DNA from: a virus
Strand: one strand, 5' to 3'
DNA length: 64,000 bases
Virus record (IMG/VR): IMGVR_UViG_3300035557_000069
Shown: positions 1-64,000 of the stretch, piece after piece
Layout: every line of letters begins with the position of its first letter
Position numbering within the stretch: the stretch's first letter is position 1
Position numbers and translations under genes: made by a program
Notes under the pieces: model-generated
Databases searched by the model: none
Seen by the model: the letters and a program-made list of their open reading frames with translations, nothing else
What the model was told of the DNA's origin: nothing

Positions 1-3000
1 ATAAGTGAAACGACCAGTTCTACCAGCACCCTTTTCACTAGCACCACAAGTGAGCAGTGGGGGTGATGGTGGTACCGGTGGTGGTGGTGTAACGTCTGCG
101 GTTACACTGTTAGAAGAAACGACAATGTTCTGTGTTGAGGACGAAGATTTAACGTCTGTCTCTGTAACAGGTTTTATTGAGATTGTCGCTACTCTGGTCG
201 CGATAATTGTTCTTTCTGTTGATTGCGACATACCAGAAGCAATGTATTTTGTCTCTGCCGCTGTCGAAGGAGCCCGACCCGGGGAGTCGGCTAGTCTGAA
301 TACTCTCTCACCCGTTCTGAAACGAAGAACGTCACTATTAGGAATATGGAACAGACCAACGCAATCTCCATAAGCATTTGTTTCAATGCGCGATGGTTGA
401 TTGACGCCGCTTGTGGGAATAGCATCTCCAGCGATCCAGTTTCCATTGACAAACCACTGAAGAGTTTCGCCCGCCTCAAACTGCTCCGAGTTTGGATCCA
501 TAACGACAAAGATTCTATCGCCACGGAACGAGAGAATGCGAGCCTCTTTTGTGACAGAGCCAACAGTCTTGACCTTTTTTGCATCTCTGCTCAGAACAGC
601 AGTTGTAATCTCAACAGCAGGAGTACAATACTCGGTTACATTAAGACCATCAAACAAAGCACAAAGAGGTGTATTTGGCTTCATATTTCTGGAAGAAAAC
701 GCAACAAAGCGGGATCTGATAAAAGGAATGACCGATGTATCAACAACTCTTGTTCCCATGTCACGGGAAACAATAGAAGTCGCTGATGTTGAGATTTCCA
801 CACCAGTTCTATTCAAAGTTTCATTGACAGTGGTTGTCTGGTTGTTGGTTACAGCAGTCGTTGTTGTCTGAAGAATACGACCATCAACAGTAACATTAGA
901 AACAGTTACGTTAGTATTCAAGTCATCCGTAACAACCGTTCCTCTATTGACAGTCTGCCAATCATTCCAACGAACACCAACAGAGGCCGGATTATTAACG
1001 TTATCGACTAGAGTAGTATAAACATCATTCTCGCCGTTGACATTGATTACAACATCTGGTTTCTGGTAAGTCTCAACCCAAGTGTCGGTAGCAGGATTCA
1101 ACTGCATCTCACCATTCCACTTGAAAATAAGATATGGATTGAGATTAACCCAGAACGTTGCCCAAGGCTGTTCAAGACAAACAGCTTCGGTGTAAGGAAG
1201 ATAAACCAAATCACCCTTTTGAATAATGTTTGTTGGTGTTAGAGACGTATAACCAAACGAGAACGGCGCGAATCTTGGACGAAGAATACGATTCTCAGGA
1301 TCGATAGCGCAAGAGTAGTCCGGATTGTTTACATCACCCACCGAGTGTCCGGCAAACGAGTCGACCAGGATGCCGTTCTTGAAGCGTTCAATACCACCAT
1401 CATCCAAGAATGTTTCATCCTTAGCCTGCTTCTCTAGCAATGACAACGCGGTGTAGTACTCAACACGCTCAACACGCTTCTCAATCTTACCGATATCGCG
1501 CATAGTGTAACGGCGGTTATCAATATAGGTGAAAGTAACATCGGTTGCTTTGTCTGTGTATGCAGGCACACGAATGATATAGAGAGGCATTGCCTTTTCC
1601 ATATCTGTCGGCACAGCAGGATTTTCAGAAGGAACGCCCTTTACAACATAGAACTTTCTTTCTTGTGTTAGAACGAGTTTATCAACACGCGGGAGATAAT
1701 AGCTATAGTCTACCGTAACAATGCTGTCAGTGATGGCTGGAAATATACCAGTAATGGTTGTTGCACCATCGTCTCTTCTTGGACGGAAGTCTAAGCAATC
1801 ACGAAGATTATACTTCTCTCCAGTAGGAGAATTATAAACAGGAATATCAGTGTAATCCAAGTCAGTATATGAATCAACACTGAAGAAACCAGTCAATGAT
1901 GTAGCAGTAAAGTAATCGAAGTTGATTTCAAAGTTATCATAATCGGCATGAACAATATCTGCCAAAACGACCGAAGACTTCAACTGTACTGTGCCATGAT
2001 CATAAAACTCATCCCTTTGACCATTATCAAAGTCAAAGAAACCTGTGATATCAAGGTCTGGTAGAGGATCTACACCAGCAGTATCAACAGCATAGATGGA
2101 GTTAATACGATAACAATCGGATTTATTAAGAGAGATAAGATTGCTTGTTTTCGCTACAGTAAGAACCTGTCCGGTTACAAGATTTTTATCTCTCTGTAAA
2201 ACATTCGAAACACCAACCTTGGTATAGATATCAACAGTAACGTTAGAACCGGTAATGTTGATAGTGCGTTGTGTAGCCGAAGGCGCGGTAACGGACGTAA
2301 CAGGCACTTCAGCGCCAGAGGTTGTGTTAACAAGATAGAAATCGTTATTAGCAGTACTCAAGAATACTTGGTCAGCACTACCTGTGGCGATTGTTACTTG
2401 ACTGCCGCTGATAACAACATCCTGAAATGTCTTGTACGCTTGATATGAAGTATCAGAAACACCACCACTCAACAGAGTCTTGACTGTGGAGTTTGGAAGT
2501 GGTACAATTGCAGATTTACGATATGCTGTATAGAATACAGGCGTTTCCGCTGGCGCCTGTTGTGAATGCCATTCATTGGCATACCAAGTGCCCGACTTAA
2601 AGCTTACAATCTGCGGAATACCATACGTTGCTTCCATAGCAACGTCATAGACAAACAACTTAAACTTGTCAGCCGCGACCTTCTCAATTGCTCTAACGCG
2701 ACACTCACCAATCTTCGTTCCTGCTCCAGCCGCCGTGTCTTGAATATCAATGAGAATGTTACTTGCTAGGTCGGGAGGACTTGCGCCAGCCGGTGTCTCA
2801 ACAAAGAAATAGTTGCCGTGGTCAGCCTGAATCTGGCGACCACTCACAGTATTAAAGTCACGTGCCTTCTCAAGGTCAATGTTCGTGGTTGCAATCGTTT
2901 CGAACTCATAACCACGCACATATGCCTTGCCCGGCTCAAGCGCAAGAGTCAACAGGTCTGGATCCTCAAAGATATGCTCCTTGATTTTCAACCCGAAGTG

Positions 3001-3858
3001 GCGAACTGTGTAGTCACCGGACTCATCGTAGGTACGGCGGGCCAGTGTAGTTTCAAGGTCCGAGTAAGACGCGGAAGTAACGTCATAGACAAGCTGATTT
3101 TGAACGTAACGCGCAAGTTCAATGAACTCTCCTGTTACTGTAGCCGCCTCGTCCTCAACGTCAAACTCATATGCTGTAAGAGTAAGAGTGATACAATACC
3201 TATCGGCGCCCGGTGCCGCATAGTTATAGGAACCATTAGCGGGATCGAGGAGTGAGTTGTCAGTGAGACTGGAAACAATCGATTCTGTGATTTGGAGACC
3301 AACCTTAAGGTTAACAACATCACTATCCTCATAGAGAATAATCTTTTGTTCCTCGCAAAATACGAAGTAACCCTTGACGAAGAATACCGAATCGGGAATA
3401 GAGAAGAGTTTCGCTGTTCCTGTATAATCCGTAGTGTTTACAATAAAGAATTCATCACTATCAGCAGTGGTAATTTGTTCATTCTGTTGGAAATAGATAC
3501 CACCGTCATAGATGAAATACACTCTAGATGTTGACGTATCAATGTTTCTAACATAGAGAACTTTACCAGTTGCCCCCAAATCTTGACCTGTAATGGTCTT
3601 ATTGAGAAGAACAGAAGCATCCGGATCACTTACATCAATCCAACAAACGTCCGTCTTACTGGTTTTTCCTTCCAGTACAATAGAACCGTCCTTGAAGATG
3701 TGCGATCCAAATCTGGCGATTTGAGTCTGTAGAGCCGTTTGGAGTTGTGTTAACTCTCTCGCTTGAACGGCATACGATGGCTTAAAGAGAATCTTGAGAT
3801 AGTTCTTTGTACCATCGAAATCATCATAATACGGATTGGTATTTAAATTAATTGTCAT
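1..3858 (-). CDS. Large virion structural protein of the baseplate or tail-fibre module, partial. The N-terminus is in the window; the C-terminus runs off the left edge.
   Basis: ATG at 3858 sits 4 nt after the stop of the upstream 787-aa gene. The minus frame (plus-strand triplets starting at positions of 1 mod 3) shows no stop in the first ~1 kb I checked. The ORF track lists only small plus-strand ORFs here, which fits an omitted edge-truncated ORF. It lies in the late structural module. Confidence 0.55.
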   Translation of the reverse strand, partial: MTINLNTNPYYDDFDGTKNYLKILFKPSYAVQARELTQLQTALQTQIARFGSHIFKDGSIVLEGKTSKTDVCWIDVSDPDASVLLNKTITGQDLGATGKVLYVRNIDTSTSRVYFIYDGGIYFQQNEQITTADSDEFFIVNTTDYTGTAKLFSIPDSVFFVKGYFVFCEEQKIILYEDSDVVNLKVGLQITESIVSSLTDNSLLDPANGSYNYAAPGADRYCITLTLTAYEFDVEDEAATVTGEFIELARYVQNQLVYDVTSASYSDLETTLARRTYDESGDYTVRHFGLKIKEHIFEDPDLLTLALEPGKAYVRGYEFETIATTNIDLEKARDFNTVSGRQIQADHGNYFFVETPAGASPPDLASNILIDIQDTAAGAGTKIGECRVRAIEKVAADKFKLFVYDVAMEATYGIPQIVSFKSGTWYANEWHSQQAPAETPVFYTAYRKSAIVPLPNSTVKTLLSGGVSDTSYQAYKTFQDVVISGSQVTIATGSADQVFLSTANNDFYLVNTTSGAEVPVTSVTAPSATQRTINITGSNVTVDIYTKVGVSNVLQRDKNLVTGQVLTVAKTSNLISLNKSDCYRINSIYAVDTAGVDPLPDLDITGFFDFDNGQRDEFYDHGTVQLKSSVVLADIVHADYDNFEINFDYFTATSLTGFFSVDSYTDLDYTDIPVYNSPTGEKYNLRDCLDFRPRRDDGATTITGIFPAITDSIVTVDYSYYLPRVDKLVLTQERKFYVVKGVPSENPAVPTDMEKAMPLYIIRVPAYTDKATDVTFTYIDNRRYTMRDIGKIEKRVERVEYYTALSLLEKQAKDETFLDDGGIERFKNGILVDSFAGHSVGDVNNPDYSCAIDPENRILRPRFAPFSFGYTSLTPTNIIQKGDLVYLPYTEAVCLEQPWATFWVNLNPYLIFKWNGEMQLNPATDTWVETYQKPDVVINVNGENDVYTTLVDNVNNPASVGVRWNDWQTVNRGTVVTDDLNTNVTVSNVTVDGRILQTTTTAVTNNQTTTVNETLNRTGVEISTSATSIVSRDMGTRVVDTSVIPFIRSRFVAFSSRNMKPNTPLCALFDGLNVTEYCTPAVEITTAVLSRDAKKVKTVGSVTKEARILSFRGDRIFVVMDPNSEQFEAGETLQWFVNGNWIAGDAIPTSGVNQPSRIETNAYGDCVGLFHIPNSDVLRFRTGERVFRLADSPGRAPSTAAETKYIASGMSQSTERTIIATRVATISIKPVTETDVKSSSSTQNIVVSSNSVTADVTPPPPVPPSPPLLTCGASEKGAGRTGRFTY

Positions 3859-3862
3859 TGCC

Positions 3863-6226
3863 TTAGAACTTTATGTAGGTTTTAATAGTGATACTTTGAG
3901 TTTCACTAAAGGTGAATGGATTCTCTGTTGAGACATACAGTAAACTACCCGAGTATTTATCTATTTCTATCGGAGTTACCACGTAAGAAGAAATATAATT
4001 TCTAATCGGTTCTTCAACGGTTGACATATTACCAATAGGTAGAATGATATCGTTATCCAAAGGCATAAGATGAACTTCTTGCCCGTTCTTTTCGACAACA
4101 CGATATCTATTAACAGCCCCACCATCACCGGTTGTAATGAGAAGTTCGTCCTTATTCAAGCTTGTTGTTTGTGTAGAAGCATCAAACATTACTTTGTAGA
4201 GAGCAAAAGCACTTTGGTTTGCAAAAGACTTTCCTGTGAGCAAACTTCTAGGGTCTTTGATTATACCGAAGTGTCTAAAGTCCTGAATGATTTCATCACC
4301 CGCCAATTCGTTTCTCAATGGAGTATTGATAACAACTGTATCAGCAAACAGTTCTGAAGGTGCATCTGCGCCATGTCCAGATAGTGGTGGTAGAATGGCA
4401 TAAGCAAGGGCCAGTTCACTTGCTCTTGGTCCAGTAAGAAGAATGTTTGTGTGGTTCTCTGTTGTGTCTACAATCGTCACATCAGCATATGTGTAGCCTG
4501 AACCGTAGCTGGTCATGATAATATTTTCAAGTTCTCCCGTAGAACTAATTACGGGAGTTGCCGCGGCACCTGTACCATTTCCTGTAATAACAACAGAAAC
4601 ATTAGCGGGAGAGAGATAACCAGAACCCGGATGTGTCACCTTGATACAGAAGATTGAACCAGTACTAGGAACCTGTTCAATCACCGATTGGTCAGAGGTG
4701 TAATCCGACTGGGCAATTATACCTTTAACTTCTGCTCCAGAACCACTCATTGAGTCGGAGAGAACTGTTAGGAAAATATCAGTGTATCCCTCGCCTTTAT
4801 TCTCAACAATTACATCAACGATTTCTCCATTCTGAACAACAGGAACAAAGCTTGCTCCAATACCATCGCCCTGCGCCACAATCGTTGTGTCACCGTAGAA
4901 CTCATAATCTTGCCCCGGATCAAGAATGTTGACTTGAACAATGCTTCCTTCATACTCCACACAAGAAAGTAGAGCAGACGCATTACCGTAAATTCCTGTC
5001 CCAGTACCAACCACAGCTAATGTTGGTGCAGTTGTGTAGCCAGCGCCAGCATCTTCTATAACAACATCAAGTATGGCACCTGTTGTGTCGGATACAACGG
5101 CGATTAAGTTGGCTCCTCCAACATCAACATTGACGGCATCTGAAGTAGTATAACCTATACCACCCTCATCAATAACGATATTGGTGATTTGACCCGCTGT
5201 TATCTCAACATGCCCAACGGCGCCGAAGCCACCACCAGAGAAAACAACGGTTGCTCCTTTAGTGTATCCAGAACCCGGTGTGAGAACATTAACACCCAGA
5301 ATTGAACCATCTGTACCGACACTATCAATTTCTGCTGTTGCACCAGCGCCAGTTGTTGTGCCTGAAATAGTAATCGTAGTTTGGGGTATATCTTGATAAC
5401 CAGTACCACCAGCAATGACAATAGCATCATCGATAGTACCATTATTGTAGAAGGAGTCCGTCAATGCTTTCTGAACGGGAATATATTCTGGTGAACTAAA
5501 TCTATCATTCTTGAAAGAGGAAATAGAATACATGTATTTCCATACATAGATACCATTTCCTGCCCCTTGGTCAATAACAATAGGTTCAGTTGTTCTACTT
5601 GTTGGTTTAACTATTGAAGCGTACCCACCGCCATTACTCAAGCATTTATATACTTGGTTATCATCGGTAATTACATAGAAAGCTTTATCCCGCATGTCCT
5701 TCGTATGATCCCAACATTCGTAGATGGTACCGGAAGTCCAATCATATCTCTTGATAACTAAAGAAACGTCATTTGGAGATACTTGTTTGAGATAAACAAT
5801 CTCGGAGCGATACTTGCGATTTTCTTCCTCTGTCTCGGGAATGTAGTCGGGTGTGTAACCGAAACCACCCGAAGTGATAGTTACAGATAGAACACCACCA
5901 CAGGCGTTAATAGTCGCCACTGTTCCGGTTGCACCCAGACCACCATTCAATTCAGTAAATGTTACAGCAGAACCAACAACGTAATTCACGCCCGGTTCTT
6001 CTATAGTAACACCAGTTATAACACCATACTCAACAACCGCATGACCAATGGCACCAGTACCACCAGTAAATGACACTTCCACACCTGTTGGTGCATTATC
6101 GGGATTACCCCATGGTGCAACGCCGCCAAGATAATAGAAATATCTTGAACGCTGATACTGGAGGTCGTCTATAAACGTTTGAGCGTTTACAACGTTAAAT
6201 TGATGGCGAATAGATTTATGAGACAT
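3863..6226 (-). CDS. Repeat-containing tail-fibre or baseplate structural protein, 787 aa.
   Basis: The ORF track protein carries at least 8 degenerate repeats of ~45 aa, each with a G-x-G-Y-T/S core (GGFGYTPDY, GGTGYQDIP, GSGYTKGA, GGIGYTTSD, AGAGYTTAP, GEGYTDIF, GSGYLSPAN, GSGYTYADV). It is Gly/Thr/Val-rich, beta-rich, sits within the gp6/gp7 baseplate cluster and has no catalytic motifs. Confidence 0.6.
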   Translation of the reverse strand: MSHKSIRHQFNVVNAQTFIDDLQYQRSRYFYYLGGVAPWGNPDNAPTGVEVSFTGGTGAIGHAVVEYGVITGVTIEEPGVNYVVGSAVTFTELNGGLGATGTVATINACGGVLSVTITSGGFGYTPDYIPETEEENRKYRSEIVYLKQVSPNDVSLVIKRYDWTSGTIYECWDHTKDMRDKAFYVITDDNQVYKCLSNGGGYASIVKPTSRTTEPIVIDQGAGNGIYVWKYMYSISSFKNDRFSSPEYIPVQKALTDSFYNNGTIDDAIVIAGGTGYQDIPQTTITISGTTTGAGATAEIDSVGTDGSILGVNVLTPGSGYTKGATVVFSGGGFGAVGHVEITAGQITNIVIDEGGIGYTTSDAVNVDVGGANLIAVVSDTTGAILDVVIEDAGAGYTTAPTLAVVGTGTGIYGNASALLSCVEYEGSIVQVNILDPGQDYEFYGDTTIVAQGDGIGASFVPVVQNGEIVDVIVENKGEGYTDIFLTVLSDSMSGSGAEVKGIIAQSDYTSDQSVIEQVPSTGSIFCIKVTHPGSGYLSPANVSVVITGNGTGAAATPVISSTGELENIIMTSYGSGYTYADVTIVDTTENHTNILLTGPRASELALAYAILPPLSGHGADAPSELFADTVVINTPLRNELAGDEIIQDFRHFGIIKDPRSLLTGKSFANQSAFALYKVMFDASTQTTSLNKDELLITTGDGGAVNRYRVVEKNGQEVHLMPLDNDIILPIGNMSTVEEPIRNYISSYVVTPIEIDKYSGSLLYVSTENPFTFSETQSITIKTYIKF

Positions 6227-6239
6227 GAGGTCAATTCAA

Positions 6240-6698
6240 TTAGTTAATTGTTACGTTCCAGTTGATGGTCAGAATGTCAGAGGCACCCTTGTTGATGACC
6301 GAGAACACAGTGCGGCAAAGCATGGTACCAGCGGGGGTGCCATTGAAAACGCCAGCTTCTACGATAGCACCAGTACCAGTTCCGGCGGGGAAAGTACAGC
6401 TATACGTCACAGTGTTAGTCGCCACAGTACCACCAGCAACACCGCCATTGGTAGCCATTTCAAGTCTAGCTGCCTCAATAGACAGAGTGGTATTACCAGC
6501 GGCAGCCGCAGTGCTACCAGTACCAATAGCCATATGAGTCATCTGGGTGGGGCTACCAGAGTCCTTCATGCGCGATGCAATGAAGTTTTTACCAACAGTT
6601 ACGACAAGGTTATTTACCTCACGTAACTCTTTAAGATTGCCCGTCTCATCGAAAAGTGAGAGTGTAAGCGAGCCTGTTGCTTTTAGAAAGTCTTCCAT
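6240..6698 (-). CDS. Small structural-module protein of unknown function, 152 aa.
   Basis: Tightly packed between the gp7-like and repeat-protein genes, with SD-like ggataa upstream. Gly/Thr/Ala-rich beta-type composition. Confidence 0.4.
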   Translation of the reverse strand: MEDFLKATGSLTLSLFDETGNLKELREVNNLVVTVGKNFIASRMKDSGSPTQMTHMAIGTGSTAAAAGNTTLSIEAARLEMATNGGVAGGTVATNTVTYSCTFPAGTGTGAIVEAGVFNGTPAGTMLCRTVFSVINKGASDILTINWNVTIN

Positions 6699-6708
6699 TT
6701 TATTATCC

Positions 6709-8838
6709 TTATCCTAGTGTTAGTGTTTTCTCTATAGAGACGTAAGATCCTTCAGAGTAACTTTCTGCCTCATAGTAGATTTCTTCGAATGTAGTACCCG
6801 TATCTGCTGGAGTTGCAGTATCGGTTGTATTTTTATTTATGTCAGTTATTAAAGCATCAGAACCACTTATTGTATCCGTTGTGGGCACTTTCGTAACCAC
6901 TGTTGTTAGATATGGGAAAGTATCTTGATTATTTCTAACAACGATTGAGTCCAACAACAATGATGTAACAGTCTTAGAAAGACTATCGGAATTTTCTGCA
7001 TCTACCGTTAGATCCTCTAAGAGTTTAGTATTAACAAACTTGATTACTTCTGTTGCTGATCTTGTCTCAGTTAGGTTCTTGATTGCAACCAAAGAAGTAA
7101 TCAAGTCTTCTGGTAATACCTCATGTGGGTCCTCACCAAACTGAGGCAACACTTTAGTTATCCACAAGTCTGGATCAATATCAAATGCATCCAAGAACTC
7201 TGCATAGTAAGCTGTATCTTGCGAGATAGCACGAATAGCGGTATTCTCTGGAAGAACCAGAAGAGCAACCTTTGTTAGGTCACCAAAGAACTTCAACCCC
7301 GCGGGATGAATGAGATTCAGTGTACTTCTATATTCATCGATGCCTCTAAGTGTCTCTAATACATAAGAGAACATCTGATAGAAGTAATTATCTTGTAAGC
7401 GAATGTTAGGATTAGATAACTGTCCTTCATCAGACTGGAAGATACCACGATACTTAATAGCATAGTCGAATCTATAGAAGAGTGTTGTACGCGAAGCATA
7501 GTACTCTTCAACTGTTAAGTCCGGATCGATTAGCGTTGATGTATTTGCGGAACTACCAACACTTGTTTTGTTGAAGAAAGCAGTAACACCATTATAGTCT
7601 TGGGTGGTATATGCATTTTCGGCAGCTTCACCATAGTAAGAACTACTATCAATAATAGAAGTAACACCAAGAACGGAGTCTAAAACTAACGCGCCTTCCG
7701 CCTCATCTATATCAACAGTGTTATCAATGAAAGAGGTTATACCACTATCTACAGTTCCACTAAAAACCCATTCATCAGTTCTGTAGATATAAAGGTCACC
7801 AACATCAGCTACAACGTCCGTAATATATGCATCGTTATTATTTGGTGAAACCGGTAAATCCCCCGCAGTTGCCAGAACTCCCTTGATGGGTCTGTACAAA
7901 CTGGTAATGTCATATGTGACGTTTCCGGGTTTATTAGGATATGGCGAAACAACAACAAGTTGGTCTTCAGCGTGACCGCGACCATACTCATAGATTTCAA
8001 CCGCAGTCATCTCCCCGTTTGGACCAACGTCAACAACACGGGCTAATGAATCCTTTTCTTCTCCCTCAACAAAGAAAACCTGTCCTTTGCGCCAATCGCG
8101 TCCCGGTGTAATAATCTCAAGATAAGCGGGACTCTTGATTAGTTTACCACGATAGACAATAACGCCATTCTCAATAACGTCAATAATCTGTTCGCCATCT
8201 TCCAGTATCTCCTGAAATCCGTCGATACTATCAATATCAACCATCGTCTGGTCGACAATCTCAATTGTTTGAAAAGCGTTTTCATCTGTCTCAAAGACGA
8301 TGTTAGAGTTATTTCTATAGAAACAACGTGTCGTTTCGGCGTCTAGAATCTCGACTCTATCAACGTCAATGTAGAAGATACCGTTGGCATTCTCGACTTT
8401 AAGTTGGATATTGCTATTAATATCCATCTCACCGTATATTTGTCTAAGTGTGATGGAATTCTCAAAGAGCCAACGACCATCGGAAGCACGAAGAATGTTC
8501 TTACCTGGTTGACGTACAACAACAGCTTCGTTAAAGAAGATACGGAATAACAACTCAACAGCATTAACAGTGCCCTTTGAGTTATACAGATTGCGAATAA
8601 TCTTGATTAGCTTGCGGTCGTTAATTTGAGCAGTAGGAAACTTACTGGCAAACTCTTGGCGCAGGAAGAAAACAAAGTCTTCCGCACACAAGTCCACATC
8701 ACGTGCCTCATCAAACCTAATCGTATACTGGTCAAGAAACTTATAATAAGCCTCCATGAACTCAATAAACTTAGGATAATCGTTCCTGACAAAATCAGGA
8801 ACTTGATTATTAACAAGTAGTGACGTTTGTTTATTCAT
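6709..8838 (-). CDS. gp7: Baseplate wedge protein related to the C-terminal half of T4 gp7, 709 aa.
   Basis: N-terminal segments (PKFIEFMEAYYKFLDQ and KLIKIIRNLYNSKGTVNAVELLFRIFFNEAVVV) resemble T4 gp7 residues ~620-720 (SNFEAFCEAYIQYLSD and ARFFESRSYDFYSTKGIEASYKFLFKVLYNEEVEI) as I recall them. Its start overlaps the gp6 stop (ATGA), matching T4 gene order 6 then 7. Confidence 0.5.
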   Translation of the reverse strand: MNKQTSLLVNNQVPDFVRNDYPKFIEFMEAYYKFLDQYTIRFDEARDVDLCAEDFVFFLRQEFASKFPTAQINDRKLIKIIRNLYNSKGTVNAVELLFRIFFNEAVVVRQPGKNILRASDGRWLFENSITLRQIYGEMDINSNIQLKVENANGIFYIDVDRVEILDAETTRCFYRNNSNIVFETDENAFQTIEIVDQTMVDIDSIDGFQEILEDGEQIIDVIENGVIVYRGKLIKSPAYLEIITPGRDWRKGQVFFVEGEEKDSLARVVDVGPNGEMTAVEIYEYGRGHAEDQLVVVSPYPNKPGNVTYDITSLYRPIKGVLATAGDLPVSPNNNDAYITDVVADVGDLYIYRTDEWVFSGTVDSGITSFIDNTVDIDEAEGALVLDSVLGVTSIIDSSSYYGEAAENAYTTQDYNGVTAFFNKTSVGSSANTSTLIDPDLTVEEYYASRTTLFYRFDYAIKYRGIFQSDEGQLSNPNIRLQDNYFYQMFSYVLETLRGIDEYRSTLNLIHPAGLKFFGDLTKVALLVLPENTAIRAISQDTAYYAEFLDAFDIDPDLWITKVLPQFGEDPHEVLPEDLITSLVAIKNLTETRSATEVIKFVNTKLLEDLTVDAENSDSLSKTVTSLLLDSIVVRNNQDTFPYLTTVVTKVPTTDTISGSDALITDINKNTTDTATPADTGTTFEEIYYEAESYSEGSYVSIEKTLTLG

Positions 8839-10664
8839 TAGATTTTGATTGGTGTAAACTCGTATCTATTGCCCTTATAGATACGACCGTTGTTTGTTTC
8901 ATCAACAACCAATGAAACGGCTAGTTTTGCTACGTCAAGTTGAACAATCTGATTATTCATACTAACGATATCAGAAGAACTTGGATTGATGGTAAAGACA
9001 AAGGAACCAGTGGAGAGTCTTACGATGTTCAAGTTATTTATGACCATTCTACCGTGTTCATAATCAACTGTTCCTGTGTTACGTAGGTCATAACGAACAC
9101 CATTGATTAGTGTATAAAGCAACAAGTTACCTTGCGAATCATCATCGATATAGCAAACGTTACCGAAGTTATCAATGAAGAACGGTGTAGAAATGATAGA
9201 ACCAGCCTCAAACGGATTACCAATGTTGATATCATAGTTGGTAGCAACATTGTAAATCGGTGTCACTGTTCTATGCATCTTCATACGTGGCACACAGGAT
9301 GTGATACAAGGATCGACTTCCTCAACCTTTCTACTTACATAGGAACCACGAAGAATACGATTGAACTGTTGGAGTTCTGTGACATTCATATACAACATGG
9401 TACTAGTGATAGAGGTAATCAAATCACCCGCGGATTTTGCTGTAAGCGTTGGATCATAATAAGCAACAACATTCAATTCCACGTTGATGTATTCAGGATT
9501 GATGAACTCGGGAATAATCGTCACCATCTTATATGGATTGATATAGTCTGTGATAATATCCTGTTGCTCTTGATATGTCAGTGTCTTACCAGATGTTGTT
9601 TGCGCACTGATATACACCTTACCGTAAACGGGTGGTACCATCGTCTCACCACCCCAGACAGAAACAGCCTTGATAGACGAAACTCTATTCAGGATGAACG
9701 TTTCATAGTCCAAGGCAGTCACGATTCTGTTCTGTGAGGCATAGAAGTTCGGCGCGTTGTATCGAATCTCTTCTGTGGTCTCCGCTTCTCTACCACCATA
9801 AACAGCGGAAGTGATTGTCAAGTTTTCGATGGTGCCAGTACCGAGAGAGGGGCCCGTGTATGTGATATTGGAGATACCATTAGCACCGGATCCATTGGAA
9901 ACCATGTAGTTTGTGGTGATGATGTTACCATTAACTAGAGCCTTACCAAGAATACCATCACCGAAGGACAGTTCATACTCTCCGTTTTCCTTTTCGCCAA
10001 GATAATATACTTTGCTATTCTCGTCCACATCAGCGAAGTTTGAGACAGGTAGATAAGTCTCATAAAGAGTTGAAGGTGGTTCTTGAACGCGGACCGTTAA
10101 AGTCTCGGTATCAATGTTCGGGTTTGGCAGAATAAACGTGGTTGCGTTATCTACAGAAGAGTAGACAAAACGATTAATGATGGGACTGCCTTCGATAATC
10201 TCAACGTTTGAAAACTTGTAAACAGATGGATCAGTAGTATCGATGCCCGCCGTATAGTCCTGTGTTGTGTAGAAGGTATACTTTACACTGTCCTTGATGC
10301 CGGAAAATGTGGAATACTTGGGTAGAGTGATATATGGAACTGTTACATCAGCATTTGTAACAACGAAGTTTGCTGTGGTCTTGGCACAAGTATAACTTCT
10401 TGGTGTATAACCAAGTTCTTTGGCTCTGGAAACTACAGAGGAACGCTTGCTGGCAGTATCAAGGAAGGTTTCATTGATTGCCATGTTCGTATAGATGTTG
10501 TTGTAATATGTGTTTGCTGTTAGAATGTCCAACAGGATAGACATATTACTACCCTCAAAGTCATAGTCCGAGAATTGGCTTTGCCCCTTTAAAAACTCCT
10601 TGAGGCTCGCTTTGATTTCATCGAACTCCAGACTGCCTACTTGTATTTTTCTGTTAGTTGTCAT
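8838..10664 (-). CDS. gp6: Baseplate wedge subunit gp6, 608 aa.
   Basis: The N-terminal region (FLKGQSQFSDYDFEGSNMSILLDILTANTYY, SKRSSVVSRAKELGYTP) matches T4 gp6 (EFLDYDFEGSRLNVLCDLLAYNTLY, RSSVVQAAQDNGYLP). It lies between gp25 and gp7-like, as in T4-type phages. Confidence 0.75.
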   Translation of the reverse strand: MTTNRKIQVGSLEFDEIKASLKEFLKGQSQFSDYDFEGSNMSILLDILTANTYYNNIYTNMAINETFLDTASKRSSVVSRAKELGYTPRSYTCAKTTANFVVTNADVTVPYITLPKYSTFSGIKDSVKYTFYTTQDYTAGIDTTDPSVYKFSNVEIIEGSPIINRFVYSSVDNATTFILPNPNIDTETLTVRVQEPPSTLYETYLPVSNFADVDENSKVYYLGEKENGEYELSFGDGILGKALVNGNIITTNYMVSNGSGANGISNITYTGPSLGTGTIENLTITSAVYGGREAETTEEIRYNAPNFYASQNRIVTALDYETFILNRVSSIKAVSVWGGETMVPPVYGKVYISAQTTSGKTLTYQEQQDIITDYINPYKMVTIIPEFINPEYINVELNVVAYYDPTLTAKSAGDLITSITSTMLYMNVTELQQFNRILRGSYVSRKVEEVDPCITSCVPRMKMHRTVTPIYNVATNYDINIGNPFEAGSIISTPFFIDNFGNVCYIDDDSQGNLLLYTLINGVRYDLRNTGTVDYEHGRMVINNLNIVRLSTGSFVFTINPSSSDIVSMNNQIVQLDVAKLAVSLVVDETNNGRIYKGNRYEFTPIKI

Positions 10665-11053
10665 CGTACTCTTTTGAGGGCCACGTTAACTGTGAGTGGA
10701 CTTGTTGTATTGACTATGTTAAAGATGATGGTGATATCGGCGGAACTTTCGTCGGGATTAAATACCGTTCTTACATCAATAACACGGACTCGGGGTTCGA
10801 AGTTTGTAATAACGTCTCTAATCTCCTGGTTGATAACAGCTATCAATCCCGGCGTGATTAGTTCAAACATCATACCCATAACAGAAGAACCAATCTCTGA
10901 ATGAAACGCTCTTTCATAGTGCTTCGTGAGAATGAGGTTCTTCACGGCATTTTTAATAGCATTATCATCCGTCTTCACCATCAAATCACCGGTATTGGGA
11001 TGTGGTTCAAACGAAAGGTCGATATCTGTAAATGTACGTGTCTTAATAGCCAT
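10661..11053 (-). CDS. gp25: Baseplate wedge protein gp25 (gpW/lysozyme-like family), 130 aa.
   Basis: Size and pattern (IDLSFEP, KNAVKNLILT, ITNFEPRV) are typical of gp25/GPW. It overlaps the gp6 start by 4 nt. Confidence 0.75.
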   Translation of the reverse strand: MAIKTRTFTDIDLSFEPHPNTGDLMVKTDDNAIKNAVKNLILTKHYERAFHSEIGSSVMGMMFELITPGLIAVINQEIRDVITNFEPRVRVIDVRTVFNPDESSADITIIFNIVNTTSPLTVNVALKRVR

Positions 11054-11071
11054 ATTGTATTTATGTGTTTC

Positions 11072-13693
11072 TTAGTAAATCTTTGCGATAGTATAAACGT
11101 CTTTAGAGACTCTTGAGTGATTATTCATCGTAAATTGTTGCGGCGGCTTTCTGTTACCAGCAGAATTAAAGCTGATATGAATCCAACCCGGACCTGATGC
11201 ATACTCTAGCAACAACTGGTCATAAGGTACAAGCTTCTGAATCTCTAGACAGCGATAGTACAGGTCAGACCTTGACATTCCCGGGAAGGAGATATCCACT
11301 GCTTGTCCTTTGTTGTGTTGTGAAGTAGCGGTGCCCAAGCGAAGTCCAGAATTAATCTTGACATTAGAGTACTTCTCATAAATCGGGTCAAGAATATTTG
11401 TAGCCAGAGCCTTGAGATTGCAGTAAATCTGGTCAGCACGAAGCCCGTTCTGTTTGACAAGCTTTCTAGAACCATTGTCTGTGAGTTGTGCCAAGGTGAA
11501 ATACTTACTAATCTTCTCTTGATAGTTGAACGTGGTGGTGCCTTCTGGTATACCACACTCTCCCATCTTGACTTCTGCGTTGTTCTCTGTTGGTGCAACT
11601 TCCTCTGTGACAGGAGGCTTCTCTGTCAAGTCTTCTACAGTAGCAGTGCCCGACTCAATACGGGACTCTTTATGTGCTAGGATTTCTTCCTGTGTTCCGT
11701 CTTCTGGTGTCTCATAGAGCGCCGCTTCCTCATCACCACGCGAGTTAACAAGCAACTCACCAAGCTGTACTCTCTCACCACCAACAGCACTTGTAAACGG
11801 AGGTGAAGCTGGTGAGGCGGCACTTGCGGGGGTTGAGGCTCCAGAGTTTTGGAGTATGACTGGAGCATCGACCGCGTACTTCGCTCCACCCTGCACACTG
11901 AATAGCGCACCTGAGGAGAGACTGCAATTAGCACCAGACTTCACATTTGCGTTTGCACCTGCTTCAACGTTTGTATTGGCACCCGCCTTGATATCAATGT
12001 TCCCCGCAACGTTTAAACCAAAGTTACCACCGACATTGAGAGACATATTACCACCCGCGGTGAGCGTCAAGTCATCACCCGCATTGATAATAGCACTGTC
12101 ATGGACGTTGATTGTCGTTGTGCCATTGACTTCAATATCAAGGGTATCAGATACCTTTAAAGTCTTCGCACCCTCGACACAGACATGGGCATTACCCATA
12201 ACATGGACATATCCATTACGCTCTAGAATCGTATAATCATCACCAACAGTTCGTCTTACCATCGTTCCGTTGTGGTCAACTTCCCAGAACGTTCCCTTGG
12301 TATGATAGGTATGAATACGCTCATTACCAGGCGTATCATCCCATTCTTGCACATGTCCCGACTCGGATTGCCAGACGTTATTGAACGGATACTTGGCGTT
12401 GTATGGAGTCTTGGCTTGGTCCCATGCTCCAAAGGCACCGTTGGCGACTTCAACACCCTTATGCTCTGCCGTCTCCTTGAAGTAAACAATCGTGTTACGA
12501 ATGTTCTGGTGCCGTGCCAGTCTGTTTGTATCAGGTTCATTCAAGTGTGTGGTCAGTGGATACTTATTGTTCGGGTCCTTGAAGCCTAATTGACCGTTAA
12601 ATCTCTTGCGCGTATAGAGTGCGGAAGATGTTGTGGCAGGATTAGATTCAGCAACACCACCCGGAGCGTTCTTAATGGCTTCGTCTTGCGCCGCCATACT
12701 CTGTGGCGTCTCTGTAATGGAACCGTCTTTTTGAGGAATACCATCTTTAAGGAACCAAGTCTGCTCTGCCTTACGGCGATTGCGAAGACCCTTTTCAACA
12801 GAAGAGCCTGCGCGAATCTTGAAGGTAAGAAGATAGTCGGCCGCCTTTTGGTATTCCCCAGCGTTTAAACCAGACTCATTTACAAATTGTTTAACACCAC
12901 CTCCACCTGCATTATAAGCAAGGTCAACGAGTGCATCATACATTGACTGAGTGATAGGAACACGAACAGCGTTCTTTACAGCAGGTTCAAACTCTTTCTT
13001 CAACTTATATTGAAACAAGTCTTCCGCTTGTGCAACTGTCAGTGGTGCTGTATTTGCTGTAACGGGAGAGTTGTCTTTTAAGTACGTATTACCAACACCG
13101 ATAGTCCACTTACCCTCCGATGGGTTCTTGGGATTATCATTGTATGGATAAATCAAACCATCATTTCTTCGTCTCTGATAACCACCTTCATTCTTGGCAA
13201 GTTGTGTGGCACCTGCCGCGGAGATGCTGAACTCTTTTGCTGACTTGACTGGAATACCATCAGTGACGGCTTGAAGTTGTTCCTTCTCTTCTTTTTCTGT
13301 CTTTGGAGGAGGTTCTTCCGCCGGTGGTGGTGTGGGCTCCTGGACGTTTGATTGGTTGTTCAATAGTTCAAACGACTCTAGAGGTGGTTGTGTAGACTGT
13401 GGAATGCCTCCGAATGTACCAACAACGAAGGGCATTTGTTGATCGGGATCGATGAACTGAATAGCAACCCAAGTTCCCTCAACAACACCAACGGGCGCAT
13501 GACCTATTCCAGTCATTGCACCTGAAGTGGTGGGTTGTATCTTGTATGCCCAAGGCAGGTCTTCTGTCGGTAGCAGTGCCTTGTCGTGGGTGTGGAGTCC
13601 TAGTATACGAACTTTTACACGCCCAAGCATCAGAGGATCATTTCTGTCCTCTACACATCCAAGATAGAAACTAGGTATTTTCTGTATATTCAT
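11072..13693 (-). CDS. gp5: Baseplate central spike and cell-puncturing protein gp5-like, 873 aa. Domains in order: OB, GH24 lysozyme, beta-helix, then an extra C-terminal M15 (LAS) peptidase domain.
   Basis: The N-terminal OB-domain motif DPLMLGRVKVRILGLHTHDKALLPTEDLPWA matches gp5/VgrG OB. The lysozyme region NEGGYQRRRNDGLIYPYND..WTIGVGNTY ... DALVDLAYNAGGG resembles T4 lysozyme ([21 protein letters not shown]). V-x-G-x repeats (LNVGGNFGLNVAGNIDIKAGANTNVEAGANANV) form the beta-helix. The C-terminus (SQHNKGQAVDISFP...GPGWIHISF) is a VanY/M15-type zinc-peptidase signature. Confidence 0.8.
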   Translation of the reverse strand: MNIQKIPSFYLGCVEDRNDPLMLGRVKVRILGLHTHDKALLPTEDLPWAYKIQPTTSGAMTGIGHAPVGVVEGTWVAIQFIDPDQQMPFVVGTFGGIPQSTQPPLESFELLNNQSNVQEPTPPPAEEPPPKTEKEEKEQLQAVTDGIPVKSAKEFSISAAGATQLAKNEGGYQRRRNDGLIYPYNDNPKNPSEGKWTIGVGNTYLKDNSPVTANTAPLTVAQAEDLFQYKLKKEFEPAVKNAVRVPITQSMYDALVDLAYNAGGGGVKQFVNESGLNAGEYQKAADYLLTFKIRAGSSVEKGLRNRRKAEQTWFLKDGIPQKDGSITETPQSMAAQDEAIKNAPGGVAESNPATTSSALYTRKRFNGQLGFKDPNNKYPLTTHLNEPDTNRLARHQNIRNTIVYFKETAEHKGVEVANGAFGAWDQAKTPYNAKYPFNNVWQSESGHVQEWDDTPGNERIHTYHTKGTFWEVDHNGTMVRRTVGDDYTILERNGYVHVMGNAHVCVEGAKTLKVSDTLDIEVNGTTTINVHDSAIINAGDDLTLTAGGNMSLNVGGNFGLNVAGNIDIKAGANTNVEAGANANVKSGANCSLSSGALFSVQGGAKYAVDAPVILQNSGASTPASAASPASPPFTSAVGGERVQLGELLVNSRGDEEAALYETPEDGTQEEILAHKESRIESGTATVEDLTEKPPVTEEVAPTENNAEVKMGECGIPEGTTTFNYQEKISKYFTLAQLTDNGSRKLVKQNGLRADQIYCNLKALATNILDPIYEKYSNVKINSGLRLGTATSQHNKGQAVDISFPGMSRSDLYYRCLEIQKLVPYDQLLLEYASGPGWIHISFNSAGNRKPPQQFTMNNHSRVSKDVYTIAKIY

Positions 13694-13771
13694 TCAAAAC
13701 TCTAAGAATAACTTGACAGACACTATTGTTAATAGTATAGTAACTGTGTTGGTTAGAGATAAGGTAAAAGT

Positions 13772-15067
13772 TTAAGCAACTTGTTCTACTGGTGTCTGTA
13801 TAGTATCTTTTGCTAATTCAAGAAAGGTAAGGTGTCTGGTACCGGTGATATCGTGAGTTACACTGGTGATTAAGTATCTACCAGAAAGAACCTTATCTGT
13901 TACATCAGTCTCTTCCTTTGAAACACTCCTATCCTGATACACAATCAAGTCAACTGTTCTCCCCACCGTATAGTCCAAACGCCCCAAGACCTCAATCGTA
14001 GTCACCAAGGACTCTGTTCTCTTCAAGAGAGACATTCTTTGGAGACCATGATCGATGGGTAGCACAGGACTATTCTTATACAACTCTTTGTGGATGATCT
14101 GAGTTTTCATCTGTCCGTAAGGATGAAACTGCATCAGATTGCCCATTGTCTCATTCTCATTGAGTTGGACTTTCTTGAAGTCATCCTTACCAACGCGAGC
14201 CGCGAAGTTCAGAATCTTATTCTGGATATCAAAGTGATAGACGGCACCACCATAGTAGCCTTGTTGTAGTCTCTCTATGTAGTCATAGAAAACGGGCGTG
14301 GACATATCCAGAACCTTCTGATATTCCGCTTGGATATTCTCTACCGATTTCTCTTGTCTAGACGCTTGGTCTTTCTTGAAAATCTGGATAGGAACGCCCG
14401 AATATAGAGCATCAATAGAGGCAAAGATAAACCCTTCGTTTCCCTCAAAGAATACATAATTCGGATTATTATTATAGTTAATGGCTCTGAGGGCACAGTA
14501 ATAAATGTTCTCTATAGGTGTCCAGAAGTTTGAAGTATAGATTTCGTCGTTAGTGGTAGGCTCAATCGCCACATTCTTATTGGTCTTCAAGCCTGTGTTT
14601 GTGCTGATTAACGTCTTGACGGTATCCGAAATCTTTCCTTTAAACGTCTGACTAATTTTTGTATTCATATCCACATAGGCCTCAATCGACATAAAGTGGA
14701 GTGTGAACATAACTTTCTTTTCTGCCGCGTTCTCACGTCCTTCCATCTTATAGAGGTGGAAGATATTTTCGCGTCTCATATCAAAGTCATCACTACGGGG
14801 CGTCTCAATATCCAAGACTAGAAGTTCCTCACCAATCAAAGGAAACGCTTGACCAAGAGCCGTTGTATCAGTCAGTGTAATAGCACCCGTGATAAACGGA
14901 CACATAATGTTCTCATAGATGACAATCTTGGAAATCAGATTGGTTACATCCACTCTGCGATTGTTTGCTATGATGATGGCTGAGTTTATCTTAATAGAAC
15001 CAGGCTCAAACTTTTCCGCATTGGAAGATGTTTGTGCTGGATCTGTTACGACGGTATTATCACTCAC
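13772..15067 (-). CDS. Baseplate hub protein, possibly gp27-like, 431 aa.
   Basis: It lies between gp53 and gp5. The segment NNRRVDVTNLISKIVIYENIMCPFITGAITLTD loosely resembles the T4 gp27 N-terminus ([32 protein letters not shown]) as I recall it. Its start overlaps the gp53 stop. Confidence 0.4.
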   Translation of the reverse strand: MSDNTVVTDPAQTSSNAEKFEPGSIKINSAIIIANNRRVDVTNLISKIVIYENIMCPFITGAITLTDTTALGQAFPLIGEELLVLDIETPRSDDFDMRRENIFHLYKMEGRENAAEKKVMFTLHFMSIEAYVDMNTKISQTFKGKISDTVKTLISTNTGLKTNKNVAIEPTTNDEIYTSNFWTPIENIYYCALRAINYNNNPNYVFFEGNEGFIFASIDALYSGVPIQIFKKDQASRQEKSVENIQAEYQKVLDMSTPVFYDYIERLQQGYYGGAVYHFDIQNKILNFAARVGKDDFKKVQLNENETMGNLMQFHPYGQMKTQIIHKELYKNSPVLPIDHGLQRMSLLKRTESLVTTIEVLGRLDYTVGRTVDLIVYQDRSVSKEETDVTDKVLSGRYLITSVTHDITGTRHLTFLELAKDTIQTPVEQVA

Positions 15068-15624
15068 ACGATATCCTTAAAGTTTCTCAAGACCAATGTC
15101 AAGAGTTGTTTACTCAAGACCTTGATTTGGCGTCTTGACTCATTCATACTTAGTTCATAATCATAAGCGTAAATGGGATAGGCATCGGCAGACAGTTCCA
15201 GTTCCAGTGTTGTTAAATCACCATCATTGGAATTATACAAGGAAGGAGCAGTGGTACCATTTCCATTACTATCTTTATAACCCACTATTGTTCGCATAGC
15301 AGTTTCAACGGAACCATATTTCTCGGTGATATATCTATCAAACACCTCTGTTGACATAATGAAATCTTTACGATAATCATAGATATCATTCAAGAGCATA
15401 ATAATCCAGTTATAGTGCGGCGAACCATAAAGCTTTTCAGAAATAATCTCTGGTGTATCACCATCTTGAATATGATAGTAATCATAGAGAGTGATATTGT
15501 CCAAGACCTCTTTCTTGAAACGAATATTGGTGGTTATATCAACAAGCTTGACATATTCAGCGGGTCTCTTATAACCCGGAGGTGAAACTTGATAGATAAT
15601 TCTAGGAAAGTTCTTAAAGTACAC
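15064..15624 (-). CDS. gp53: Baseplate wedge subunit gp53, 186 aa.
   Basis: EKLYGSPHYNWIIMLLNDIYDYRKDF resembles T4 gp53 ANAIYGNPQLYWVLLMCNDNYDPYYGW. C-terminal RRQIKVLSK resembles T4 LRQIKIIAK. Size matches (T4: 196 aa). Confidence 0.75.
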   Translation of the reverse strand: MYFKNFPRIIYQVSPPGYKRPAEYVKLVDITTNIRFKKEVLDNITLYDYYHIQDGDTPEIISEKLYGSPHYNWIIMLLNDIYDYRKDFIMSTEVFDRYITEKYGSVETAMRTIVGYKDSNGNGTTAPSLYNSNDGDLTTLELELSADAYPIYAYDYELSMNESRRQIKVLSKQLLTLVLRNFKDIV

Positions 15625-15627
15625 TTG

Positions 15628-16728
15628 TTAGAACCCTTTATCAATAGAATCCTTGGTGTGAATACCAAGTTCTTGGAACGTCAAAGAGACGCGAATATAG
15701 TTAGGTACACCATTACTATGAGTGACCCATTGGCCTTCTGGTGTATAGTTGACGTTCATATCCTTTAGTACACACGTACCAACTCTGAAGACATATTCAT
15801 TTTCTGTGCCTGTGTCCGTGTAGAATGTGATATCAAACTCGGAAGGATAAACGAAGGTAAATCTATCTTCAGCCAAAAACTCTGGATGCATATGGTACTT
15901 GAACGTCTTAATAATACCTTTGATGGTCGCCGCTTCAGCCGCGGTCTTGGGATAAAACGTGTAGTCAATATCAAAAGACCTGAAGTTAACACCACTGAAA
16001 ATCATTTCCTTCTTGGTGTTAGCCGCTAGACCAGTGGCAGCCGAGACAGCACCAGAATCTGCGGCATTCGAAAGACCAAGCGCGGCACCAGCCGCAATGC
16101 TTGAGGCTGTTCTAGAACTGGTATTATTCAATGTATCGATGGGATTAGATACGGCACCACCAAGACGATTAATCAAGTCATACATCATTGTGCTAGTCGC
16201 ATCCCATTCCATAGAGTAGCGACTAACAAGAGTGTTGGGCATGGGTAGCTGAATGGCATTCTTGAGACGTTTGGTTTCTCTGGTAGCCGTACCCGCAACG
16301 AGATAAGGAATGGACGTGGCAGCGGCAACAGCGCCGCCCGCGATACCACCCTTAGCTATATTCGATGCCCCTTGAGCCTCTTTACCACCAAGAAAAGCAC
16401 TGAGAGAAAACTTAGATACAGCTCCCACAACGGCGCCACCCACGACCTGATTAGACGCCACCTTTTCAGCAGAGAGATTGGCGTTCTTGGCTCTTTGTTC
16501 AGTCAGAACCATATTAGCTTTTTCTCTCTCAAATGGATCTAACTCAACGATGGGTTGTGTTGTTGCTGCCTTGGAGTTTTGCTGAACATTGATGTTAAAT
16601 AGAACCCACGATTTACCATATGTTGCCGCATTGTTACCAAACAAATCAGCAGGATATGTGGTAAATTCCACATCATACTTGCTGTTTTGTGTTCCACCTT
16701 TCGATGTGAGGGCGTTAAAGTCTGCCAT
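15628..16728 (-). CDS. Baseplate tail-tube junction protein of the gp19-fold family (gp48/gp54-like), 366 aa.
   Basis: The C-terminus (EYVFRVGTCVLKDMNVNYTPEGQWVTHSNGVPNYIRVSLTFQELG) resembles the tail-tube-family C-terminus (T4 gp19 ...IKGLWPTNVGELQLDWDSNNEIQTFEVTLALDYWE). It is the first gene of the leftward late operon that begins at the divergent promoter region. Confidence 0.45.
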   Translation of the reverse strand: MADFNALTSKGGTQNSKYDVEFTTYPADLFGNNAATYGKSWVLFNINVQQNSKAATTQPIVELDPFEREKANMVLTEQRAKNANLSAEKVASNQVVGGAVVGAVSKFSLSAFLGGKEAQGASNIAKGGIAGGAVAAATSIPYLVAGTATRETKRLKNAIQLPMPNTLVSRYSMEWDATSTMMYDLINRLGGAVSNPIDTLNNTSSRTASSIAAGAALGLSNAADSGAVSAATGLAANTKKEMIFSGVNFRSFDIDYTFYPKTAAEAATIKGIIKTFKYHMHPEFLAEDRFTFVYPSEFDITFYTDTGTENEYVFRVGTCVLKDMNVNYTPEGQWVTHSNGVPNYIRVSLTFQELGIHTKDSIDKGF

Positions 16729-16741
16729 TTGTTTTCCTGTA

Positions 16742-16748
16742 CTAAATA
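16742..16748 (+). promoter_or_regulatory. Late-promoter-like motif CTAAATA, 30 nt upstream of the plus-strand gene at 16778.
   Basis: It resembles the T4 late -10 TATAAATA. It forms a perfect inverted pair with the minus-strand copy at 16764-16770 inside a 49-bp divergent intergenic region. Confidence 0.35.
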
Positions 16749-16763
16749 GATAGAGTTCTACTA

Positions 16764-16770
16764 TATTTAG
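16764..16770 (-). promoter_or_regulatory. Late-promoter-like motif CTAAATA on the minus strand, 36 nt upstream of the leftward structural operon that starts at 16728.
   Basis: Plus strand reads TATTTAG. Mirror partner of 16742-16748. Confidence 0.35.
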
Positions 16771-16777
16771 CGAGTTT

Positions 16778-17224
16778 ATGGCAAGAAATTATTCACAGGG
16801 GATATATAAGCCCATTAATCCACAGAAATATGAAGGCGATGTTAATAACATTGTCTATAGGAGTTCATGGGAGAAACGCTTCTTTATCTGGTGTGATACT
16901 AATCCTTCTGTTGTTGGTTGGTCATCCGAAGAAACTGTAATACCATATGTTTGCGGGACAGACAAGACATGGCATAGATACTTCGTTGATGCCAAGCTTA
17001 AAATCAAAGACTTGGATGGTAAGATTGGTACGTTTCTTGTTGAAATAAAACCCTATAAAGAAACACAGAAGCCTGAGTTTAAGGGCAGAAAAACCAAACA
17101 GTATTTAACAGAGTGTTTAACTTACGTGAAGAACCAAAGTAAATGGGCATATGCCAAGAATTATGCGCAAGAGCGTGGCATGAAGTTCATCATTATCACA
17201 GAGAAAGAACTAGGAATAAAGTAA
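16778..17224 (+). CDS. Conserved virion-morphogenesis protein, possibly a gp4-like head-completion protein with a TnsA-like nuclease fold, 148 aa.
   Basis: Size matches T4 gp4 (150 aa). The pattern HRYFVDAKLKIKDLDGKIGTFLVEIKPYKE resembles the Y-x-PDF...E-x-K core I recall for gp4. It is divergent from the gp53 operon, as gp4 is in T4. Weak. Confidence 0.35.
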   Translation: MARNYSQGIYKPINPQKYEGDVNNIVYRSSWEKRFFIWCDTNPSVVGWSSEETVIPYVCGTDKTWHRYFVDAKLKIKDLDGKIGTFLVEIKPYKETQKPEFKGRKTKQYLTECLTYVKNQSKWAYAKNYAQERGMKFIIITEKELGIK

Positions 17225-17827
17225 ATGGCAGTCAAGTCTCCCCTTGAAAAGATTTTAGATAAACATCACGTAGAACTCGGTCAACTAAGAACGAGTTCCG
17301 CAGGATGGTTTCAAGAACAGGTCAAGGCGATGACTTCCAATATTGGTATCAGACGCCCGGAAAACCTTATGCGTGGGGACCAGGCCGATAAATCCAACAA
17401 AATCTTCCCTGGCAATATGTACATGTTCATTTATGATCCGAAGTATAAAGAGACACTTCCTTATTATGACGTATTTCCTCTGGTGTTTCCTTTCAGTGAA
17501 GTCAAGGGTGGCTTCTATGGTATCAATCTTCACTATCTTCCTTATACACTCCGCGCTCAACTAATGGGGTCATTGCTGGAACTGAGAGACTCCACTGGTA
17601 CCGAGAAAGCGAAACTTCGCTTGTCTTGGGCAAAGCTTAATGCTATCTCAAAACATAAACTCATTCAACCGTGTGTGAAGCATTATCTTTATCCACACGT
17701 TCAAACCACATTTAAGAAAATAGACCACTCGGACTGGGCGACTGCGATGTTGTTACCCGCCGAGAAGTTCACTAAGGCAAACGTTATGCAAGTTTGGGCA
17801 GATTCAATTAGAAAGGTTAGCAAATAA
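17225..17827 (+). CDS. Hypothetical virion-module protein, 200 aa.
   Basis: Its start abuts the upstream stop (TAAATG). No motif recognised. Confidence 0.4.
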   Translation: MAVKSPLEKILDKHHVELGQLRTSSAGWFQEQVKAMTSNIGIRRPENLMRGDQADKSNKIFPGNMYMFIYDPKYKETLPYYDVFPLVFPFSEVKGGFYGINLHYLPYTLRAQLMGSLLELRDSTGTEKAKLRLSWAKLNAISKHKLIQPCVKHYLYPHVQTTFKKIDHSDWATAMLLPAEKFTKANVMQVWADSIRKVSK

Positions 17828-19089
17828 TGGCTGGGTTTTCATACTCGGATTTTGTCGCATTCGTCAAAGAGGATGGACTGTCCAAGCAAAATAGATTTTA
17901 CATTGAGTTGGCTGTACCAACGAGCATGACACAGTATAGATACAGACCAGCGGAAATGCTCTGTAAAGGTGTATCTATTCCAAGCGTTCAGATTGCATCA
18001 CAACCACTCCGTATTACGGGTGAAGTACTAGAAGCGCCGTATGATAGAACGTTTAGTGGCGCTTCCTTTCAGTTTTATTGTGATAGAAAACTATCCGTAA
18101 AGATGTTCTTTGATATCTGGTTCAATAAAATCCAAAGCACCAACTCAAGAATTGTTGGTTACTACAGTGATTTCATTTCTCCAGAGATTAAAGTTCACGT
18201 ATTGGACAAGAATAACACCGTTAATCATACGATTATTCTGTATGAGGCTTATCCAAAATCGATAGGTACATTGATGGTCGACCATGATTCACCAACGGTA
18301 ATGCTCTTAGATGTACAGTTCGAATACAAATACTATGATACCGAAGGCGTTATTGGTGATACATCAACTGGCGCCGCCGATACTATTATCTCTGATGGTA
18401 TTGCCAGTACCTCAATCAATTCGATGAATAACAAAGTGTGGTTATTGGATGCCCTCCTTGGTAAAGAGCAACCATATACGTTGATGAATGACTTGACCTC
18501 ACAGATAAACTCTTGGGTATCTGGAGCCAACGATTTAATTGGTACGTCTGCCATTGATATGTTTAATACTGGCACTACTGCCGTTAATACACTAGTCGAA
18601 CAAACACAGACTACATTAACAACTGCGCCGGATGCCGTGACATACGAAAAGATTAATCCCGTCCTCGGTGTGTTTAATCAAACAGTGAACGAAGCAGTGG
18701 ACAGAAGTATCAAGTATGTGCAGAACAACGCGGGCTCCATTATCAATACGGCAGTCAATGCTACTATTTCTGGTGGTGCCTTACCTGACATGTCAAACAT
18801 TATGGCTATCGCAGAGAATGGTTTAGAGTATGCAAAGTCGGAGGCAATTAACATCGGAACTGGTATGATTTTCGATGCTACCTCTACCGCTACATATGCG
18901 ATTTACGAAGGTCCGACGGGGCCTGATGATGAAACGCCTTACACAGAACCACCCGCGACTGTTAATAAAGTCAATGCCACTATGAGCGCAACTCAAGCAA
19001 CATCTAATGCCATCCTTAATACGGCTGTTAGTACTGTTTATAATACATCAGTAACAGCATTAAATAAAGCCATTGCACGTATTGTATGA
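17827..19089 (+). CDS. Tail-tube-fold baseplate protein of the gp19/gp48/gp54 family, 420 aa.
   Basis: DRTFSGASFQFYCDRKLSVKMFFDIWFNKI resembles T4 gp19 DRTFDDWTVTVMNDEAHDARQKFVDWQSI. LDVQFEYKYYD resembles gp19 C-terminal FEVTLALDYWE. Confidence 0.6.
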   Translation: MAGFSYSDFVAFVKEDGLSKQNRFYIELAVPTSMTQYRYRPAEMLCKGVSIPSVQIASQPLRITGEVLEAPYDRTFSGASFQFYCDRKLSVKMFFDIWFNKIQSTNSRIVGYYSDFISPEIKVHVLDKNNTVNHTIILYEAYPKSIGTLMVDHDSPTVMLLDVQFEYKYYDTEGVIGDTSTGAADTIISDGIASTSINSMNNKVWLLDALLGKEQPYTLMNDLTSQINSWVSGANDLIGTSAIDMFNTGTTAVNTLVEQTQTTLTTAPDAVTYEKINPVLGVFNQTVNEAVDRSIKYVQNNAGSIINTAVNATISGGALPDMSNIMAIAENGLEYAKSEAINIGTGMIFDATSTATYAIYEGPTGPDDETPYTEPPATVNKVNATMSATQATSNAILNTAVSTVYNTSVTALNKAIARIV

Positions 19090-19472
19090 AAGTAAGAAAC
19101 ACCACAAGTACAACTGAATACATCAAGGCAGACGAACATTGGTTAAATAGCCATTGGCGTCCAACAATGGGTTGGACTTATATTGCTATTTGTTTATTTG
19201 ATTTTATACTAGCCCCCATTTTTACATTTTGGTTCTTTGGGAAAACGGGGCAAGAGTTTGTTGCTTGGAAAGCATTAACAATGTCCGATGGTGGACTATT
19301 TCATCTATCAATGGGAGCTATCTTGGGTATCACGGCTTGGAGTCGTGGTCAAGAAAAGATAAGTAGGTATAGATATGGCGGATACAATGACTACAATGAA
19401 AGACAAGATTATGGCCAATATGACCAAGGAAACACAGCCGACTATCGTGACTCCCTTGGACAAGACAGATAA
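19086..19472 (+). CDS. Small membrane protein with two predicted TM helices, 128 aa.
   Basis: Hydrophobic stretches GWTYIAICLFDFILAPIFTFWFF and LFHLSMGAILGITAW. Embedded in the structural operon. Confidence 0.4.
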   Translation: MKVRNTTSTTEYIKADEHWLNSHWRPTMGWTYIAICLFDFILAPIFTFWFFGKTGQEFVAWKALTMSDGGLFHLSMGAILGITAWSRGQEKISRYRYGGYNDYNERQDYGQYDQGNTADYRDSLGQDR

Positions 19473-19920
19473 TGCCTTGAGTGAAGTGTTCAATACAGAA
19501 CCCATGGTGATTCGTCCCGACTCAAAGGATATTCTGGTTCAACCAAGTAACCCAACTGAGTCAGAGCCAGTAGATGCCTTGATTGAGGTTGATGCGAATG
19601 GTGCCCGTGGTAATCTCTACCAACTTCTCCAACAGGGGCAAGATGCTTTGACTTATGCGATTGACTTAGCCAAGCAGTCAGATAAGCCCTCGGCGTTCGA
19701 AGCTGTTTCCAATATGATTAAAACTCTAGCAGAGACGAATATGCAACTCCTCGACCTTCTAGAGAAGAAACAGAAGTTAACACGAACTAGCAATGGTAAG
19801 ATTACCAAGGAAGAGGCCTCAGGGCAGGCACCACCGGCTCAGGTTACAAACAATTCGATATTCGTTGGGTCGACCGCAGAGTTGGCCAAGATGTTAGACA
19901 AAATGAAAGGTGGAGAATAA
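19375..19920 (+). CDS. Acidic hypothetical protein, 181 aa as tracked. The true start is probably one of the internal Mets.
   Basis: It overlaps the preceding ORF by ~100 nt in another frame, and several Mets lie within its first 16 codons. Its stop overlaps the next start (TAATGG). Confidence 0.4.
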   Translation: MADTMTTMKDKIMANMTKETQPTIVTPLDKTDNALSEVFNTEPMVIRPDSKDILVQPSNPTESEPVDALIEVDANGARGNLYQLLQQGQDALTYAIDLAKQSDKPSAFEAVSNMIKTLAETNMQLLDLLEKKQKLTRTSNGKITKEEASGQAPPAQVTNNSIFVGSTAELAKMLDKMKGGE

Positions 19921-20618
19921 TGGGATTACCAATCCAGAAACATGCGATTTATAGTATTAAGGTACCATCAACAGGAAAGACGTTTCAATATAAACCCTTC
20001 ACGGTTCGCGAAGAAAAGGTCCTAGCACTAGCGCAAGAGTCAAAAGAAGATGCTGTTATTTACAACGGTATTGTTTCTGTCTTGAATGAGTGTTTTGGGA
20101 ACAAGTTGGATGCTACTGCTCTAGCTGTATTTGATGTTGAATACCTTCTGACACAAATTAGGGCAAAGGCTGTTGGCGAACTGGTTAACTTTCGTCTGGC
20201 TTGTGACAAAGATCCAGCCCACGAAAGAACACCATACGTTTTGGATGTTAGTAAACTGGAAGTCATAGTACCTGAGAAACACAACAAAAAAATCCATCTA
20301 TTCGGTGAAGTTGGTGTTGTAATGAGATATCCAACTTTAGGTGAGATGGTTAAGTTTGAGAAGGCAGATGATGTGGATTCCACAATCATGTGTATTGATT
20401 ACATCTATGAGGGTAATGAGATATATCAAGCAAAAGACCAAACACCAGATGAATTGAGAGTGTTTGTTGAAGCATTGAGTAAGAAGCAACTTGAGAAGAT
20501 AGAGGATGATTTCTTTAAGTCAATGCCATACTTTGAAGCCAAACTTGTTTGGGACTGTATGATTTGTAAACATCACCACGAAAAGGTTATTAAGGGTCTA
20601 CACAATTTTTTTACCTAA
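19920..20618 (+). CDS. Hypothetical baseplate/tail-module protein, 232 aa.
   Basis: Dense operon packing. No catalytic motif. Confidence 0.45.
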   Translation: MGLPIQKHAIYSIKVPSTGKTFQYKPFTVREEKVLALAQESKEDAVIYNGIVSVLNECFGNKLDATALAVFDVEYLLTQIRAKAVGELVNFRLACDKDPAHERTPYVLDVSKLEVIVPEKHNKKIHLFGEVGVVMRYPTLGEMVKFEKADDVDSTIMCIDYIYEGNEIYQAKDQTPDELRVFVEALSKKQLEKIEDDFFKSMPYFEAKLVWDCMICKHHHEKVIKGLHNFFT

Positions 20619-20668
20619 CTCTCTCCCATATCAGTCTCCATGACTTCTATAAGACTAACTTTCTGTTG

Positions 20669-20803
20669 ATGTACTTACACAAGTTTAGTTTGACTGAATT
20701 GGAAGACATGTTGCCTTGGGAGAGAGATGTGTACTTGGCACTCCTTGATAACTATATCGAAGAACAACGTATTAAGAAAGAAAAGAGTATAGGTGCCCTG
20801 TAA
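20669..20803 (+). CDS. Small ORF of 44 aa (MYLHKFSLTELEDMLPWERDVYLALLDNYIEEQRIKKEKSIGAL), translationally coupled (TAATG) to the tape-measure-like gene. Possibly an assembly chaperone.
   Basis: Read directly from the sequence. It is below the ORF track's 60-aa cutoff. In-frame ATGs at 20669 and 20708. Confidence 0.3.
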   Translation: MYLHKFSLTELEDMLPWERDVYLALLDNYIEEQRIKKEKSIGAL

Positions 20804-22905
20804 TGGCCGATAACAAACTCAAGTTCAAGACAGCTAAGGAATTTAACGAGTTCCTTAGTAGACTCCCCGAAGCAAACAGAGAGAAGATTCTGGAGCAACT
20901 CAATGAAGAGAAGCCCTCGGACTCTCCTGTTACTCCGCCTGTTGATCCTGTTAAACAAGAAATCGATAGCCGTATGGAACAAGTCAGAGAAGAAAAGACT
21001 GCTATGTTTCGTGAGAAGGGTATCATCGGTGAAACGGAAGAACTGTCGGATGACTTGATTAAAACACTCATGGGTGTTCCAACAACGGAGTCAATGGCAG
21101 CCATCGATGACTTGGTCCGTGCGGCTGAGAACCGAATGGCGACCTACGATGATTATGTTGCAGAGACTTATAAGAAAGCGAATGAACATCTTCGTGAGCA
21201 AGGCGTTATTAGTGAGGACGAAACGTACACCCCCGAACAGATTAGAGAGTTGGTTGGCTTCAAGGAACGCACTACAGAGATAATGACTGAGGGTGAAAAG
21301 GAAACGATAACAGAGAAAACGATTGAAAATACTGCTGAGAAGATTGTTGAGAAGGTATTCCAGAAGGAACAAGGTAAAAAGCAGAAAGAAGAGAAAGAGC
21401 GCAAGTCTTTATCCCTAGAGGACCTCCAACAGGAACTTGTAGCACTAGAACGCAGACGCTTAGAAGGTGTTTCTGATGTTGCGGCAAAACGCGAGGAAGC
21501 TGTTATCGGTGAACCCAAGAAGAAAGGTGCTAAACAGTATCTAAAGAATGTTGCCCGCGGGTTCTTCATGGGTGAAGAGTATGCCGATAAGAAAGAAAGA
21601 CAAGCCAAGGAAGCCCAACTAGAAAAGAACAAGCTTGACAAGTTTGTGGAGATTGAACAGTCATTTAATCCAACTGCAACAAGAGAAGAGTTGGAGAGTA
21701 AGTATAATAGACAGAATGAAATAACCAAACAACTTGAGGAAAAAGACAAGGAAATTTCCGAGTATAGTAAACTCGGCGTGGGTGATGAGGACTTAAAGCA
21801 AACTAGAGCATACAAGGAAAAGATTGCACTGTCCAAAGAGATGGCAGAGATGGGTACAAAGACGTTCTCCCAATTTGCCAAGAAGAGTGATAAGGAACAG
21901 TATTACGAAGACCTCCAGAGTAAACTTCAACCAACAGAGGAAGAGAAAACAGAAGCAGAGGTAGACGCTCAAGAAAATCTTGAAGTTCTAAAAGAGCAGA
22001 CAGAGATTAGTGGAGAGCAACTGGAACTCTTCAAGGAAGAGACAGAGAAAAACGATGTGTTTCGAACCGCGATGTTGGCAGCCCTGGCGGGTGGTGTTTT
22101 ATCGGGAAACAATACACCGAGTGTCGATATTGACTTGCCTGGTAGCAAGAGTAAGAAGCCGGGTCTGTTGAGCAGAGCGGGTAATGCCATCAAGAGCGCC
22201 GGCAAAGGTGCCATGGGCGGCTTGACGAAGCTGGGTGGTCTATCGGGTGGTGGTGCGGCTATGGGAGCCGCGACATTAGCGGCTGGAGCGGCAGCAGGTT
22301 ACGGTGTTTATCAAGCAGGTCAGGCGGTCCTCACGGGAAGGTCAGACGTTGGTGACTGGTTCAAGAAAAACGTTTACGACTCTGGTAAAGTCACAGATAG
22401 CGAAAAGGAAGCAACGAAGAAAGCAGACATTGAAAAGCTTGAAAAGCTTAATGTGGAGAGACAAGCGCAAGGTAAGAAACCTCTTGACATTGACTATGAA
22501 ACGGGTATGGTAAAGTCTGGAGTATCTAGTATCACAGCGGCACCTACTGCTATTGATAAAAAGACAGGTAAAGAAACATCACTAACACCAACTAATGAAG
22601 TGTCCCAAGTGTCAACTACTCCAACGGGTCCTGCGGCATCCTCCGTTGTACCTGAACCCATTTCACCTGTTGGTCAAACTAAACCAATGCTTCAATCATC
22701 TGCAAAGTTAGCAGAGAGTACAGACCCATTGATTGGTGCTGCCGAGACGATTGGTAAAAACATCAAAGTAAACGTACCCGCACCGATTGTCCAAAACGCT
22801 GGTGGTGGGGGGAAAGATAGGGTGGTTAGTACACCATTCTCACAACGAATCAAAAATCAAGAACCATCCATCTCAACGTATATCCGAGAGAGATATCTAC
22901 CATAA
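20803..22905 (+). CDS. Coiled-coil, E/K-rich tail-length tape-measure-like protein (gp29-like hub/ruler), 700 aa.
   Basis: Long heptad-like E/K-rich helical region, then a hydrophobic segment (AMLAALAGGVLSG) and a Gly-rich C-terminus. It is the last gene of the plus-strand structural block. Confidence 0.5.
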   Translation: MADNKLKFKTAKEFNEFLSRLPEANREKILEQLNEEKPSDSPVTPPVDPVKQEIDSRMEQVREEKTAMFREKGIIGETEELSDDLIKTLMGVPTTESMAAIDDLVRAAENRMATYDDYVAETYKKANEHLREQGVISEDETYTPEQIRELVGFKERTTEIMTEGEKETITEKTIENTAEKIVEKVFQKEQGKKQKEEKERKSLSLEDLQQELVALERRRLEGVSDVAAKREEAVIGEPKKKGAKQYLKNVARGFFMGEEYADKKERQAKEAQLEKNKLDKFVEIEQSFNPTATREELESKYNRQNEITKQLEEKDKEISEYSKLGVGDEDLKQTRAYKEKIALSKEMAEMGTKTFSQFAKKSDKEQYYEDLQSKLQPTEEEKTEAEVDAQENLEVLKEQTEISGEQLELFKEETEKNDVFRTAMLAALAGGVLSGNNTPSVDIDLPGSKSKKPGLLSRAGNAIKSAGKGAMGGLTKLGGLSGGGAAMGAATLAAGAAAGYGVYQAGQAVLTGRSDVGDWFKKNVYDSGKVTDSEKEATKKADIEKLEKLNVERQAQGKKPLDIDYETGMVKSGVSSITAAPTAIDKKTGKETSLTPTNEVSQVSTTPTGPAASSVVPEPISPVGQTKPMLQSSAKLAESTDPLIGAAETIGKNIKVNVPAPIVQNAGGGGKDRVVSTPFSQRIKNQEPSISTYIRERYLP

Positions 22906-22910
22906 AGAGA

Positions 22911-22966
22911 AAGCCCCTGTGATTAGCAGGGGCTTTCGTTCTAGAAAAACATACTACTTTTTCTAG
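22911..22966. terminator. Bidirectional intrinsic terminator made of two adjacent hairpins. It sits between the convergent 700-aa gene (plus) and gp32 (minus).
   Basis: Hairpin GCCCCTG-tgattag-CAGGGGC is followed by TTTCGTTCT. Hairpin CTAGAAAAA-catactac-TTTTTCTAG follows it. The 22970 stop of gene 32 lies immediately to the right. Confidence 0.6.
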
Positions 22967-22969
22967 CTT

Positions 22970-23899
22970 TTAGTCTTCGTCAACAATCGACCTGAAGTAA
23001 GACATTTCATCATCAACATCCCCTTCATCAGAGGGAGTCACTGCCTGAGCAACGGGTTCAGCCTTAGCGCGAGCCTTGGGTTCCGCTTTGACTCGCTCTT
23101 TCTGAACGAAAGCGGGTGCATCATCTTCGTCCAGTGAGGTGTTTTCAGCACGAGGAACAGAGGTGCCCGAGAGAACCGAATCAAGTTTCTTTTTCAGTTC
23201 ATCGTAACTCTTGAAGTTCTTCGCATTGACCAACTCATTGAGGTCATGGCGGGCATTCATAACGTTGAGGATAGTTTCCTCATCATCAGAAATGGGACCT
23301 GGCGCATCGAATTCCGACTGGTCAAAGTTGGCATAACCTTCGACCTTGCGCATACGCAGACGGAAGTTGGCACCAGTGAAGGGATTGAAGATATCGCAAG
23401 GTTTGATATCTTCGAAGGCAGGAAGCATCTTGTCCTTGATTTTCTCAAAGACTTTCTTGCCATACTTGAAGATGAAGACCTTGCCTTCATTCTCGGGGTG
23501 TTTCGGGTCAGAAATGACCAGAACGTTGGAGTAGAAGGACAGCTTACGCTTACGCTGGCGCGCAATGTCCTTATCGGAGTCCAAGCCGCTGTTCCAAAGA
23601 GCGTTGCAATGCTCAACAACGGGGTCTTCTTTGTTGATGGTGGTGAGACAGTTTTCGATGTACCACTTACCAGTAGGACCTTGGAAGCCGTGAGTGTACA
23701 GCTTGACCCACGGATTATCTTCATCGTTGATAGCCGGGAGGAAACGAATAACGGCAGACCCGTTACCGGTCTTGTCGCCCTCAAGTTTCCACATGCGGGC
23801 ATCATCGTAGGAGTTGGTGCTGTTCTGCTTTTCGATTGCCTTAGCAATCTTTTCGAGGGAGGAAGTTTTGCGCATTGCGCGGAGTTGTGCTAGATCCAT
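22970..23899 (-). CDS. gp32: Single-stranded DNA-binding protein gp32, 309 aa.
   Basis: WKLEGDKTGNGSAVIRFLP...GKWYIENC...ENEGKVFIFKYGKKVFEKI and the acidic C-terminal tail (DEGDVDDEMS) match T4 gp32 (WKLKLDNAGNGQAVIRFLP...GKWYIETC...ENEGKVFKYRFGKKIWDKI). Confidence 0.9.
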   Translation of the reverse strand: MDLAQLRAMRKTSSLEKIAKAIEKQNSTNSYDDARMWKLEGDKTGNGSAVIRFLPAINDEDNPWVKLYTHGFQGPTGKWYIENCLTTINKEDPVVEHCNALWNSGLDSDKDIARQRKRKLSFYSNVLVISDPKHPENEGKVFIFKYGKKVFEKIKDKMLPAFEDIKPCDIFNPFTGANFRLRMRKVEGYANFDQSEFDAPGPISDDEETILNVMNARHDLNELVNAKNFKSYDELKKKLDSVLSGTSVPRAENTSLDEDDAPAFVQKERVKAEPKARAKAEPVAQAVTPSDEGDVDDEMSYFRSIVDED

Positions 23900-23965
23900 G
23901 TGTATTCTCTTTTCGCTTTAGTTTGTGGCATTACGCCTATTACGCTTTTTTTGAAACGCTTTGTA

Positions 23966-24124
23966 TTACTTGATTTTGTAAAGTAGTTCAAGGTCCTCTT
24001 CATCATAATCATTTTCGTCAAACAGTTTACCGCGTTTGGGCTGGTCCGCAAGCATACCTTTACCCGGTACGTTGAGGCAATGTTTACGCTTCTTATCGTA
24101 AACGTGCCCATCGTTCTTACTCAT
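23966..24124 (-). CDS. Small ORF of 52 aa (MSKNDGHVYDKKRKHCLNVPGKGMLADQPKRGKLFDENDYDEEDLELLYKIK) between genes 59 and 32.
   Basis: Read from the sequence. Its ATG overlaps the gp59 stop by 8 nt. Below the track cutoff. Confidence 0.3.
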   Translation of the reverse strand: MSKNDGHVYDKKRKHCLNVPGKGMLADQPKRGKLFDENDYDEEDLELLYKIK

Positions 24125-24722
24125 TTCCACTCCTTTCTTTCAGGACTCGCCTGAATTTTTGTTCATCAATCACGATGAAGGACTGGAGTTTCTTGATTTT
24201 CAGAAACTCTTTCTTCCAAAGAGGCAGTCCTTCCATCCACAACGGTATGAAGTTCATTAACCTATCAAGTATGGCGACCGTTTCAATATGTATCTTACCA
24301 CTGAGGGTAAGCTGAAATAAGGTTGGAACGCCGTTGACTTCAAATAAATCTTTGAACTCTCTGTTGTGGTCTTCACAATGTATATTTAGATAAACTATAT
24401 CATCTGAAAAGGTCTTCGTCAAGCTTTGTCTAATTTTCTGCCACTTGTTATGAAGACTGAATGCCCGGTCAATATCATTAAACGGATAGTCATTACCATA
24501 GGCAAAGTTGGCGACTAGAACACTAGCGACTTGTTGGGGATTGTCACACTTCTTTCCGAATGCGGCAATAAGAGATTTGTCATTGCGCTTCTCCAACTGC
24601 TCTTTATTGGCGTTCTTAAACTTCCCGTTGCCCTTCACCGCATCGAAGGACACAGAAGAGAAATGTGCCTTCAATGCCATATAAAGCTGGAGTGTTTTAA
24701 CGGGGTCGGTGGGCATTCTCAT
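24117..24722 (-). CDS. gp59: gp59, loader of the gp41 replicative helicase, 201 aa.
   Basis: MRMPTDPVKTLQLYMALKAHF, LVANFAYG and KIHIETVAILDRLMNFI resemble T4 gp59 (LRMP..KSVYKLYLMIKQH, LVANQDAW, IISFETFILLDSFLNII). Adjacent to gene 32, as in T4. Confidence 0.8.
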   Translation of the reverse strand: MRMPTDPVKTLQLYMALKAHFSSVSFDAVKGNGKFKNANKEQLEKRNDKSLIAAFGKKCDNPQQVASVLVANFAYGNDYPFNDIDRAFSLHNKWQKIRQSLTKTFSDDIVYLNIHCEDHNREFKDLFEVNGVPTLFQLTLSGKIHIETVAILDRLMNFIPLWMEGLPLWKKEFLKIKKLQSFIVIDEQKFRRVLKERSGNE

Positions 24723-25162
24723 TTGCCTAACTCATAGTCCTCTAGGTCTTCAAACTTGGCATCCATATATCTGATGATTTCAACCATATCTTCATCACCA
24801 GCGGCGATTGCACGATTGATGCATTCTTCAACCTCCGTGGGGACACAATAAAACTCTGTTCGCCACTGGGTGCTTAACCACTCTTTACGTCTAGCAACAG
24901 TCGTATTGGTAGCATCCAAGACTACAGTATCGTGTCCTGCTAGAAAGAGCGCACGAACCATATTCTTGGCCATCGCCCAAACCATGGGTTCAGCGGGAGC
25001 ATAAAACTTCTGCCCATGAAGCGCCACCCGGATTGAATCGGGATTGACGATGGGTACTCCTATTCTCTTTGAGATTGTTGATTTCCCAGAATACGGTAAC
25101 CCGACCATACAGATTAGTGTCTTGGTGAAGTAACCAAGTTCATCAACCTTTAGAACTGTCAC
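24719..25162 (-). CDS. P-loop NTPase, a small nucleotide/polynucleotide-kinase-like protein (AAA_33-type), 147 aa.
   Basis: Walker A motif GLPYSGKST near the N-terminus. Confidence 0.5.
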   Translation of the reverse strand: MTVLKVDELGYFTKTLICMVGLPYSGKSTISKRIGVPIVNPDSIRVALHGQKFYAPAEPMVWAMAKNMVRALFLAGHDTVVLDATNTTVARRKEWLSTQWRTEFYCVPTEVEECINRAIAAGDEDMVEIIRYMDAKFEDLEDYELGK

Positions 25163-25422
25163 ATATCCTCCAACGATGGTTGGGCACGAAGCATACCCAT
25201 TTCGGCAAACTCAATCGCCAGTTTATCTTTGAGTTGACGATTGACCAGTGTTGCTACCTTGTCATAGTCCACATCGTTGTTCTCACAGTACTCAATGAGA
25301 ACCGTCGAACAGTTGGACTTGGTCTTAATCGCTTGCTTCTCAATAAACAGACTGAAATCGTTAGGCGACTTGAACATTTTCTTTTTTGGTGTAGAAGTTG
25401 ATAAGGTCGATAGCTTCATCAT
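25159..25422 (-). CDS. Hypothetical protein. The true start is likely the internal Met at ~25377, which removes the overlap with the upstream ORF.
   Basis: ORF track. Overlaps the 90-aa ORF by 62 nt if the first ATG is used. Confidence 0.35.
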   Translation of the reverse strand: MMKLSTLSTSTPKKKMFKSPNDFSLFIEKQAIKTKSNCSTVLIEYCENNDVDYDKVATLVNRQLKDKLAIEFAEMGMLRAQPSLEDM

Positions 25423-25633
25423 ATTTTTGATATTCCTTCATCTTTGCGCGATATAGTTTCCATTCAGGAGTGTCCAATTTCTCCAGTGAAAGACGCCCGC
25501 TGTGGTCTTCGAGGAAGCGGTCAAAGAACTTGTCCAATTTACGGATTTCCGTCTGGAGTTCTTTCTTGAGGGTAAGCAGACACATACCCTTGTTCGCCAT
25601 AGTCTGAATCTGTTTCTCGAGGTCGTTCAACAT
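25361..25633 (-). CDS. Hypothetical protein, 90 aa.
   Basis: ORF track. Charged helical composition. Confidence 0.4.
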   Translation of the reverse strand: MLNDLEKQIQTMANKGMCLLTLKKELQTEIRKLDKFFDRFLEDHSGRLSLEKLDTPEWKLYRAKMKEYQKYDEAIDLINFYTKKENVQVA

Positions 25634-25701
25634 AATAAGTCTCCGTTAGATGTTGGTTATTTGATTTAAGTGTACAACACCATTAAACGAAAGTCAAGCG
25701 A

Positions 25702-26295
25702 TTAATTTAGGTCCTTGATGTGGTCAATGATACCGTAAGCCTTCGCTTCCTTCGGTGTCAAGTAAACATCGGTAGGAGGCAGAAGGATTTCACGGATTTT
25801 CTTTTCGTCCAAGCCAGTGCATTTCTTGTAATGCTCAATGACTTTTCTATCGGTAAGCTGAAACTCTTTCATAACTGCCAGCAGTTCGTGGTGCTTGCCG
25901 ATGGAGCCACCTGAGTATTGATGGGACATAATGGTGGTGTTATTAGTGCAGAAACGCCTGCCTTTAGAACCAGACATAACAATCATTGTACCAGCAGAAG
26001 CGATTTCACCCAGACCCACGGTGCTGATGGGGATATTGGAGCCGCGCATAATGTCAATGAGTGCCCAAGCCGCGGAGAGGAGCCCACCCGGACTACAGAC
26101 CAAGAGAGTCAGTGTTTCTGGTTTCTCTTCCGCAAAGTTTGCTTCGATGATCCACTCAATCGTGGGTTTTACCGTGTCATAATTTATTTCATCCATCAAC
26201 AGCGAGTAAGACTGCCCCGAGGGCTGAACGTTGAACATCTTTGCTATGTTTCCGAACATATGTCCAGATGATTTTGGTCGAATAGATTTGGTCAT
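25702..26295 (-). CDS. clpP: ClpP-like serine protease subunit, 197 aa.
   Basis: Catalytic-triad context: GEIASAGT (Ser), MSHQYSGG (His; compare MIHQPLGG) and EAKAYGIID (Asp region). Length is typical of ClpP. Confidence 0.7.
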   Translation of the reverse strand: MTKSIRPKSSGHMFGNIAKMFNVQPSGQSYSLLMDEINYDTVKPTIEWIIEANFAEEKPETLTLLVCSPGGLLSAAWALIDIMRGSNIPISTVGLGEIASAGTMIVMSGSKGRRFCTNNTTIMSHQYSGGSIGKHHELLAVMKEFQLTDRKVIEHYKKCTGLDEKKIREILLPPTDVYLTPKEAKAYGIIDHIKDLN

Positions 26296-26504
26296 TCGTT
26301 TTCCTTTATGATTTTGATAGCACGTTTCAGTACGTAGTTTTCTTCCGATAAGCGTTCACATCTATCTTCAAGATTACAAAGATGCCTGATGATGTTTTCA
26401 AAAGCCGCCTTGTCAATGGGCTTTCTTTTAAGAGCATTTTTTACATCAAAAATATCATCTTGTAGACTCATATAGTATTCCTTAATGTGTAATATAATGA
26501 GCAT
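26292..26504 (-). CDS. Hypothetical small protein, 70 aa.
   Basis: ORF track. Overlaps the clpP start by 4 nt. Confidence 0.35.
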   Translation of the reverse strand: MLIILHIKEYYMSLQDDIFDVKNALKRKPIDKAAFENIIRHLCNLEDRCERLSEENYVLKRAIKIIKENE

Positions 26505-26547
26505 AAAGCGGGTTTATGAGCATTATAATATACATTATGATTGGGCG

Positions 26548-26590
26548 GTAGAACTTCAATGGCTTTCGCCTCCATTCTACCGCCCCTATC
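26548..26590. other. Strong 11-bp inverted repeat (GGGCGGTAGAA ... TTCTACCGCCC) with a 21-nt loop.
   Basis: Read from the sequence between the tandem-repeat block and the start of the 70-aa gene. Candidate terminator or RNA element. Confidence 0.5.
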
Positions 26591-26639
26591 CTTGTCTTTC
26601 TTACGTATCAACTTCATACGACTTCGAAGACTTTTACTC

Positions 26640-26853
26640 AATAAGTTAAGTTATATTTTAGTTAGAGTGTGGTACTTCTCGCACACTGTTCAGCGAGTTA
26701 AGCTAGCCATAGTCGCGTTTCATAAGTGCCTCCATCACCAATTAGCAATAAGTTAAGTTATATTTTAGTTAGAGTGTGGTACTTCTCGCACACTGTTCAG
26801 CGAGTTAAGCTAGCCATAGTCGCGTTTCATAAGTGCCTCCATCACCAATTAGC
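26640..26853. repeat. Perfect tandem duplication of a 107-bp unit (copy 1 26640-26746, copy 2 26747-26853).
   Basis: Both copies are identical at every position I compared. Each unit contains the imperfect hairpin AGTGTG-gtacttctcg-CACACT and, on the minus strand, GGAGG-N6-ATG followed by a 6-codon ORF (MKRDYG*). Confidence 0.9.
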
Positions 26854-26887
26854 TTAGTGTTGAACGGATATGTGAAACAATCTGTCC

Positions 26888-27013
26888 TTAGGCAACCAAT
26901 GCCTTACATTTAGGACAGAGAAAGTTGTGACCACCACGGTCGCAATGAACCTGACCAATGTTACCCTTCCAACCACACTTCTTACACTCAATCTTTTCTT
27001 TTTCGTAACTCAT
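26888..27013 (-). CDS. Zinc-ribbon mini-protein of 41 aa (MSYEKEKIECKKCGWKGNIGQVHCDRGGHNFLCPKCKALVA).
   Basis: Read from the sequence. Two CxxC pairs. Its ATG overlaps the upstream stop (ATGA). Below the track cutoff. Confidence 0.35.
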   Translation of the reverse strand: MSYEKEKIECKKCGWKGNIGQVHCDRGGHNFLCPKCKALVA

Positions 27014-27345
27014 ACAACAGGCTCAACCTTCACGCTTAGAGTAATATCAACATAGTAATAAGTGGCAACATGACTACCAAATAAACCAACCTTTGCTTTC
27101 CAAGAACTAGCGCCTGGTTGATGGAAAAGTTCTGGCCACGTCTCTGGTATTAATTTATTAAGATTTGCCGCCGCCTTCACTTGAGCATCATCAAGAAAAC
27201 GTTTGCGTTCGGTTTCTTCCTGCGCTGTTAAAAACAGACCCCTCTTCTTAGGATATTCAACAGTGGGATGATGGAACTCGTTAATAGCCGCGACGACCTC
27301 GGGGATATGGTCGACAAACAGCTTATATCGCTTTTTGAGAATCAT
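27010..27345 (-). CDS. Hypothetical protein, 111 aa.
   Basis: ORF track. Confidence 0.45.
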   Translation of the reverse strand: MILKKRYKLFVDHIPEVVAAINEFHHPTVEYPKKRGLFLTAQEETERKRFLDDAQVKAAANLNKLIPETWPELFHQPGASSWKAKVGLFGSHVATYYYVDITLSVKVEPVV

Positions 27346-27515
27346 AACAGACCAGCCTTAATGTCTCTCTTTTTCAAGTCACGGGCAATCTCAACGTCAC
27401 ACCAGTGAAACGAATCGGGATCAGCAATTTCGATGACTCTTTTGAGAAAAGCAGTGGCGTTCGGAGAATCGGAGTACTTGTCAAGAGTGCTTTCGATATC
27501 GTAGTATTTCGTCAC
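27342..27515 (-). CDS. Small protein of ~57 aa that more likely starts at GTG 27515 (V-T-K-Y-Y-D...).
   Basis: AAAGGAG sits 6 nt upstream of an in-frame GTG and directly downstream of a PeSL-type promoter. The track's longer ORF (to 27566) would run across that promoter. Confidence 0.35.
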   Translation of the reverse strand: MTKYYDIESTLDKYSDSPNATAFLKRVIEIADPDSFHWCDVEIARDLKKRDIKAGLL

Positions 27516-27580
27516 TGGTTTCTCCTTTGGGTTTGTCTCAATCACAAATATACTATACAACACCAAACCAGAGAAGTCAA
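27516..27580 (-). promoter_or_regulatory. Early sigma70-type promoter cassette of the PeSL-like family: -35 TTGACT (27575-27580), 17-bp spacer, -10 TATAGT (27552-27557), conserved leader and SD.
   Basis: Minus strand reads TTGACTtctctggtttggtgttgTATAGTatatttgtgattgagacaaacccAAAGGAGaaacca-GTG. Confidence 0.6.
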
Positions 27581-27589
27581 CAGAAATCT

Positions 27590-28237
27590 TTACACACCGA
27601 ATCTTTTTTCGTACTCACGACGAAGGGATAGGAAGCCACCAATCCATGTGTCTCGGCGCTCTTGGAAAACTTGTGGTTCATCATCGTCAACAGCAATGAT
27701 GATGACAAGTTGATTGATGGGTTTGGCGTAGAGTTCTTCCCACATAACAGCATAGGCTGCCGCTTGCATAAAGTAGTGGTGAATGGTTTCCATCTTCTTG
27801 CGCTTCGTGGAGGTCTTGAAGTCAATAACAGACAGACGATTACCATACTGGGCAAAACAGTCCGCAGTACCAGCCGCACGAAGATACTTGGAATAGAGTG
27901 GAACTTCCAAGCCATAGACCGTGGTGATGTTATTCAGAACGGGTTTAATGGAGTTCCAAATCTCTCTGTCAAACATATTCGGCTTGACTTCATCGTTCTT
28001 TAGGTAAGACTCACAGAGGTTGTGGATACGGGTACCACGACTACCTGCGCGGGCACCAATCTTAGTAGCTTCCTCTGCACCAACACGTTCTTTCCATTCA
28101 GCAATAGAAGTCTCGTTGTGAATAGAGGTGATGGTTGTTACAGAGGGTAACAGAAGCCCCTCGCAGTCGTAATATCGCTTACCGTCTTGCTCCACTCGCG
28201 GTAATCTTTTTGCCTTGACGGGTTGATAATCAAACAT
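27590..28237 (-). CDS. PD-(D/E)xK nuclease of the RecB/Cas4-like PDDEXK_1 family, 215 aa.
   Basis: Motif LSVIDFKTS (compare IIDYKTG) and the C-terminal QAAAYAVMWEE Q..Y motif. Confidence 0.55.
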   Translation of the reverse strand: MFDYQPVKAKRLPRVEQDGKRYYDCEGLLLPSVTTITSIHNETSIAEWKERVGAEEATKIGARAGSRGTRIHNLCESYLKNDEVKPNMFDREIWNSIKPVLNNITTVYGLEVPLYSKYLRAAGTADCFAQYGNRLSVIDFKTSTKRKKMETIHHYFMQAAAYAVMWEELYAKPINQLVIIIAVDDDEPQVFQERRDTWIGGFLSLRREYEKRFGV

Positions 28238-28841
28238 TTAGAATCCTAAGAGCCTTTTCATAGATTTGTTGGCGATGGGGTAGACCGTTGGTACCACCGT
28301 TTATTCTCTTCGTGAGAAGAACGAAGTTACCAGAGTCACAGAGGGGATTCAGATTGTTAACTTCCCAGAACCACCCAGCACTTAGTATAGCATTCTCCGG
28401 TATCAAAAGCAAGTCGGGGTCTAAGACCAATCTATCGTCGCTGAACAAGTATGTGGAACATCTCCCATAGTTGTTCTTACCCGTTACTTGAAGTATTCCA
28501 CGACCACGATACCTATAACCATCCCCAGACTCAGGAGGACCGTTTCCCATACGATTTCCATAGACAAGATTACCTATCTTTGCTGGCTTTCTAGAATAGT
28601 CAGCCGCCATACCCTCGCTCTTGAAATACTTTGGGAAGACTCTCAATAGGGCTTGGGCAGAATAGTTCAAGTTCTCTTCCAGAACATTAAAGCCCGCGGA
28701 CTCATGACCACACTGAGCCAAGAATGCGGCAACTCTCTTTGGTGTATTGATATCAAAACACGAAAGAAAGCGTTCAAGTTCGGCAGACCAGATGCCGGGT
28801 TGTCTGCACTCAGGAAGAACTTCTGCTACCGGTATTTGCAT
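28230..28841 (-). CDS. Glycoside hydrolase family 19 lysozyme (chitinase-like), a candidate endolysin, 203 aa.
   Basis: GH19 signatures AAFLAQCGHESAGF and GRGILQVTGKNNY. Downstream of a TATAAATA late promoter. Confidence 0.7.
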   Translation of the reverse strand: MQIPVAEVLPECRQPGIWSAELERFLSCFDINTPKRVAAFLAQCGHESAGFNVLEENLNYSAQALLRVFPKYFKSEGMAADYSRKPAKIGNLVYGNRMGNGPPESGDGYRYRGRGILQVTGKNNYGRCSTYLFSDDRLVLDPDLLLIPENAILSAGWFWEVNNLNPLCDSGNFVLLTKRINGGTNGLPHRQQIYEKALRILNV

Positions 28842-29077
28842 TAGCTAAACCAGACCTTCTGGTCCTCCGCAACGTATTCATCATCGCAAGACGAATACTT
28901 GGTGTGTGTTGGTAACGCCATCAAAACATCACCAAGACATGGCTTGTATGTGTCTAGAGAACTATACCAGACATTCTGACAATCTCTACACTCAATCAAT
29001 TCTCTAGAAAATCCATCGGAATGAAGACTCAACACAACAGCCTTCGTACTACCACAATTTGGACAATTTACTACCAT
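28841..29077 (-). CDS. Zinc-ribbon protein, 78 aa.
   Basis: CPNCG ... CRDCQ pattern. It is the first gene after the late promoter at 29107-29114. Confidence 0.4.
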   Translation of the reverse strand: MVVNCPNCGSTKAVVLSLHSDGFSRELIECRDCQNVWYSSLDTYKPCLGDVLMALPTHTKYSSCDDEYVAEDQKVWFS

Positions 29078-29106
29078 CTTCTTTTCTCTCTTTCTCTTAT
29101 TATTTG

Positions 29107-29114
29107 TATTTATA
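29107..29114 (-). promoter_or_regulatory. T4-type late promoter TATAAATA (minus strand), ~29 nt upstream of the Zn-ribbon/GH19 lysozyme gene pair.
   Basis: Plus strand reads tatttata at 29107-29114. Exact match to the T4 late -10 consensus. Confidence 0.55.
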
Positions 29115-29116
29115 CG

Positions 29117-29141
29117 AAAAAGCGGGGGATTTCTCCCCCGC
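29117..29141 (-). terminator. Rho-independent terminator after phoH.
   Basis: Minus strand reads GCGGGGGA-gaaa-TCCCCCGC followed by TTTTTCG, 6 nt after the phoH stop. Confidence 0.7.
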
Positions 29142-29146
29142 TAGAG

Positions 29147-29923
29147 TTAACAGCGTTTGTCTTCGTATTCCATCTTTGCTATGATGTATTCTTTTACCCT
29201 TTGGCTTCGTACTATATCATCAACGTCAAACTCAACCTTGAAATTCCCTTCCATACGGTGAGTGATATCAAAGAACTGTTTAAGTCCTGATTTGTCGTTG
29301 TTCTTTGTTAAGTCTGTTTGTCTATAGTCACCACACCAAACAATCTTGGAGTTATCACCCACACGGGTCATGACCGTATCAAGTTCTTGGAAGTTCATAT
29401 TCTGGCATTCGTCCACAATGATAATCGTGTCATTGAATGAGGTGCCACGCATAAAGGATGTGGACATAAATTCCACTTGTCCTTGCTCTTCCAGACGTTG
29501 CCAAGCATCGGACCTATCAAAGAGCATTTCACAGATTTGTTGATACGGTTGCTTGAAGATACTCATTTTTTCGTCGGCGTGACCTGGTAGAAATCCCATG
29601 TCTCTTGACTGAACAGACGACCTAACAACGACAACCTTGCGGAAACTATTGCTTCGGTCTAATACTTCTTCCAGTGCTTTGTAAAGAGCGCAAAAGGTCT
29701 TACCAGTGCCGGCGACACCATGGAGCGTGATAAAGTCATATCCTTGACGATAAGCGTCAAAGAACGTTTTTTGATTTTGTGTGAGTGGTGAAAACGTTTT
29801 AAGTTGGTCTATCTTTAGGACCTTAGGTTGTTTAGGTACAGCAAAAAGTTGTGCCTTTTGCTTCTTTGGTTGTTCGTTGATATCAAATACGTTTTGCTTC
29901 TTTGCCTGTTTATTTCTGGCCAT
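29147..29923 (-). CDS. phoH: PhoH-like ATPase, 258 aa.
   Basis: Walker A GVAGTGKT. IIVDECQN and GDYRQTD are typical PhoH motifs. Confidence 0.85.
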   Translation of the reverse strand: MARNKQAKKQNVFDINEQPKKQKAQLFAVPKQPKVLKIDQLKTFSPLTQNQKTFFDAYRQGYDFITLHGVAGTGKTFCALYKALEEVLDRSNSFRKVVVVRSSVQSRDMGFLPGHADEKMSIFKQPYQQICEMLFDRSDAWQRLEEQGQVEFMSTSFMRGTSFNDTIIIVDECQNMNFQELDTVMTRVGDNSKIVWCGDYRQTDLTKNNDKSGLKQFFDITHRMEGNFKVEFDVDDIVRSQRVKEYIIAKMEYEDKRC

Positions 29924-29953
29924 TAACTAATCCTTTACGGAGATTAGTTGCGC

Positions 29954-30418
29954 TTAAAAAAGCACCTCGCACAATATAGTAATCGGGGTAATGATTATCT
30001 GAAACGCTATAATCAGACTCACTAAACCCCAAGGCCATTGCCAGATACGCCAAATGCCGTATACCCAACTGCCCGTTGGCATTACATATAGATTATGATT
30101 ATTCATTATGTGCGCAACATAGACATAGATACCGATTGGTATCGCGGTTAAGATAGCAGTAAGAATAACAACTATTCCGTCAATTTGTGTGAAGTTGAGC
30201 GCAACCAGCCACTTCAAGATATAGAAGTATAAGACTGGATAGAAACCATACACAAAGAAATCCATTAAGTCAAAAAGAATGCCGTTACTCTCGACAATTT
30301 CAAGTCCTTTGACCTCACCTCTTTCTTTTGCAATCTGGGAGTCAACGCGGCCATCGATGTATTGCTTGGCCAAGTATCCCGCTAGTAATGTCTTCGCATC
30401 GATTTTCATAGTAATCAC
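29954..30418 (-). CDS. Polytopic membrane protein with ~4 TM helices, 154 aa.
   Basis: Hydrophobic segments FFVYGFYPVLYFYILKWLVAL, IVVILTAILTAIPIGIYVYVA and GLVSLIIAFQIIITPITIL. Confidence 0.45.
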   Translation of the reverse strand: MITMKIDAKTLLAGYLAKQYIDGRVDSQIAKERGEVKGLEIVESNGILFDLMDFFVYGFYPVLYFYILKWLVALNFTQIDGIVVILTAILTAIPIGIYVYVAHIMNNHNLYVMPTGSWVYGIWRIWQWPWGLVSLIIAFQIIITPITILCEVLF

Positions 30419-30657
30419 CTTATCTGTTTCTTCAATCCCTCGCCGCCGGGAGTACGTTCAGCGATGGAATGAAGCACATCACGAAAGCCACTGTCGATTT
30501 TCTTTACACCTAGGCGAACGGGATCGCCAACAGCGGGAGCCTCGACACATATTTCCAATTCTGGATGGTCTTTTTTGAAGGGGGCTAACTCCGCAATTTT
30601 CATGCGGAGTTCAGTCAGTTCGCCAGTTTCAATATTCTTAAACATGTAGGTAGGCAT
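30415..30657 (-). CDS. Hypothetical protein, 80 aa.
   Basis: ORF track. Start overlaps the upstream stop. Confidence 0.4.
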   Translation of the reverse strand: MPTYMFKNIETGELTELRMKIAELAPFKKDHPELEICVEAPAVGDPVRLGVKKIDSGFRDVLHSIAERTPGGEGLKKQIR

Positions 30658-30680
30658 AATGTTCCTTGAGATCAGTTCTA

Positions 30681-31037
30681 TTATTTAGCTTTCCGACCCG
30701 CTAAGGACTTCTGATGATTGAGCAGGCGCAACGCATTCTTACGCTCACGGTTCTCCTTGGCAGCGTCAATATACTTCTGCTGTACTTCCGCGGGGATACG
30801 GTCACGAAGCTTGACCTTGGGACGAACCTTGCGGAGTGCTTTGCGAAGAAACGCCTGCCCTGACCCCGGACCGTTGATGGCTTCCACATACTCCATCATC
30901 TGGGCGAGTGCCGTGATATCTTCGTCATTATCATAGACGTTCTTCAACTCAACTTCGCCTGTGGTGATACCAGCCTCGGCAAGTTCTTGGGCCAGCACCT
31001 CATCCGTTGTTACGATTTTCATTTCTTGGTCTTGCAT
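30681..31037 (-). CDS. Hypothetical protein, 118 aa.
   Basis: ORF track. Confidence 0.4.
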   Translation of the reverse strand: MQDQEMKIVTTDEVLAQELAEAGITTGEVELKNVYDNDEDITALAQMMEYVEAINGPGSGQAFLRKALRKVRPKVKLRDRIPAEVQQKYIDAAKENRERKNALRLLNHQKSLAGRKAK

Positions 31038-31406
31038 TTAAGCCTCCAAATCATCGGGGTGAATGTTAAAAACCTTGGGAACCAATACCTTCAAAAGTTT
31101 TCTTACTTCTGAAAGTTTTTCTTCAAGAGCAATAATCCTTGCTTGTTCATCGGTGATACCAAGAGCATACTTGTTGTTAGCTGCCTCATATGCATCATCA
31201 GTGACATACGAAAGTTCACCGAAACCACTAAGACTGTAACCAATCAACTGGGCAAACTGAATGCGGTCTTCCTGTGGAAAATCAACAACAGCCAAATCGT
31301 TCAAGTCGATGTTTCCGTGGTCCAAAAGATACTGAACCAGCTTGTTCCCCTTGAAGCGAATCGTCCCAACGTCCGTGAGATAGAGGGGCTGAATTGGTTG
31401 CATCAC
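31038..31406 (-). CDS. Hypothetical protein, 122 aa.
   Basis: ORF track. Confidence 0.4.
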   Translation of the reverse strand: MMQPIQPLYLTDVGTIRFKGNKLVQYLLDHGNIDLNDLAVVDFPQEDRIQFAQLIGYSLSGFGELSYVTDDAYEAANNKYALGITDEQARIIALEEKLSEVRKLLKVLVPKVFNIHPDDLEA

Positions 31407-31906
31407 TTCACTCCTGTACTGTTATAGGCACCAGTGCCGCGTTCTGTTTCATTAAGTTCTTCGACCATCTGGAAATCAGCGTGAAATACCATGGTGAAAA
31501 CACCTTGGGCAATCCTCTCGCCTGGCTCAAAGAATACTGGCTTATGTGAGAAGTTATACACGATAACACCCACCTCACCACGATAGCCACTATCAACAGT
31601 GCCGGGACTATTAGCGACGATGAAACCCTTCTTTAGGGCAGAACCCGACCGGGTACGAACTTGCATCTCCCAACCAGTGGGCACAGCCACTTTGATGCCC
31701 GTGGGAATAACAGCGACACCACCCGCCGCAATAATCCACTTGTCATAACCAGCAAGTTTCATATCAGCGGGCAATTCGGCTGCCCTCAAGTCATAACCCG
31801 AGTCACCCGGCATAGCAAGTTCAAGAGGATTCCCAACATAGTTGTCAAGATAAACAATCTTAACGGGAAGTCTGTTTGGATACATTATATCTCCTTGGGT
31901 GGACAA
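31403..31906 (-). CDS. dut: dUTP diphosphatase (trimeric dUTPase), 167 aa.
   Basis: Motifs AGYDKW/GDSGYDL, GTVDSGYRGE and RIAQG match dUTPase motifs 1-4. Confidence 0.8.
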   Translation of the reverse strand: MSTQGDIMYPNRLPVKIVYLDNYVGNPLELAMPGDSGYDLRAAELPADMKLAGYDKWIIAAGGVAVIPTGIKVAVPTGWEMQVRTRSGSALKKGFIVANSPGTVDSGYRGEVGVIVYNFSHKPVFFEPGERIAQGVFTMVFHADFQMVEELNETERGTGAYNSTGVK

Positions 31907-32247
31907 ACAATCCTCAGAATGGCAGAGAGTTGTTCTGGTTTAAATGGTTTTTGGAGCCAAGCAGAAGCACCACACGTTTTCGCTTGTTCTTTGCCAACTG
32001 TTGTTAACATCAGAATTGGTGTGAATCTATAACCAGGTGTTTTTCTTAGTTCCTGGCAGAGAGTACAACCATCCATATTCGGCATGTTTAAATCAGTAAT
32101 AATGAGGTCAAACTTGTGTTCTTTGGCAAGACGTAGCGCCATGACACCATCACTTGCTTCCATGACTTTATAGCGCATCTCTGTTAGAGTCATATTTATA
32201 ACGCTTCTAACTGTAGCAGAATCATCAACAACTAAAACCAATTTCAT
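31885..32247 (-). CDS. Stand-alone CheY-like response-regulator receiver (REC) domain protein, 120 aa.
   Basis: All phospho-acceptor pocket residues are present: VVDDS (D12/D13), IITDLNMP (D57), LMLTT (T87), LQKPF (K109). Confidence 0.75.
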   Translation of the reverse strand: MKLVLVVDDSATVRSVINMTLTEMRYKVMEASDGVMALRLAKEHKFDLIITDLNMPNMDGCTLCQELRKTPGYRFTPILMLTTVGKEQAKTCGASAWLQKPFKPEQLSAILRIVCPPKEI

Positions 32248-33560
32248 TTCTTTACTCGTTTGAATGGAATGTTGTCGATGGAGTCAGCTTCGTCTTTATC
32301 AAACCTACGACCAAGAAAGCGCGGAAGATAGAGAGACCATTTAGCATCATTCGTCTTGGCTTTAATTCTCTCGTTGTACGCGACTTCAACGATTGACCCT
32401 TTCCACTCAGAGAAAGGAATGTCTCGGTCTTTATCAGAGAGTCCCGAACCAACAGAGACTTCAACTAAACCATCAGAAGAGACACACTCAAGGGAACCGA
32501 TTTTGCCGGCATACTTACCAGTACCCTCAAGATAACCAACCACTTGGAGATCGCAGGTGATGACGCCCTTGTACTTGATTTGCGTCTTAGACCGCTTACC
32601 TTCCCAGACGTTTTTCTTGTCCTTGAGGATAGTGCCCTCTTCGCCACCTTCATACAACTCGGTGAAGTGCTTGTAGGCTTCTCGCTCGTTGTTTACAATC
32701 TTCGTGTTAACGATAGAGAAATTATAACGTTTGTTGGAGCATTTGTCAACCAACAATCTTAGACGATCCTCATAGGGTGTGGCGCAATAACCCGCGTTCC
32801 AGTCGGCAATCGGAATGATATCGAAGATGATGAAGTGAACCCGTTTAGCGACTTCATAGGGCAGAGTGCCGTGAATGGCTTTGTTGATTAGACCATTTCC
32901 CTTCTTACGGTCCATCAGCTTACCATCGCCTTCAACGACTACCAGTTCCCCATCCAACACATAGTCAGTACCAAAGTCATCAGCAAGACCAGCGTTAAAC
33001 ATATCGTGAAGGTCAAACGGTCGTCCATTCGAGGAGTGGAGTACAAACGCCCCGTTAATCGGGATTGCCTGACACCTCGACCCATCAACCTTGGTCTGAC
33101 TGTATGCGGGGAATGTGATATTCTTAATACTCTTTTCGTCATAAGCAGTCGCCTTCATAACAGGAAACTCGGGAATGAGGTTGGGCCAAATCTCATTGAC
33201 AGTAGACTCGGCCACACCACACTTCGGATCCTTAGCAATGATACGCTTGATAAGTTCACCTGTATCTTCACTTGCTATATTGAGGATGGTGTTCAAGTAA
33301 TTAATTGCGGCAGTACCAGTGACTTGCCGAGTGGACAAAGCACCCAACATATTCATGGCATCATAATCTGTTAGAGTTGATACCGGATTATACAGATACT
33401 TCGGTATCTTTTTGATGTAGAAGTTGGTGAACGGATCCAGTGCCAGCTTGAAGAACAGTTTGAGTTCCTCGTTCATACCATATCGACCGAGAATAAGTTT
33501 CTTCTCATTACGGCTGGCAGTAGCGGCAAGTTCATTCAGAATGTCAAGGTTTGTTTTCAT
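32244..33560 (-). CDS. ATP-dependent DNA ligase (T4 gp30-like), ~438 aa from the Met at 33560.
   Basis: Adenylation motif TKVDGSRC (KxDG). From the internal Met, the N-terminus MKTNLDILNELAATASRNEKKLIL parallels the T4 ligase start MILKILNEIASIGSTKQKQAIL. The track ORF extends 38 codons further upstream, which is probably not used. Confidence 0.8.
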   Translation of the reverse strand: MKTNLDILNELAATASRNEKKLILGRYGMNEELKLFFKLALDPFTNFYIKKIPKYLYNPVSTLTDYDAMNMLGALSTRQVTGTAAINYLNTILNIASEDTGELIKRIIAKDPKCGVAESTVNEIWPNLIPEFPVMKATAYDEKSIKNITFPAYSQTKVDGSRCQAIPINGAFVLHSSNGRPFDLHDMFNAGLADDFGTDYVLDGELVVVEGDGKLMDRKKGNGLINKAIHGTLPYEVAKRVHFIIFDIIPIADWNAGYCATPYEDRLRLLVDKCSNKRYNFSIVNTKIVNNEREAYKHFTELYEGGEEGTILKDKKNVWEGKRSKTQIKYKGVITCDLQVVGYLEGTGKYAGKIGSLECVSSDGLVEVSVGSGLSDKDRDIPFSEWKGSIVEVAYNERIKAKTNDAKWSLYLPRFLGRRFDKDEADSIDNIPFKRVKK

Positions 33561-34008
33561 ACCAAACAGGCCTTTCACGATTTTTCCAAGTAGCGATATG
33601 CCGCTTGGCACCATTATAATAGTTGCGATAGGATTGAACAGCGTCTTGTGTCTTGTATTCGTCGGGCATTGCAAGGGCGAACGGAGTTAACCCACTGTCT
33701 GAAATGCGTGGCAACGGTAGATTGGCCGCGACCACAAACGACTTGTGAACTTTACCGTACCTGTAATTATACTCTGTTTGTAACTCACTTGTCAAGTCAC
33801 GAAGATAAAGCCAGTTAGATAGGGAAGCACGACACCATTTGGCGCAGGGGTGATTTTGGTGAGTCACCCGATATCCTTCGTTGATGCCGGATAGGCGAAC
33901 GGTGGTAGACAGAAGTTGCGCGTACTCCGTAATCATCTTGACCACATGCTTATCAAGATGGGCTTGAGCGCACAACGTTTTGTCCTCGTCAAGGAGAAAG
34001 ATGTTCAA
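33544..34008 (-). CDS. Possible pyrimidine-dimer DNA glycosylase (T4 endonuclease V/DenV-like), 154 aa.
   Basis: The N-terminal MNIFLLDEDKTLCAQAHLDKH and the C-terminal TWKNRERPVWYEN loosely parallel T4 DenV (MTRINLTLVSELADQHL ... AQRPTWYKYYG) as I recall it. Confidence 0.35.
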   Translation of the reverse strand: MNIFLLDEDKTLCAQAHLDKHVVKMITEYAQLLSTTVRLSGINEGYRVTHQNHPCAKWCRASLSNWLYLRDLTSELQTEYNYRYGKVHKSFVVAANLPLPRISDSGLTPFALAMPDEYKTQDAVQSYRNYYNGAKRHIATWKNRERPVWYENKP

Positions 34009-34286
34009 AAGTGCCTCTTATAGACATGGAAGACCAGACCACAGTCAAGGAAGAATGTACCGAAGTACTCTCGACTCACACCCATATCATACACGATTTC
34101 CTGCCCCGTGGCAAATATTTCAAAGTAACGGGGAACAGTTTTCTCTTCCGGGTCGATTTCTGCCCACAGATAGGCCTTGTTCCCTTGAGCATGAACAGTC
34201 AAGAGATTAGCAAATTGCGGAAGGTCGATTTTGCAGAGGTTGGTGTTACCCTCAGGCTTCAAGTGATACTTATAGATCACACTCAT
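34005..34286 (-). CDS. Hypothetical protein, 93 aa.
   Basis: ORF track. Confidence 0.4.
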   Translation of the reverse strand: MSVIYKYHLKPEGNTNLCKIDLPQFANLLTVHAQGNKAYLWAEIDPEEKTVPRYFEIFATGQEIVYDMGVSREYFGTFFLDCGLVFHVYKRHF

Positions 34287-34397
34287 AATTTACCTCACCT
34301 GGGACCGGTAGTACCTTCCCAGTTGCGAAGGTCGAAGTAAGCAATAACGGCACTCAAGATGAAGATGCCAACAAACCACCAAATCATTTTTATCTCC

Positions 34398-34607
34398 TTA
34401 AGCCACGATGTTGAAGTGGAAGTGGATGCCGTTCGAGGCAGCATCAGCACCGACGAAAATCGGGAAGCAACGACCCTCTTTCGTCCAAGCAGTGAAGAAA
34501 CGAACGTGACCCGTCACCTCGAAGTTGAGAGCCTTAGCAACAGCCTTCAACATATTCGCTTCGTTGGCGTAGGTCTTGGTGGGCGTCACTTCAACATGAT
34601 TCAACAT
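34398..34607 (-). CDS. Hypothetical small protein, 69 aa.
   Basis: AGGAGG SD. Directly downstream of a PeSL-type promoter. Confidence 0.45.
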   Translation of the reverse strand: MLNHVEVTPTKTYANEANMLKAVAKALNFEVTGHVRFFTAWTKEGRCFPIFVGADAASNGIHFHFNIVA

Positions 34608-34675
34608 TAGAAAGCCTCCTGGTTAGTGTTTCTCAATTACAGATACACTATACAAGAGGCTGAGGTTAATGTCAA
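34608..34675 (-). promoter_or_regulatory. Early promoter cassette of the PeSL-like family: -35 TTGACA (34670-34675), N17, -10 TATAGT (34647-34652).
   Basis: Minus strand reads TTGACAttaacctcagcctcttgTATAGTgtatctgtaattgagaaacactaaccAGGAGGctttctaATG. Confidence 0.6.
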
Positions 34676-34694
34676 CAGAAAAAAGAGAGGGGCG

Positions 34695-35138
34695 TTACTT
34701 TTTCTCCCACCAAAAATCAATCCACTCGGAGTTTAACCGCTTGTCGATTTTTCGGCCGAAGAAATCCACGGGTACATGATTTCCTTGATTGTATACACAA
34801 CAGACAATATCCACTTGGTCGCGAGTGCATTCCCATTGCTCTAGAACCTCTTCAACGGTCTTACCAGTGTCAACATACTCGCAGACAAGCAGGATTTTCG
34901 CGCCAGCTTTAATCACGGCTTTAAGTGCTTCGTTATGCTCACGTAACTTTTCTTGATGACACCAATAGAGCAGGGTGGGTCTAGAGTGACGACCACAAAG
35001 CTTATGAGATAGAATGATAGAGGGGACACATCCACCCTTAACCAATCCAACAATGCGGTCATACTTCTTACCACATGCCCTAATCTCCCAAGCGATACGT
35101 TCTATATCCTCGGAGAAATCTTGAAAAGTGTATTCCAT
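34695..35138 (-). CDS. Type I phosphoribosyltransferase, HPRT-like PRPP-binding motif, 147 aa.
   Basis: ILLVCEYVDTGKTV matches the PRPP-binding loop (VLIVEDIIDTGKT). Confidence 0.5.
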   Translation of the reverse strand: MEYTFQDFSEDIERIAWEIRACGKKYDRIVGLVKGGCVPSIILSHKLCGRHSRPTLLYWCHQEKLREHNEALKAVIKAGAKILLVCEYVDTGKTVEEVLEQWECTRDQVDIVCCVYNQGNHVPVDFFGRKIDKRLNSEWIDFWWEKK

Positions 35139-35154
35139 GGTCAGCCTTAAAACA

Positions 35155-35436
35155 TTATTTTCTTGTGCTGTACATATTATTTAGGAACTTTTCAGTCTGT
35201 GAAATATAACGTTGTTGATCCTCAGTGAGAGGTGGATTGCTGGCTTTCAAGCGAGTCAAACAAAACAAGGCACCGTTCATCTGCTGAAACACGAAGTTTG
35301 TGCCGTTGTCGCGAAACTGGTTGAATCTTTTCAACAGAACACCATCAGGAACACCCGCTGTAGCAAGTTTCAGGATAGTCTGCTCCGCGTTGTATTCTGG
35401 TTTCTTTGTGTTAAAATCAAACGACAGTTGTTCCAT
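35155..35436 (-). CDS. Hypothetical protein, 93 aa.
   Basis: ORF track. Confidence 0.4.
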   Translation of the reverse strand: MEQLSFDFNTKKPEYNAEQTILKLATAGVPDGVLLKRFNQFRDNGTNFVFQQMNGALFCLTRLKASNPPLTEDQQRYISQTEKFLNNMYSTRK

Positions 35437-35723
35437 TATAGCTCCTCCAAGGCGTTATCAAACCATTCATTTTCGTCATAGAGGGCAATCCTCTTCTCCT
35501 GCATTGTGACTTCACCAAAGAACTTGCGGGGATTACCACACATACAACATTTGGAACTACCACAGTTCAAGGCATGCCGCTTGGCAAGACGATGGGGTTC
35601 TTCAACGATACTGGGTCGACCGTTGTAGATGTACAGAAGTTTCTTGGCGATACCAAGCTGTTTACGAATGTGATTCTTCTTTTGTCTGATCCGCGACTGG
35701 CGTTTCCGTTTCTCCGTGAACAT
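35436..35723 (-). CDS. Hypothetical basic protein with a CCMCG motif, 95 aa. Overlaps the next ORF by 62 nt.
   Basis: ORF track. One of the two overlapping ORFs may have a shorter real extent. Confidence 0.3.
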   Translation of the reverse strand: MFTEKRKRQSRIRQKKNHIRKQLGIAKKLLYIYNGRPSIVEEPHRLAKRHALNCGSSKCCMCGNPRKFFGEVTMQEKRIALYDENEWFDNALEEL

Positions 35724-35955
35724 CGACCTCTCCTTGGTAGTTTACTCCTGCGATCCGAACACAACCATATTGGGCCTGACTGTCAAAACATTTATGAGTG
35801 AAAAACTTGGTCTTTCCACCGTTGAAAATCGACCAGGCGCCCTTTTCGGAACTAGCGTGATAGCGACTTAATAACTTAACGGGTTCAACAAGGACCAACA
35901 AACCACAAGCTGAACACTTCCATTGGACTTGATACTTATAAAATCTCTCAGCCAT
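35662..35955 (-). CDS. Cys-containing hypothetical protein, 97 aa.
   Basis: ORF track. Contains CSACG and a few further Cys. Confidence 0.35.
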   Translation of the reverse strand: MAERFYKYQVQWKCSACGLLVLVEPVKLLSRYHASSEKGAWSIFNGGKTKFFTHKCFDSQAQYGCVRIAGVNYQGEVDVHGETETPVADQTKEESHS

Positions 35956-36673
35956 GCACCACCCCCGTTGACTCTATATCAAAGATTTCTTGGATTGCTT
36001 GCGCTATTGCAACAGCAAGTTCTCTGTGTTCCTGTTGTGTTCCTTCGTCCGTTCTAACATCAATGTAGTGAATGAATGAACGAATTGTTCCCTGCACATA
36101 CAGGCGGCTGGGTGTACAACCCTCGGGTAGAACGCACCTTGCTTGCTCTTTTGCAATCCCGTTATCAAGTGCCCACTGATACACTTGTTTGGCATGTTCA
36201 ATCAGGGCTTTCTGTCTGTCAATGAAACGGGATTGAATACTAACGTGGTCTAGATTACAGGGGTCAAGTGGGACACTCTTCTGCCTGTTCTTGGGGTCCT
36301 GCATTCGTGCTTCGCGAATAACGAACTCCATTTGTGTTGGGTCCGCATATCGCTGGCTGAACTCTTGAAAGGTGAATGACCTGTGCCTCAAGAGTTGTCT
36401 GGCAATGTCTCTCGTTGTTTCAATCTCAACAGTGATTGAACACATTTCAAAAGGAGAGAAGTGTTTATGTTTTAATAGATAATCTATTAGTTTTTCTGAT
36501 GTATCTTTGTTGAGTTGATTTGTTGGATTGCTAATTCTAGCGCAATACGCTATAAGTTCTTTTATGGACTGTATGCCCGTTTTCTCAAAGAACTCTTCGA
36601 TGGGTTGTGAGTAACAGACCAACGATGCCCGCATGTTTTCATACCTTTCAAAGTTGTATGGATCCATACACAT
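35948..36673 (-). CDS. thyX: Flavin-dependent thymidylate synthase ThyX, 241 aa.
   Basis: ThyX signature RHRSFTFQEFSQRY (RHR-x7-S-x-RY). Confidence 0.85.
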   Translation of the reverse strand: MCMDPYNFERYENMRASLVCYSQPIEEFFEKTGIQSIKELIAYCARISNPTNQLNKDTSEKLIDYLLKHKHFSPFEMCSITVEIETTRDIARQLLRHRSFTFQEFSQRYADPTQMEFVIREARMQDPKNRQKSVPLDPCNLDHVSIQSRFIDRQKALIEHAKQVYQWALDNGIAKEQARCVLPEGCTPSRLYVQGTIRSFIHYIDVRTDEGTQQEHRELAVAIAQAIQEIFDIESTGVVHG

Positions 36674-36703
36674 TTTTTACGGATCCATACAATTATTTGT
36701 ACA

Positions 36704-36937
36704 TTACTCCACGGGTGTAGTGGGAGTAACCTGCGGAATTGCCTGACCACGAATCTTACCAATGAGATCCGCGACACGCACATAAGGACCGGCTGCCAGC
36801 GCATCAAGCGCCAGGTTGACTTCATCAACAGTCAGAACAAGGGTGATTAGCTTTGGCTCAACGACTTCCTGAGTATTCTCTTCTTTTCCTTCTGTCATCT
36901 TCTTACCTTTCATGGTTACAACGTTATTTTTCTTCAT
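36704..36937 (-). CDS. Small protein translationally coupled to the radical-SAM gene, 77 aa. Possible partner, RRE-like (RiPP-recognition-element) or substrate.
   Basis: Overlaps the rSAM stop by 14 nt. Lys-rich N-terminus, then LITLVLTVDEVNLALDALAAGPYVRVADLIGKI. Confidence 0.4.
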   Translation of the reverse strand: MKKNNVVTMKGKKMTEGKEENTQEVVEPKLITLVLTVDEVNLALDALAAGPYVRVADLIGKIRGQAIPQVTPTTPVE

Positions 36938-37985
36938 CTGTTTTGATCCATTTCAGTTCTGCTGAGGATGTGGTTGTTATGTGTGAATCTCGAAAACCCG
37001 GCGGATACGTCTGTACTGCATACATCATAACTTGATTGTCCATCCACGGTGGTCTGATGTTATCACTTTGTTTTGGGAATGGTGTTTCAATCGGTTGTAG
37101 TCTCATTATCTTTTGAACCAGAGACGGGGATTGTTCAAAACACACACGATTGCAATGGTCCTTACAACACTTGGGTGTACCAAATCGCCAATCACGGAAA
37201 CCAGTCTCCCAGATTTGCCCCATGCTTTCCTTTAGGAGATTGCCTTGAACCGGCGCATCCGTCCAAGAAACCATAGACAGACAAGGAATAACATCGCCGT
37301 TGCAAAGAACACCCAGAGAAGACATTCCCGCGCCGCAGGCACCGCCGTTAAAGTTGTCAGCAACAATAACATCTTTGTATCCCTTCATGGCACTATTAAT
37401 CTTATCACACAACGTCTTGGTTGCATACTCGGATTCATAGATGGCGTTAGAGTTTTTGTCTTTGTACATGGTCAACTGAATCTGCCAAAGCAACCCCCTC
37501 TGCTGAACAACGTCAAAGATGGTTTCAAACATCCATAGATTTGTTTTGTTGAAGTTGGTGATGATGGTCGGGCGATACTTGGTATCCTTGAAGTACTTCG
37601 TATACAGTTCACACTCTCGTTCGGTGTTAATAGAGACGCCGATACCATCATAAAGGTCAAGAATGGCACCCCACTCGGATTCACCATAGGGCATAGAACC
37701 ATCGGTCTTAGGCAAAGACTGGGGATTAACCAAAATCTTCGACTTGATACCTTTACATTTGAAGATATCGGTAATTTCGTAGTGTGCTTTCCAAGGTACA
37801 AGCATAGGATCACCACCAGAAATATTCACCTCTTTGGGTGGATACTTAGCAATCGCTTGTGCAATCTCAGCATACTTTTCGGGATCACGCGACACTCTTA
37901 TTCCATGTTCCTTGGAACCACAATAGTCACAGTTGTTGGTGCATCGGTCGGTAATCTCCCAGATTACTTCATTCAGTCTAATCAT
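36924..37985 (-). CDS. Radical SAM enzyme with a C-terminal SPASM/twitch-type auxiliary Fe-S domain, 353 aa.
   Basis: CxxxCxxC cluster CTNNCDYC. Gly-rich SAM motif ISGGDP. C-terminal GGACGAGMSSLGVLCNGDVIPC ... CCKDHCNRVC matches the SPASM Cys pattern. Confidence 0.75.
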   Translation of the reverse strand: MIRLNEVIWEITDRCTNNCDYCGSKEHGIRVSRDPEKYAEIAQAIAKYPPKEVNISGGDPMLVPWKAHYEITDIFKCKGIKSKILVNPQSLPKTDGSMPYGESEWGAILDLYDGIGVSINTERECELYTKYFKDTKYRPTIITNFNKTNLWMFETIFDVVQQRGLLWQIQLTMYKDKNSNAIYESEYATKTLCDKINSAMKGYKDVIVADNFNGGACGAGMSSLGVLCNGDVIPCLSMVSWTDAPVQGNLLKESMGQIWETGFRDWRFGTPKCCKDHCNRVCFEQSPSLVQKIMRLQPIETPFPKQSDNIRPPWMDNQVMMYAVQTYPPGFRDSHITTTSSAELKWIKTDEEK

Positions 37986-38025
37986 TATTTTCTCCTTAGT
38001 TAAAACGGGGAAGTAGCCCAGTTAA

Positions 38026-38334
38026 TTACGACTCTAGCTTGTCAATTATTGACAACATCTTTTTGGCAACTTCTGTTTGTACTTCAATTGAGGGTCCCTT
38101 TTCACACCGATAGATGGAAGTGAGAACCTCAAGGTTACGCCGATACATCTCCTGCTCTGCTACTTTCTTATTAAGGGGAATCCAGATTTCCCTCTCTTCC
38201 ATGTCTTTTGCATGGGTCTCTGTTGCTTGTTTGAGGTTGTGTTCCTCAAATTGTAATTCCAACGATTTTTGTTCCATATAGTACCTTTCTATTCTTCGTC
38301 TTCCCCAACGAAGTTCATAGGGGCTACTTCCCAC
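38026..38334 (-). CDS. Hypothetical protein, 102 aa.
   Basis: ORF track. Confidence 0.35.
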   Translation of the reverse strand: MGSSPYELRWGRRRIERYYMEQKSLELQFEEHNLKQATETHAKDMEEREIWIPLNKKVAEQEMYRRNLEVLTSIYRCEKGPSIEVQTEVAKKMLSIIDKLES

Positions 38335-38345
38335 ACCGTATATAG

Positions 38346-38627
38346 CTATTTTGGTAAAGTCTCTGGATTGAAGGTTGGAGTCCCGAACAACAGTCGCTTG
38401 TATTCACCTTCATAGTATTGCGCATTCTCTCTAAGCTGTTTGTTCATCTCCCGAAGTTCTTCTAGCTTTTCGATGACTTCCCTAATAGTATCGACATTGT
38501 ACGTTTGGAGGAGCATCAAGGGTACGTCTTTACCCTTGTAACATTGATTCGTTGTATGGTTACAACGGAATTTCAGTATAGCAATGATTTCATTTATCAA
38601 TGGACAAGTCTGTTCCACTTTGTTCAT
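38346..38627 (-). CDS. Hypothetical protein, 93 aa.
   Basis: ORF track. Confidence 0.35.
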   Translation of the reverse strand: MNKVEQTCPLINEIIAILKFRCNHTTNQCYKGKDVPLMLLQTYNVDTIREVIEKLEELREMNKQLRENAQYYEGEYKRLLFGTPTFNPETLPK

Positions 38628-38961
38628 CTTTACTCTGCTTTCGTCTGGGATACATGGGAGGTTCTGGAAAGTACATCCAGTGTGTAATCTCTTCTAGAAC
38701 AGGCATCCAAGAAACACCACCCTTCATACTAATGGTCATCTGAATGAAGTCACATTCTGGTGCCTCGGGAGAGTCATAGTATTCGGAGATGGGATTACCG
38801 TTTCTGTCCTTAGTCTTTGAGTAGTGACCAGCGCGGACAGTGTAACCTTTGCCGGGTCTAATCTCTTCATAAACGTGGTCGAACTCGGCTACTAATACGG
38901 AGACGCCGTACTTGCCCTCAGGGATTTCAGGCAGTCTCTTACTAACGGGAATCCATCTCAT
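38590..38961 (-). CDS. Hypothetical protein, 123 aa.
   Basis: ORF track. Confidence 0.35.
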   Translation of the reverse strand: MRWIPVSKRLPEIPEGKYGVSVLVAEFDHVYEEIRPGKGYTVRAGHYSKTKDRNGNPISEYYDSPEAPECDFIQMTISMKGGVSWMPVLEEITHWMYFPEPPMYPRRKQSKDEQSGTDLSIDK

Positions 38962-39213
38962 TTATTTGAACCTCAGAATGCCCATCGGTGTTATGTCTGA
39001 AAGTGTGAACTCCTCTAAAAACCTATCTCTTTCGGTATCAGTAACTATGACGACCTGCCAGCCCGCGGGCTCCGTGCGTGGTACCATTACGAATGATAGA
39101 CGATCCCCCTCTTGATAGACTCTACCAAATACCGAACGTGACTGCATCGCTACCGCTTGCTCCTTCAACAGAGGAGCGCCGAACTTAGTATCAAGAATAT
39201 GTTCTGTTTTCAT
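38962..39213 (-). CDS. Hypothetical protein, 83 aa.
   Basis: ORF track. Confidence 0.35.
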   Translation of the reverse strand: MKTEHILDTKFGAPLLKEQAVAMQSRSVFGRVYQEGDRLSFVMVPRTEPAGWQVVIVTDTERDRFLEEFTLSDITPMGILRFK

Positions 39214-39214
39214 A

Positions 39215-39826
39215 TTAGTCCCACCAACCCCTCATATGCCCGAGATTTTTAATGAACAGCTTCCAGACCTTTTCGTCCATCGCCGCCGCCTTGTACATAC
39301 CGACGCGATACTCCTCATTCTGCTCTTCGGTACGTTTATCTATAAGAGAGTATAACACCGGAATACCATAGGAGTCAACCTGGCAGACCTCACTTTCTAA
39401 GTCATTCTTGACGCCATGCTTCTCTTGCATCTCAAGATAGTTCTTCACAGCATATGTTTCGTCGCGGTGCATTTCAAGCAATCTACGGGTCCATTTGATT
39501 CGCTTGGCGTCTCTCTTGGCACTAGCAGACATAGTATTGGGACCCTCAAAGAACCGTTGCATTTCTTCAAGTTGTTTGTCCATAATCCGTAGCAGATAGT
39601 CGTGGTCAAAAACATCAGTGTTCCAGATGATACCCTTCCAAATCCAGAAGTTACGAACACCGCGCTTCAAGGCGTACCAAGGATGAAACACCAACTCGTC
39701 CCAGATTTTACACCAGTGTCTATAAGCGTCCTGCTTAGATGCTTTTCTGGACGGGTGTTTCAAGAGAACGAATAGTTCCTCAAACATCCACTTGAACTCA
39801 TACCATGCCCTTCTGATTGCGCCCAT
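39215..39826 (-). CDS. Trp-rich hypothetical protein, 203 aa.
   Basis: ORF track. Confidence 0.4.
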   Translation of the reverse strand: MGAIRRAWYEFKWMFEELFVLLKHPSRKASKQDAYRHWCKIWDELVFHPWYALKRGVRNFWIWKGIIWNTDVFDHDYLLRIMDKQLEEMQRFFEGPNTMSASAKRDAKRIKWTRRLLEMHRDETYAVKNYLEMQEKHGVKNDLESEVCQVDSYGIPVLYSLIDKRTEEQNEEYRVGMYKAAAMDEKVWKLFIKNLGHMRGWWD

Positions 39827-39962
39827 TTATTTTTGCCTTCCATTAACTTTTTTTAAGAAAAACTAGTGAAATGTTACTATATAATAATGAGAGAACATTA
39901 ACAATCATTAACGAAAGGGAACCACCATGTTCACTAAAAAGTTCAAAGACTATCTCCGCGAC

Positions 39963-40805
39963 TCATACATCATTGTCATCCTGATTATCTTGGGTGCATT
40001 TGCAACCATCAGCGCAATCCTCATAGCCTGGCCCGCAATCGCATATCTTGGTGCGAAACTGTTCTAATTGACCAAAGCGTTTCTCAAAGCCGGGAGTGTT
40101 CTGTCCTAGCTTGAGAACGTCCCAATACAGACCAACAACGTTGTCCAAGAACTGGTCATCATAGTGCATATGCCCATGGTACCACTTTTTGAAGCCCGAA
40201 TTGTTTCTGATTTCAAGAAACATATCATTCAAATGTTGCGCAACCAAGTCCCCCGTCTTAGCACTTGAAGACTCAAACGGACTCATACGTGGCATGGCTC
40301 TCAGAGGTGGTACATGGGTGATGACATAGTTGATGGCCTTACTGCTCCGAATGTTGCTCCAAGCGAGGTCTAGTTCCTGCTCGTTAGGATACTCTCTAGC
40401 CCACCAAGAGATATCTTCGGTGCGGTATTGCTTGTCAATAGACAGACCACCACCAAACACGAATACAGTATCATCACCAAACGTGTAAATGTTTCCACGA
40501 CGAAGATGATAGATTTCACCCCTTTCGGTCTTGACTACACCGACCGGTCCACCGAACTTCTCTTCAACTTCGAGGCGGTCAACCATATCGAAGTTCTCAT
40601 GGTTGCCGTCCACGAAGCAAGTGGTCCAAGGCTTCTCAGCCAGCCAATCCAACCAGTATCGTTCTTCCTTTGTATTAGCCCAAAGACCACCGAAGTCGCC
40701 AGCAATGATGACAACATCCTCTTTAGTCAAAAGGGTGCCTTGTGGAAAGTTGTCTGTGGTGAATCTATGAAAATCACCATGTGTGTCGCCTGTAATGTAG
40801 ACCAT
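39963..40805 (-). CDS. Calcineurin-like metallophosphoesterase with a Cys-rich C-terminal tail, 280 aa.
   Basis: Metallophosphatase motifs GDTHGD, GDFGG, GNHE and GHMHY. Confidence 0.7.
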   Translation of the reverse strand: MVYITGDTHGDFHRFTTDNFPQGTLLTKEDVVIIAGDFGGLWANTKEERYWLDWLAEKPWTTCFVDGNHENFDMVDRLEVEEKFGGPVGVVKTERGEIYHLRRGNIYTFGDDTVFVFGGGLSIDKQYRTEDISWWAREYPNEQELDLAWSNIRSSKAINYVITHVPPLRAMPRMSPFESSSAKTGDLVAQHLNDMFLEIRNNSGFKKWYHGHMHYDDQFLDNVVGLYWDVLKLGQNTPGFEKRFGQLEQFRTKICDCGPGYEDCADGCKCTQDNQDDNDV

Positions 40806-40806
40806 A

Positions 40807-41430
40807 TTAGTTAATCCATTTCAGAGTGGTGTTACCCTTAAATCCCTTTTCCCAGACAAACCAAGCATAACAGACAGCAGAGCCGCCATCATCGTCTGGT
40901 AGAAACTCACCGTTCTTCCTACAAGCAATCCTTGATGATGAAACATAGATTGTCTTGGGTGGTGCGTGTTCAAACAACATCTTTCGTTTCTTACCCTCAC
41001 AGAAGGTCAGCTTTAGAAACATCGCTACCTTGTAACCGGGTGCCACGATATCCAACGACCTCTCTATAAACTCTTGAGCGAACTTATAGGGTGGGTTGGT
41101 GATAATGTGTATCTTCTGATTGAGGTCAACATCAAAGTCAAACGTGTAAAGGAAGTCCCGAACTTCATCCAACTTGAATGTGCGTTCAATGATATCTGTA
41201 GCCTTGACTTCATAACCCTTTTCGCGAAAGACGTTGACTAGATGCCCCTCTCCAGCCGCGGGTTCCCAAATTGGCCCATTGAACTCCTCCACTTGAAGTA
41301 GAATTTCCGCCGCTATTGGATCTGTAGCATAAAAGTCTCTTAACTCTCTTTCCTCGTCCGTATGCGAGGACGCGCCAAGCGTTGTATAAATCGCTCGGCG
41401 ACCTGAACCTACCCAGTCTTTCTTACTCAT
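40807..41430 (-). CDS. DNA methyltransferase with an NPPY catalytic motif, probably N6-adenine, 207 aa.
   Basis: SAM-binding EPAAGEGHL and catalytic ITNPPY. Confidence 0.65.
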   Translation of the reverse strand: MSKKDWVGSGRRAIYTTLGASSHTDEERELRDFYATDPIAAEILLQVEEFNGPIWEPAAGEGHLVNVFREKGYEVKATDIIERTFKLDEVRDFLYTFDFDVDLNQKIHIITNPPYKFAQEFIERSLDIVAPGYKVAMFLKLTFCEGKKRKMLFEHAPPKTIYVSSSRIACRKNGEFLPDDDGGSAVCYAWFVWEKGFKGNTTLKWIN

Positions 41431-41711
41431 GCAAGTGCGTTAGCAATCCTATCTTTCAGTTCTTGGTTCTCTTTGCGTAAGCGTTGAACCTCTTCGACCC
41501 ACCATGGATTAGGTGATACCATATTGTGCCTACAAGCGGGGTTCTTACAGAAGAACGATGCCCTGTCCCACATTGCACCCCATACCTCTGTTTCCTTGGC
41601 ATAGAGTGCTTTCTTGGTAAGCATATGTAGATACTTAGCATCAGTGACAATGGAAATATCCACCATCATACTAACATTTTCTGTACTACATTTAGGGCAT
41701 TTAAATCCCAT
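41427..41711 (-). CDS. Zinc-ribbon protein, 94 aa.
   Basis: CPKCS ... C..NPAC pattern. Confidence 0.4.
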   Translation of the reverse strand: MGFKCPKCSTENVSMMVDISIVTDAKYLHMLTKKALYAKETEVWGAMWDRASFFCKNPACRHNMVSPNPWWVEEVQRLRKENQELKDRIANALA

Positions 41712-41713
41712 AA

Positions 41714-41983
41714 CTATTCTTCCGTTTTATACATAATCTGGTCTTCTCGTTCATCCAGAAAGTATATCAATTCACGCGCTTCCCTGTATATTCTCATAGT
41801 TGTCACCATAGAACACGATTGTTTTGTGTGTTTTCTTTCGAATGCATCAACCATTGCGCGAGTGACCTCACAATGGTTCACGGTCTTACAGGACAAAATA
41901 GTCTTGAGAACTTTCCTGGCGTCCAACTTGATTTCATCTGTTTTAAAGAACATACTATCTCCTAGTTGAATTGAGACTGCCAT
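41714..41983 (-). CDS. Hypothetical protein, 89 aa.
   Basis: ORF track. Confidence 0.4.
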   Translation of the reverse strand: MAVSIQLGDSMFFKTDEIKLDARKVLKTILSCKTVNHCEVTRAMVDAFERKHTKQSCSMVTTMRIYREARELIYFLDEREDQIMYKTEE

Positions 41984-42090
41984 AGAAAGTCTTGATATTC
42001 GTTCTCGAGGAGTTCCAAGAAGAACGTATCGATTTCATCAATGGCGGCAAGTTCGCCACGCTCGTCCTCCGAGAGATATGTATCTTCCAA
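41962..42090 (-). CDS. Unlisted acidic mini-ORF of 42 aa with a TTG start (LEDTYLSEDERGELAAIDEIDTFFLELLENEYQDFLWQSQFN).
   Basis: Read from the sequence. AAGGAG sits 7 nt upstream of TTG. Protein-like composition. Confidence 0.3.
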   Translation of the reverse strand: MEDTYLSEDERGELAAIDEIDTFFLELLENEYQDFLWQSQFN

Positions 42091-42092
42091 GA

Positions 42093-42281
42093 TTAGACTC
42101 CTTCGTAAACGATTTCGTTAGAACGACCGCTTTCTTTGCCGAGGTAGTAGGCGAACATATCAGCATGGGCCAAGGCGGAACGACCGTGGAAGTCTGCTTT
42201 CGCCGTGATTTCTTCGCCCTTGGTGACCAGCACAACAACAGCCTCGGGGGAGATTTTCTTGACCAGAATCATCTTAGGCAA
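42093..42281 (-). CDS. Hypothetical protein, 62 aa.
   Basis: ORF track. Preferred over the overlapping basic ORF 42038-42238. Confidence 0.35.
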   Translation of the reverse strand: MPKMILVKKISPEAVVVLVTKGEEITAKADFHGRSALAHADMFAYYLGKESGRSNEIVYEGV

Positions 42282-42633
42282 TTCCTTTCAGGTAGCCGTA
42301 GGGGAGATTGTAGGTGTATTCGAAGTAGTCATCATCGTGCATCAAGTATTCATCGTTTTCAGCTTGACGGAGCCAGCGAAGAGCAGTCGCTTTGTCTTCC
42401 GCACCCGAGGCGATCATGGTGGTCAAGAGAACTTCGAAGCGATTGACCGCCTCGTTCCGCATTTCCTTTTCGCGTTCGATTTCCGCGTCAAGGTCGACCA
42501 GAAGAGCGTCCCAGATGGCTTGCTTCTCTTCCGGTGTCGCATCATCAGCATAGAAGCGACCACCACGGGGACGAAAGCCATAAGCATCTTTGTGGAGGTC
42601 AGAGTAGATGTTTTCGTCGTAGGTGAAAGTCAT
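42274..42633 (-). CDS. Hypothetical protein, 119 aa.
   Basis: ORF track. Confidence 0.45.
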   Translation of the reverse strand: MTFTYDENIYSDLHKDAYGFRPRGGRFYADDATPEEKQAIWDALLVDLDAEIEREKEMRNEAVNRFEVLLTTMIASGAEDKATALRWLRQAENDEYLMHDDDYFEYTYNLPYGYLKGIA

Positions 42634-42635
42634 TA

Positions 42636-42722
42636 CTTGCTCACTTTCGCTTTAGCCGGGAGGTAGGAAAGAAGACAGGGAATGAAGAAGCCGAGCAACA
42701 TCACGATTTCGTATTTCATAGA
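42636..42722 (-). CDS. Hydrophobic peptide of 28 aa (MKYEIVMLLGFFIPCLLSYLPAKAKVSK). It is the first gene after a PeSL-type promoter.
   Basis: Read from the sequence. AAGGAG sits 6 nt upstream. Confidence 0.3.
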
Positions 42723-42781
42723 GTCTCCTTGGTTAGCGTCGATTACAGATACATCTTACACCAACCAAGAAGTTGTGTCAA
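42723..42781 (-). promoter_or_regulatory. Early promoter cassette of the PeSL-like family: -35 TTGACA (42776-42781), N17, -10 TAAGAT (42753-42758).
   Basis: Minus strand reads TTGACAcaacttcttggttggtgTAAGATgtatctgtaatcgacgctaaccAAGGAGactctATG. Confidence 0.6.
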
Positions 42782-42784
42782 CAC

Positions 42785-43132
42785 TTATTTTTGTTCGGGA
42801 CGTGTTTTCATCATTTTTTCTGCGATTGTCCAAGCTAACTTACAACGGTCTTCGTTGTTGCCCGCTCCAGCATAGTCTTTGTAGCAAGAGAGAATGCCTT
42901 GGAGGGCGCCTAGGGCGAACTGGTCCCTGAGGCGGGTTTCATACTGCTCTTGATTCAACTCATGGTTCTTCCGATTGCGTTCGGCTTCCTCTTCCGCCAG
43001 CACCATCAGCTTGTCAACCATTTCGCCCAAGAGACGCCTGTTCTGCTCCTCAAGGCGCTTGGCATGGGCTTCATTCAAACGATTAATCTCTTCAATGTAT
43101 CTGTCAAGGTCAGTCACGGGGATCCTCCTCAC
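42785..43132 (-). CDS. Hypothetical protein, 115 aa.
   Basis: ORF track. Confidence 0.4.
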   Translation of the reverse strand: MRRIPVTDLDRYIEEINRLNEAHAKRLEEQNRRLLGEMVDKLMVLAEEEAERNRKNHELNQEQYETRLRDQFALGALQGILSCYKDYAGAGNNEDRCKLAWTIAEKMMKTRPEQK

Positions 43133-43334
43133 CGGGTTCCAGTTTCTCTTCCAAGAGGTTTACACCCCTTCGCATCATATGAACTTCTGTAGCCCAAGGA
43201 TAGTGTTTTAAACAACCTAGTGCCCGTTGTCTAATCGTCTTGGGTATTCTGGGGTATTTGGTGAAGTCGGCAATGTCATAAAGAAACTGCCTGACTTCAT
43301 CAATAGACCTTGCTCTTTCCGCGGGTGTTGTCAT
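43110..43334 (-). CDS. Hypothetical protein, 74 aa.
   Basis: ORF track. Confidence 0.35.
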   Translation of the reverse strand: MTTPAERARSIDEVRQFLYDIADFTKYPRIPKTIRQRALGCLKHYPWATEVHMMRRGVNLLEEKLEPGEEDPRD

Positions 43335-43924
43335 TGTTCACCCTTCTGTTCCAACAACTCAATCCGCTTGTTCAAGTACCACTGGGCTTTCTTAAGGTCT
43401 TCAAGATACTTGTTCGGGTCTTTCTTACCAGCCCGAGAAACGTACTTGATGACGTTGCCGAGAAAGTAGTCCTTGTCCAATCCCCAAGCAATGATGACCT
43501 TAACTGTCTCATAGACGTTGTTGATGCCGCCGTAGTGCGCGGGACTATTGACTGGATCAGTTGCGATAATATCTTTACCTGCCCAACTTGCGGAGGGCTT
43601 TTGTGCTTGACTCATAGAGTATATACGCTCCTTATATCTGTAGTATTCTTCAAACTTCAAAGCCGAGGGTCCGACTAAATCAAAAGAACTGATAATGTGT
43701 TCTAAACCATACTCAAAAATGTCCATGTAGTGGCCAAAATCTACGAGACTATGGGCCATCAACAGATCGTTATCGTAAAAGAAATCATTTGCCTCATTGT
43801 AGCAAATGACATGGTCCCCGTTATAGAGAATGGTATCACATCGTTTATCTATAAACTCAGTAAGTGCATACTCTAAACAGTTCATTGTTTCCTCACACAG
43901 GCGGGGCAAGCAACATACAACCAT
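43331..43924 (-). CDS. DUF3310-type phage protein, 197 aa.
   Basis: The C-terminal half SPAHYGGINNVYETVKVIIAWGLDKDYFLGNVIKYVSRAGKK...DLKKAQWYL matches the DUF3310 signature. Confidence 0.5.
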   Translation of the reverse strand: MVVCCLPRLCEETMNCLEYALTEFIDKRCDTILYNGDHVICYNEANDFFYDNDLLMAHSLVDFGHYMDIFEYGLEHIISSFDLVGPSALKFEEYYRYKERIYSMSQAQKPSASWAGKDIIATDPVNSPAHYGGINNVYETVKVIIAWGLDKDYFLGNVIKYVSRAGKKDPNKYLEDLKKAQWYLNKRIELLEQKGEQ

Positions 43925-44295
43925 CCACCCTTTTGCATCGTTCCACGTTCGCCGCAGTTCTCACACGTTATAGCTGAAAGAGAGGATGCCATATCGATAA
44001 CACCAGCGGTGTATTCATCACCGCCGTTGTAATATATTCGCAAGGTGCCGAACTTCTCTTTGACTTGAACAAAGACCACGGGCATGTACTCGGTGGTGTC
44101 AACACCACTTTCCTTATACCGCGTCTTCCACTTTTCGTGTTGGGCTATACAGTCGCAAGCATTCCAGAGAATATCAAACCAACCATCACCATGAGTACAT
44201 CCCCAACACATACACGTTTCTTGGGGTGTCTTTTCGTGTTGCTGAAAGATAGATGGAAACTCTTTGTATAACTTTTCTTCTAGTTCTTTTCTCAC
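43882..44295 (-). CDS. Cys-rich hypothetical protein, 137 aa.
   Basis: CMCWGC ... CDC ... CENCG ... CPAC. Confidence 0.4.
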   Translation of the reverse strand: MRKELEEKLYKEFPSIFQQHEKTPQETCMCWGCTHGDGWFDILWNACDCIAQHEKWKTRYKESGVDTTEYMPVVFVQVKEKFGTLRIYYNGGDEYTAGVIDMASSLSAITCENCGERGTMQKGGWLYVACPACVRKQ

Positions 44296-44573
44296 TTGTA
44301 TTCCTCGCTGATACGGAATGAATGAATCAAGTCCCGCCGCACGGTGTAACTGCCCTTATTGTAAGGGATAGTGAATGTCGGGGATTGAGGTCGACAATGA
44401 TACCATTTGACGAAATCCCTCCACGGCAACGCCAACGAACCCCTCTCAGGCACTTTGCAGGCATAGCTAACTGTAGAACCCACCGTGAAAAATATGTACA
44501 GGGCAGATTCGCGTTGTCTAACTATCGGACTCGCTACAGGACCGTCTTTCTTCTTGGGTGGCCAGAGTGCCAT
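44292..44573 (-). CDS. Hypothetical protein that probably starts at the internal Met (MALWPP...), ~93 aa.
   Basis: The track ORF (to 44669) overlaps the next ORF by 150 nt, and its N-terminal 32 residues are low-complexity. Confidence 0.3.
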   Translation of the reverse strand: MALWPPKKKDGPVASPIVRQRESALYIFFTVGSTVSYACKVPERGSLALPWRDFVKWYHCRPQSPTFTIPYNKGSYTVRRDLIHSFRISEEYK

Positions 44574-44778
44574 CAGTTTTCTCCTCAATGAAGGTTTCAA
44601 GTGCTTTGATGACTGCCCACTCAATGAGCAGTTCATTAAGTTTCTGTTCTGGTATGTTACGCTTGGCAAAGTCGAGTAGCGCGTTGTACTCTTCCTCCGT
44701 GAAGTCGCATTCCCAGTTGACTGTTGCCGACTCTGTTTCCTTTAGTATTTCCATGATATTCCTAATGCAGAAGCGCAC
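44518..44778 (-). CDS. Hypothetical acidic protein, 86 aa.
   Basis: ORF track. Confidence 0.35.
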   Translation of the reverse strand: MRFCIRNIMEILKETESATVNWECDFTEEEYNALLDFAKRNIPEQKLNELLIEWAVIKALETFIEEKTDGTLATQEERRSCSESDS

Positions 44779-45035
44779 CGAAATCGGTCGTTCTTTTTAA
44801 ACAGATGGTCATTTAGCTTGAACTCTTTCAAGACGTAATCACCATTCCAGCCACCTTCCCAAGTCTGAATGAACCCGGTTTCTTTGAGATACATTCGGAG
44901 GGCATGGAAGGCGGGATGGTCCACCTGCGTCTGTGTTGTGCAGAATGTTCCTAGACAATCCGTGTATCCATATTCAACGGTCACGGAAGTTAGGAACTCG
45001 GGTCTAACTGTGAAGATTGGTATATTCTTAGTCAT
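44742..45035 (-). CDS. Hypothetical protein, 97 aa.
   Basis: ORF track. Confidence 0.35.
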   Translation of the reverse strand: MTKNIPIFTVRPEFLTSVTVEYGYTDCLGTFCTTQTQVDHPAFHALRMYLKETGFIQTWEGGWNGDYVLKEFKLNDHLFKKNDRFRCASALGISWKY

Positions 45036-45318
45036 TGATGATTAGTACATTCACACCCAGTAGCTTGAAGCGGTCGGTCGAACCCAGAACAGCGAAGCGA
45101 TAACCAGCAACCTCACCATCGGGAGTGCGGTCAACGGTCTCAAGAAAGAATTGGACTTCCTTACCCGTCAAGTGACTTTCCAGAGTGATGGTATCAACGA
45201 ACTTACCGAAACGAAGCCCGCGTTCAACATTAAGCTTCCCGCCAGGCAACTCAGACAGTTCAGCGACGAAAGTTTTGGTGGTCGGGTTGAACGTGAACAG
45301 ACTGGTCGACAGACTCAT
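45028..45318 (-). CDS. Hypothetical protein, 96 aa.
   Basis: ORF track. Confidence 0.35.
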   Translation of the reverse strand: MSLSTSLFTFNPTTKTFVAELSELPGGKLNVERGLRFGKFVDTITLESHLTGKEVQFFLETVDRTPDGEVAGYRFAVLGSTDRFKLLGVNVLIIND

Positions 45319-45590
45319 TTCAGAAACTCCTTGATTTTGTAGTTCCAGACGGTGTATTTGGCAGTCTTGATATTCAAGTTGAAACCGTAGTTGATACGAT
45401 CATGAGCAGTTTCGTGAATGTAACTGTCAGCAAGGCCAACTTCGACCAGTTTGTCTAGACGATAGCGAGTTTGGGAAACAGTCAAACCCAAGTGTTTTGC
45501 CCAATCGCGAAGAGAAAGCGATTTGCTTTCCGCATCCTCAAAGAGAAAAACGTTTTCTCGGACGATACTTTCAACAGTAATCTTGGGCAT
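45315..45590 (-). CDS. Putative winged-helix DNA-binding protein, 91 aa.
   Basis: HTH-like LSLRDWAKHLGLTVSQTRYRLDKL. It is the first gene after a PeSL-type promoter. Confidence 0.4.
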   Translation of the reverse strand: MPKITVESIVRENVFLFEDAESKSLSLRDWAKHLGLTVSQTRYRLDKLVEVGLADSYIHETAHDRINYGFNLNIKTAKYTVWNYKIKEFLK

Positions 45591-45652
45591 TGTGTCTCCT
45601 TGGTTGGTGTCGATTACATATACATCCTACACCAACCAAGGAGAGAAGTCAA
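45591..45652 (-). promoter_or_regulatory. Early promoter cassette of the PeSL-like family: -35 TTGACT (45647-45652), N17, -10 TAGGAT (45624-45629).
   Basis: Minus strand reads TTGACTtctctccttggttggtgTAGGATgtatatgtaatcgacaCCAACCAAGGAGacacaATG. Its 12-bp inverted repeat CTCCTTGGTTGG/CCAACCAAGGAG spans the spacer and the SD. Confidence 0.6.
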
Positions 45653-45658
45653 CCATTA

Positions 45659-45892
45659 TTATATAATCAGCGGAGATTTTTCTTCTTGGGGTTCCGCCGA
45701 CCAAGGCATACGGGGGCGACCACAGCTTGCACACACGAAGATTTGGACGGGTTGCTCAATATCTTTGCTTGATCCCACCATGACTCCGGGCACTCGTTTG
45801 ATGATGACAGCATCCCCGAAATAGGGACAACCACACTCACAGGTGATGTTTTCACACTGGGAGATATCCATCTTAACCGACATTTTATCCAT
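45659..45892 (-). CDS. Zinc-ribbon protein, 77 aa.
   Basis: CEC..C ... CASCG. Confidence 0.4.
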   Translation of the reverse strand: MDKMSVKMDISQCENITCECGCPYFGDAVIIKRVPGVMVGSSKDIEQPVQIFVCASCGRPRMPWSAEPQEEKSPLII

Positions 45893-46060
45893 TTCTCAAT
45901 TCTCTTTCTATGTAATAGTGTGTTGAAATTGGCACAACAAAGAAACTAATGATATAAACAAACCAAAAGGGAATAACGTGCCACGATAGGTGCATTATGA
46001 ACAGAAAGAGAAATGCAATGATTATTCCCAAGAGTTGACAAAACATATATTCTTGCCACT

Positions 46061-46486
46061 TCATTCCAACGTCTCCCTCTCAAGCATATACGTTTTGTCA
46101 GTACAGACGATTGAGCATCTTTCCTGCTTGAACATGGTCATCAACAAATGTGCTATAGAATATGCATCATTCTTGATATGTTGAATAGACTTTGGAAATC
46201 GGGGATATTGAATGAGTTCAACACACACGCCGGGTTCTTGACCGCCTGTATAGACAAAGTTGATATCAGTTATATTGCAACCAAGACCTACTTCGTCACA
46301 ATACATCCTGACCCAATAGATAGCCTCATGATACTGATGTGTTCCTCCATTATATCCTTCTCTTCGCCCCACAAACACTCTAGCCGAAAATGTCTCACTT
46401 GTCTTCATAGGAAGGTTCTTTCTCTTGAAACTCACACGTACCTCTTTCGAGGAGGCAACCATAGTGAGAGGTATTGGGAACGTCAA
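46061..46486 (-). CDS. Hypothetical protein, 141 aa.
   Basis: ORF track. Confidence 0.4.
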   Translation of the reverse strand: MTFPIPLTMVASSKEVRVSFKRKNLPMKTSETFSARVFVGRREGYNGGTHQYHEAIYWVRMYCDEVGLGCNITDINFVYTGGQEPGVCVELIQYPRFPKSIQHIKNDAYSIAHLLMTMFKQERCSIVCTDKTYMLERETLE

Positions 46487-46737
46487 CCATCAACTCTTCT
46501 ATCAGACGTTTCTTGAACTTCTGATAGAGATATTCAATCTCGGAGTCTCTCATATACGGGAAGAGTTCTCAAGCAAGTCGGCAACGCTTGTCGTAAACGC
46601 GGCGACAATACGTCCGCGGGCTTCAATACACGCCACACTCAAACTACCGTTATATCTTGCTGGTTGAAAAGCGAGAAGTTGGTTTTCAAAGTAATTGACT
46701 GCCTTAGCAACTTCCTCTATTTGCCTTGCTGAAAGCA

Positions 46738-47070
46738 TTATAGTCCTCCTAGATACGCCACAAGCGCAATCGTTAGAATGTGTGAAATGTTATCAACGAT
46801 GATGATTGACCAAGGGTAGCAAGGTCCAGTAGCGAACTTCTCACTACCCTTGGCTTTCATAAACCACATAACAACGTTTGTTCTATCAACGATGTAGTGT
46901 TGTCCTGCGATAATTGATAGTTGCCACCAATTGAAACCACAGAACAGGAAGGGCAACATATAGGTTAAAACGTGGATGGCGCAATGAAAGCTTGAGGACT
47001 TTTTGTTTTGCGCCATCCAGTCATTCTGGATGATATAGTCCCCGATTAGATGGGCATATATCCAGTGCAT
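46738..47070 (-). CDS. Small integral membrane protein, 110 aa.
   Basis: Hydrophobic segments. ORF track. Confidence 0.45.
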   Translation of the reverse strand: MHWIYAHLIGDYIIQNDWMAQNKKSSSFHCAIHVLTYMLPFLFCGFNWWQLSIIAGQHYIVDRTNVVMWFMKAKGSEKFATGPCYPWSIIIVDNISHILTIALVAYLGGL

Positions 47071-47080
47071 AGTGTATTCC

Positions 47081-48008
47081 TTACTTCGTCACATCGATGA
47101 AGGGCATCGGAGCATTCCCACCCATATACGCGGGTAGCTTACCATCCCACTTCTCAATAGCTTTCAGTTGCACGTATTCCTTACCACCCTGCTTCTGAAT
47201 AGCCTCTGCCTGAATGCGAATCTGTTCTGCCTCTGCTTCTGCCATCGCTACCTTCTGCTCGGCTTCGACCTTCACACGCTCAAGGTCATTTCGTGCCTTC
47301 ATAGCTTGCTGTTCGGCAGTCTGCTTTGCTTCAATAGCGGCATTGAACGATTGTGAGAAGTGGAAGTTTGTAATCTGAATGTCTTCCACGACCACGTTAT
47401 ACTCAGAGATAGACCGACGGAGGGCAGCCGCAATCTCATTCTTTACAGCTTCACGCATGGAAAGCAATTGCTCAGCAGAATACTTCGCTACGACTGCCTT
47501 TACAACCTCTTGAATACGTGGAGCGATAATCTTGTTCTCAACGTCTGTACCGATGGTGGAATAAATCTCCGACAGTTTGTTTTCATTGAGGTGATAGTTC
47601 AACGCTACCTCAGTATCAACATTTTGAAGGTCTTTCGTGCCAGCGTTTCGCCGGCGCTTGTGCTTTCTGTGTCTTTACGTCAATGAACACAATGCGGTCA
47701 CGAATAGGTACTCGGAAGTTCAGACCAGAACTAGCAACATTGGAAACAGAGCCGAACGATAGAACGACCGCGCGTTGACCAGCATCAACAGTGTAGAAAC
47801 AGTTGGTTGCCACCATAATCAGCAATCCCGCAAGGATGCCGAAGAGTAGATAGCGAACCTTCAACGGAAACACGAACGGCGTCTCCGCTCGTTTGGAAGT
47901 GGGAAGAGCATTGTATTCTGCTTTCTCTTCAATATACGCCCACACATAAAAACCAATACCCAACAACACAAGCACAATCACGAGGATATTCACGACCAAA
48001 GCCAACAT
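47081..48008 (-). pseudogene. SPFH/band-7 (prohibitin/HflK/C-like) membrane-protein gene split by a +1 frameshift near 47640 into ORFs 47616-48008 (TM plus SPFH N-terminus) and 47081-47602 (SPFH C-terminus).
   Basis: The upstream ORF ends ...VDAGQRAVVLSFGSV...NFRVPIRDRIVFIDVKTQKAQAPAKRWHERPSKC*. The next frame continues with the canonical TKDLQNVDTEVALNYHL...RIQEV...NVVVEDIQITNFHFSQSFNAAIEAKQTAEQQA (SPFH core plus C-terminal coiled coil). Junction read directly from the sequence. Confidence 0.6.
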
Positions 48009-48033
48009 TATCTTGTTTCCTTTCTGTTAGGGG

Positions 48034-48249
48034 TTAATCTTCAAATTGCTCAAGCCTAAAAACAGAGTTTGCACAAACAACCTTCGGTATGAGAATAGTG
48101 TTTCCACTACAATCATAAAAGGTCTTGTAACCTTGACCCGCGTTCTTTAGACGTTCAATAGTACGTTCCAATTCAACGTCATCCAACTTTTCTGGTTTAC
48201 TGTAAAATGTACCAACCGGCGTAAACGCCACTATCCTGAACTTTCTCAT
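48034..48249 (-). CDS. Hypothetical protein, 71 aa.
   Basis: ORF track. Confidence 0.35.
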   Translation of the reverse strand: MRKFRIVAFTPVGTFYSKPEKLDDVELERTIERLKNAGQGYKTFYDCSGNTILIPKVVCANSVFRLEQFED

Positions 48250-48251
48250 TT

Positions 48252-48440
48252 CTATTCCTTAGCGAAAGAGGTGCAACCTGGCGCCCAGTTCGCCTTGAAG
48301 TCAATCTTGGCCATACGGCGATCAACGTCATATGCCCACGATGCCTTACAGAAACCAACTGGAGCCTGACCGAAGTCGAGATTTTTACATTCGTAGCAAG
48401 TACGATCGGTCGGAGTCTTTTCAGCGTCGAGAATGGTCAT
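48252..48440 (-). CDS. Cys-containing small protein, 62 aa.
   Basis: ORF track. CYECK ... C ... C. Confidence 0.35.
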   Translation of the reverse strand: MTILDAEKTPTDRTCYECKNLDFGQAPVGFCKASWAYDVDRRMAKIDFKANWAPGCTSFAKE

Positions 48441-48441
48441 C

Positions 48442-48663
48442 TTAGGCTCCGCAGTATTCCGAGAGAAGGAACTTGGCCCGGTTCAGAGTCTTCCGGGCGG
48501 CTTCAACATCACCCATCGCCATTTCTTCCTGAGCATCGCTCAAGAGCGACATAACGACAAACGAAGCCCCGTTATGCTTGAACCCGAAAGTCATCTCAAC
48601 CGCTTTTGCATAGGCAGTGATATCTTCACACCCAAACATCTCAAGCATCGCTTCTTTCGTCAT
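48442..48663 (-). CDS. Hypothetical protein, 73 aa.
   Basis: ORF track. Confidence 0.35.
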   Translation of the reverse strand: MTKEAMLEMFGCEDITAYAKAVEMTFGFKHNGASFVVMSLLSDAQEEMAMGDVEAARKTLNRAKFLLSEYCGA

Positions 48664-48702
48664 CTCAGTTCCTTTCGTGGTGGGAGTGTCAACTACAGTT
48701 AC

Positions 48703-48731
48703 AATATACAGTAAAGCGTGGTGACTGTCAA
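48703..48731 (-). promoter_or_regulatory. Sigma70-type promoter: -35 TTGACA (48726-48731), N17, -10 TATATT (48703-48708). It is embedded in a 9-bp inverted repeat (GCGTGGTGA ... TCACCACGC) that, read on the plus strand, is followed by TTTTTTG.
   Basis: Read from the sequence. It may double as a terminator for plus-strand read-through. Confidence 0.5.
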
Positions 48732-48842
48732 GAAAAATCTTTCAATCACCACGCTTTTTTGTTTTGGCGGAGGACTTTGGCGCAACCCGCTTATCTCGCG
48801 ACTTCCACGGAGCCCGGTTATTTCATCCACCAGCCTGAATTG

Positions 48843-50228
48843 TTAGATAACAACCTCGTACTTGCTGACAGTGTTCAGCATAACATTACGTGGATTAGTA
48901 ATGTCGCCAGAAAGTACACCCTTAAGGACCTGCGGGCTGTAACCACCAATCAACGCGGTGTTACCGTCGTTGCGGAGAACAGGTAGATTGGAACCACGCC
49001 CGTTCACGTTCCAGAACACAACAGCCGGCATCTTGTAACCGGAAGCCTCATACTGCTTACGGATACGATGATAGGTCGAGTCATCCGCCCCATTGATACA
49101 ACCATCGAACTGCATATCCGAAACAATCAGGATAGCATCAGGTAGTTCCGACTGGTCAAGACGGTTCTTCACTGCCGTGTTGAGGATGGTAGCGAACACT
49201 GCATCCAGATTAGTGTTCATACCCCATTCCGAACGCTCAATATAGTGCATCTTCTGCCCGAGCGTGGTGTACTTGGAAATGTCCTTGAACTCAGGACGCT
49301 CGGAGAACGTCACGAACTGGTTCTTGAACTGACCCTCATTGCGTTCAGCACAATAGATACCCAGACCAACAGCAATATCGATTGCCTGAATAGACCCCGA
49401 GACCGGCGTGAACATGGAACCAGAAACGTCGATGACAGGCAGAATGTTACGTTGCTTGCCTTCGAACAGGTCAGGAAGAGCATTCCACTGAACATCCGCG
49501 GAAGCATTGTGTTGACGGAGACCACGGACGATATCGTGGGGGAATACAGCACCCGCCTTGATAGTGTCCTTACCTTCCTTCACACGATTGATGAAGGCAA
49601 CAAAACGCTCGTTGTCGTTACGTCCGAACGCCTTACCGTAGCGAGACATAGCCACAGAAGGGACCGAGGAATACTTGATAACATCCCAACGCTTCGCGCA
49701 CATGTCCTGCTCAACAGTCCTGGACAGACCAACAATCAGCTTACGGAAGCGAGACTCGGAGAGACCCATTTCCTTCGCCAGCTTGAAGAACGAAGCCTTA
49801 CGGCGTGGAACCCACTTTGCCGCCAGACCATTGCCTTCGCGAAGAGCGTTAGCATAGACACGGATCGCGTTAGCCTCACAAGGAGTACCAACGAGTTCCA
49901 GAACGTCATCCCAACGACCGTACTTCGGCACCAGGTCGATGTTGCGATTGACGTAGGTAGGATGGGTGTTAGCCAGATACTTGAGAGCCTTACGGAAGGC
50001 AGAACGCTCCCCCGCGCCGCCGCGGCAGTCACGACCCCAGAACACGACCTGCAGGGCAGTCTTCGCGTCTTCGGTCAGAGCCGAACGAAGGTCATTGGTG
50101 ATATCCTCACGACGGTACTGAACCATCTTGAAGAACAGATCCACGCATGGATCAAGGGAGGAACGATTGGTGACCGAACCGTTTTCGGTCAGAGTGGTGT
50201 TGTTGACGGCATTGAACAGAGTGGACAT
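48843..50228 (-). CDS. von Willebrand factor A domain protein with an ~250-aa helical N-terminal DUF2828-like region, 461 aa.
   Basis: MIDAS motif ILPVIDVSGSMFTP (DxSxS). The N-terminal VVFWGRDCRGGAGERSAFRKALKYLANTHP is typical of the DUF2828 family as I recall it. Confidence 0.65.
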   Translation of the reverse strand: MSTLFNAVNNTTLTENGSVTNRSSLDPCVDLFFKMVQYRREDITNDLRSALTEDAKTALQVVFWGRDCRGGAGERSAFRKALKYLANTHPTYVNRNIDLVPKYGRWDDVLELVGTPCEANAIRVYANALREGNGLAAKWVPRRKASFFKLAKEMGLSESRFRKLIVGLSRTVEQDMCAKRWDVIKYSSVPSVAMSRYGKAFGRNDNERFVAFINRVKEGKDTIKAGAVFPHDIVRGLRQHNASADVQWNALPDLFEGKQRNILPVIDVSGSMFTPVSGSIQAIDIAVGLGIYCAERNEGQFKNQFVTFSERPEFKDISKYTTLGQKMHYIERSEWGMNTNLDAVFATILNTAVKNRLDQSELPDAILIVSDMQFDGCINGADDSTYHRIRKQYEASGYKMPAVVFWNVNGRGSNLPVLRNDGNTALIGGYSPQVLKGVLSGDITNPRNVMLNTVSKYEVVI

Positions 50229-50635
50229 GATATGTCACCTTTCATAATAAGCTGGCTGGTCTTGGACAGTTTAAAGTGATATCCATCACTTGCGGTCGGA
50301 TGACCTTCTCAGTAGGAGAGTTGCTGAACCCAGCCATGGGTTAACGTTCTGAGTGTACTTTCTTTTCCAGTAGTATGAATGGTAGTTAAGTTGCTGTAGA
50401 CACTCACTTTAGCCAAGATGAAGCTGTTCTGGATGGTTTATCGATACCGTGTGTTCAGTCATACCGATAGATGGCGTTATTGCCAATTACTTCATTGCCG
50501 ATAGGTTAGATGTTTCTCTTAGCCATGTCTTTAAGTAGTAGTAATTGCTGTACCCATCCAAGGTTTATTTGTTGCTCTTCAATACATAGACACTATAACA
50601 TCACCATTTTTTCGTGTCAAACTTTCTCTAAAAAA

Positions 50636-50938
50636 TTAATTTAATTGTACATTTCCCGAACCTGTAACGACTACACCAACGGGGCATCCCGCTACAGGGT
50701 CAGACATTCGTCCTGCGCCACGCGAAGAAATCTGGACGTTCGGCGAAAACCCCACCATAAGAGTTGGATGACCGCAAGTGCAAATTGCCATATCACCTGC
50801 ACGAACCGTGCCCAGATTGTTGGTCAAAACAGTAGTATCGCCGGTGATGAAGAAACCCACAACACCGCGGCAGGTCGGATCAGCATGGCAACAACACACC
50901 GCGGTGACAATATCACCAACTCTAGCTTGACCTAACAT
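50636..50938 (-). CDS. PAAR-repeat spike-tip protein (T4 gp5.4-like), 100 aa.
   Basis: Repeated PAAR-type motifs RVGDIVTAVCCCH..., TVRAGDMAICTCGHP and AGRMSDPVAGCPVG. Size is typical. Confidence 0.7.
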   Translation of the reverse strand: MLGQARVGDIVTAVCCCHADPTCRGVVGFFITGDTTVLTNNLGTVRAGDMAICTCGHPTLMVGFSPNVQISSRGAGRMSDPVAGCPVGVVVTGSGNVQLN

Positions 50939-51645
50939 TAGATGACGCCCGGAGTAATGATACTCATAACTTCGGCAAGAGTACCCGTGGCATTCTGTCC
51001 GAACGCAACATATGCATAAGAACTGATGAAAGCCATTGCACTAGCATTAGCCGAGACCTCACCGCTTCCGGTAGTCTCAAACGTAGCAGTCAACGTGGCG
51101 ATATCCGCAACAAGAGCCTCGTGGAGTGGTGTAAAGTTCTCTAGAAGATAACCAACGTCCGGACCTTCACCAATTTCCGGCTGATTGGCAATCAACGCGG
51201 CAAACTCCGCCTCATAGCTTGAGTATATAGCCACTTCGCTGGCTTGATAGTCGGCATCGAAAGTTTTTGTACCCAGAAACATATAGGTACTTTGTTCAGC
51301 AACTGGCGGCAGACCATCTAGATTGTTAACCTCATTCTGAACATTAGTGGCGGATGACAGAAACATCAACTTGGTTTTATAAGCATCATTTGCCAACCAA
51401 GTATTGTTATAATGGTCAAGATATACTTCTTTTAACAATTCAAGGGCAGCCAGAACCTCAGCCTTCTCAACGGAGATATCAACAGGCGTCTCAATGGGTT
51501 CTGGATCACCAATCATCTCATAAACGTAAATCGTTTCATAAGTGGTATTAGCAACAGTCTTTAACGCATCAATCGCGGTAAAGATAGCTGTATACGGATT
51601 GGAGACTGGATTACCAGAGGCATCTATTTTATCAGAGTAAGACAT
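50938..51645 (-). CDS. Hypothetical protein co-transcribed upstream of the PAAR gene, 235 aa.
   Basis: AGGAG SD. Its stop overlaps the PAAR start. Confidence 0.45.
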   Translation of the reverse strand: MSYSDKIDASGNPVSNPYTAIFTAIDALKTVANTTYETIYVYEMIGDPEPIETPVDISVEKAEVLAALELLKEVYLDHYNNTWLANDAYKTKLMFLSSATNVQNEVNNLDGLPPVAEQSTYMFLGTKTFDADYQASEVAIYSSYEAEFAALIANQPEIGEGPDVGYLLENFTPLHEALVADIATLTATFETTGSGEVSANASAMAFISSYAYVAFGQNATGTLAEVMSIITPGVI

Positions 51646-51655
51646 GGAGACTCCT

Positions 51656-51831
51656 AAAAGGGTAACCCGTTTTTTTCTGTTTCCAAGACAAAACGGGTAA
51701 AATCTCAGTCGCGGTTAAGCGGCAAGGGCAAAGTCATACTCGCCTTTTATTGCTTTTGTCTGATATACGGCCATGACATTCCGGACTGTCCATCTTCGTA
51801 CTTGTTACCCAGTCGAAACCTTGGCACCCCC
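51656..51831 (-). ncRNA. ssrA: tmRNA (ssrA) 5' acceptor piece: acceptor 5' strand GGGGGUG (51831-51825), spacer CCAAG, D-loop analogue GUUUCGACUGGG (51819-51808), then a downstream region ending in an intrinsic terminator hairpin (51665-51698 plus a U-tract).
   Basis: Read from the sequence. Spacing and sequence match the E. coli tmRNA 5' end GGGGCUG-AUUCU-GGAUUCGACGGG. GGGGGUG pairs with the 3' strand CACCUCC at 51931-51937, with a G3·U wobble. The terminator is ACCCGUUUU...AAAACGGGU plus CUUUU. Confidence 0.55.
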
Positions 51832-51926
51832 ATCAACAGCATACTAGCAGAAGCCTCTAATCTCGCCCCAGTGGGCATAACACATGGCCTCAGTGCCCCG
51901 ATGTGTCCGGGATGATAGTATGCTCT

Positions 51927-52010
51927 TGGTGGAGGTGGCGGGATCGAACCCGCGTCCTAAGCACCTTTCGGTTGACTTCATACAGTCATATTGCTATTTA
52001 GTTATTACTA
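51927..52010 (-). ncRNA. ssrA: tmRNA (ssrA) 3' piece: T-arm, acceptor 3' strand and ACCA end (core 51927-51957), with short hairpins upstream. It lies 95 nt upstream of the 5' acceptor piece, so the gene looks circularly permuted (two-piece). The upstream boundary is uncertain.
   Basis: Minus strand reads GGAC-GCGGG-UUCGAU-CCCGC-CACCUCC-A-CCA. The E. coli tmRNA 3' end is GGACGCGGGUUCAACUCCCGCCAGCUCCACCA. A73 discriminator. No canonical tRNA 5' half lies within 100 nt upstream. Confidence 0.55.
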
Positions 52011-52328
52011 GAAACGTATTTCGTGATCAACAAGTGGTCCAAGATACTTGTTAATATCAGGATAAGTGCGAATAGTTTTCCACTCACACCACCTCGGTTT
52101 ATGATATCCTCGTTCCGCGTGTTCACTAGTATCAGAAAGATACTCAAACAGGGCGGCGACCATAAGAATCATAAACGGATGGGTCTTTCTATTCACATTA
52201 TGATGTTTATTAAACTGTGAAAGATACGCTCTTCCAGTATCACAATGAGCCACAGTTGTGCAGGACTTCACAACCTTTATGACTTTTTTCAAGTCCGAGT
52301 GTGCTTTACAGTTGTCATAGAAACTCAT
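52008..52328 (-). CDS. ORF of 106 aa that ends in three consecutive stops (UAG UAA UAA), ~50 nt before the tmRNA T-arm. It may be a protein gene and/or may contain the tmRNA tag reading frame.
   Basis: ORF track. SD AAGGAA upstream. The triple-stop reading is from the sequence. Confidence 0.3.
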   Translation of the reverse strand: MSFYDNCKAHSDLKKVIKVVKSCTTVAHCDTGRAYLSQFNKHHNVNRKTHPFMILMVAALFEYLSDTSEHAERGYHKPRWCEWKTIRTYPDINKYLGPLVDHEIRF

Positions 52329-52748
52329 TGTTCGTTCCTTTCATAATGAAGAATAAACACCGTATTACGCACCCCCGTAACCACAGCCTCTTTAAACCCA
52401 ATACATAACTTTCTTTACTTTAATGTGTATTGGAGAAGTAGGACCCATTGAACTCTCTGGATGCTTTATGTGCTTACGTAACAACATCTTACGACTTGGC
52501 GAAGCTAGACCCTTTTAGTTCTATAAGTATAGGGTCAATTCAGATTGTTCGGACACGGTGTTTATAAACTTGCTATTAAATCACCTCTAGTGGGCAGAAA
52601 TCCGGAAAATGTCTGATAAAGACCTTTTGGTGTGGCAACTCTTTCAGTTGCTGGTCATGGGCGCAACACTCAACCGAACTTTGATTGAGAATGAAATATG
52701 GGCACCTCGATGAACACCCACCCAAGGGAATAGTCACCTTGCGTTGTG

Positions 52749-52952
52749 TCATACGAACGTTTTATCCTGACAGTCTTGACAGATACCAGAAATCAAAAAC
52801 TCTTTACGGGAAATAGCGTCACGAAATTCCGTAGCTGATTTGCCGCAGAACATACAAGTGTTCTGGCTCAACGTCTCGGTGAGAGTTTTACCGAACGTCT
52901 CTTTGGCAAAACCATCGATGAATGCTTGCATTTCAGGCGTCTTCTGGCTCAT
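52749..52952 (-). CDS. Small Cys-containing protein, 67 aa from the Met at 52952 (MSQKTPEMQAF...).
   Basis: GAGGAG sits 8 nt upstream of the ATG at 52952. The track's longer N-terminal extension is low-complexity. CMFCGK ... CQDCQ. Confidence 0.4.
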   Translation of the reverse strand: MSQKTPEMQAFIDGFAKETFGKTLTETLSQNTCMFCGKSATEFRDAISRKEFLISGICQDCQDKTFV

Positions 52953-53111
52953 ACATATTCTCCTCTTCGATTTGAAAGGCTTCGCGTTTCTCTTTCCGGC
53001 GGGCAGTGCGGAACATCTCGCGGCGCTTTCCGGGCGGCGGGGCGCAACATGGACAGTTCCAACCACCAACACCCACTTTGAGAAACTTCAAGTATCGTTT
53101 TCGTTCCATAA

Positions 53112-53683
53112 TTAGAACCCTTTCACCATTGGGTACTGATTGAACGCCTTGGCAAGCAACTCAAAATCATCAGTCAGTTCCGGGTTAGCAACTTCAACGT
53201 TATTGACGTTGACCCAGACGACCTCGGCCCATTTATTGTTGAGGTCTTTCAAACCATCAACAGCCACACCGAGAGTCTTCACAAGCGAGTAACCGAAGCG
53301 GCGTTCACCTTCCCAGAAGACAACACCCTTGGTACCTTTCTTGACCTTACGACCCGCGACGACCACGACTTCGGAGCCCTTGCGAACGCGGTGGGCGCGT
53401 TCAAGGTCTTCCGATTTCAGTTTGCGAAAAGCGAGTTCACGTTTATGCGCGGCATACTTCGCCTTGACTTCATCCGTCGCGTCAATCTTGCACGAAACAT
53501 CGCCGCAACCGAAGCGAGTGCTGTAGACAATACGCGACTCAGGCGCGTTTTTCTCTTTGTTCCAGACAATCACAAGTTCGTCCCAGTCATCATACCACGA
53601 CTGGTGACCAGTCTCAAGAACAGCGCCCTCAAACTCAACAATCTTTTCGCCAGTTTCGTGATTGGTGTAAATGACGGGCATTG
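53112..53683 (-). CDS. Hypothetical protein, ~189 aa from the Met at 53683 (MPVIYTNHETGEK...).
   Basis: The PeSL promoter and AAGGAGAGACTCA-ATG fix the start at 53683. The track ORF extends 17 codons upstream, across the promoter. Confidence 0.45.
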
Positions 53684-53745
53684 AGTCTCTCCTTGGTTGG
53701 CGTCGATTACAGATACATCTTACACCAACCAAGGAGACTTGTCAA
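53684..53745 (-). promoter_or_regulatory. Early promoter cassette of the PeSL-like family: -35 TTGACA (53740-53745), N17, -10 TAAGAT (53717-53722). Its 12-bp inverted repeat spans the spacer and the SD.
   Basis: Minus strand reads TTGACAagtCTCCTTGGTTGGtgTAAGATgtatctgtaatcgacgCCAACCAAGGAGagactcaATG. Confidence 0.65.
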
Positions 53746-53755
53746 CAACTATTTT

Positions 53756-55180
53756 TCACAAAATGGGTTTATTTGCGTTCTCCCGAATCTTCTCAAAGTT
53801 AGTCAAGGCAACAAACGGCTCATACAGTTTCTTCGTCATAGTGTAGACCAAGTTCAGGATAATCTTGTCTTCCCAATTCTGGTCATCCAGACGAACGGTT
53901 TTTGCCTTGCCTTCCTCGTCCTCCACGACAGTGAGGCGACCACGTTTGCTTTCTTTGCCCGGTGCTTCCTTGAAAACATCAATCCATTTACCATTGACAA
54001 GCAGGGCGCAACACTTCATGGCGAATCCGTAGGTGTCGCGGTTAACGTGTTGGAGCAGGGCACCACCCATCCCGAATGCTACGTTGTCAGCACTGAAACC
54101 TGCCCACTTGAGAGTAGCTAGGATTTCGTTGATGCTGGCTTTGTTGATGCCGTCTCCTTGAATAACGCGAACATAAGGAGGAAGCACTTTGTAACCCTTG
54201 CTGTTCCGAGTGGTACCAAACTTCTCTGCAAGGATTTCAACACAACGGCGTACGGTCGGAGCGGGGTCCCCCGAGTCCGGACGAATAACCAGAGTACCAC
54301 CAACTGCGCCGAGGGCTTCAACATCTGCCTTCAACTCGGTACCCCAGAGTTCACAAGCCTTGAAGATATCGTAGCTGTCCGAAACAACAGCCACAAGCTT
54401 GCCAGGACCGCCGTATTGTTTCAGCATATTGCGGTATGCTTCAACTTCGTTGTCTTTACCCCAACTGGTGATGGTGCTATGTTCAGCCGCAGGAATACTG
54501 AACCCTGCCATCTCTGCACCGTAGTAGTGATTGGCATACTGAACACCCTCAACAGTGTCCGAGCCGAGAAAGTTTACAAGGTGAGCCGCACCGCCGATAC
54601 CAGCAGTTTCACCCGAAGAGCAACCACGACCACCGAAGTCATGGAGTTTGAATGCGACTTGCTCTTGAACGTCACTGGTCCGCTCAAGGAAGTCTTTGAT
54701 GACTTTCTTGCAGTCATAACTTACAGTGGCGACCGAAGACGGGTACCAGATGGCGCGAAGTAGAGCCGTTTCGAGGAAGTTCACGATCCAAAAGCACACA
54801 GGATCAGTACAACATATCGTAAGTAAGCAATTACGATTTTTAATAACAGTTCCTTCAGGTAAAGCCTTGATAGTGACAGGCATATATCCTTTATACTCGG
54901 TTAGTATATACTCAAATCCTTGTTTATTGAAAGGAACCCCATGTGCTTTACAGAACAGTTCAGCCTCTTCAATATCAGCTTGAGTAATCGGGGTGAGTAG
55001 ATAGTCCTTGATGAACATCTGTAATCCAAAGAACACAAGATGATCTCCTCCTCTCGCTTCAATATACGATTGCATCCCCTCGGCTCCCGGAGGATATTGT
55101 CCTTGATGTTCAGTGTTATTGATACCGATTGAATGCGAGAATTTGTATGAATCGGTGGATAGTAGGATATTTCTTTTCAT
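53756..55180 (-). CDS. nadV: Nicotinamide phosphoribosyltransferase (NadV/Nampt), 474 aa.
   Basis: Length and motifs (STDSYKFSH N-terminus, IRPDSGDP, GDGI) are typical of Nampt. Confidence 0.85.
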   Translation of the reverse strand: MKRNILLSTDSYKFSHSIGINNTEHQGQYPPGAEGMQSYIEARGGDHLVFFGLQMFIKDYLLTPITQADIEEAELFCKAHGVPFNKQGFEYILTEYKGYMPVTIKALPEGTVIKNRNCLLTICCTDPVCFWIVNFLETALLRAIWYPSSVATVSYDCKKVIKDFLERTSDVQEQVAFKLHDFGGRGCSSGETAGIGGAAHLVNFLGSDTVEGVQYANHYYGAEMAGFSIPAAEHSTITSWGKDNEVEAYRNMLKQYGGPGKLVAVVSDSYDIFKACELWGTELKADVEALGAVGGTLVIRPDSGDPAPTVRRCVEILAEKFGTTRNSKGYKVLPPYVRVIQGDGINKASINEILATLKWAGFSADNVAFGMGGALLQHVNRDTYGFAMKCCALLVNGKWIDVFKEAPGKESKRGRLTVVEDEEGKAKTVRLDDQNWEDKIILNLVYTMTKKLYEPFVALTNFEKIRENANKPIL

Positions 55181-55223
55181 AGTAAGTCTCCCTTACTTTG
55201 GTGATGGTGAGTTGTCTATCAAC

Positions 55224-55754
55224 TCACTTATTGAATTGGTGTTTATAAGCCCGTTCTAACCAGATTTTCCATTGCTCTAAACTATGTTCTTTCTTGGAGT
55301 AGTTACAAGCAGAACAACATGGTACAACGTTATCTAGTGTGTAACCCTTGTTATTATCTACCCTATCAATACCGTTATACAGCAACGTATCATAGACCAT
55401 TCTCATTTCTGTGTTCGGTACTGTACCACAATAGTAGCATGACTGTTGCGTAATGTCAACCACATTTTGTAGTGTAAGTTCGAATAATATACCTCTCTTC
55501 TTGGCACCGCTTACGTAACGTCTGTACAACTTTCGTTTGAGACCCATTTGGTCGGGGAATCGACGATTTGGTCTAGGTGGTGAACAATCTTTACACGCCA
55601 GGCGTATTGAGTTACGTAAATCCGTAATATGTGCGTATCTAACACCACCACACTCACACTGACATACCCACTTCTTACGTTCATTATCAAAGTATGTCAG
55701 TGTGAGTTTTCCATATTTCTCGCCGCTTGTTGCTGAGTTATTTGTTCTTGCCAT
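55224..55754 (-). CDS. HNH family endonuclease, a probable free-standing homing endonuclease, 176 aa.
   Basis: N-terminal Cys4 zinc finger (CQCECGG ... CKDC). HNH core CYYCG ... GIDRVDNNKGYTLDNVVPCCSACNYSK. It sits between the two NAD-salvage genes. Confidence 0.7.
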   Translation of the reverse strand: MARTNNSATSGEKYGKLTLTYFDNERKKWVCQCECGGVRYAHITDLRNSIRLACKDCSPPRPNRRFPDQMGLKRKLYRRYVSGAKKRGILFELTLQNVVDITQQSCYYCGTVPNTEMRMVYDTLLYNGIDRVDNNKGYTLDNVVPCCSACNYSKKEHSLEQWKIWLERAYKHQFNK

Positions 55755-55958
55755 TTTGTGTCCGTTTCCAAATAAGTATTTTTATGATTACACTTATTTA
55801 GTAACAGTCACTTTTCTAGGCCTCACTCCTTTTCGGTAATCAGGCTCAACTGCCCACAAGCGGCGCCGGCGGCAACTTCGGCTTCTGTAGCGATAGCAAC
55901 AGCGAAGTCAAAACCGGCTTCTTTAAGTTCCTGAGCGATTTTCTCCATGGTATTCTCC

Positions 55959-56762
55959 TTAGATAATGTTAGTTGTGGTAATGATGCCGGCGCCCAGCCC
56001 ATTCTGGTCGCTAATCTCATTACGATTGATTGGTGATAGCTTGATGAAGAAATACTTTGGGTCAAAATACCTCTTGAGTTTGTCAATGTCAAAGTCCGCT
56101 TCATCGACCAGTGTAAGATTCACAGTGGTCTTCAACTTGCTTTTGGTGCGAATCTGACCAAGTTCTTCAATGGTCATCAGATTGTTCACTGGAATAAGTT
56201 CACGCCTGCGGTCTTCATCTAGTGAATGAAGACTAATCTGGAGCGTGATGTTGTCCTTAATCCAAGAGAAGTCCGACCCCCTAACGCCGATAGTGCTGAT
56301 ATAGTGATGAAACAGAATATCATTTCTGTGTTGCTGGAACATATCAATAGCTTTCCTGACTTCATCAATATTCAGAAAAGGCTCACCCATGCGAGTATAG
56401 TTAATCTTGAGTTCCTTGGGATGTTCGAAGCCAAGAGAATCCAAGAATTCCTCGTTCTTCTCAAGCATAACAAACTTGACTTGGTCTGTAATCTCCTTAG
56501 CAGTAAGATTGCGCCAGCCCTTCATCTGCCCAGTGGCGCAGAACTTACATCCAACAGGACAACCGGACATAGTGGACACACCAATCATCCAGCGTTCTGC
56601 TCTGGAGCCGATATTACCATCCCGCAACGCATTGGTGCCGTTGACACACTCCTTGGTATAGTAAGGCAGAAATGTGTCCGTAGTCTCAATCAGTCGCCCG
56701 TCTTCCAGTTCAAGACAGTAGACGGATCCGTTTGTGAAATGTCGGCTTCGTAGTTCTTTCAT
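55959..56762 (-). CDS. Radical SAM enzyme with an RlmN/Cfr-type cluster motif, N-terminally minimal, 267 aa.
   Basis: CPVGCKFCATG matches the RlmN/Cfr CxxGCxFCxTG pattern. GEPFLN is present. The ~60-aa N-terminal RNA-binding domain of RlmN is absent. Confidence 0.55.
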   Translation of the reverse strand: MKELRSRHFTNGSVYCLELEDGRLIETTDTFLPYYTKECVNGTNALRDGNIGSRAERWMIGVSTMSGCPVGCKFCATGQMKGWRNLTAKEITDQVKFVMLEKNEEFLDSLGFEHPKELKINYTRMGEPFLNIDEVRKAIDMFQQHRNDILFHHYISTIGVRGSDFSWIKDNITLQISLHSLDEDRRRELIPVNNLMTIEELGQIRTKSKLKTTVNLTLVDEADFDIDKLKRYFDPKYFFIKLSPINRNEISDQNGLGAGIITTTNII

Positions 56763-56764
56763 CG

Positions 56765-57796
56765 TTAAATTCCTAGCAAGTCGGTAATGATATCGTAGTG
56801 ATCCTCAAAAAGACGGTCGGGCTCCAGTTCCGAGATGGGCAGCCAGAAAGCCTTCTCCGCATCATCGGCGCCTTTGACTCGCGGCAGGTCACCACAGTTC
56901 GGTAGTTCAATGAGGAATGCGTTAGTCACAGTACGTCCGCGAAGACTACGTTCAGGAGCATCATACACCTTCTGGCGCTTGATACAACCCCTCAGGACGG
57001 GCATGGGAACCTTAATCTTAGTCTCTTCACGAAGTTCCCGAAGCATACCATCAATAAGCGTTTCCTCTTGATTGAGAAAGCCACCCGGCAAGGCATACAG
57101 TCCTTTACCCGGTTCTGCCCGGCGCTTCACCAGCAGAATATGACCAGACTGAATGACAACAGCATCCGTGGTCAGAAATGTCACGGGATAAGGAGCAACA
57201 GCCCATGACTCTTTATATCCCTTGATGTAGAAATACTCCTGAACCAGTTGCTTGAACTCCGGTGTTTGAGTAAAGCCTTGGAGATACTGGAACACGGTCG
57301 GTGGTACAAACTTCTCAAAGTAATCAAACTTGAAGTATCTATCACGCAAGGCGGTGGCGTGAAGATGGCTCAGTTCTTCATCAAAGCCCGCGGGCGAGAT
57401 GAAATGCCACTGCGGGAACATATCGATGTACCAACTGGTGTAGTCTTCCTTGTTACCCGTGATAGCGATACTCCCAAAGTCCGGATCGCCGTTGTCGGAA
57501 AGGATGACTTGGTCCACCACGTTCTGTACATGCATGGCCCATTTCTGGTCATTGTAGGTGAAGTCGTTGAGATAACCATACAGAACGCGGCTATCGTTAT
57601 CAGTGACGCCTCGAATCATAGACACACGTTCACTAGCAGTGAACGGGTTCTTGATTGTACGAGGACGATTAGCCGTGCCGATTAAGACAATGACCTTCTC
57701 GGAGTACTTCAAGGCGTTTTCTAGAATAGCTTGATGGTTCTTGTGGAAGGGCTGAAATCGCCCGATGAATACGCAATACTTGTGTTTTTTAAGCAT
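56765..57796 (-). CDS. natV: Bifunctional NMN adenylyltransferase/Nudix hydrolase (NatV-like), 343 aa.
   Basis: N-terminal nucleotidyltransferase motif CVFIGRFQPFHKNHQ. C-terminal Nudix box GGFLNQEETLIDGMLRELREETKIK. Confidence 0.85.
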   Translation of the reverse strand: MLKKHKYCVFIGRFQPFHKNHQAILENALKYSEKVIVLIGTANRPRTIKNPFTASERVSMIRGVTDNDSRVLYGYLNDFTYNDQKWAMHVQNVVDQVILSDNGDPDFGSIAITGNKEDYTSWYIDMFPQWHFISPAGFDEELSHLHATALRDRYFKFDYFEKFVPPTVFQYLQGFTQTPEFKQLVQEYFYIKGYKESWAVAPYPVTFLTTDAVVIQSGHILLVKRRAEPGKGLYALPGGFLNQEETLIDGMLRELREETKIKVPMPVLRGCIKRQKVYDAPERSLRGRTVTNAFLIELPNCGDLPRVKGADDAEKAFWLPISELEPDRLFEDHYDIITDLLGI

Positions 57797-57821
57797 AATG
57801 GACTCCCCATTAAGATATGAT

Positions 57822-57845
57822 AGTGAGGCGTCTTTCGCCTCACAC
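57822..57845 (-). terminator. Terminator-like hairpin (GTGAGGCG ... CGCCTCAC) followed by a late-promoter-like CTAAATA (57826-57832), just upstream of natV.
   Basis: Read from the sequence. Confidence 0.4.
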
Positions 57846-57866
57846 TTCTATTTAGTTTAAAATGAA

Positions 57867-58157
57867 TTACTCGTCCAAGAACGGATCTATAACACCAGTC
57901 ATTCGGCGCAATTGATATGTACACTCATTCGTGGTTTCTTTGCCGAGAGACACGGATTTACCATAGCACCTCGTTGTTTCTTTGTCGTGGCCGATAACAC
58001 AAAATCCAGCACCGATGATATCATCTTTGGTCTTGCCAATATTTCGGGTCATTTGATCATGAGATATAAAATCTGGAAACACAACTAGGGTGTCCAGCCG
58101 ACCAACACCCGTATTCAAATCACGAACGAAAATGTATTTCAATTCACTCACAGTCAT
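57867..58157 (-). CDS. Hypothetical protein, 96 aa.
   Basis: ORF track. Confidence 0.35.
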   Translation of the reverse strand: MTVSELKYIFVRDLNTGVGRLDTLVVFPDFISHDQMTRNIGKTKDDIIGAGFCVIGHDKETTRCYGKSVSLGKETTNECTYQLRRMTGVIDPFLDE

Positions 58158-58493
58158 TTATCCTTTAGTGGCTTTGGCTTCCGCCTCTTCCATGAGTTGG
58201 CGCCAGTATTTCAGAATGCGCGGTTTCTTACCGGGTGCCGCGCTCTGCCAGAACGTAAGTTGTTTAGTTGAGAGGCGTCCCATCTTCTGATAGTAGACCG
58301 CCATCGAAGAACCGATTTCAGCGTGGGCTGGCATGAAACCTCGCCCGTTGTGTTCGACCGTGGCACCCATGACTTGCTCTGATGCCGTTTGACGATTGTG
58401 AAGATGAACCAATGCGCGCCCAACTGCAACCATACCTACCGCGTCTTTGCGCATCAGAACAGTCTCAATTTTGGTGCGAAGGTCTTTGTTCAT
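58158..58493 (-). CDS. Hypothetical protein, 111 aa.
   Basis: ORF track. Confidence 0.4.
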   Translation of the reverse strand: MNKDLRTKIETVLMRKDAVGMVAVGRALVHLHNRQTASEQVMGATVEHNGRGFMPAHAEIGSSMAVYYQKMGRLSTKQLTFWQSAAPGKKPRILKYWRQLMEEAEAKATKG

Positions 58494-58629
58494 TTCTTGG
58501 CAGCCTCAACGATTTTGTTAAACGTCTTGTTAGAAACGGTACGAACACCACAGACGCGGCAGGGAAAGGTTTCAAGAACCTTGGTACCACAACAGAGACA
58601 TTTGACTTTCTTGAGGTCAGCACTCATTA
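58490..58629 (-). CDS. Unlisted zinc-ribbon mini-protein of 45 aa (MSADLKKVKCLCCGTKVLETFPCRVCGVRTVSNKTFNKIVEAAKK). Its stop overlaps the next ATG.
   Basis: Read from the sequence. Confidence 0.3.
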
Positions 58630-58632
58630 GCG

Positions 58633-58753
58633 AGCCGCTTTCTCTTTAAGCAGGGCGATGTTGGAATTGACTTCTTTCGTCGCTTTTTGGGCGGGGACTT
58701 TGGTGACTTTACCACCACGCTTCAAGAACTCTTCAACGCTTTCGATTTTCATT
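58633..58753 (-). CDS. Unlisted mini-protein of 40 aa (MKIESVEEFLKRGGKVTKVPAQKATKEVNSNIALLKEKAAR). It is the first gene after a PeSL promoter.
   Basis: AAAGGAG sits 8 nt upstream. Read from the sequence. Confidence 0.3.
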
Positions 58754-58820
58754 TTGTGGTCTCCTTTGGGGTTAGCGTCAATCACAAATACACTATACAC
58801 CAGAAGGAGACCACTGTCAA
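58754..58820 (-). promoter_or_regulatory. Early promoter cassette of the PeSL-like family: -35 TTGACA (58815-58820), N17, -10 TATAGT (58792-58797).
   Basis: Minus strand reads TTGACAgtggtctccttctggtgTATAGTgtatttgtgattgacgctaaccccAAAGGAGaccacaaaATG. Confidence 0.6.
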
Positions 58821-58832
58821 CAACAAAATACC

Positions 58833-59117
58833 TTATTCCACTTTTTTCTTTCGTACTCGCTTGGGCTTGACTTCCGGTGGTTGGGGCTCCTCAGCGATTT
58901 TTTGCTCCGGTTTGGTAGCTGTCTCTAGGGCAGTCTTCAAATCGGCAACACAATTCTCATAGAATACCACATCCTCCCGCCAGTGCTTTTTCAACTCGGC
59001 ATTCTGAGAGGTCAGTTCGTTCTCAATATCTTGGAGTTTGAGAACGTTATTCCGATACACCAAGATCCCAATAACGAAACCAATAGCGATACCCACAAAA
59101 AACGCGATAAAACTCAT
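58833..59117 (-). CDS. Type-II membrane protein with an N-terminal TM helix and a coiled-coil ectodomain (spanin- or FtsB-like architecture), 94 aa.
   Basis: FIAFFVGIAIGFVIGILVY, then a heptad-like LKLQDIENELTSQNAELKK and a Lys-rich tail. Confidence 0.4.
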   Translation of the reverse strand: MSFIAFFVGIAIGFVIGILVYRNNVLKLQDIENELTSQNAELKKHWREDVVFYENCVADLKTALETATKPEQKIAEEPQPPEVKPKRVRKKKVE

Positions 59118-59130
59118 TCTTTCTTCTCCT

Positions 59131-59715
59131 TTACATGGACCCGGTAATATAGTTGTATATAGACTTCCAGTTTTTCACAACAGGGCACCCCGTGTGGTGC
59201 ATATTGTGTTGATGCTCGACCAAAATACCAGTCAGTCCAATGTCCATGCCAACTTGAACGTTCTGAATGTGGTCTTCAATCCAATAGCATTCTGAATCAC
59301 GATACTCTTCTAGGGCTTCGTCTTTATCAGCACCCGTATCAAGAATAATAAACTTATCGAAAGTCGTTTCACCAAACAGCTTCCGAAGGTTCTTGATTCT
59401 AAGTTCCCCCGCATATCGGTCGGTCGATAGCGAGGTGATAACATGGAAAATGTATCCGTGTTGTTCGTGAAGTTTTTTCACATAATGAACAGAGTCACGG
59501 AACGGCGGGAGGAAACCAATAGCGGCAGACTCGTTAAACATGCGGACGAGGTTGCGCTTCTCACCTTGAGGAATTCCATACTGATCCTCAATGCGATAGA
59601 ACAGCTTGTGGTTATCACAAACCTTATATCCCTGTTTAGCCATCCAAGTATGAAAAGCGAACTCCCAGTCCAGAAGTACACCATCACAGTCTGTCAAAAT
59701 CAATTTGTTGTTCAT
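59131..59715 (-). CDS. HAD-superfamily phosphatase, 5'(3')-deoxyribonucleotidase (NT5C)-like, 194 aa.
   Basis: Motif I LILTDCDGVLLDWE (DxDGV, NT5C-type). Confidence 0.55.
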   Translation of the reverse strand: MNNKLILTDCDGVLLDWEFAFHTWMAKQGYKVCDNHKLFYRIEDQYGIPQGEKRNLVRMFNESAAIGFLPPFRDSVHYVKKLHEQHGYIFHVITSLSTDRYAGELRIKNLRKLFGETTFDKFIILDTGADKDEALEEYRDSECYWIEDHIQNVQVGMDIGLTGILVEHQHNMHHTGCPVVKNWKSIYNYITGSM

Positions 59716-59955
59716 TCAATATAGCCTTTGCTTGGGTGTAGAAACTGCTTTTGGTTGGTAAACGGGACGATAGACTTCACTCATATTGTTATCACACCTC
59801 GGACAACCAACATCCTTGAACTCTAGACTATTCCACTCAACATCGGATATGGCATAGTTACAGATACCACATTGATAGTGGTCGACCTTATTATGTACCG
59901 AACAAGGTAGGGTTGTTTCATCGTAGCATCTACAACCATCTTTACTTGGAAACAT
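59716..59955 (-). CDS. Cys-rich small protein, 79 aa.
   Basis: CRC ... C ... CGIC ... CPRC. Confidence 0.35.
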   Translation of the reverse strand: MFPSKDGCRCYDETTLPCSVHNKVDHYQCGICNYAISDVEWNSLEFKDVGCPRCDNNMSEVYRPVYQPKAVSTPKQRLY

Positions 59956-60084
59956 TTTTTACCTTCTTTTTGTGATTCTTGATGTATTCAATGATGGCCT
60001 TGTTAACACACTTGGAACACAATCGATCCTCATCCGGATCGTATATCGTTGCTCCACAAACATCACACCCGCAAAATCCCATGA
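59944..60084 (-). CDS. Unlisted zinc-ribbon mini-protein of ~46 aa (MGFCGCDVCGATIYDPDEDRLCSKCVNKAI...).
   Basis: Read from the sequence. Confidence 0.25.
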
Positions 60085-60085
60085 C

Positions 60086-60376
60086 TCACCTCTTCATTCG
60101 TTCTAGTTGACCACATAAAACAACAATCGCGGCATCAATTGCATTATTCCAGATAACAGTTTCTTCCTTCTCATATTGAGAAACAAGTCGGGCATACGCT
60201 TGGCGGAGTTTCTCGTTTTCCTGCTCCAGAGGTGACTTCTGTTTCTCCTCTTCATCGCACCATTCACAAGGAAAGCTTTGTGTTTTAATGCCGTTAGCTA
60301 CGGTACAGTTTTCGTCGTTATACTTACATCCATGAATGATGCAACAATGCTCGGTATGAACGTCTTTTTCACTCAT
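60086..60376 (-). CDS. Cys-rich protein, 96 aa.
   Basis: HCCIIHGC ... C ... CEWC. Confidence 0.35.
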   Translation of the reverse strand: MSEKDVHTEHCCIIHGCKYNDENCTVANGIKTQSFPCEWCDEEEKQKSPLEQENEKLRQAYARLVSQYEKEETVIWNNAIDAAIVVLCGQLERMKR

Positions 60377-60583
60377 TTATTCAATCCTCGTGATAATGTT
60401 GAAGTCTGTATCAACAGATTGTCCAACGTCTAACGCTAGAACATAATCTTCCCAGAACCAACGACTGTCCATGGTCGACCCCTTCTTTGTGTACTCACTT
60501 GTCAACCAATGCGGAGCATTATATTCGGAGAAGATTTCTGGCTTCGTCTTAAAAAACTTATGTTGCATCGAAAATCGTTTCAT
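60377..60583 (-). CDS. Hypothetical protein, 68 aa.
   Basis: ORF track. Confidence 0.3.
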   Translation of the reverse strand: MKRFSMQHKFFKTKPEIFSEYNAPHWLTSEYTKKGSTMDSRWFWEDYVLALDVGQSVDTDFNIITRIE

Positions 60584-60862
60584 TCAATCCTCGTATTGCT
60601 CATAGAGCCGACCATCCTCTAATGGTGTTGTCCAGATGAACGTGCCCTTTATGGGCTGAACATAAGATGGAAATCTACCGTCAAGTTTAAACCCGGCAAT
60701 CAACAGGGCTTCTCTGTCAATGTTGTTCGGGTCAACTATTGCAGAGGCTATTAACTTTTTATCCGCGATAGTCATCACAAACGAGACTGCCGCGCACCAC
60801 CAGGTTGCCATGCTTCGTACAAAGTAGACAAGGCGGCACAGCATCACCACGAAGACCAACAA
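60584..60862 (-). CDS. Hypothetical protein. Its N-terminal 30 codons as tracked are doubtful.
   Basis: ORF track. An alternative Cys-rich frame overlaps its 5' part. Confidence 0.3.
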   Translation of the reverse strand: MLVFVVMLCRLVYFVRSMATWWCAAVSFVMTIADKKLIASAIVDPNNIDREALLIAGFKLDGRFPSYVQPIKGTFIWTTPLEDGRLYEQYED

Positions 60863-61372
60863 ACTTGGAGTAGAAGCAGGTCGTACAGCAGTCGGATTCC
60901 CTCAGATTGGGTGGATTAGGCGTACTCACACTTCCTCCTTCGGCTCGGCATTCTTATGCTTCACCTTGCGATTGTACTTGGTTGAGGTATGCGGACCACC
61001 TTTAGGCGGCACGGGAATGCGTATCAAAGCTTGAAATCTATTTTTCATCGTCTTTTAGCCTTGAAGTTGAGGGCAGCGTTATAACCTGCCACGAAAGAAA
61101 CCAGAGAGGGAACACCAGCACCAGAATAACACTTTTTGTAGGCAATCCATGCCTTGTAGACTTCGTGGCTGGAAGTTCTGTAATCTTTCTCGATCATATC
61201 TTCTCCACTCGGTAGGTACTCTTCACGCCGATTTTCTTGTAGTACTCGTTGAGTATTTCACAGTTAACAAAAGCCGCAATCTCACTGTCATATTGTACAA
61301 TGGTTTCAGTCTCGTTGTCAACTATAAAATGAGTTTCACCAGCCTTGGGCTTAACTTTGAGGGGATTATTCA

Positions 61373-61573
61373 TCAGAACAACTCCAGGTTCCAGTGTTCA
61401 GCGATATCATTTCGGTACTGGTTGAAATCAATCATCTCACCATTTCGCCTCAGTACCCATTTACCATTCATGGGATTGCCATTGGGAGTTTTACCATACT
61501 CTCGTTCAAGAGTCATATTGTGAGTGATATTCTCATATCTCTCAACACCATCCTTCAACCCCATGTTGAGCAT
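61373..61573 (-). CDS. Hypothetical protein, ~67 aa from an internal Met. The track's 99-aa version overlaps the next ORF.
   Basis: ORF track, with start adjusted. Confidence 0.3.
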   Translation of the reverse strand: MLNMGLKDGVERYENITHNMTLEREYGKTPNGNPMNGKWVLRRNGEMIDFNQYRNDIAEHWNLELF

Positions 61574-61580
61574 TCTAATT

Positions 61581-61796
61581 CTAATTTTGGCCATGCTTTT
61601 CACTCCAAGGTTTCGGGTCATAGCTACATGCCATACAGGGTCGAATACCATCCTCTTTAGCGTCTTGCTCACTCATAGTAGTAGAAACAAGAGGCTTACC
61701 GTTCACCGTACCGTTCAGACAGGAGCAGTCTGAATCTTTATGGTACTTTTTACTCATTCGACCAGTGTAAGGTGAAACAGACACAATGACTTTCAT
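61581..61796 (-). CDS. Cys-containing small protein, 71 aa.
   Basis: CSC ... CMAC. Confidence 0.35.
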   Translation of the reverse strand: MKVIVSVSPYTGRMSKKYHKDSDCSCLNGTVNGKPLVSTTMSEQDAKEDGIRPCMACSYDPKPWSEKHGQN

Positions 61797-61883
61797 AGTT
61801 ATTCCTTTAATATCTCATTTCTTCCTAACACAGTTACTATACTAGGTCCACAATAGGTTGTCAAGAGAAATCTTTAGAGTTCC

Positions 61884-61912
61884 AAAAGAAAAAGCCCGCT
61901 TTAGGCGGGCTT
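61884..61912 (-). terminator. Rho-independent terminator overlapping the stop of the 90-aa gene.
   Basis: Minus strand reads GCCCGCC-uaaa-GCGGGC followed by UUUUUCUUUU. Confidence 0.65.
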
Positions 61913-62173
61913 CGTTTCGTAGGCGCAGTCGGCACAGCACCACGCTCTTTTGTCTCCTGTGAAACCTTCTCCACAGGTACGGCAGCGGCACGTGTAGTCG
62001 CCTGGTGCCCAACCTCTTTCTAAGACAGGAGGACGGGTGTCACCATTAGTAAGGCACTGCTCCATGAATGTCTTGTGTTTTTTGTTTCCAAATATGCGTT
62101 CCCAGTTCTCTTCATATACATCATGGGGAACACTAAACGGTCTTGGTTTAGATCCCTTTCCATTCTGACTCAT
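61901..62173 (-). CDS. Cys-rich (likely Zn-binding) small protein, 90 aa.
   Basis: CRCRTCGEGF ... CCADC. Confidence 0.4.
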   Translation of the reverse strand: MSQNGKGSKPRPFSVPHDVYEENWERIFGNKKHKTFMEQCLTNGDTRPPVLERGWAPGDYTCRCRTCGEGFTGDKRAWCCADCAYETKPA

Positions 62174-62324
62174 ACATCAAACTCCTTAATACGTTTTAAT
62201 GCCTTTGAACCATCACATATGTCCTCAAGAGGATGCTTGGGAGTCTGTAGTTGTAGCCCAAGGAGATACGTATTCAACTCAAATATTACACCGTTCACCT
62301 CAAACGTGGGTTTATCTTCCCCAC

Positions 62325-64000
62325 TCATACGGCGCATTGACCTCCCGCGCAAGCTTGTTCACCTTGTAAATCTGTGTTGTCATCCCGTTCTATAACTTTC
62401 TTTATATCAATGTCGTGCATAAACGACATAAGACGGTCATACTCTTCTTTACTACAATCTTCGAAGGGAGCCTGTGGATAGTCGTGACCATCGTAAGGAA
62501 GAACTGAGATGCCATTATAGAACTCACGATTGTTCCACATCCACTTAGCGACTCTATCCCATTCGTGTTGCTTGATAGAGATAGTGCAAGAGACGTTGTG
62601 ATGATTGGCACCCGTCCTATAACCAGGTCTGACCCACTCTGTATTGAACTTCTTAACACGCTCAAGCAAGTCCATGACCTTCTCATTGCGAAGGATAGAA
62701 CCTTCTGGAGCTTTCTGTGGGAACGAGATAACAGACTCCAAATGTGGTTTGAACTTACAATCTTCCACCAACTCCGGAAAGTTCTCACTCATATAATGGA
62801 ATAGGGCTTCATTCTTTCCGACTCGCACTCGACGGATATAGTAGTCGTTGTGCCATGCGTGAATACCCGAGGAAGAGCCGACCACTAAAGACGATGTACC
62901 AGACGGCTTAACTGTCGTTGTTCTAGCCGCCGGCTGAATGTTCAGAAGATAAGCATACTTCCCGTTCGTTACTCTGACAACCTCGGCTGCCTCGCGAAGG
63001 TCTAGCTTGAGTACAGCACCCGAGGCAATACCAGTCATACCCACACCAATCAACGCCTCCTTGTCTGTGGTGTCTTTCCAGATGTTTCTCAAGTAGTGAA
63101 AGTTAGTGTATGCGGCTTGGAGAGTTCCAATAACTGCCGCGGCCTCGCAACGGTCATTGAGGTCCTTCTGGTCTTCAACATCGGAGACATTGACCTCTGT
63201 AAGATTACAGAACTGGTAAGGGTTCAAAGAGATTTCGCAACAGGGGTTGGTGAATACGTCCTTGTCGTTTGTCCAATAGAAACCGGGCTCACCCGCACCA
63301 GAGTTTTTGACAACTTCCCAAAGCTTCTGGAATTCTTCTTCTGTGACTTCACCGCGTGGTAGCACAACAGAGTTGTTTGACCTACCGCGTTGGGGGTTCA
63401 GTTCGTACCAAGAGTTTGTCTTACAGTAAAGCATATCAAGATCATCGCGGTCAAATCCACAAATCATGGCTGCCCGACGAATACCACCAGCTAGAACAGC
63501 GTCGGCAATGAAGCAACACATATCATAGACTTCTAGACTAGTGAGTTGGCGTCCGATGGCTCCGTTGAGAATAGAGCGCAAACGTTCAATGCAAATCTTG
63601 AGCGGATCGGGTCCAGGTGCCTTGCCACCAGATGTGACAAGACGGGCACCTTTCGGACGGATATCGCGGTAGTCAAACTCGGGATTAGACTTGCCCTTGG
63701 TATACGCTTTAATCAGGACCTTGATAGCATCCGCCCAACCTTCAATGCTATCACCAATCAGATAACGGCGTGGTCTGTCTGTTGGTCCGACGATAACAGG
63801 TAGCTTGCTGATATGATGCTTCTGAACAGAGAAACCAACACCCGTACCACCCAGAAGCAAAAACATCAGTTCTGCAAAGGCGAACGGATGCTCCATGGGC
63901 ATATAGGCGCAATTGAAAATCCTAGAATTGGAAATCTCAATAGGAGTACCAGCAAACTGCATTGACCTCATAGAGGGAAGCACTTTGCGTGGTATGATGA
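62325..64000 (-). CDS. Ribonucleotide reductase catalytic (large) subunit, partial. Its N-terminus lies beyond the right edge.
   Basis: Active-site motif NPCCEISL (N-x-C-x-E at the radical site). LGGTGVGFS. Redox-Cys region IFNCAYMP. C-terminal Cys pair (ACAGGQCAV). About 220 N-terminal residues expected for NrdA/NrdJ are missing, which fits truncation at 64000. Confidence 0.65.
   Translation of the reverse strand, partial: IIPRKVLPSMRSMQFAGTPIEISNSRIFNCAYMPMEHPFAFAELMFLLLGGTGVGFSVQKHHISKLPVIVGPTDRPRRYLIGDSIEGWADAIKVLIKAYTKGKSNPEFDYRDIRPKGARLVTSGGKAPGPDPLKICIERLRSILNGAIGRQLTSLEVYDMCCFIADAVLAGGIRRAAMICGFDRDDLDMLYCKTNSWYELNPQRGRSNNSVVLPRGEVTEEEFQKLWEVVKNSGAGEPGFYWTNDKDVFTNPCCEISLNPYQFCNLTEVNVSDVEDQKDLNDRCEAAAVIGTLQAAYTNFHYLRNIWKDTTDKEALIGVGMTGIASGAVLKLDLREAAEVVRVTNGKYAYLLNIQPAARTTTVKPSGTSSLVVGSSSGIHAWHNDYYIRRVRVGKNEALFHYMSENFPELVEDCKFKPHLESVISFPQKAPEGSILRNEKVMDLLERVKKFNTEWVRPGYRTGANHHNVSCTISIKQHEWDRVAKWMWNNREFYNGISVLPYDGHDYPQAPFEDCSKEEYDRLMSFMHDIDIKKVIERDDNTDLQGEQACAGGQCAV

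What the first reader, a model, noticed from the sequence alone, without database searches (positions are those of the whole stretch)
51656..52010. Phage-encoded tmRNA (ssrA) that appears circularly permuted (two-piece)
On the minus strand a tmRNA-type T-arm, 3' acceptor strand and CCA (GGACGCGGGUUCGAUCCCGCCACCUCCACCA, 3' A at 51927) lies about 95 nt upstream of a matching tmRNA 5' module (GGGGGUG-CCAAG-GUUUCGACUGGG, 5' G at 51831). The order is inverted relative to a one-piece tmRNA. The two strands form a perfect 7-bp acceptor stem with a G3·U wobble and an A73 discriminator, the AlaRS identity set. The spacing between the acceptor strand and the UUCGAC D-loop analogue is identical to E. coli ssrA. 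The 5' piece ends at a hairpin plus U-tract terminator just before the next gene's SD. Two-piece tmRNAs are known from alpha-proteobacteria, some beta-proteobacteria and cyanobacteria. I am not aware of one described in a T4-type phage. The same genome also encodes a ClpP-like protease (25702-26295). ClpXP is the main protease for SsrA-tagged proteins, so a phage trans-translation or tag-degradation axis is worth considering.
Basis: partly seen in the sequence, partly recalled or inferred. Interest (0 to 1): 0.9.

Follow-up and report, generated by a model that had tools for sequence, protein, structure and literature searches.

The report
Two-piece tmRNA gene in T4-like phage
A T4-like phage carries a genuine circularly permuted (two-piece) tmRNA gene of the betaproteobacterial type, but such genes are already catalogued in phages, including T4-like ones, so this is a divergent new member of a known kind.

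Summary
On the minus strand, ARAGORN calls a permuted tmRNA (tag GEYDFALAA). Rfam tmRNA_permuted (RF04321) scores 104.6 bits against a gathering score of 47. The betaproteobacterial two-piece model RF01850 aligns end to end at 82.4 bits, just under its cutoff of 84. The acceptor stem (G3·U70, A73, encoded CCA), T-stem, inter-piece helix 2, pseudoknot PK1 and tag frame are all present. They are supported by compensatory changes against the only close relative (metagenomic locus L104) and across a 30-sequence viral alignment. A covarying helix closes the 95-nt intervening segment, which argues for a single precursor that is cut in two.

The novelty claim fails. Buchholz et al. 2022 counted 53 permuted tmRNAs in phages, and their table lists the T4-like Stenotrophomonas phages Mendera and Moby. 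I found 102 IMG/VR contigs with the same arrangement.

Unusual features: a Gly resume codon and a tag that lacks the usual AND head.

The ClpP "axis" is unsupported. The protease is a divergent ClpP-family member 26 kb away, with no co-occurrence pattern.

Verdict: new member of a known kind; modest interest.

The parts
51995..52001 (-). CTAAATA box, a promoter-like motif resembling the T4 late -10 element, 7 nt upstream of AUGACUG
   Evidence: There are 8 copies in the window. Five are intergenic (P=0.012), and seven lie 25-55 nt upstream of a start codon or directly before the tmRNA. The same box sits before the acceptor-piece fragment in L104 (411-417). The overall count is not enriched. 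Promoter function is inferred.
51927..51990 (-). Acceptor piece. Helix-2 5' strands: distal 51987-51983, proximal 51963-51957. T-arm 51953-51938 (5-bp stem, 6-nt loop UUCGAU). 3' acceptor strand 51937-51931, A73 at 51930, CCA at 51929-51927.
   Evidence: cmscan alignments and pair counts. The 5' end is inferred from the model start and the promoter-like box.
51832..51926 (-). Intervening segment of 95 nt, removed during processing. It is closed by a 9-bp trailer/leader helix (51924-51916 with 51846-51838).
   Evidence: Folds at -37.1 kcal/mol, z -2.6. The closing helix covaries across 30 viral sequences: 87.6% paired against 29-53% when slid, 9/9 pairs changed on both sides, 0/500 shuffles. 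Removal is inferred.
51805..51831 (-). 5' end of the coding piece. 5' acceptor strand GGGGGUG 51831-51825, D-loop analogue CCAAGGUUUCGA 51824-51813, proximal helix-2 3' strand 51812-51806.
   Evidence: Proximal helix 2 is 99.5% paired with 7/7 pairs covarying.
51784..51788 (-). Distal helix-2 3' strand CAGUC, which pairs with GACUG at 51987-51983 of the acceptor piece.
   Evidence: In L104 the pair is GGUAG/CUACC, so 3 of 5 pairs changed on both sides. In the 30-sequence alignment it is 97.5-100% paired.
51757..51783 (-). Pseudoknot PK1. P3 is CGG/CCG. P4 is UGUC/GACA, possibly extended by AU/AU across a bulge.
   Evidence: P3 is 87.8% paired with covariation, and P4 pairs are 61-85% paired. 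L104 keeps CGGU/ACCG and UGUUA/UGACA.
51715..51744 (-). Tag reading frame GGC GAG UAU GAC UUU GCC CUU GCC GCU UAA, encoding (A)GEYDFALAA-stop. The resume codon GGC is preceded by UAAAA.
   Evidence: ARAGORN. L104 encodes GENDFALAA with synonymous changes, and a 1-nt indel upstream removes the alternative GCA start frame. The resume codon aligns with GCA of the other tags.
51665..51698 (-). Conserved 3' hairpin ACCCGUUUU...AAAACGGGU, then UACCCUUUU (to 51656), the SD AGGAG (51655-51651) and the ATG of the next gene at 51645.
   Evidence: Fold. The stem sequence is identical in L104. It aligns to the first post-tag hairpin of RF01850. The terminator scan finds nothing.

Best explanation
This is a functional-looking, circularly permuted ssrA gene of the betaproteobacterial two-piece type, carried by a T4-like myovirus. 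Proposed mechanism: the region is transcribed as one precursor, probably from the CTAAATA box just upstream, and probably reading through into the downstream 235-aa and PAAR genes because no real terminator follows. The precursor folds so that the 3' acceptor strand pairs with the 5' acceptor strand, and the 95-nt intervening segment forms a helix-closed stem-loop. RNase P cuts 5' of G51831, and 3' trimming exposes the encoded CCA at 51927, releasing the intervening segment. The ~64-nt acceptor piece and the ~170-nt coding piece stay together through the acceptor stem and helix 2. The complex is charged with alanine (G3.U70, A73). With SmpB, presumably from the host, it enters stalled ribosomes and resumes translation at GGC, adding (A)GEYDFALAA. 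That tag ends in the ClpX-type ALAA degron. The likely benefit to the phage is keeping ribosomes free while host mRNA is being destroyed. Shown here: gene identity, all structural modules, covariation and tag conservation. Inferred: transcription unit, processing, charging, SmpB use and benefit.
For: ARAGORN calls tmRNA* with tag GEYDFALAA. RF04321 gives 104.6 bits against a gathering score of 47 over the full model. RF01850 beta_tmRNA aligns over positions 1-331 at 82.4 bits, E 3e-25. The window compared with its only close relative, L104, shows compensatory double changes: 3/5 pairs in distal helix 2, 2 pairs in proximal helix 2, 2/5 in the T-stem and 3/7 in the acceptor stem, while G3.U70, A73 and CCA are kept. 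The tag frame is kept with synonymous changes, and the stop is conserved. In the 30-sequence alignment, 85.8% of cells are paired against 39-53% for slid controls, 27/38 pairs show double changes, and 0/500 shuffles reach this. The precursor trailer/leader helix covaries at 9/9 pairs. The RNA coding piece is more conserved between the window and L104 (76.8-82.4%) than the flanking protein genes (about 63%). Phage genes lie on both sides. The arrangement tmRNA, 235-aa gene, PAAR gene is syntenic in L104.
Against: The T-loop is 6 nt rather than the canonical 7, and L104's T-loop (GGCGGUA) is non-canonical. RF01850 falls just under its curated cutoff. The middle helix-2 segment pairs poorly: 2/4 pairs in the window and 32-58% across the alignment. 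Thermodynamic co-folding of the two pieces recovers the acceptor stem and T-arm but not distal helix 2, and the interaction energy is no better than for shuffles (161/200 shuffles do at least as well). No expression, processing or charging data exist, and the host is unknown.
Confidence: 0.8

Rival explanations
1. It is a decaying or non-tagging tmRNA relic. It still resembles tmRNA but no longer supports trans-translation, and may act as a competitor of the host tmRNA, like the CDS-less tmRNA-like RNA of mycobacteriophage DS6A.
For: The T-loop is 6 nt in the window and non-canonical in L104. The RF01850 score is sub-threshold, whereas 14 other viral loci score 94-157 bits. The middle helix 2 is weak, and co-folding is unremarkable. 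DS6A precedent: PMC11915505.
Against: Ten compensatory changes keep every helix paired between two lineages whose neighbouring protein is only 43% identical. The tag ORF, its stop codon and the UAAAA resume context are conserved with synonymous substitutions. The RNA is more conserved than the flanking genes.
Confidence: 0.1
2. The phage uses a re-designed tag (Gly resume codon, no AND head, one residue shorter) to reroute tagged proteins. It would do this either by escaping the host's SspB-type adaptor or by feeding the phage's own ClpP-like protease.
For: The window and L104 encode GE[Y/N]DFALAA, whereas nearly all of the 59 other viral permuted tmRNAs called by ARAGORN encode tags that start with AND, most of them ANDxx[F/Y]ALAA. 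The ClpP-like protein keeps its Ser-His-Asp triad. A small ORF two genes upstream has zf-C4_ClpX as its best Pfam match, though that match is not significant.
Against: The ClpP-like gene is 26 kb away. It scores 72 bits against a cutoff of 308.6 for the ClpP equivalog, and its N-terminal 55 residues do not align. Its homologues are in unrelated phages, not in the tmRNA-bearing ones. No ClpX ATPase was found. The zinc-finger match is 13.4 bits against a cutoff of 27. The tag still ends in the standard ALAA degron.
Confidence: 0.07
3. It is a host ssrA fragment picked up at a prophage attachment site, or a misassembled piece of bacterial DNA, rather than a phage gene.
For: tmRNA genes are common integration sites for temperate elements (PMC11915505, PMC9004378). 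Some of the 102 IMG/VR hits may be of this kind.
Against: The gene is complete rather than a 3' fragment. It lies inside a T4-like lytic-type genome with phage genes on both sides. The synteny is repeated in an independent metagenomic contig. No integrase was seen among the neighbouring ORFs I scanned.
Confidence: 0.02

Closest known systems
Betaproteobacterial two-piece tmRNA (Rfam RF01850 beta_tmRNA; described by Sharkady and Williams 2004, as cited in PMC9004378)
   Same: The gene order is acceptor piece, intervening segment, coding piece. It aligns over the full RF01850 model, including helix 2, PK1 stem P3, the tag and the first post-tag hairpin. It has the same 7-nt spacing between GGGGGUG and UUCGAC and the same FALAA tag end.
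   Different: It scores 82.4 bits, below the gathering score of 84. The intervening segment is 95 nt, against about 29 nt in the model consensus. The T-loop is 6 nt. The resume codon is Gly and the tag lacks AND. The second (terminator) hairpin of the model is not formed. It sits in a phage rather than a bacterium.
Permuted tmRNAs of T4-like Stenotrophomonas phages (Marzo, Mendera, Moby, IME-SM1; genus Menderavirus)
   Same: These are T4-like myoviruses with an ARAGORN-permuted tmRNA that matches the beta-type model: Marzo scores 94.6 bits on RF01850 and 119 on RF04321. The tRNA-like domain is 84.5% identical over about 70 nt. They are already listed as 'Permuted' in Buchholz 2022 Table S1.
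   Different: In those phages the tmRNA sits inside a tRNA gene cluster, whereas the window has no tRNA gene at all. The tag differs (VAANDDSYTVRIAA). The genomes are not closely related to the window.
Two-piece tmRNAs of marine T4-like myophages (OM43 phage Melnitz, Pelagibacter phages Mosig and HTVC008M; Buchholz et al. 2022, PMC9004378)
   Same: These phages are the closest cultured relatives of the window phage by gp6 (35-37% identity). Melnitz carries a permuted ssrA with a proposed role in maintaining hijacked translation, and 17 of 47 Melnitz-like contigs carry one too.
   Different: Those genes are alphaproteobacterial-type, and in Melnitz and Mosig they are accompanied by a glutamine riboswitch. 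The window's gene is beta-type, and Rfam finds no riboswitch in the window.
Caulobacter crescentus two-piece tmRNA (Keiler, Shapiro and Williams 2000, as cited in PMC9004378)
   Same: It is the experimental paradigm for this gene form: a single precursor is processed into an acceptor RNA and a coding RNA that are held together by base pairing and are active in tagging.
   Different: It belongs to the alpha-type lineage and is bacterial. Processing has been shown there and is only inferred here.

Membership tests
tmRNA (ssrA), general | tRNA-Ala-like acceptor stem with G3.U70, discriminator A73 and 3' CCA | tested here: met
   GGGGGUG/CACCUCC-A-CCA. G3.U70, A73 and CCA are kept in L104 although positions 4-6 changed on both sides.
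tmRNA (ssrA), general | T-arm with a 5-bp stem and a canonical 7-nt T-loop (UUCRANN) | tested here: inconclusive
   The stem GCGGG/CCCGC is present and covaries. The loop is UUCGAU, 6 nt, where 28 of 29 relatives have 7. Whether a 6-nt loop is functional cannot be judged from sequence.
tmRNA (ssrA), general | Helix 2 linking the tRNA-like domain to the mRNA-like domain | tested here: met
   The proximal 7 bp and distal 5 bp pair in the window and covary (99.5% and 97.5-100% paired; compensatory changes against L104). The middle segment is poor (2/4 pairs).
tmRNA (ssrA), general | Pseudoknot PK1 upstream of the resume codon | tested here: met
   P3 is CGG/CCG and P4 is UGUC/GACA. P3 is 87.8% paired with covariation and P4 pairs are 61-85% paired. 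PK1 is retained in L104.
tmRNA (ssrA), general | Internal tag ORF without a start codon or SD, ending in a hydrophobic degron plus a stop codon | tested here: met
   GGC...GCU UAA encodes GEYDFALAA. It is conserved as GENDFALAA with synonymous changes in L104. The U(-5)A(-4) context matches E. coli ssrA.
tmRNA (ssrA), general | Alanylation, SmpB binding and trans-translation activity | not testable with these tools
The rest of the genome and the host are unknown.
Permuted (two-piece) tmRNA, Rfam RF04321 | Gene order is 3' tRNA-like half, then intervening segment, then 5' tRNA-like half and tag; score at or above the gathering score | tested here: met
   104.6 bits against 47, over model positions 1-213. 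ARAGORN flags it as tmRNA*.
Permuted (two-piece) tmRNA, Rfam RF04321 | The precursor is cleaved into two RNAs that remain base-paired | not testable with these tools
   Indirect support only: a covarying trailer/leader helix closes the intervening segment, and the inter-piece helices covary.
Betaproteobacterial tmRNA, Rfam RF01850 | Score at or above the curated gathering score (84 bits) | tested here: not met
   82.4 bits, E 3e-25, full-length alignment; L104 scores 82.1. It resembles the beta type more than any other lineage but is a divergent outlier. Other viral loci score 94-157.
Intrinsic (rho-independent) terminator at the 3' end | G+C-rich hairpin immediately followed by a U-run | tested here: not met
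   The scan finds 0 sites. The hairpin 51698-51665 is followed by UACCCUUUU, so the U-run starts 5 nt after the stem.
   The triad is present and Pfam CLP_protease scores 99 bits. However, TIGR00493 scores 72 against 308.6, Clp_rel_HeadMat scores 56 against 120, and residues 1-54 do not align.

The most novel reading that the evidence does not exclude
This phage lineage (the window plus L104) has evolved its own variant of two-piece tmRNA. It has a Gly resume codon, a shortened tag lacking the conserved AND head (the part that the SspB adaptor binds in the E. coli tag), and aberrant T-loops, and it is co-transcribed with tail-tip genes. Ribosome rescue and tagging during infection would then be uncoupled from the host adaptor, or coupled to phage factors (the ClpP-like protease, or a ClpX-zinc-finger-like small protein). 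In addition, the gene is a target of a homing endonuclease, as seen in L104.
Probability: 0.12. Interest if true: 0.55.

Novelty: new member of a known kind. Interest (0 to 1): 0.3.

Why it matters
What tmRNAs do for phages is still unknown. This example adds a divergent beta-type two-piece gene in a T4-like phage from a poorly sampled lineage, with only one relative found in any collection searched. Its unusual tag and T-loop could be used to ask which tmRNA features a phage actually needs. On its own it does not change the picture: permuted tmRNAs are already documented in dozens of phages, including T4-like ones. The practical value lies in correct annotation, and in a clean pair of sequences (window and L104) showing compensatory evolution and a homing-endonuclease insertion in a phage tmRNA gene.

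Tried and rejected
(1) An exact-pattern scan of IMG/VR with the full T-arm plus permuted arrangement found 0 hits. Loosening it to the acceptor strands gave 102 contigs, none a close relative of the whole gene.
(2) Protein-anchored searches with the two flanking ORFs in IMG/VR found nothing. A search of 5.8 billion proteins found only the window's own protein and one relative. The exact look-up of the window's own protein failed.
(3) Tag-pattern scans of IMG/VR and of JGI metagenomes found 0 hits. A profile-based metagenome scan also found none.
(4) The single genome-contig scan was wasted on an 18-mer that was too short. The 120 hits were essentially all chance and none was a tmRNA relative, so the bacterial donor lineage could not be identified.
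(5) Co-folding the two pieces did not discriminate the window from shuffled controls, so comparative evidence was used instead.
(6) The alternative longer tag AIKGEYDFALAA (resume at GCA) was rejected, because a 1-nt indel in L104 destroys that frame.
(7) A group I intron explanation for the L104 insertion was rejected. Rfam finds no intron, and no T-stem 3' half follows the insertion.
(8) A sigma-70 promoter was rejected: none was found on the minus strand.
(9) The Sharkady and Williams 2004 paper is not held in the library.
(10) The neighbouring PHROG 'RNA-binding protein' (DUF2828/DUF7788) has no relative among solved structures, so a Ro/Y-RNA-type link was not pursued.

Full report
**Observation**

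The sequence GGACGCGGGUUCGAUCCCGCCACCUCCACCA ends with its 3' A at 51927. Ninety-five nucleotides further on, GGGGGUGCCAAGGUUUCGACUGGG begins at 51831. The two acceptor strands form seven pairs, with G3.U70 and discriminator A73.

ARAGORN reports a single RNA gene in the whole 64-kb window: a permuted tmRNA (tmRNA*) at 51624-52018 with tag GEYDFALAA. Rfam's tmRNA_permuted model RF04321 matches 51987-51715 over its full length at 104.6 bits, against a gathering score of 47 (E 2.5e-19). So the feature is real and far beyond chance.

**Which kind of tmRNA**

With permissive thresholds, the betaproteobacterial two-piece model RF01850 aligns end to end (model 1-331, window 52043-51645) at 82.4 bits, E 3e-25. 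That is just under its curated cutoff of 84. No alpha, cyano or standard tmRNA match was listed; lower-scoring overlapping matches from the same Rfam clan are not reported. The gene is therefore beta-type but a divergent outlier: fourteen other viral loci, including phage Marzo, score 94-157 bits on the same model.

**Genome context**

The window encodes T4-type baseplate proteins (gp5-like hub/lysozyme, gp6, gp7-like), a DNA ligase, NAMPT and a PAAR protein. G+C content is 42-48%.

- By gp6, the closest cultured phages are Pelagibacter phages HTVC008M and Mosig and the OM43 phage Melnitz, at 35-37% identity.
- No nucleotide-level relative exists in the INPHARED collection.
- The tmRNA gene lies between an unknown 106-aa ORF (52328-52008) and an unknown 235-aa ORF (51645-50938), which is followed by the PAAR gene. 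Phage genes lie on both sides.

**Anatomy and comparative support**

Only one close relative could be found anywhere: L104, a 3.9-kb ENA metagenome contig. Its homologue of the 235-aa protein is 43% identical and is also followed by a PAAR gene. L104 carries a permuted tmRNA in the same position (RF04321 100.6 bits, RF01850 82.1 bits).

Comparing the two model-based alignments helix by helix:

| Element | Window | L104 | Pairs changed on both sides |
|---|---|---|---|
| Distal helix 2 | GACUG/CAGUC | GGUAG/CUACC | 3 of 5 |
| Proximal helix 2 | UGC/GUA, UAG/CUG | UAG/UUG, CAA/UUG | 2 |
| T-stem | GCGGG/CCCGC | CUGGG/CCCAG | 2 of 5 |
| Acceptor stem | GGGGGUG/CACCUCC | GGGCUGG/CCGGUCC | 3 of 7 |

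G3.U70, A73 and CCA are retained in both. PK1 is also kept: P3 is CGG/CCG in the window and CGGU/ACCG in L104, and P4 is UGUC/GACA and UGUUA/UGACA.

The tag frame reads GGC GAG UAU GAC UUU GCC CUU GCC GCU UAA in the window and GGC GAA AAU GAC UUU GCC CUA GCC GCU UAA in L104. That is two synonymous changes and one replacement, with the stop conserved. A 1-nt indel just upstream in L104 eliminates the alternative in-frame GCA start. This fixes the resume codon at GGC. It is preceded by UAAAA, the same U(-5)A(-4) context as in E. coli ssrA, whose sequence I verified against 5,426 genomes.

I also aligned 30 viral permuted tmRNAs, including the window, L104 and Marzo, and counted the named structure on that alignment:

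- 85.8% of cells are paired, against 39-53% when partners are slid by 1-3 columns.
- 27 of 38 pairs show changes on both sides, and 0 of 500 shuffles reach the observed values.
- The two inter-piece helix-2 segments are 97.5-100% and 99.5% paired, and all seven proximal pairs covary.
- The middle helix-2 segment is not supported (32-58% paired; 2 of 4 pairs in the window). This may partly reflect alignment quality.

Thermodynamic co-folding alone was not informative for the window. It recovered the acceptor stem and T-arm, but it preferred a local hairpin over distal helix 2. That hairpin is not conserved in L104.

**Precursor and expression**

The 95-nt intervening segment folds stably (-37.1 kcal/mol, z -2.6) with its ends paired as AGCAUACUA/UAGUAUGCU. 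Across the 30-sequence alignment, this trailer/leader helix is 87.6% paired, against 29-53% when slid. All nine pairs change on both sides, and 0 of 500 shuffles match it. Neither Rfam model marks this helix in its consensus structure line. It is good indirect evidence that the two halves are made as one precursor and then separated. L104 lacks it, because its linker is only UUAU.

Upstream, a CTAAATA box sits 7 nt before AUGACUG. The total count of this motif in the window is not enriched (8 observed, 7.5 expected). However, five of the eight copies are intergenic (P=0.012), and seven precede a start codon by 25-55 nt or precede the tmRNA. The same box precedes the acceptor-piece fragment in L104. 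It resembles the T4 late -10 element TATAAATA. I treat promoter function as an inference and assign no temporal class, because the box also precedes NAD-salvage and endonuclease genes.

Downstream, a hairpin with a 9-bp stem (51698-51665) is conserved in L104 and aligns to the first post-tag hairpin of RF01850. It is followed by UACCCUUUU, and the terminator scan finds nothing. Read-through into the 235-aa and PAAR genes is therefore plausible.

**Deviations from the norm**

1. The T-loop is UUCGAU, 6 nt. Twenty-eight of the other 29 aligned sequences have a 7-nt UUCRAYU loop, and L104 has a non-canonical GGCGGUA.
2. ARAGORN called a permuted tmRNA in 59 of 60 further viral loci, and nearly all of those tags start with AND, most as ANDxx[F/Y]ALAA. 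The window and L104 start with Gly, lack the AND head and are one residue shorter.
3. The intervening segment is long compared with the roughly 29 nt of the RF01850 consensus.
4. The acceptor-to-UUCGAC spacing is 7 nt, as in the other beta-type sequences, and not the 8 nt of E. coli.

**Novelty**

Two-piece tmRNAs in phages are already documented.

- Buchholz et al. 2022 (PMC9004378) found 133 unique tmRNAs in 402 phage genomes. ARAGORN called 53 of them two-piece, and 17 of 47 Melnitz-like contigs carried one.
- Their Table S1 lists Stenotrophomonas phages Mendera and Moby and Xanthomonas phage XacN1 as 'Permuted'. Mendera is described as T4-like (PMC6940306).
- GenBank annotates the homologous gene of phage Marzo as tmRNA. 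I confirmed that it is permuted and beta-type.
- The 2025 tmRNA database holds 79 bacteriophage sequences (PMC11915505).
- My own scan found 102 IMG/VR contigs with the same permuted arrangement and an identical acceptor stem. Several of those contigs are 160-175 kb long or have adjacent tRNA arrays.

The finding is therefore a new, divergent member of a known kind.

**The ClpP idea**

The 197-aa product of 25702-26295 is a ClpP-family serine protease (Pfam CLP_protease, 99 bits), with Ser, His and Asp aligned to the catalytic triad of Coxiella ClpP 3q7h. However:

- It scores far below every curated cutoff: TIGR00493 72 against 308.6 bits, and the ClpP-related head-maturation model 56 against 120.
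- Its first ~55 residues do not align.
- It lies 26 kb from the tmRNA.
- Its closest homologues are in Synechococcus phage BUCT-ZZ01, Sinorhizobium phage Phosso and Ralstonia phage RsoM2USA, not in the tmRNA-bearing Stenotrophomonas or Xanthomonas phages.
- No ClpX or SmpB was detected in the window.

The axis remains speculation.

**Mechanism proposed**

- Shown: gene identity, all structural modules, covariation and tag conservation.
- Inferred from the Caulobacter paradigm and general tmRNA biology: one precursor; RNase P cleavage at G51831; 3' trimming to the encoded CCA; two RNAs held together by the acceptor stem and helix 2; alanylation; SmpB-dependent entry into stalled ribosomes; addition of (A)GEYDFALAA; and degradation through the ALAA end.
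- Likely benefit (also inferred): sustaining ribosome availability while host mRNA is being degraded.

**Verdict**

This is a new member of a known kind, with interest about 0.3.

Noticed in passing
L104 390-1320 (ENA ERZ27315067 k141_1380242): In the only close relative, a homing-endonuclease ORF (515-1159; phrog_655, E 1.4e-12) sits directly after a truncated copy of the acceptor piece that stops at the end of a canonical T-loop (...GGACGCGGGUUCGAUU, about 420-470). A second, complete but divergent tRNA-like domain follows, overlapping the ORF's 3' end. The window's acceptor piece is closer to the truncated fragment (78.7%) than to L104's complete copy (63.6%). Rfam finds no group I intron. 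It looks like a free-standing homing endonuclease that invaded the T-loop of a phage tmRNA gene, with replacement or duplication of the downstream half.
   Followed up: partly
window 51916-51924 with 51838-51846, and alignment A2 columns 90-98 with 181-189: A 9-bp helix between the trailer after CCA and the leader before G1 closes the intervening segment and covaries strongly in 30 viral beta-type permuted tmRNAs (9/9 pairs, 0/500 shuffles). The consensus structure lines of RF01850 and RF04321 do not mark it as paired.
   Followed up: yes
window 52749-53072 (-), likely start at the internal ATG (67 aa): This small C4 zinc-finger ORF lies two genes upstream of the tmRNA. Its best Pfam match is the ClpX zinc finger zf-C4_ClpX (13.4 bits against a cutoff of 27, E 0.073), and tblastn with the E. 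coli ClpX N-terminus gives E 0.19. Neither is significant. It also matches phrog_19722 (unknown function).
   Followed up: partly
window 25702-26295 (-): Divergent ClpP-family protease with the Ser-His-Asp triad intact but an N-terminal ~55 aa that does not align. Its closest homologues are in Synechococcus phage BUCT-ZZ01 (50% identity), the jumbo Sinorhizobium phage Phosso and Ralstonia phage RsoM2USA. It is unlikely to be the T4-type (gp21) prohead protease, and its role is unknown.
   Followed up: partly
window 48843-50228 (-): This 461-aa protein matches PHROG 850, annotated 'RNA-binding protein' (E 3e-139), and Pfam DUF2828 plus DUF7788. It lies about 1.4 kb downstream of the tmRNA on the same strand. 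No solved-structure relative was found by sequence. A functional link to the RNA gene was not examined.
   Followed up: no
window 16742-16770, 24383-24389, 30682-30688, 35178-35184, 51995-52001, 55795-55801, 57849-57855: The motif CTAAATA recurs 25-55 nt upstream of start codons, including a divergent back-to-back pair at 16742-16770. It is a candidate promoter box resembling the T4 late TATAAATA. Canonical TATAAATA occurs only twice in the window.
   Followed up: partly
window 53756-55180 (-) and 56765-57796 (-): An NAD salvage pair: nicotinamide phosphoribosyltransferase (NAMPT), and a cytidyltransferase-family protein with a NUDIX-family match and a weaker match to nicotinamide-nucleotide adenylyltransferase. 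They lie just upstream of the tmRNA region, with an endonuclease VII/HNH-like ORF (55224-55754) between them.
   Followed up: no
window 47120-47169, within the SPFH/Band-7 ORF 47081-47602 (-): This 50-nt stretch is 94% identical to jumbo Salmonella and Klebsiella phages (7t3, SE_PL, fENko-Kae01). It is the only megablast match of window 40000-64000 to any catalogued phage.
   Followed up: no
L104 1-18: The contig begins with CGTGTGCTCTTCCGATCT, which I recognise from memory as Illumina adapter sequence (not checked with any tool). The extreme 5' end of this public assembly is therefore probably an artefact.
   Followed up: no

What the first reader, a model, noticed from the sequence alone, without database searches (positions are those of the whole stretch)
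53756..57796. NAD+ salvage pair NadV/NatV (Nampt + Nmnat-Nudix), split by an HNH endonuclease and an RlmN/Cfr-like radical SAM gene
NadV plus NatV is the KVP40-type pyridine-nucleotide salvage route. A Nampt plus Nmnat pair has recently been reported as a phage NAD+-reconstitution pathway (NARP2) that counters NAD-depleting defence systems. Here the two genes are separated by a free-standing HNH homing-type endonuclease, which suggests mobile-element traffic in this locus. Between them also sits a 267-aa radical SAM protein whose CxxGCxFCxTG cluster motif is that of the RlmN/Cfr rRNA/tRNA adenine methyltransferases, though it lacks their N-terminal domain. The role of an RlmN-like enzyme inside an NAD-salvage operon is unexplained.
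Basis: partly seen in the sequence, partly recalled or inferred. Interest (0 to 1): 0.6.

Follow-up and report, generated by a model that had tools for sequence, protein, structure and literature searches.

The report
Split RlmN-like enzyme in NAD operon
A T4-like phage carries the known two-gene NAD+ rebuilding pathway, and wedged inside it sits an undescribed two-piece radical-SAM enzyme related to the RNA methylases RlmN and Cfr, whose catalytic cysteine is made as a separate 41-amino-acid peptide.

Summary
All four ORFs are at the stated coordinates: NadV, an HNH endonuclease, a 267-aa radical-SAM (rSAM) protein and NatV. NadV and NatV match the known NARP2 NAD+ salvage pair. The HNH gene is a lineage-specific, low-GC insertion.

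It encodes the RlmN/Cfr C-terminal 'AACGQL' loop, which carries the methyl-carrier cysteine. The 267-aa core is RlmN/Cfr-like by sequence and fold. It lacks the N-terminal RNA-binding domain, and it has an invariant glycine where RlmN has the adduct-resolving Cys118.

Core plus separate peptide recurs in 65 of 67 non-redundant phage loci, 14 nt to 5.6 kb apart, sometimes in reversed order. Peptide dN/dS is 0.13. Unsplit phage relatives keep both cysteines.

About a fifth of both the split and the unsplit phage families lie near NadV, and in 19 of those 25 groups within 700 nt of it. One relative is fused to a Nudix domain. The NAD link therefore looks real.

The substrate is unknown. I found no curated family and no paper describing this. 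It is a new variant of a known enzyme class.

The parts
56765..57796 (-). natV: bifunctional NMN adenylyltransferase plus Nudix hydrolase (343 aa), first gene of the block
   Evidence: NCBIfam PRK05379.1-2 at 413 bits (cutoff 397). Pfam CTP_transf_like plus NUDIX. PHROG 395. Its stop codon is 2 nt before the rSAM start codon.
55959..56762 (-). RlmN/Cfr-like radical-SAM core (267 aa). Cluster cysteines are C68, C72 and C75. Gly61 sits at the position of RlmN Cys118. There is no N-terminal RNA-binding domain and no C-terminal Cys loop.
   Evidence: NCBIfam RlmN at 79 bits (cutoff 290), aligned to model positions 102-244. PDB alignments place G61 opposite Cfr C105 and the RlmN C118A position. AF2 model pLDDT 84; the top 8 Foldseek PDB hits are RlmN/Cfr. 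Only the three cluster cysteines are invariant.
55823..55948 (-). 41-aa acidic peptide MEKIAQELKEAGFDFAVAIATEAEVAAGAACGQLSLITEKE. It corresponds to the last helix, last strand and methyl-carrier Cys loop of RlmN/Cfr, encoded as a separate gene.
   Evidence: Translation. Core and peptide joined artificially align to RlmN model 102-342/355 and Cfr model 100-336/338. hhalign of the peptide family against the C-termini of unsplit relatives gives 96.6% probability, E 6.7e-10. 61 stand-alone homologues of 37-53 aa were found. dN/dS is 0.13.
55949..55958 (-). 10-nt spacer GGAGAATACC between the core stop codon and the peptide ATG. It holds a Shine-Dalgarno GGAG, and the peptide is in a different reading frame from the core.
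   Evidence: Sequence.
55224..55754 (-). Free-standing HNH homing-type endonuclease (176 aa) inserted between the peptide gene and nadV
   Evidence: PHROG 1035, 3322 and 3118 at E 5e-18 to 1e-14. GC3 0.37 against 0.49-0.56 in neighbours. Absent at this position in relatives and present elsewhere in L024 and L086.
53756..55180 (-). nadV: nicotinamide phosphoribosyltransferase (474 aa)
   Evidence: NCBIfam PRK09198 at 576 bits. Pfam NAPRTase plus NAMPT_N. PHROG 448 at E 2e-154. 45-54% identical to NadV of many large phages.
57823..57843 (.). GC-rich hairpin in the 70-nt gap upstream of natV; a possible boundary of the transcription unit
   Evidence: Terminator-like pattern scan and sequence. This is a consensus match only.

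Best explanation
The block natV - rSAM core - 41-aa peptide - [HNH] - nadV is a NARP2-type NAD+ salvage module of a T4-like phage. It carries an accessory two-component radical-SAM enzyme and, in this lineage, an intruding HNH homing endonuclease.

The rSAM unit is a naturally split, N-terminally truncated relative of the class A methylases RlmN and Cfr. The 267-aa core holds the [4Fe-4S]/SAM site. The 41-aa acidic peptide supplies in trans the last helix, the last beta-strand and the 'AACGQL' loop, whose single Cys corresponds to the methyl-carrier Cys355 of RlmN.

Inferred mechanism, not shown:
1. The peptide docks on the core by strand complementation.
2. Its Cys is S-methylated by one SAM.
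3. A second SAM gives a 5'-deoxyadenosyl radical, which abstracts a hydrogen atom.
4. The resulting thiomethylene radical adds to an electron-poor sp2 carbon of the substrate.

The core has Gly where RlmN has the resolving Cys118, and there is no other conserved Cys. Product release therefore cannot follow the RlmN route. Either an external thiol or a second peptide resolves the adduct, or the peptide is a single-use donor that stays attached.

The substrate is not established. My ranking is:
- an adenine (or pyridine) nucleotide of the NAD+/ADP-ribose pool handled by NadV and NatV, about 0.35;
- RNA adenine (tRNA A37 or rRNA), about 0.3;
- dATP or DNA, about 0.1.
For: The NARP2 genes are identified.

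Split enzyme:
- The peptide ORF has its own SD and its own reading frame.
- Core and peptide joined artificially align end to end with RlmN and Cfr models.
- hhalign of the peptide family against the C-termini of unsplit relatives gives 96.6% probability.
- The fold search returns only RlmN/Cfr at E<1e-7.
- G61 aligns with Cfr C105 and RlmN C118, and Gly is found there in 67 of 67 non-redundant groups.
- Only the three cluster cysteines are invariant in the core, and the peptide has one invariant Cys.

Conservation of the split:
- The peptide is found in 65 of 67 groups, on the same strand, 14 nt to 5.6 kb from the core. It lies upstream of the core in L103 and L141.
- Peptide dN/dS is 0.13.
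- Among 97 near-complete representatives, Cys at -7 goes with a fused CGQ motif (38) and non-Cys goes with no motif (51), with 8 exceptions.
- In unsplit phage relatives, 66 of 66 have the fused motif, 65 of 66 have Cys at -7, and none has a peptide ORF.
- Vibrio phage D479 has two tandem peptide copies in one ORF, which fits a consumable reagent.

Mechanistic premise: Cys355 is the methyl carrier, and the C118A mutant traps a covalent enzyme-RNA adduct (PMC5130265).

NAD link:
- NadV lies within 10 kb in 11 of 67 split groups, and within 700 nt in 10 of those 11, in at least four gene orders.
- In the unsplit family it lies within 8 kb in 14 of 66 groups, and within 700 nt in 9 of those 14. 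L180 has the same order, NatV - RlmN-like - NadV.
- In L155 an RlmN-like-Nudix fusion is followed by a NAPRTase-family gene and a stand-alone Nmnat.
- natV and the core are 2 nt apart in the window.

Against an RNA substrate:
- The N-terminal domain is missing.
- Core pI is about 6.2 and peptide pI about 4.
- The substrate-proximal 'MGMGE' of RlmN/Cfr is replaced by an invariant 'TRMGE'.
Against: - No biochemical data exist and the substrate is unknown.
- The only known substrates of class A rSAM methylases are RNA adenines.
- tRNA arrays flank the module in several loci (L030, L038, L042, L031). An unsplit relative sits inside a tRNA array in Stenotrophomonas phage ANB28.
- About 80% of carriers (crAss-like phages, Moorella phage, Pectobacterium phages) have no NAD genes within 8-10 kb.
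- KVP40's two-gene NARP2 works without any rSAM gene.
- NadV is common in large phages, at 22-33% of genomes (PMC9503650). Accessory genes also cluster, so part of the linkage may be inherited synteny. My counts are not phylogenetically corrected.
- The complex could not be modelled, so docking of the peptide is inferred from homology only.
Confidence: 0.55

Rival explanations
1. Ordinary RlmN/Cfr function. The phage enzyme methylates C2 or C8 of A2503 in host 23S rRNA, or A37 of host or phage tRNAs, to tune translation or to protect tRNAs from anticodon nucleases. The neighbouring NAD genes are unrelated.
For: - The best sequence and fold matches are RlmN/Cfr.
- tRNA arrays adjoin the module in L030 (21 tRNAs), L038 (30), L042 and L031, and the ANB28 homologue lies within a tRNA array.
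- The core is 60-73% identical across phages of very different hosts, as expected for a universally conserved target.
Against: - Three defining features fail: the N-terminal RNA-binding domain, Cys118, and a Cys355 loop on the same chain.
- Scores are far below the family cutoffs.
- Core plus peptide is net acidic.
- Substrate-proximal residues are changed.
- By the known mechanism, an enzyme without Cys118 stalls as a covalent adduct.
- Tight, recurrent linkage to NadV/NatV and a Nudix fusion.
Confidence: 0.2
2. The peptide is the product, not a subunit. This would be a RiPP-like system in which the RlmN-derived core modifies the peptide's Cys. In other phages further rSAM and methyltransferase genes would tailor it.
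For: - A small conserved peptide gene sits beside one to three rSAM genes and a 148-aa methyltransferase. An rSAM3 plus MT148 cassette occurs in 15 of 67 groups and rSAM2 in 12 of 67, usually between core and peptide.
- A core-rSAM2 fusion protein exists (P0204).
- Vibrio phage D479 has a tandem peptide duplication.
Against: - The peptide is homologous along its length to the structural C-terminus of RlmN/Cfr.
- It is uniformly conserved and does not show the conserved leader and variable core of a RiPP precursor.
- The core has no SPASM, twitch or RRE domain.
- The window has none of the tailoring genes.
- A role for a secreted or bioactive peptide in lytic phages of many hosts is unclear.
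Confidence: 0.1
3. Phage DNA or dNTP hypermodification. The enzyme makes C-methyl-adenine at the dAMP/dATP level or on DNA, to evade restriction.
For: - The gene lies among nucleotide-metabolism genes: an NT5C-like gene at 59131-59715 and RNR at 62325-63983. In relatives the neighbours include thymidylate synthase, Nuc_deoxyri_tr2 and NT5C.
- A relative is fused to a dGTPase-type HD domain (P0247).
- There is precedent for a phage rSAM enzyme acting on DNA bases (M6 gp53, PMC8989533).
Against: - No C-methyl-adenine has been reported in phage DNA in the papers I retrieved.
- The HD fusion is in a bacterial-looking context.
- No polymerase or dATPase is consistently linked.
- A stoichiometric peptide donor would be very costly for genome-wide modification.
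Confidence: 0.1
4. The small ORF is debris of a frameshifted or decaying RlmN gene, or an assembly error, and the rSAM gene is non-functional.
For: Read alone, the window shows a truncated rSAM ORF followed by an out-of-frame fragment carrying the missing motif.
Against: - The same two-ORF arrangement occurs in 65 of 67 non-redundant loci from independent assemblies and isolates.
- Spacings and reading frames differ, other genes intervene, and the order is sometimes reversed.
- The peptide has its own SD and ATG.
- dN/dS is 0.13.
- The core is 60-80% identical among carriers.
Confidence: 0.02

Closest known systems
RlmN and Cfr (class A radical-SAM methylases; 23S rRNA A2503 C2/C8 and tRNA A37 C2)
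   Same: - Same fold (Foldseek hits 6fz6, 4pl1, 3rf9 and 9p0p at E 3e-12 to 9e-8).
- Same GCxxxCxFCxTG cluster context.
- SLHS and MGEP-type core motifs.
- A C-terminal helix-strand-'AACGQL' element with a single Cys.
   Different: - No N-terminal RNA-binding domain.
- Gly in place of the resolving Cys118/Cys105.
- The Cys355/Cys338 loop is a separate 41-aa polypeptide.
- 'TRMGEP' replaces 'MGMGEP'.
- HMM scores are 50-79 bits against cutoffs of 290-633.
- Encoded by phages.
Unsplit phage 'mini-RlmN' proteins (for example Salmonella phage Arash gp133c, and the Stenotrophomonas phage ANB28 protein annotated as RlmN)
   Same: - Phage-encoded and N-terminally truncated.
- About 30-35% identical to the core.
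- About a fifth of loci lie near NadV/NatV, including the same order NatV - RlmN-like - NadV in L180.
   Different: They are single polypeptides of about 300-320 aa. They keep Cys at the Cys118 position (65 of 66) and a fused 'GGGCGQLW' C-terminus (66 of 66), and none has a peptide gene.
NARP2 (Nampt plus Nmnat) of Vibrio phage KVP40
   Same: A NadV-type Nampt and a NatV-type Nmnat-Nudix in one block.
   Different: KVP40 gave no match to the rSAM core, and the published pathway has two genes. Here the pair is interrupted by the core, the peptide and an HNH gene.
Free-standing HNH homing endonucleases of T4-like phages
   Same: - HNH motif.
- Intergenic position next to conserved genes.
- Sporadic distribution.
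- Deviant base composition.
   Different: Cleavage activity and target site are untested. Pfam HNH models did not match at E<0.01.

Membership tests
RlmN/Cfr (class A rSAM methylases) | Radical-SAM CxxxCxxC cluster in the GCxxxCxFCxTG context | tested here: met
   SGCPVGCKFCATG at residues 66-78. C68, C72 and C75 are invariant in the family.
RlmN/Cfr (class A rSAM methylases) | Score above the curated equivalog cutoff of the RlmN or Cfr models | tested here: not met
   Best score is 79 bits against a cutoff of 290 (TIGR00048). Cfr models give 63-65 bits against cutoffs of 468-550. Adding the peptide artificially raises the best score to 87 bits.
RlmN/Cfr (class A rSAM methylases) | RlmN/Cfr fold of the catalytic domain | tested here: met
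   AF2 model pLDDT 84.3. The top 8 PDB matches are RlmN/Cfr at E 2.9e-12 to 9e-8, and the next family scores 3e-3.
RlmN/Cfr (class A rSAM methylases) | N-terminal accessory (RNA-binding) domain | tested here: not met
   HMM alignments start at model position about 100 and at protein residue 55-61.
RlmN/Cfr (class A rSAM methylases) | Methyl-carrier Cys (RlmN C355, Cfr C338) in a C-terminal loop of the same polypeptide | tested here: not met
   It is absent from the 267-aa protein. It is present in trans on the 41-aa ORF.
RlmN/Cfr (class A rSAM methylases) | Resolving Cys seven residues before the first cluster Cys (RlmN C118, Cfr C105) | tested here: not met
   Gly61. Gly is found there in 67 of 67 non-redundant groups, and no other Cys is conserved.
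RlmN/Cfr (class A rSAM methylases) | Methylation of C2 or C8 of A2503 or A37 | not testable with these tools
   Needs biochemistry.
NARP2 NAD+ reconstitution pathway | Nampt (NadV) homologue | tested here: met
   PRK09198 at 576 bits, NAMPT_N plus NAPRTase, PHROG 448.
NARP2 NAD+ reconstitution pathway | Nmnat (NatV/NadM-Nudix) encoded in the same genome | tested here: met
   PRK05379.1-2 at 413 bits, above the cutoff. It lies 1.6 kb from nadV on the same strand.
NARP2 NAD+ reconstitution pathway | No Adps (the NARP1 partner) in the genome; NadV in the Nampt clade and not the Namat clade | not tested
   Only 64 kb of the genome is visible, and no clade phylogeny was built.
NARP2 NAD+ reconstitution pathway | Restores NAD+ and counters NAD-depleting defence | not testable with these tools
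   Needs infection assays.
Free-standing HNH homing endonuclease | HNH (beta-beta-alpha-metal) nuclease motif | tested here: met
   PHROG 1035, 3322 and 3118. The motif is visible in the sequence. Pfam gave no hit at E<0.01.
Free-standing HNH homing endonuclease | Sporadic presence at this site among relatives | tested here: met
   Absent between the peptide gene and NadV in L026, L050 and L051. Homologues are at other sites in L024 and L086. GC3 is 0.37 against 0.49-0.56 in neighbours.
RiPP precursor plus rSAM maturase | SPASM, twitch or RRE domain in the maturase; leader/core organisation of the peptide | tested here: not met
   The core has only a Radical_SAM domain. The peptide is conserved throughout and is homologous to the enzyme's own C-terminus.

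The most novel reading that the evidence does not exclude
Phage mini-RlmN enzymes, split or unsplit, would be a third, facultative component of NARP2-type NAD+ salvage modules. They would act on a free nucleotide of that pathway (NAD+, NMN, ADP-ribose or an ADPR-derived immune signal) rather than on RNA.

In the split family the 41-aa peptide would be a consumable methyl(ene) donor. Because no resolving cysteine exists, it could end up covalently bridged to its target. That would be radical-SAM peptide tagging, or C-methylation, of a nucleotide as a counter-defence chemistry.
Probability: 0.2. Interest if true: 0.9.

Novelty: new variant of a known kind. Interest (0 to 1): 0.7.

Why it matters
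Class A radical-SAM methylases are a mechanistic textbook case that depends on two cysteines in one polypeptide. Here a widespread phage family breaks that rule. It occurs on 279 IMG/VR contigs, in crAss-like phages, T4-like phages, jumbo phages and phages of Firmicutes. One cysteine has moved to a separately encoded 41-aa peptide and the other has been lost.

This poses a sharp, testable question: how is the covalent intermediate resolved, or is the peptide sacrificed?

The family and its unsplit cousins also sit directly beside NadV/NatV far more often than chance placement would give. This points to an unrecognised accessory step in phage NAD+ reconstitution, a pathway now known to defeat Thoeris, DSR, SIR2-HerA and similar defences.

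Practically, many genomes annotate the two ORFs as 'hypothetical' or as 'RlmN'. Both labels mislead.

Tried and rejected
- Megablast of the locus against 50,697 phage records found nothing, so there is no close sequenced relative.
- SPFH/prohibitin association. It was suggested by annotations in Kehishuvirus and in Stenotrophomonas and Xanthomonas phages, and by an SPFH gene at 47081-48008. SPFH did not recur near the core in the 134 loci examined, so I rejected it.
- The second and third rSAM genes and the 148-aa methyltransferase found between core and peptide in other phages are absent from the window. They are facultative.
- PADLOC gave no defence-system match for the core or the peptide. 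rSAM2 and rSAM3 gave only generic N-terminal viperin-like matches.
- The isochorismatase fusions (P0296, P0246) looked like a nicotinamidase link. NCBIfam gives only generic hydrolase matches, and they lie in bacterial Elusimicrobiota contexts, so I did not use them as evidence.
- The HD-dGTPase fusion (P0247) lies in a bacterial-looking context and is weak evidence.
- tRNA proximity is seen in only about 10 of 52 loci and is inconclusive.
- A conserved N-terminal Cys39 as a substitute resolving Cys was rejected, because it is Ala in several members.
- Papers mentioning RlmN, Cfr-like or RlmN-like enzymes, or radical SAM, together with phages turned up nothing on this system. Neither did the NARP1/2 paper, the NARP3 paper or the viral NAD-ADPr survey.

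Full report
OBSERVATION

The window is part of a T4-like myovirus. PHROGs identify gp6-like and gp5-like baseplate proteins, a tail tube protein, a DNA ligase and a ribonucleotide reductase. The locus has no near-identical relative among 50,697 phage records.

On the minus strand, at exactly the reported coordinates, lie four ORFs:
- natV, 56765-57796, 343 aa. Bifunctional Nmnat/Nudix, 413 bits, above the NCBIfam cutoff.
- a 267-aa radical-SAM ORF, 55959-56762.
- a 176-aa HNH-type ORF, 55224-55754.
- nadV, 53756-55180, 474 aa. 576 bits to PRK09198, with NAMPT_N plus NAPRTase domains.

NadV plus NatV is what Osterman et al. define as NARP2 (bioRxiv 10.1101/2024.02.11.579819).

The rSAM ORF ends with TAA. 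Ten bases later, after GGAG, an ATG opens a 41-codon ORF in another reading frame (55823-55948). It encodes MEKIAQELKEAGFDFAVAIATEAEVAAGAACGQLSLITEKE.

'AACGQL' is the signature of the C-terminal loop of RlmN and Cfr. That loop carries the methyl-carrier cysteine, C355 in RlmN and C338 in Cfr.

Three results show that the peptide is the enzyme's missing C-terminus:
- When the 267-aa and 41-aa sequences are joined artificially, NCBIfam RlmN and Cfr models align from about position 100 to their last residues: 102-342 of 355 and 100-336 of 338.
- A profile of 27 such peptides matches a profile of the C-termini of 30 unsplit relatives with 96.6% probability, E 6.7e-10.
- An AlphaFold2 model of the core (pLDDT 84) finds only RlmN and Cfr structures at E<1e-7.

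NOT A CANONICAL MEMBER

- HMM scores are 50-79 bits against cutoffs of 290-633.
- The N-terminal domain is absent.
- PDB alignments place Gly61 exactly opposite Cfr C105 and the mutated C118A position of E. coli RlmN.

In RlmN, C118 resolves the covalent Cys355-CH2-adenine intermediate, and the C118A mutant traps the enzyme on its RNA (PMC5130265). In the phage family this Gly is found in 67 of 67 non-redundant groups. The only invariant cysteines of the core are the three cluster ligands, and the peptide has a single invariant Cys.

THE SPLIT IS REAL AND CONSERVED

- The same two-ORF arrangement occurs in the crAss-like Kehishuvirus 'tikkala', in Moorella phage MTATph1, in Pectobacterium phage Arno18 (with one gene in between) and in Vibrio phage D479.
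- A protein search found the core as a family of 257-283-aa proteins at 63% identity or more.
- A peptide search found 61 stand-alone ORFs of 37-53 aa, none fused to anything.
- IMG/VR holds 279 contigs with a core. GTDB genomes hold only 47 loci, mostly MAG contigs, so the family is essentially viral.
- After dereplication at 90% core identity, 65 of 67 groups have the peptide on the same strand, 14 nt to 5.6 kb from the core. In L103 and L141 the peptide lies upstream of the core. One of the two exceptions has only 724 nt of downstream sequence.
- Across 46 loci the 27-codon peptide core has dN 0.21, dS 1.59 and dN/dS 0.13.

A frameshift, a pseudogene or an assembly error is therefore excluded.

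CORRELATED LOSS OF THE SECOND CYSTEINE

Among 97 near-complete representatives from a search of 1.84 billion protein representatives:

| Residue at -7 | Fused CGQ motif | No motif |
|---|---|---|
| Cys | 38 | 6 |
| Non-Cys | 2 | 51 |

Fisher p is 3e-18, not corrected for phylogeny.

In a separate sample of the unsplit phage 'mini-RlmN' family (Salmonella phage Arash, Stenotrophomonas phage ANB28 and 66 non-redundant IMG/VR groups), 66 of 66 have the fused motif, 65 of 66 have Cys at -7, and none has a peptide ORF.

Vibrio phage D479 encodes two tandem copies of the peptide in one ORF.

OPTIONAL ADDITIONAL GENES

In other phages, further genes sit between core and peptide:
- a 284-aa rSAM protein, in 12 of 67 groups;
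- or a cassette of a roughly 250-aa rSAM protein plus a 148-aa class I methyltransferase, in 15 of 67 groups.

A core-rSAM fusion protein also exists (P0204). None of these genes is in the window. The minimal unit is core plus peptide.

IS THE NAD CONTEXT MEANINGFUL?

Most carriers have no NAD genes nearby, and KVP40's NARP2 has no rSAM gene. Several observations nevertheless point to a real link.

- In 11 of 67 split groups a full-length NadV lies within 10 kb. In 10 of those 11 it is within 700 nt of the core or the peptide. At least four gene orders occur:
  - NatV-core-pep-NadV
  - NatV-NadV-core-pep
  - NadV-core-pep
  - core-pep-NadV
- The unsplit family shows the same pattern. NadV is present in 14 of 66 groups and within 700 nt in 9 of those 14. 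L180 has the window's own order, NatV - RlmN-like - NadV.
- In L155 an unsplit RlmN-like protein is fused to a Nudix domain. It is followed by a NAPRTase-family gene and a stand-alone Nmnat gene.
- In the window, natV and the core are 2 nt apart.

NadV occurs in 22-33% of medium and jumbo phage genomes (PMC9503650), so its mere presence is unremarkable. Immediate adjacency in 19 of 25 cases is not what random placement within an 8-10 kb flank gives, which is roughly 9%. Shared ancestry inflates these counts. Still, the variety of orders, the divergence (core 36-73% identical, NadV 40-66% identical) and the fusion all argue for operonic linkage.

Neither the NARP1/2 paper, the NARP3 paper nor the Iyer et al. 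survey mentions an rSAM partner.

THE HNH GENE

- It matches PHROG HNH/endonuclease VII families.
- It has no paralogue in the window.
- Its GC3 is 0.37, against 0.49-0.56 in its neighbours.
- It is absent between the peptide gene and NadV in L026, L050 and L051.
- Homologues sit at other intergenic sites of the same module in L024 and L086.
- In L097, NadV itself carries an in-frame intein-like insert, and one core homologue carries an intein (P0183).

Mobile-element traffic at this locus is supported.

MECHANISM

Shown: the homology, the split, the loss of Cys118, the conservation, and the genomic linkage.

Inferred:
1. The peptide docks by strand complementation.
2. Its Cys is S-methylated and then activated to a thiomethylene radical, as in RlmN.
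3. The radical adds to an sp2 carbon of the substrate.
4. Release needs something other than an in-cis cysteine: an external thiol, a second peptide, or no release at all (a sacrificial peptide).

Substrate: homology says RNA adenine. The missing RNA-binding domain, the acidic charge (core pI about 6.2, peptide pI about 4), the altered substrate-proximal motif (TRMGEP in place of MGMGEP) and the NadV/NatV/Nudix linkage all favour a nucleotide of the NAD/ADPR pool. tRNA arrays next to several modules keep the RNA option alive. I cannot decide between these with the available tools.

NOVELTY

No curated family fits. Pfam gives only the generic Radical_SAM domain, NCBIfam hits are below cutoff, and PHROG 24834 is 'unknown function'. 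No paper I could retrieve describes a split RlmN/Cfr-type enzyme or an rSAM partner of NARP2.

I class it as a new variant of a known kind. There is a non-excluded reading, a consumable peptide donor acting on a nucleotide as part of NAD-centred counter-defence, that would be categorically new.

Noticed in passing
window 51715-51987 (-); ARAGORN call 51624-52018: A permuted (two-piece type) tmRNA gene in the phage. Rfam RF04321 at 104.6 bits (gathering score 47), tag peptide GEYDFALAA. It lies about 4 kb from the NAD/rSAM block.
   Followed up: partly
window 48843-50228 (-): A 461-aa protein with DUF2828 plus DUF7788 (PHROG 850, 'RNA-binding protein'; Ro/TROVE-like), just beyond the tmRNA. Possibly an RNA quality-control pair.
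   Followed up: no
window 47616-48008 and 47081-47602 (-): An SPFH/Band_7 gene appears as two consecutive ORFs (N-terminal part 130 aa, C-terminal part 173 aa). This could be a frameshift, a split or an error. SPFH did not co-occur with the rSAM core in other loci.
   Followed up: partly
window 36924-37985 (-): A second, unrelated radical-SAM protein with a SPASM domain (353 aa) in the same phage.
   Followed up: no
L023 3800-4081 (Vibrio phage D479, OZ195776.1): The Cys-peptide is tandemly duplicated within a single 93-aa ORF that overlaps the end of the 281-aa split core.
   Followed up: partly
L046 8734-9465 and 9453-9899; L105, L117, L120, L126 and L130 similar; L005 6757-7611: Facultative genes sit between core and peptide. 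They are either a roughly 250-aa rSAM protein plus a 148-aa class I methyltransferase (15 of 67 groups) or a 284-aa rSAM protein (12 of 67). Within one group of cores at least 90% identical to each other, some genomes have the cassette and some do not.
   Followed up: partly
L097 12267-13214: NadV is interrupted in frame by a 948-nt intein-like element. It starts with Cys, ends with Asn, and contains a LAGLIDADG-like 'LDALRIAFQADGSF'. A core homologue (P0183, 601 aa) also carries an intein with a LAGLIDADG domain.
   Followed up: partly
L155 2043-5374: An unsplit RlmN-like protein fused to a Nudix domain (468 aa), followed by a NAPRTase-family gene (24% identical to the window's NadV) and a stand-alone 174-aa Nmnat.
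   Followed up: yes
L008 7954-8703; L031 15707-15781: In-frame TAG codons in an rSAM gene of one large phage contig, and a tRNA with anticodon CTA in another. These are probably stop-codon-recoded phages.
   Followed up: no
L030 121-7427 and 11269-12217; L038 11898-20317; L021 (Stenotrophomonas phage ANB28): Large tRNA arrays (21 and 30 genes) directly flank NatV-NadV-core-peptide modules. The unsplit ANB28 homologue lies inside a tRNA array.
   Followed up: partly
P0247 (L153 724-3003); P0296 and P0246 (L156 6001-7587): Bacterial-context relatives of the mini-RlmN core are fused to a dGTPase-type HD domain or to an isochorismatase-family hydrolase domain. The latter lack the Cys118-position cysteine. 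P0296 keeps a fused AACGQL motif, while none was found in P0246.
   Followed up: partly
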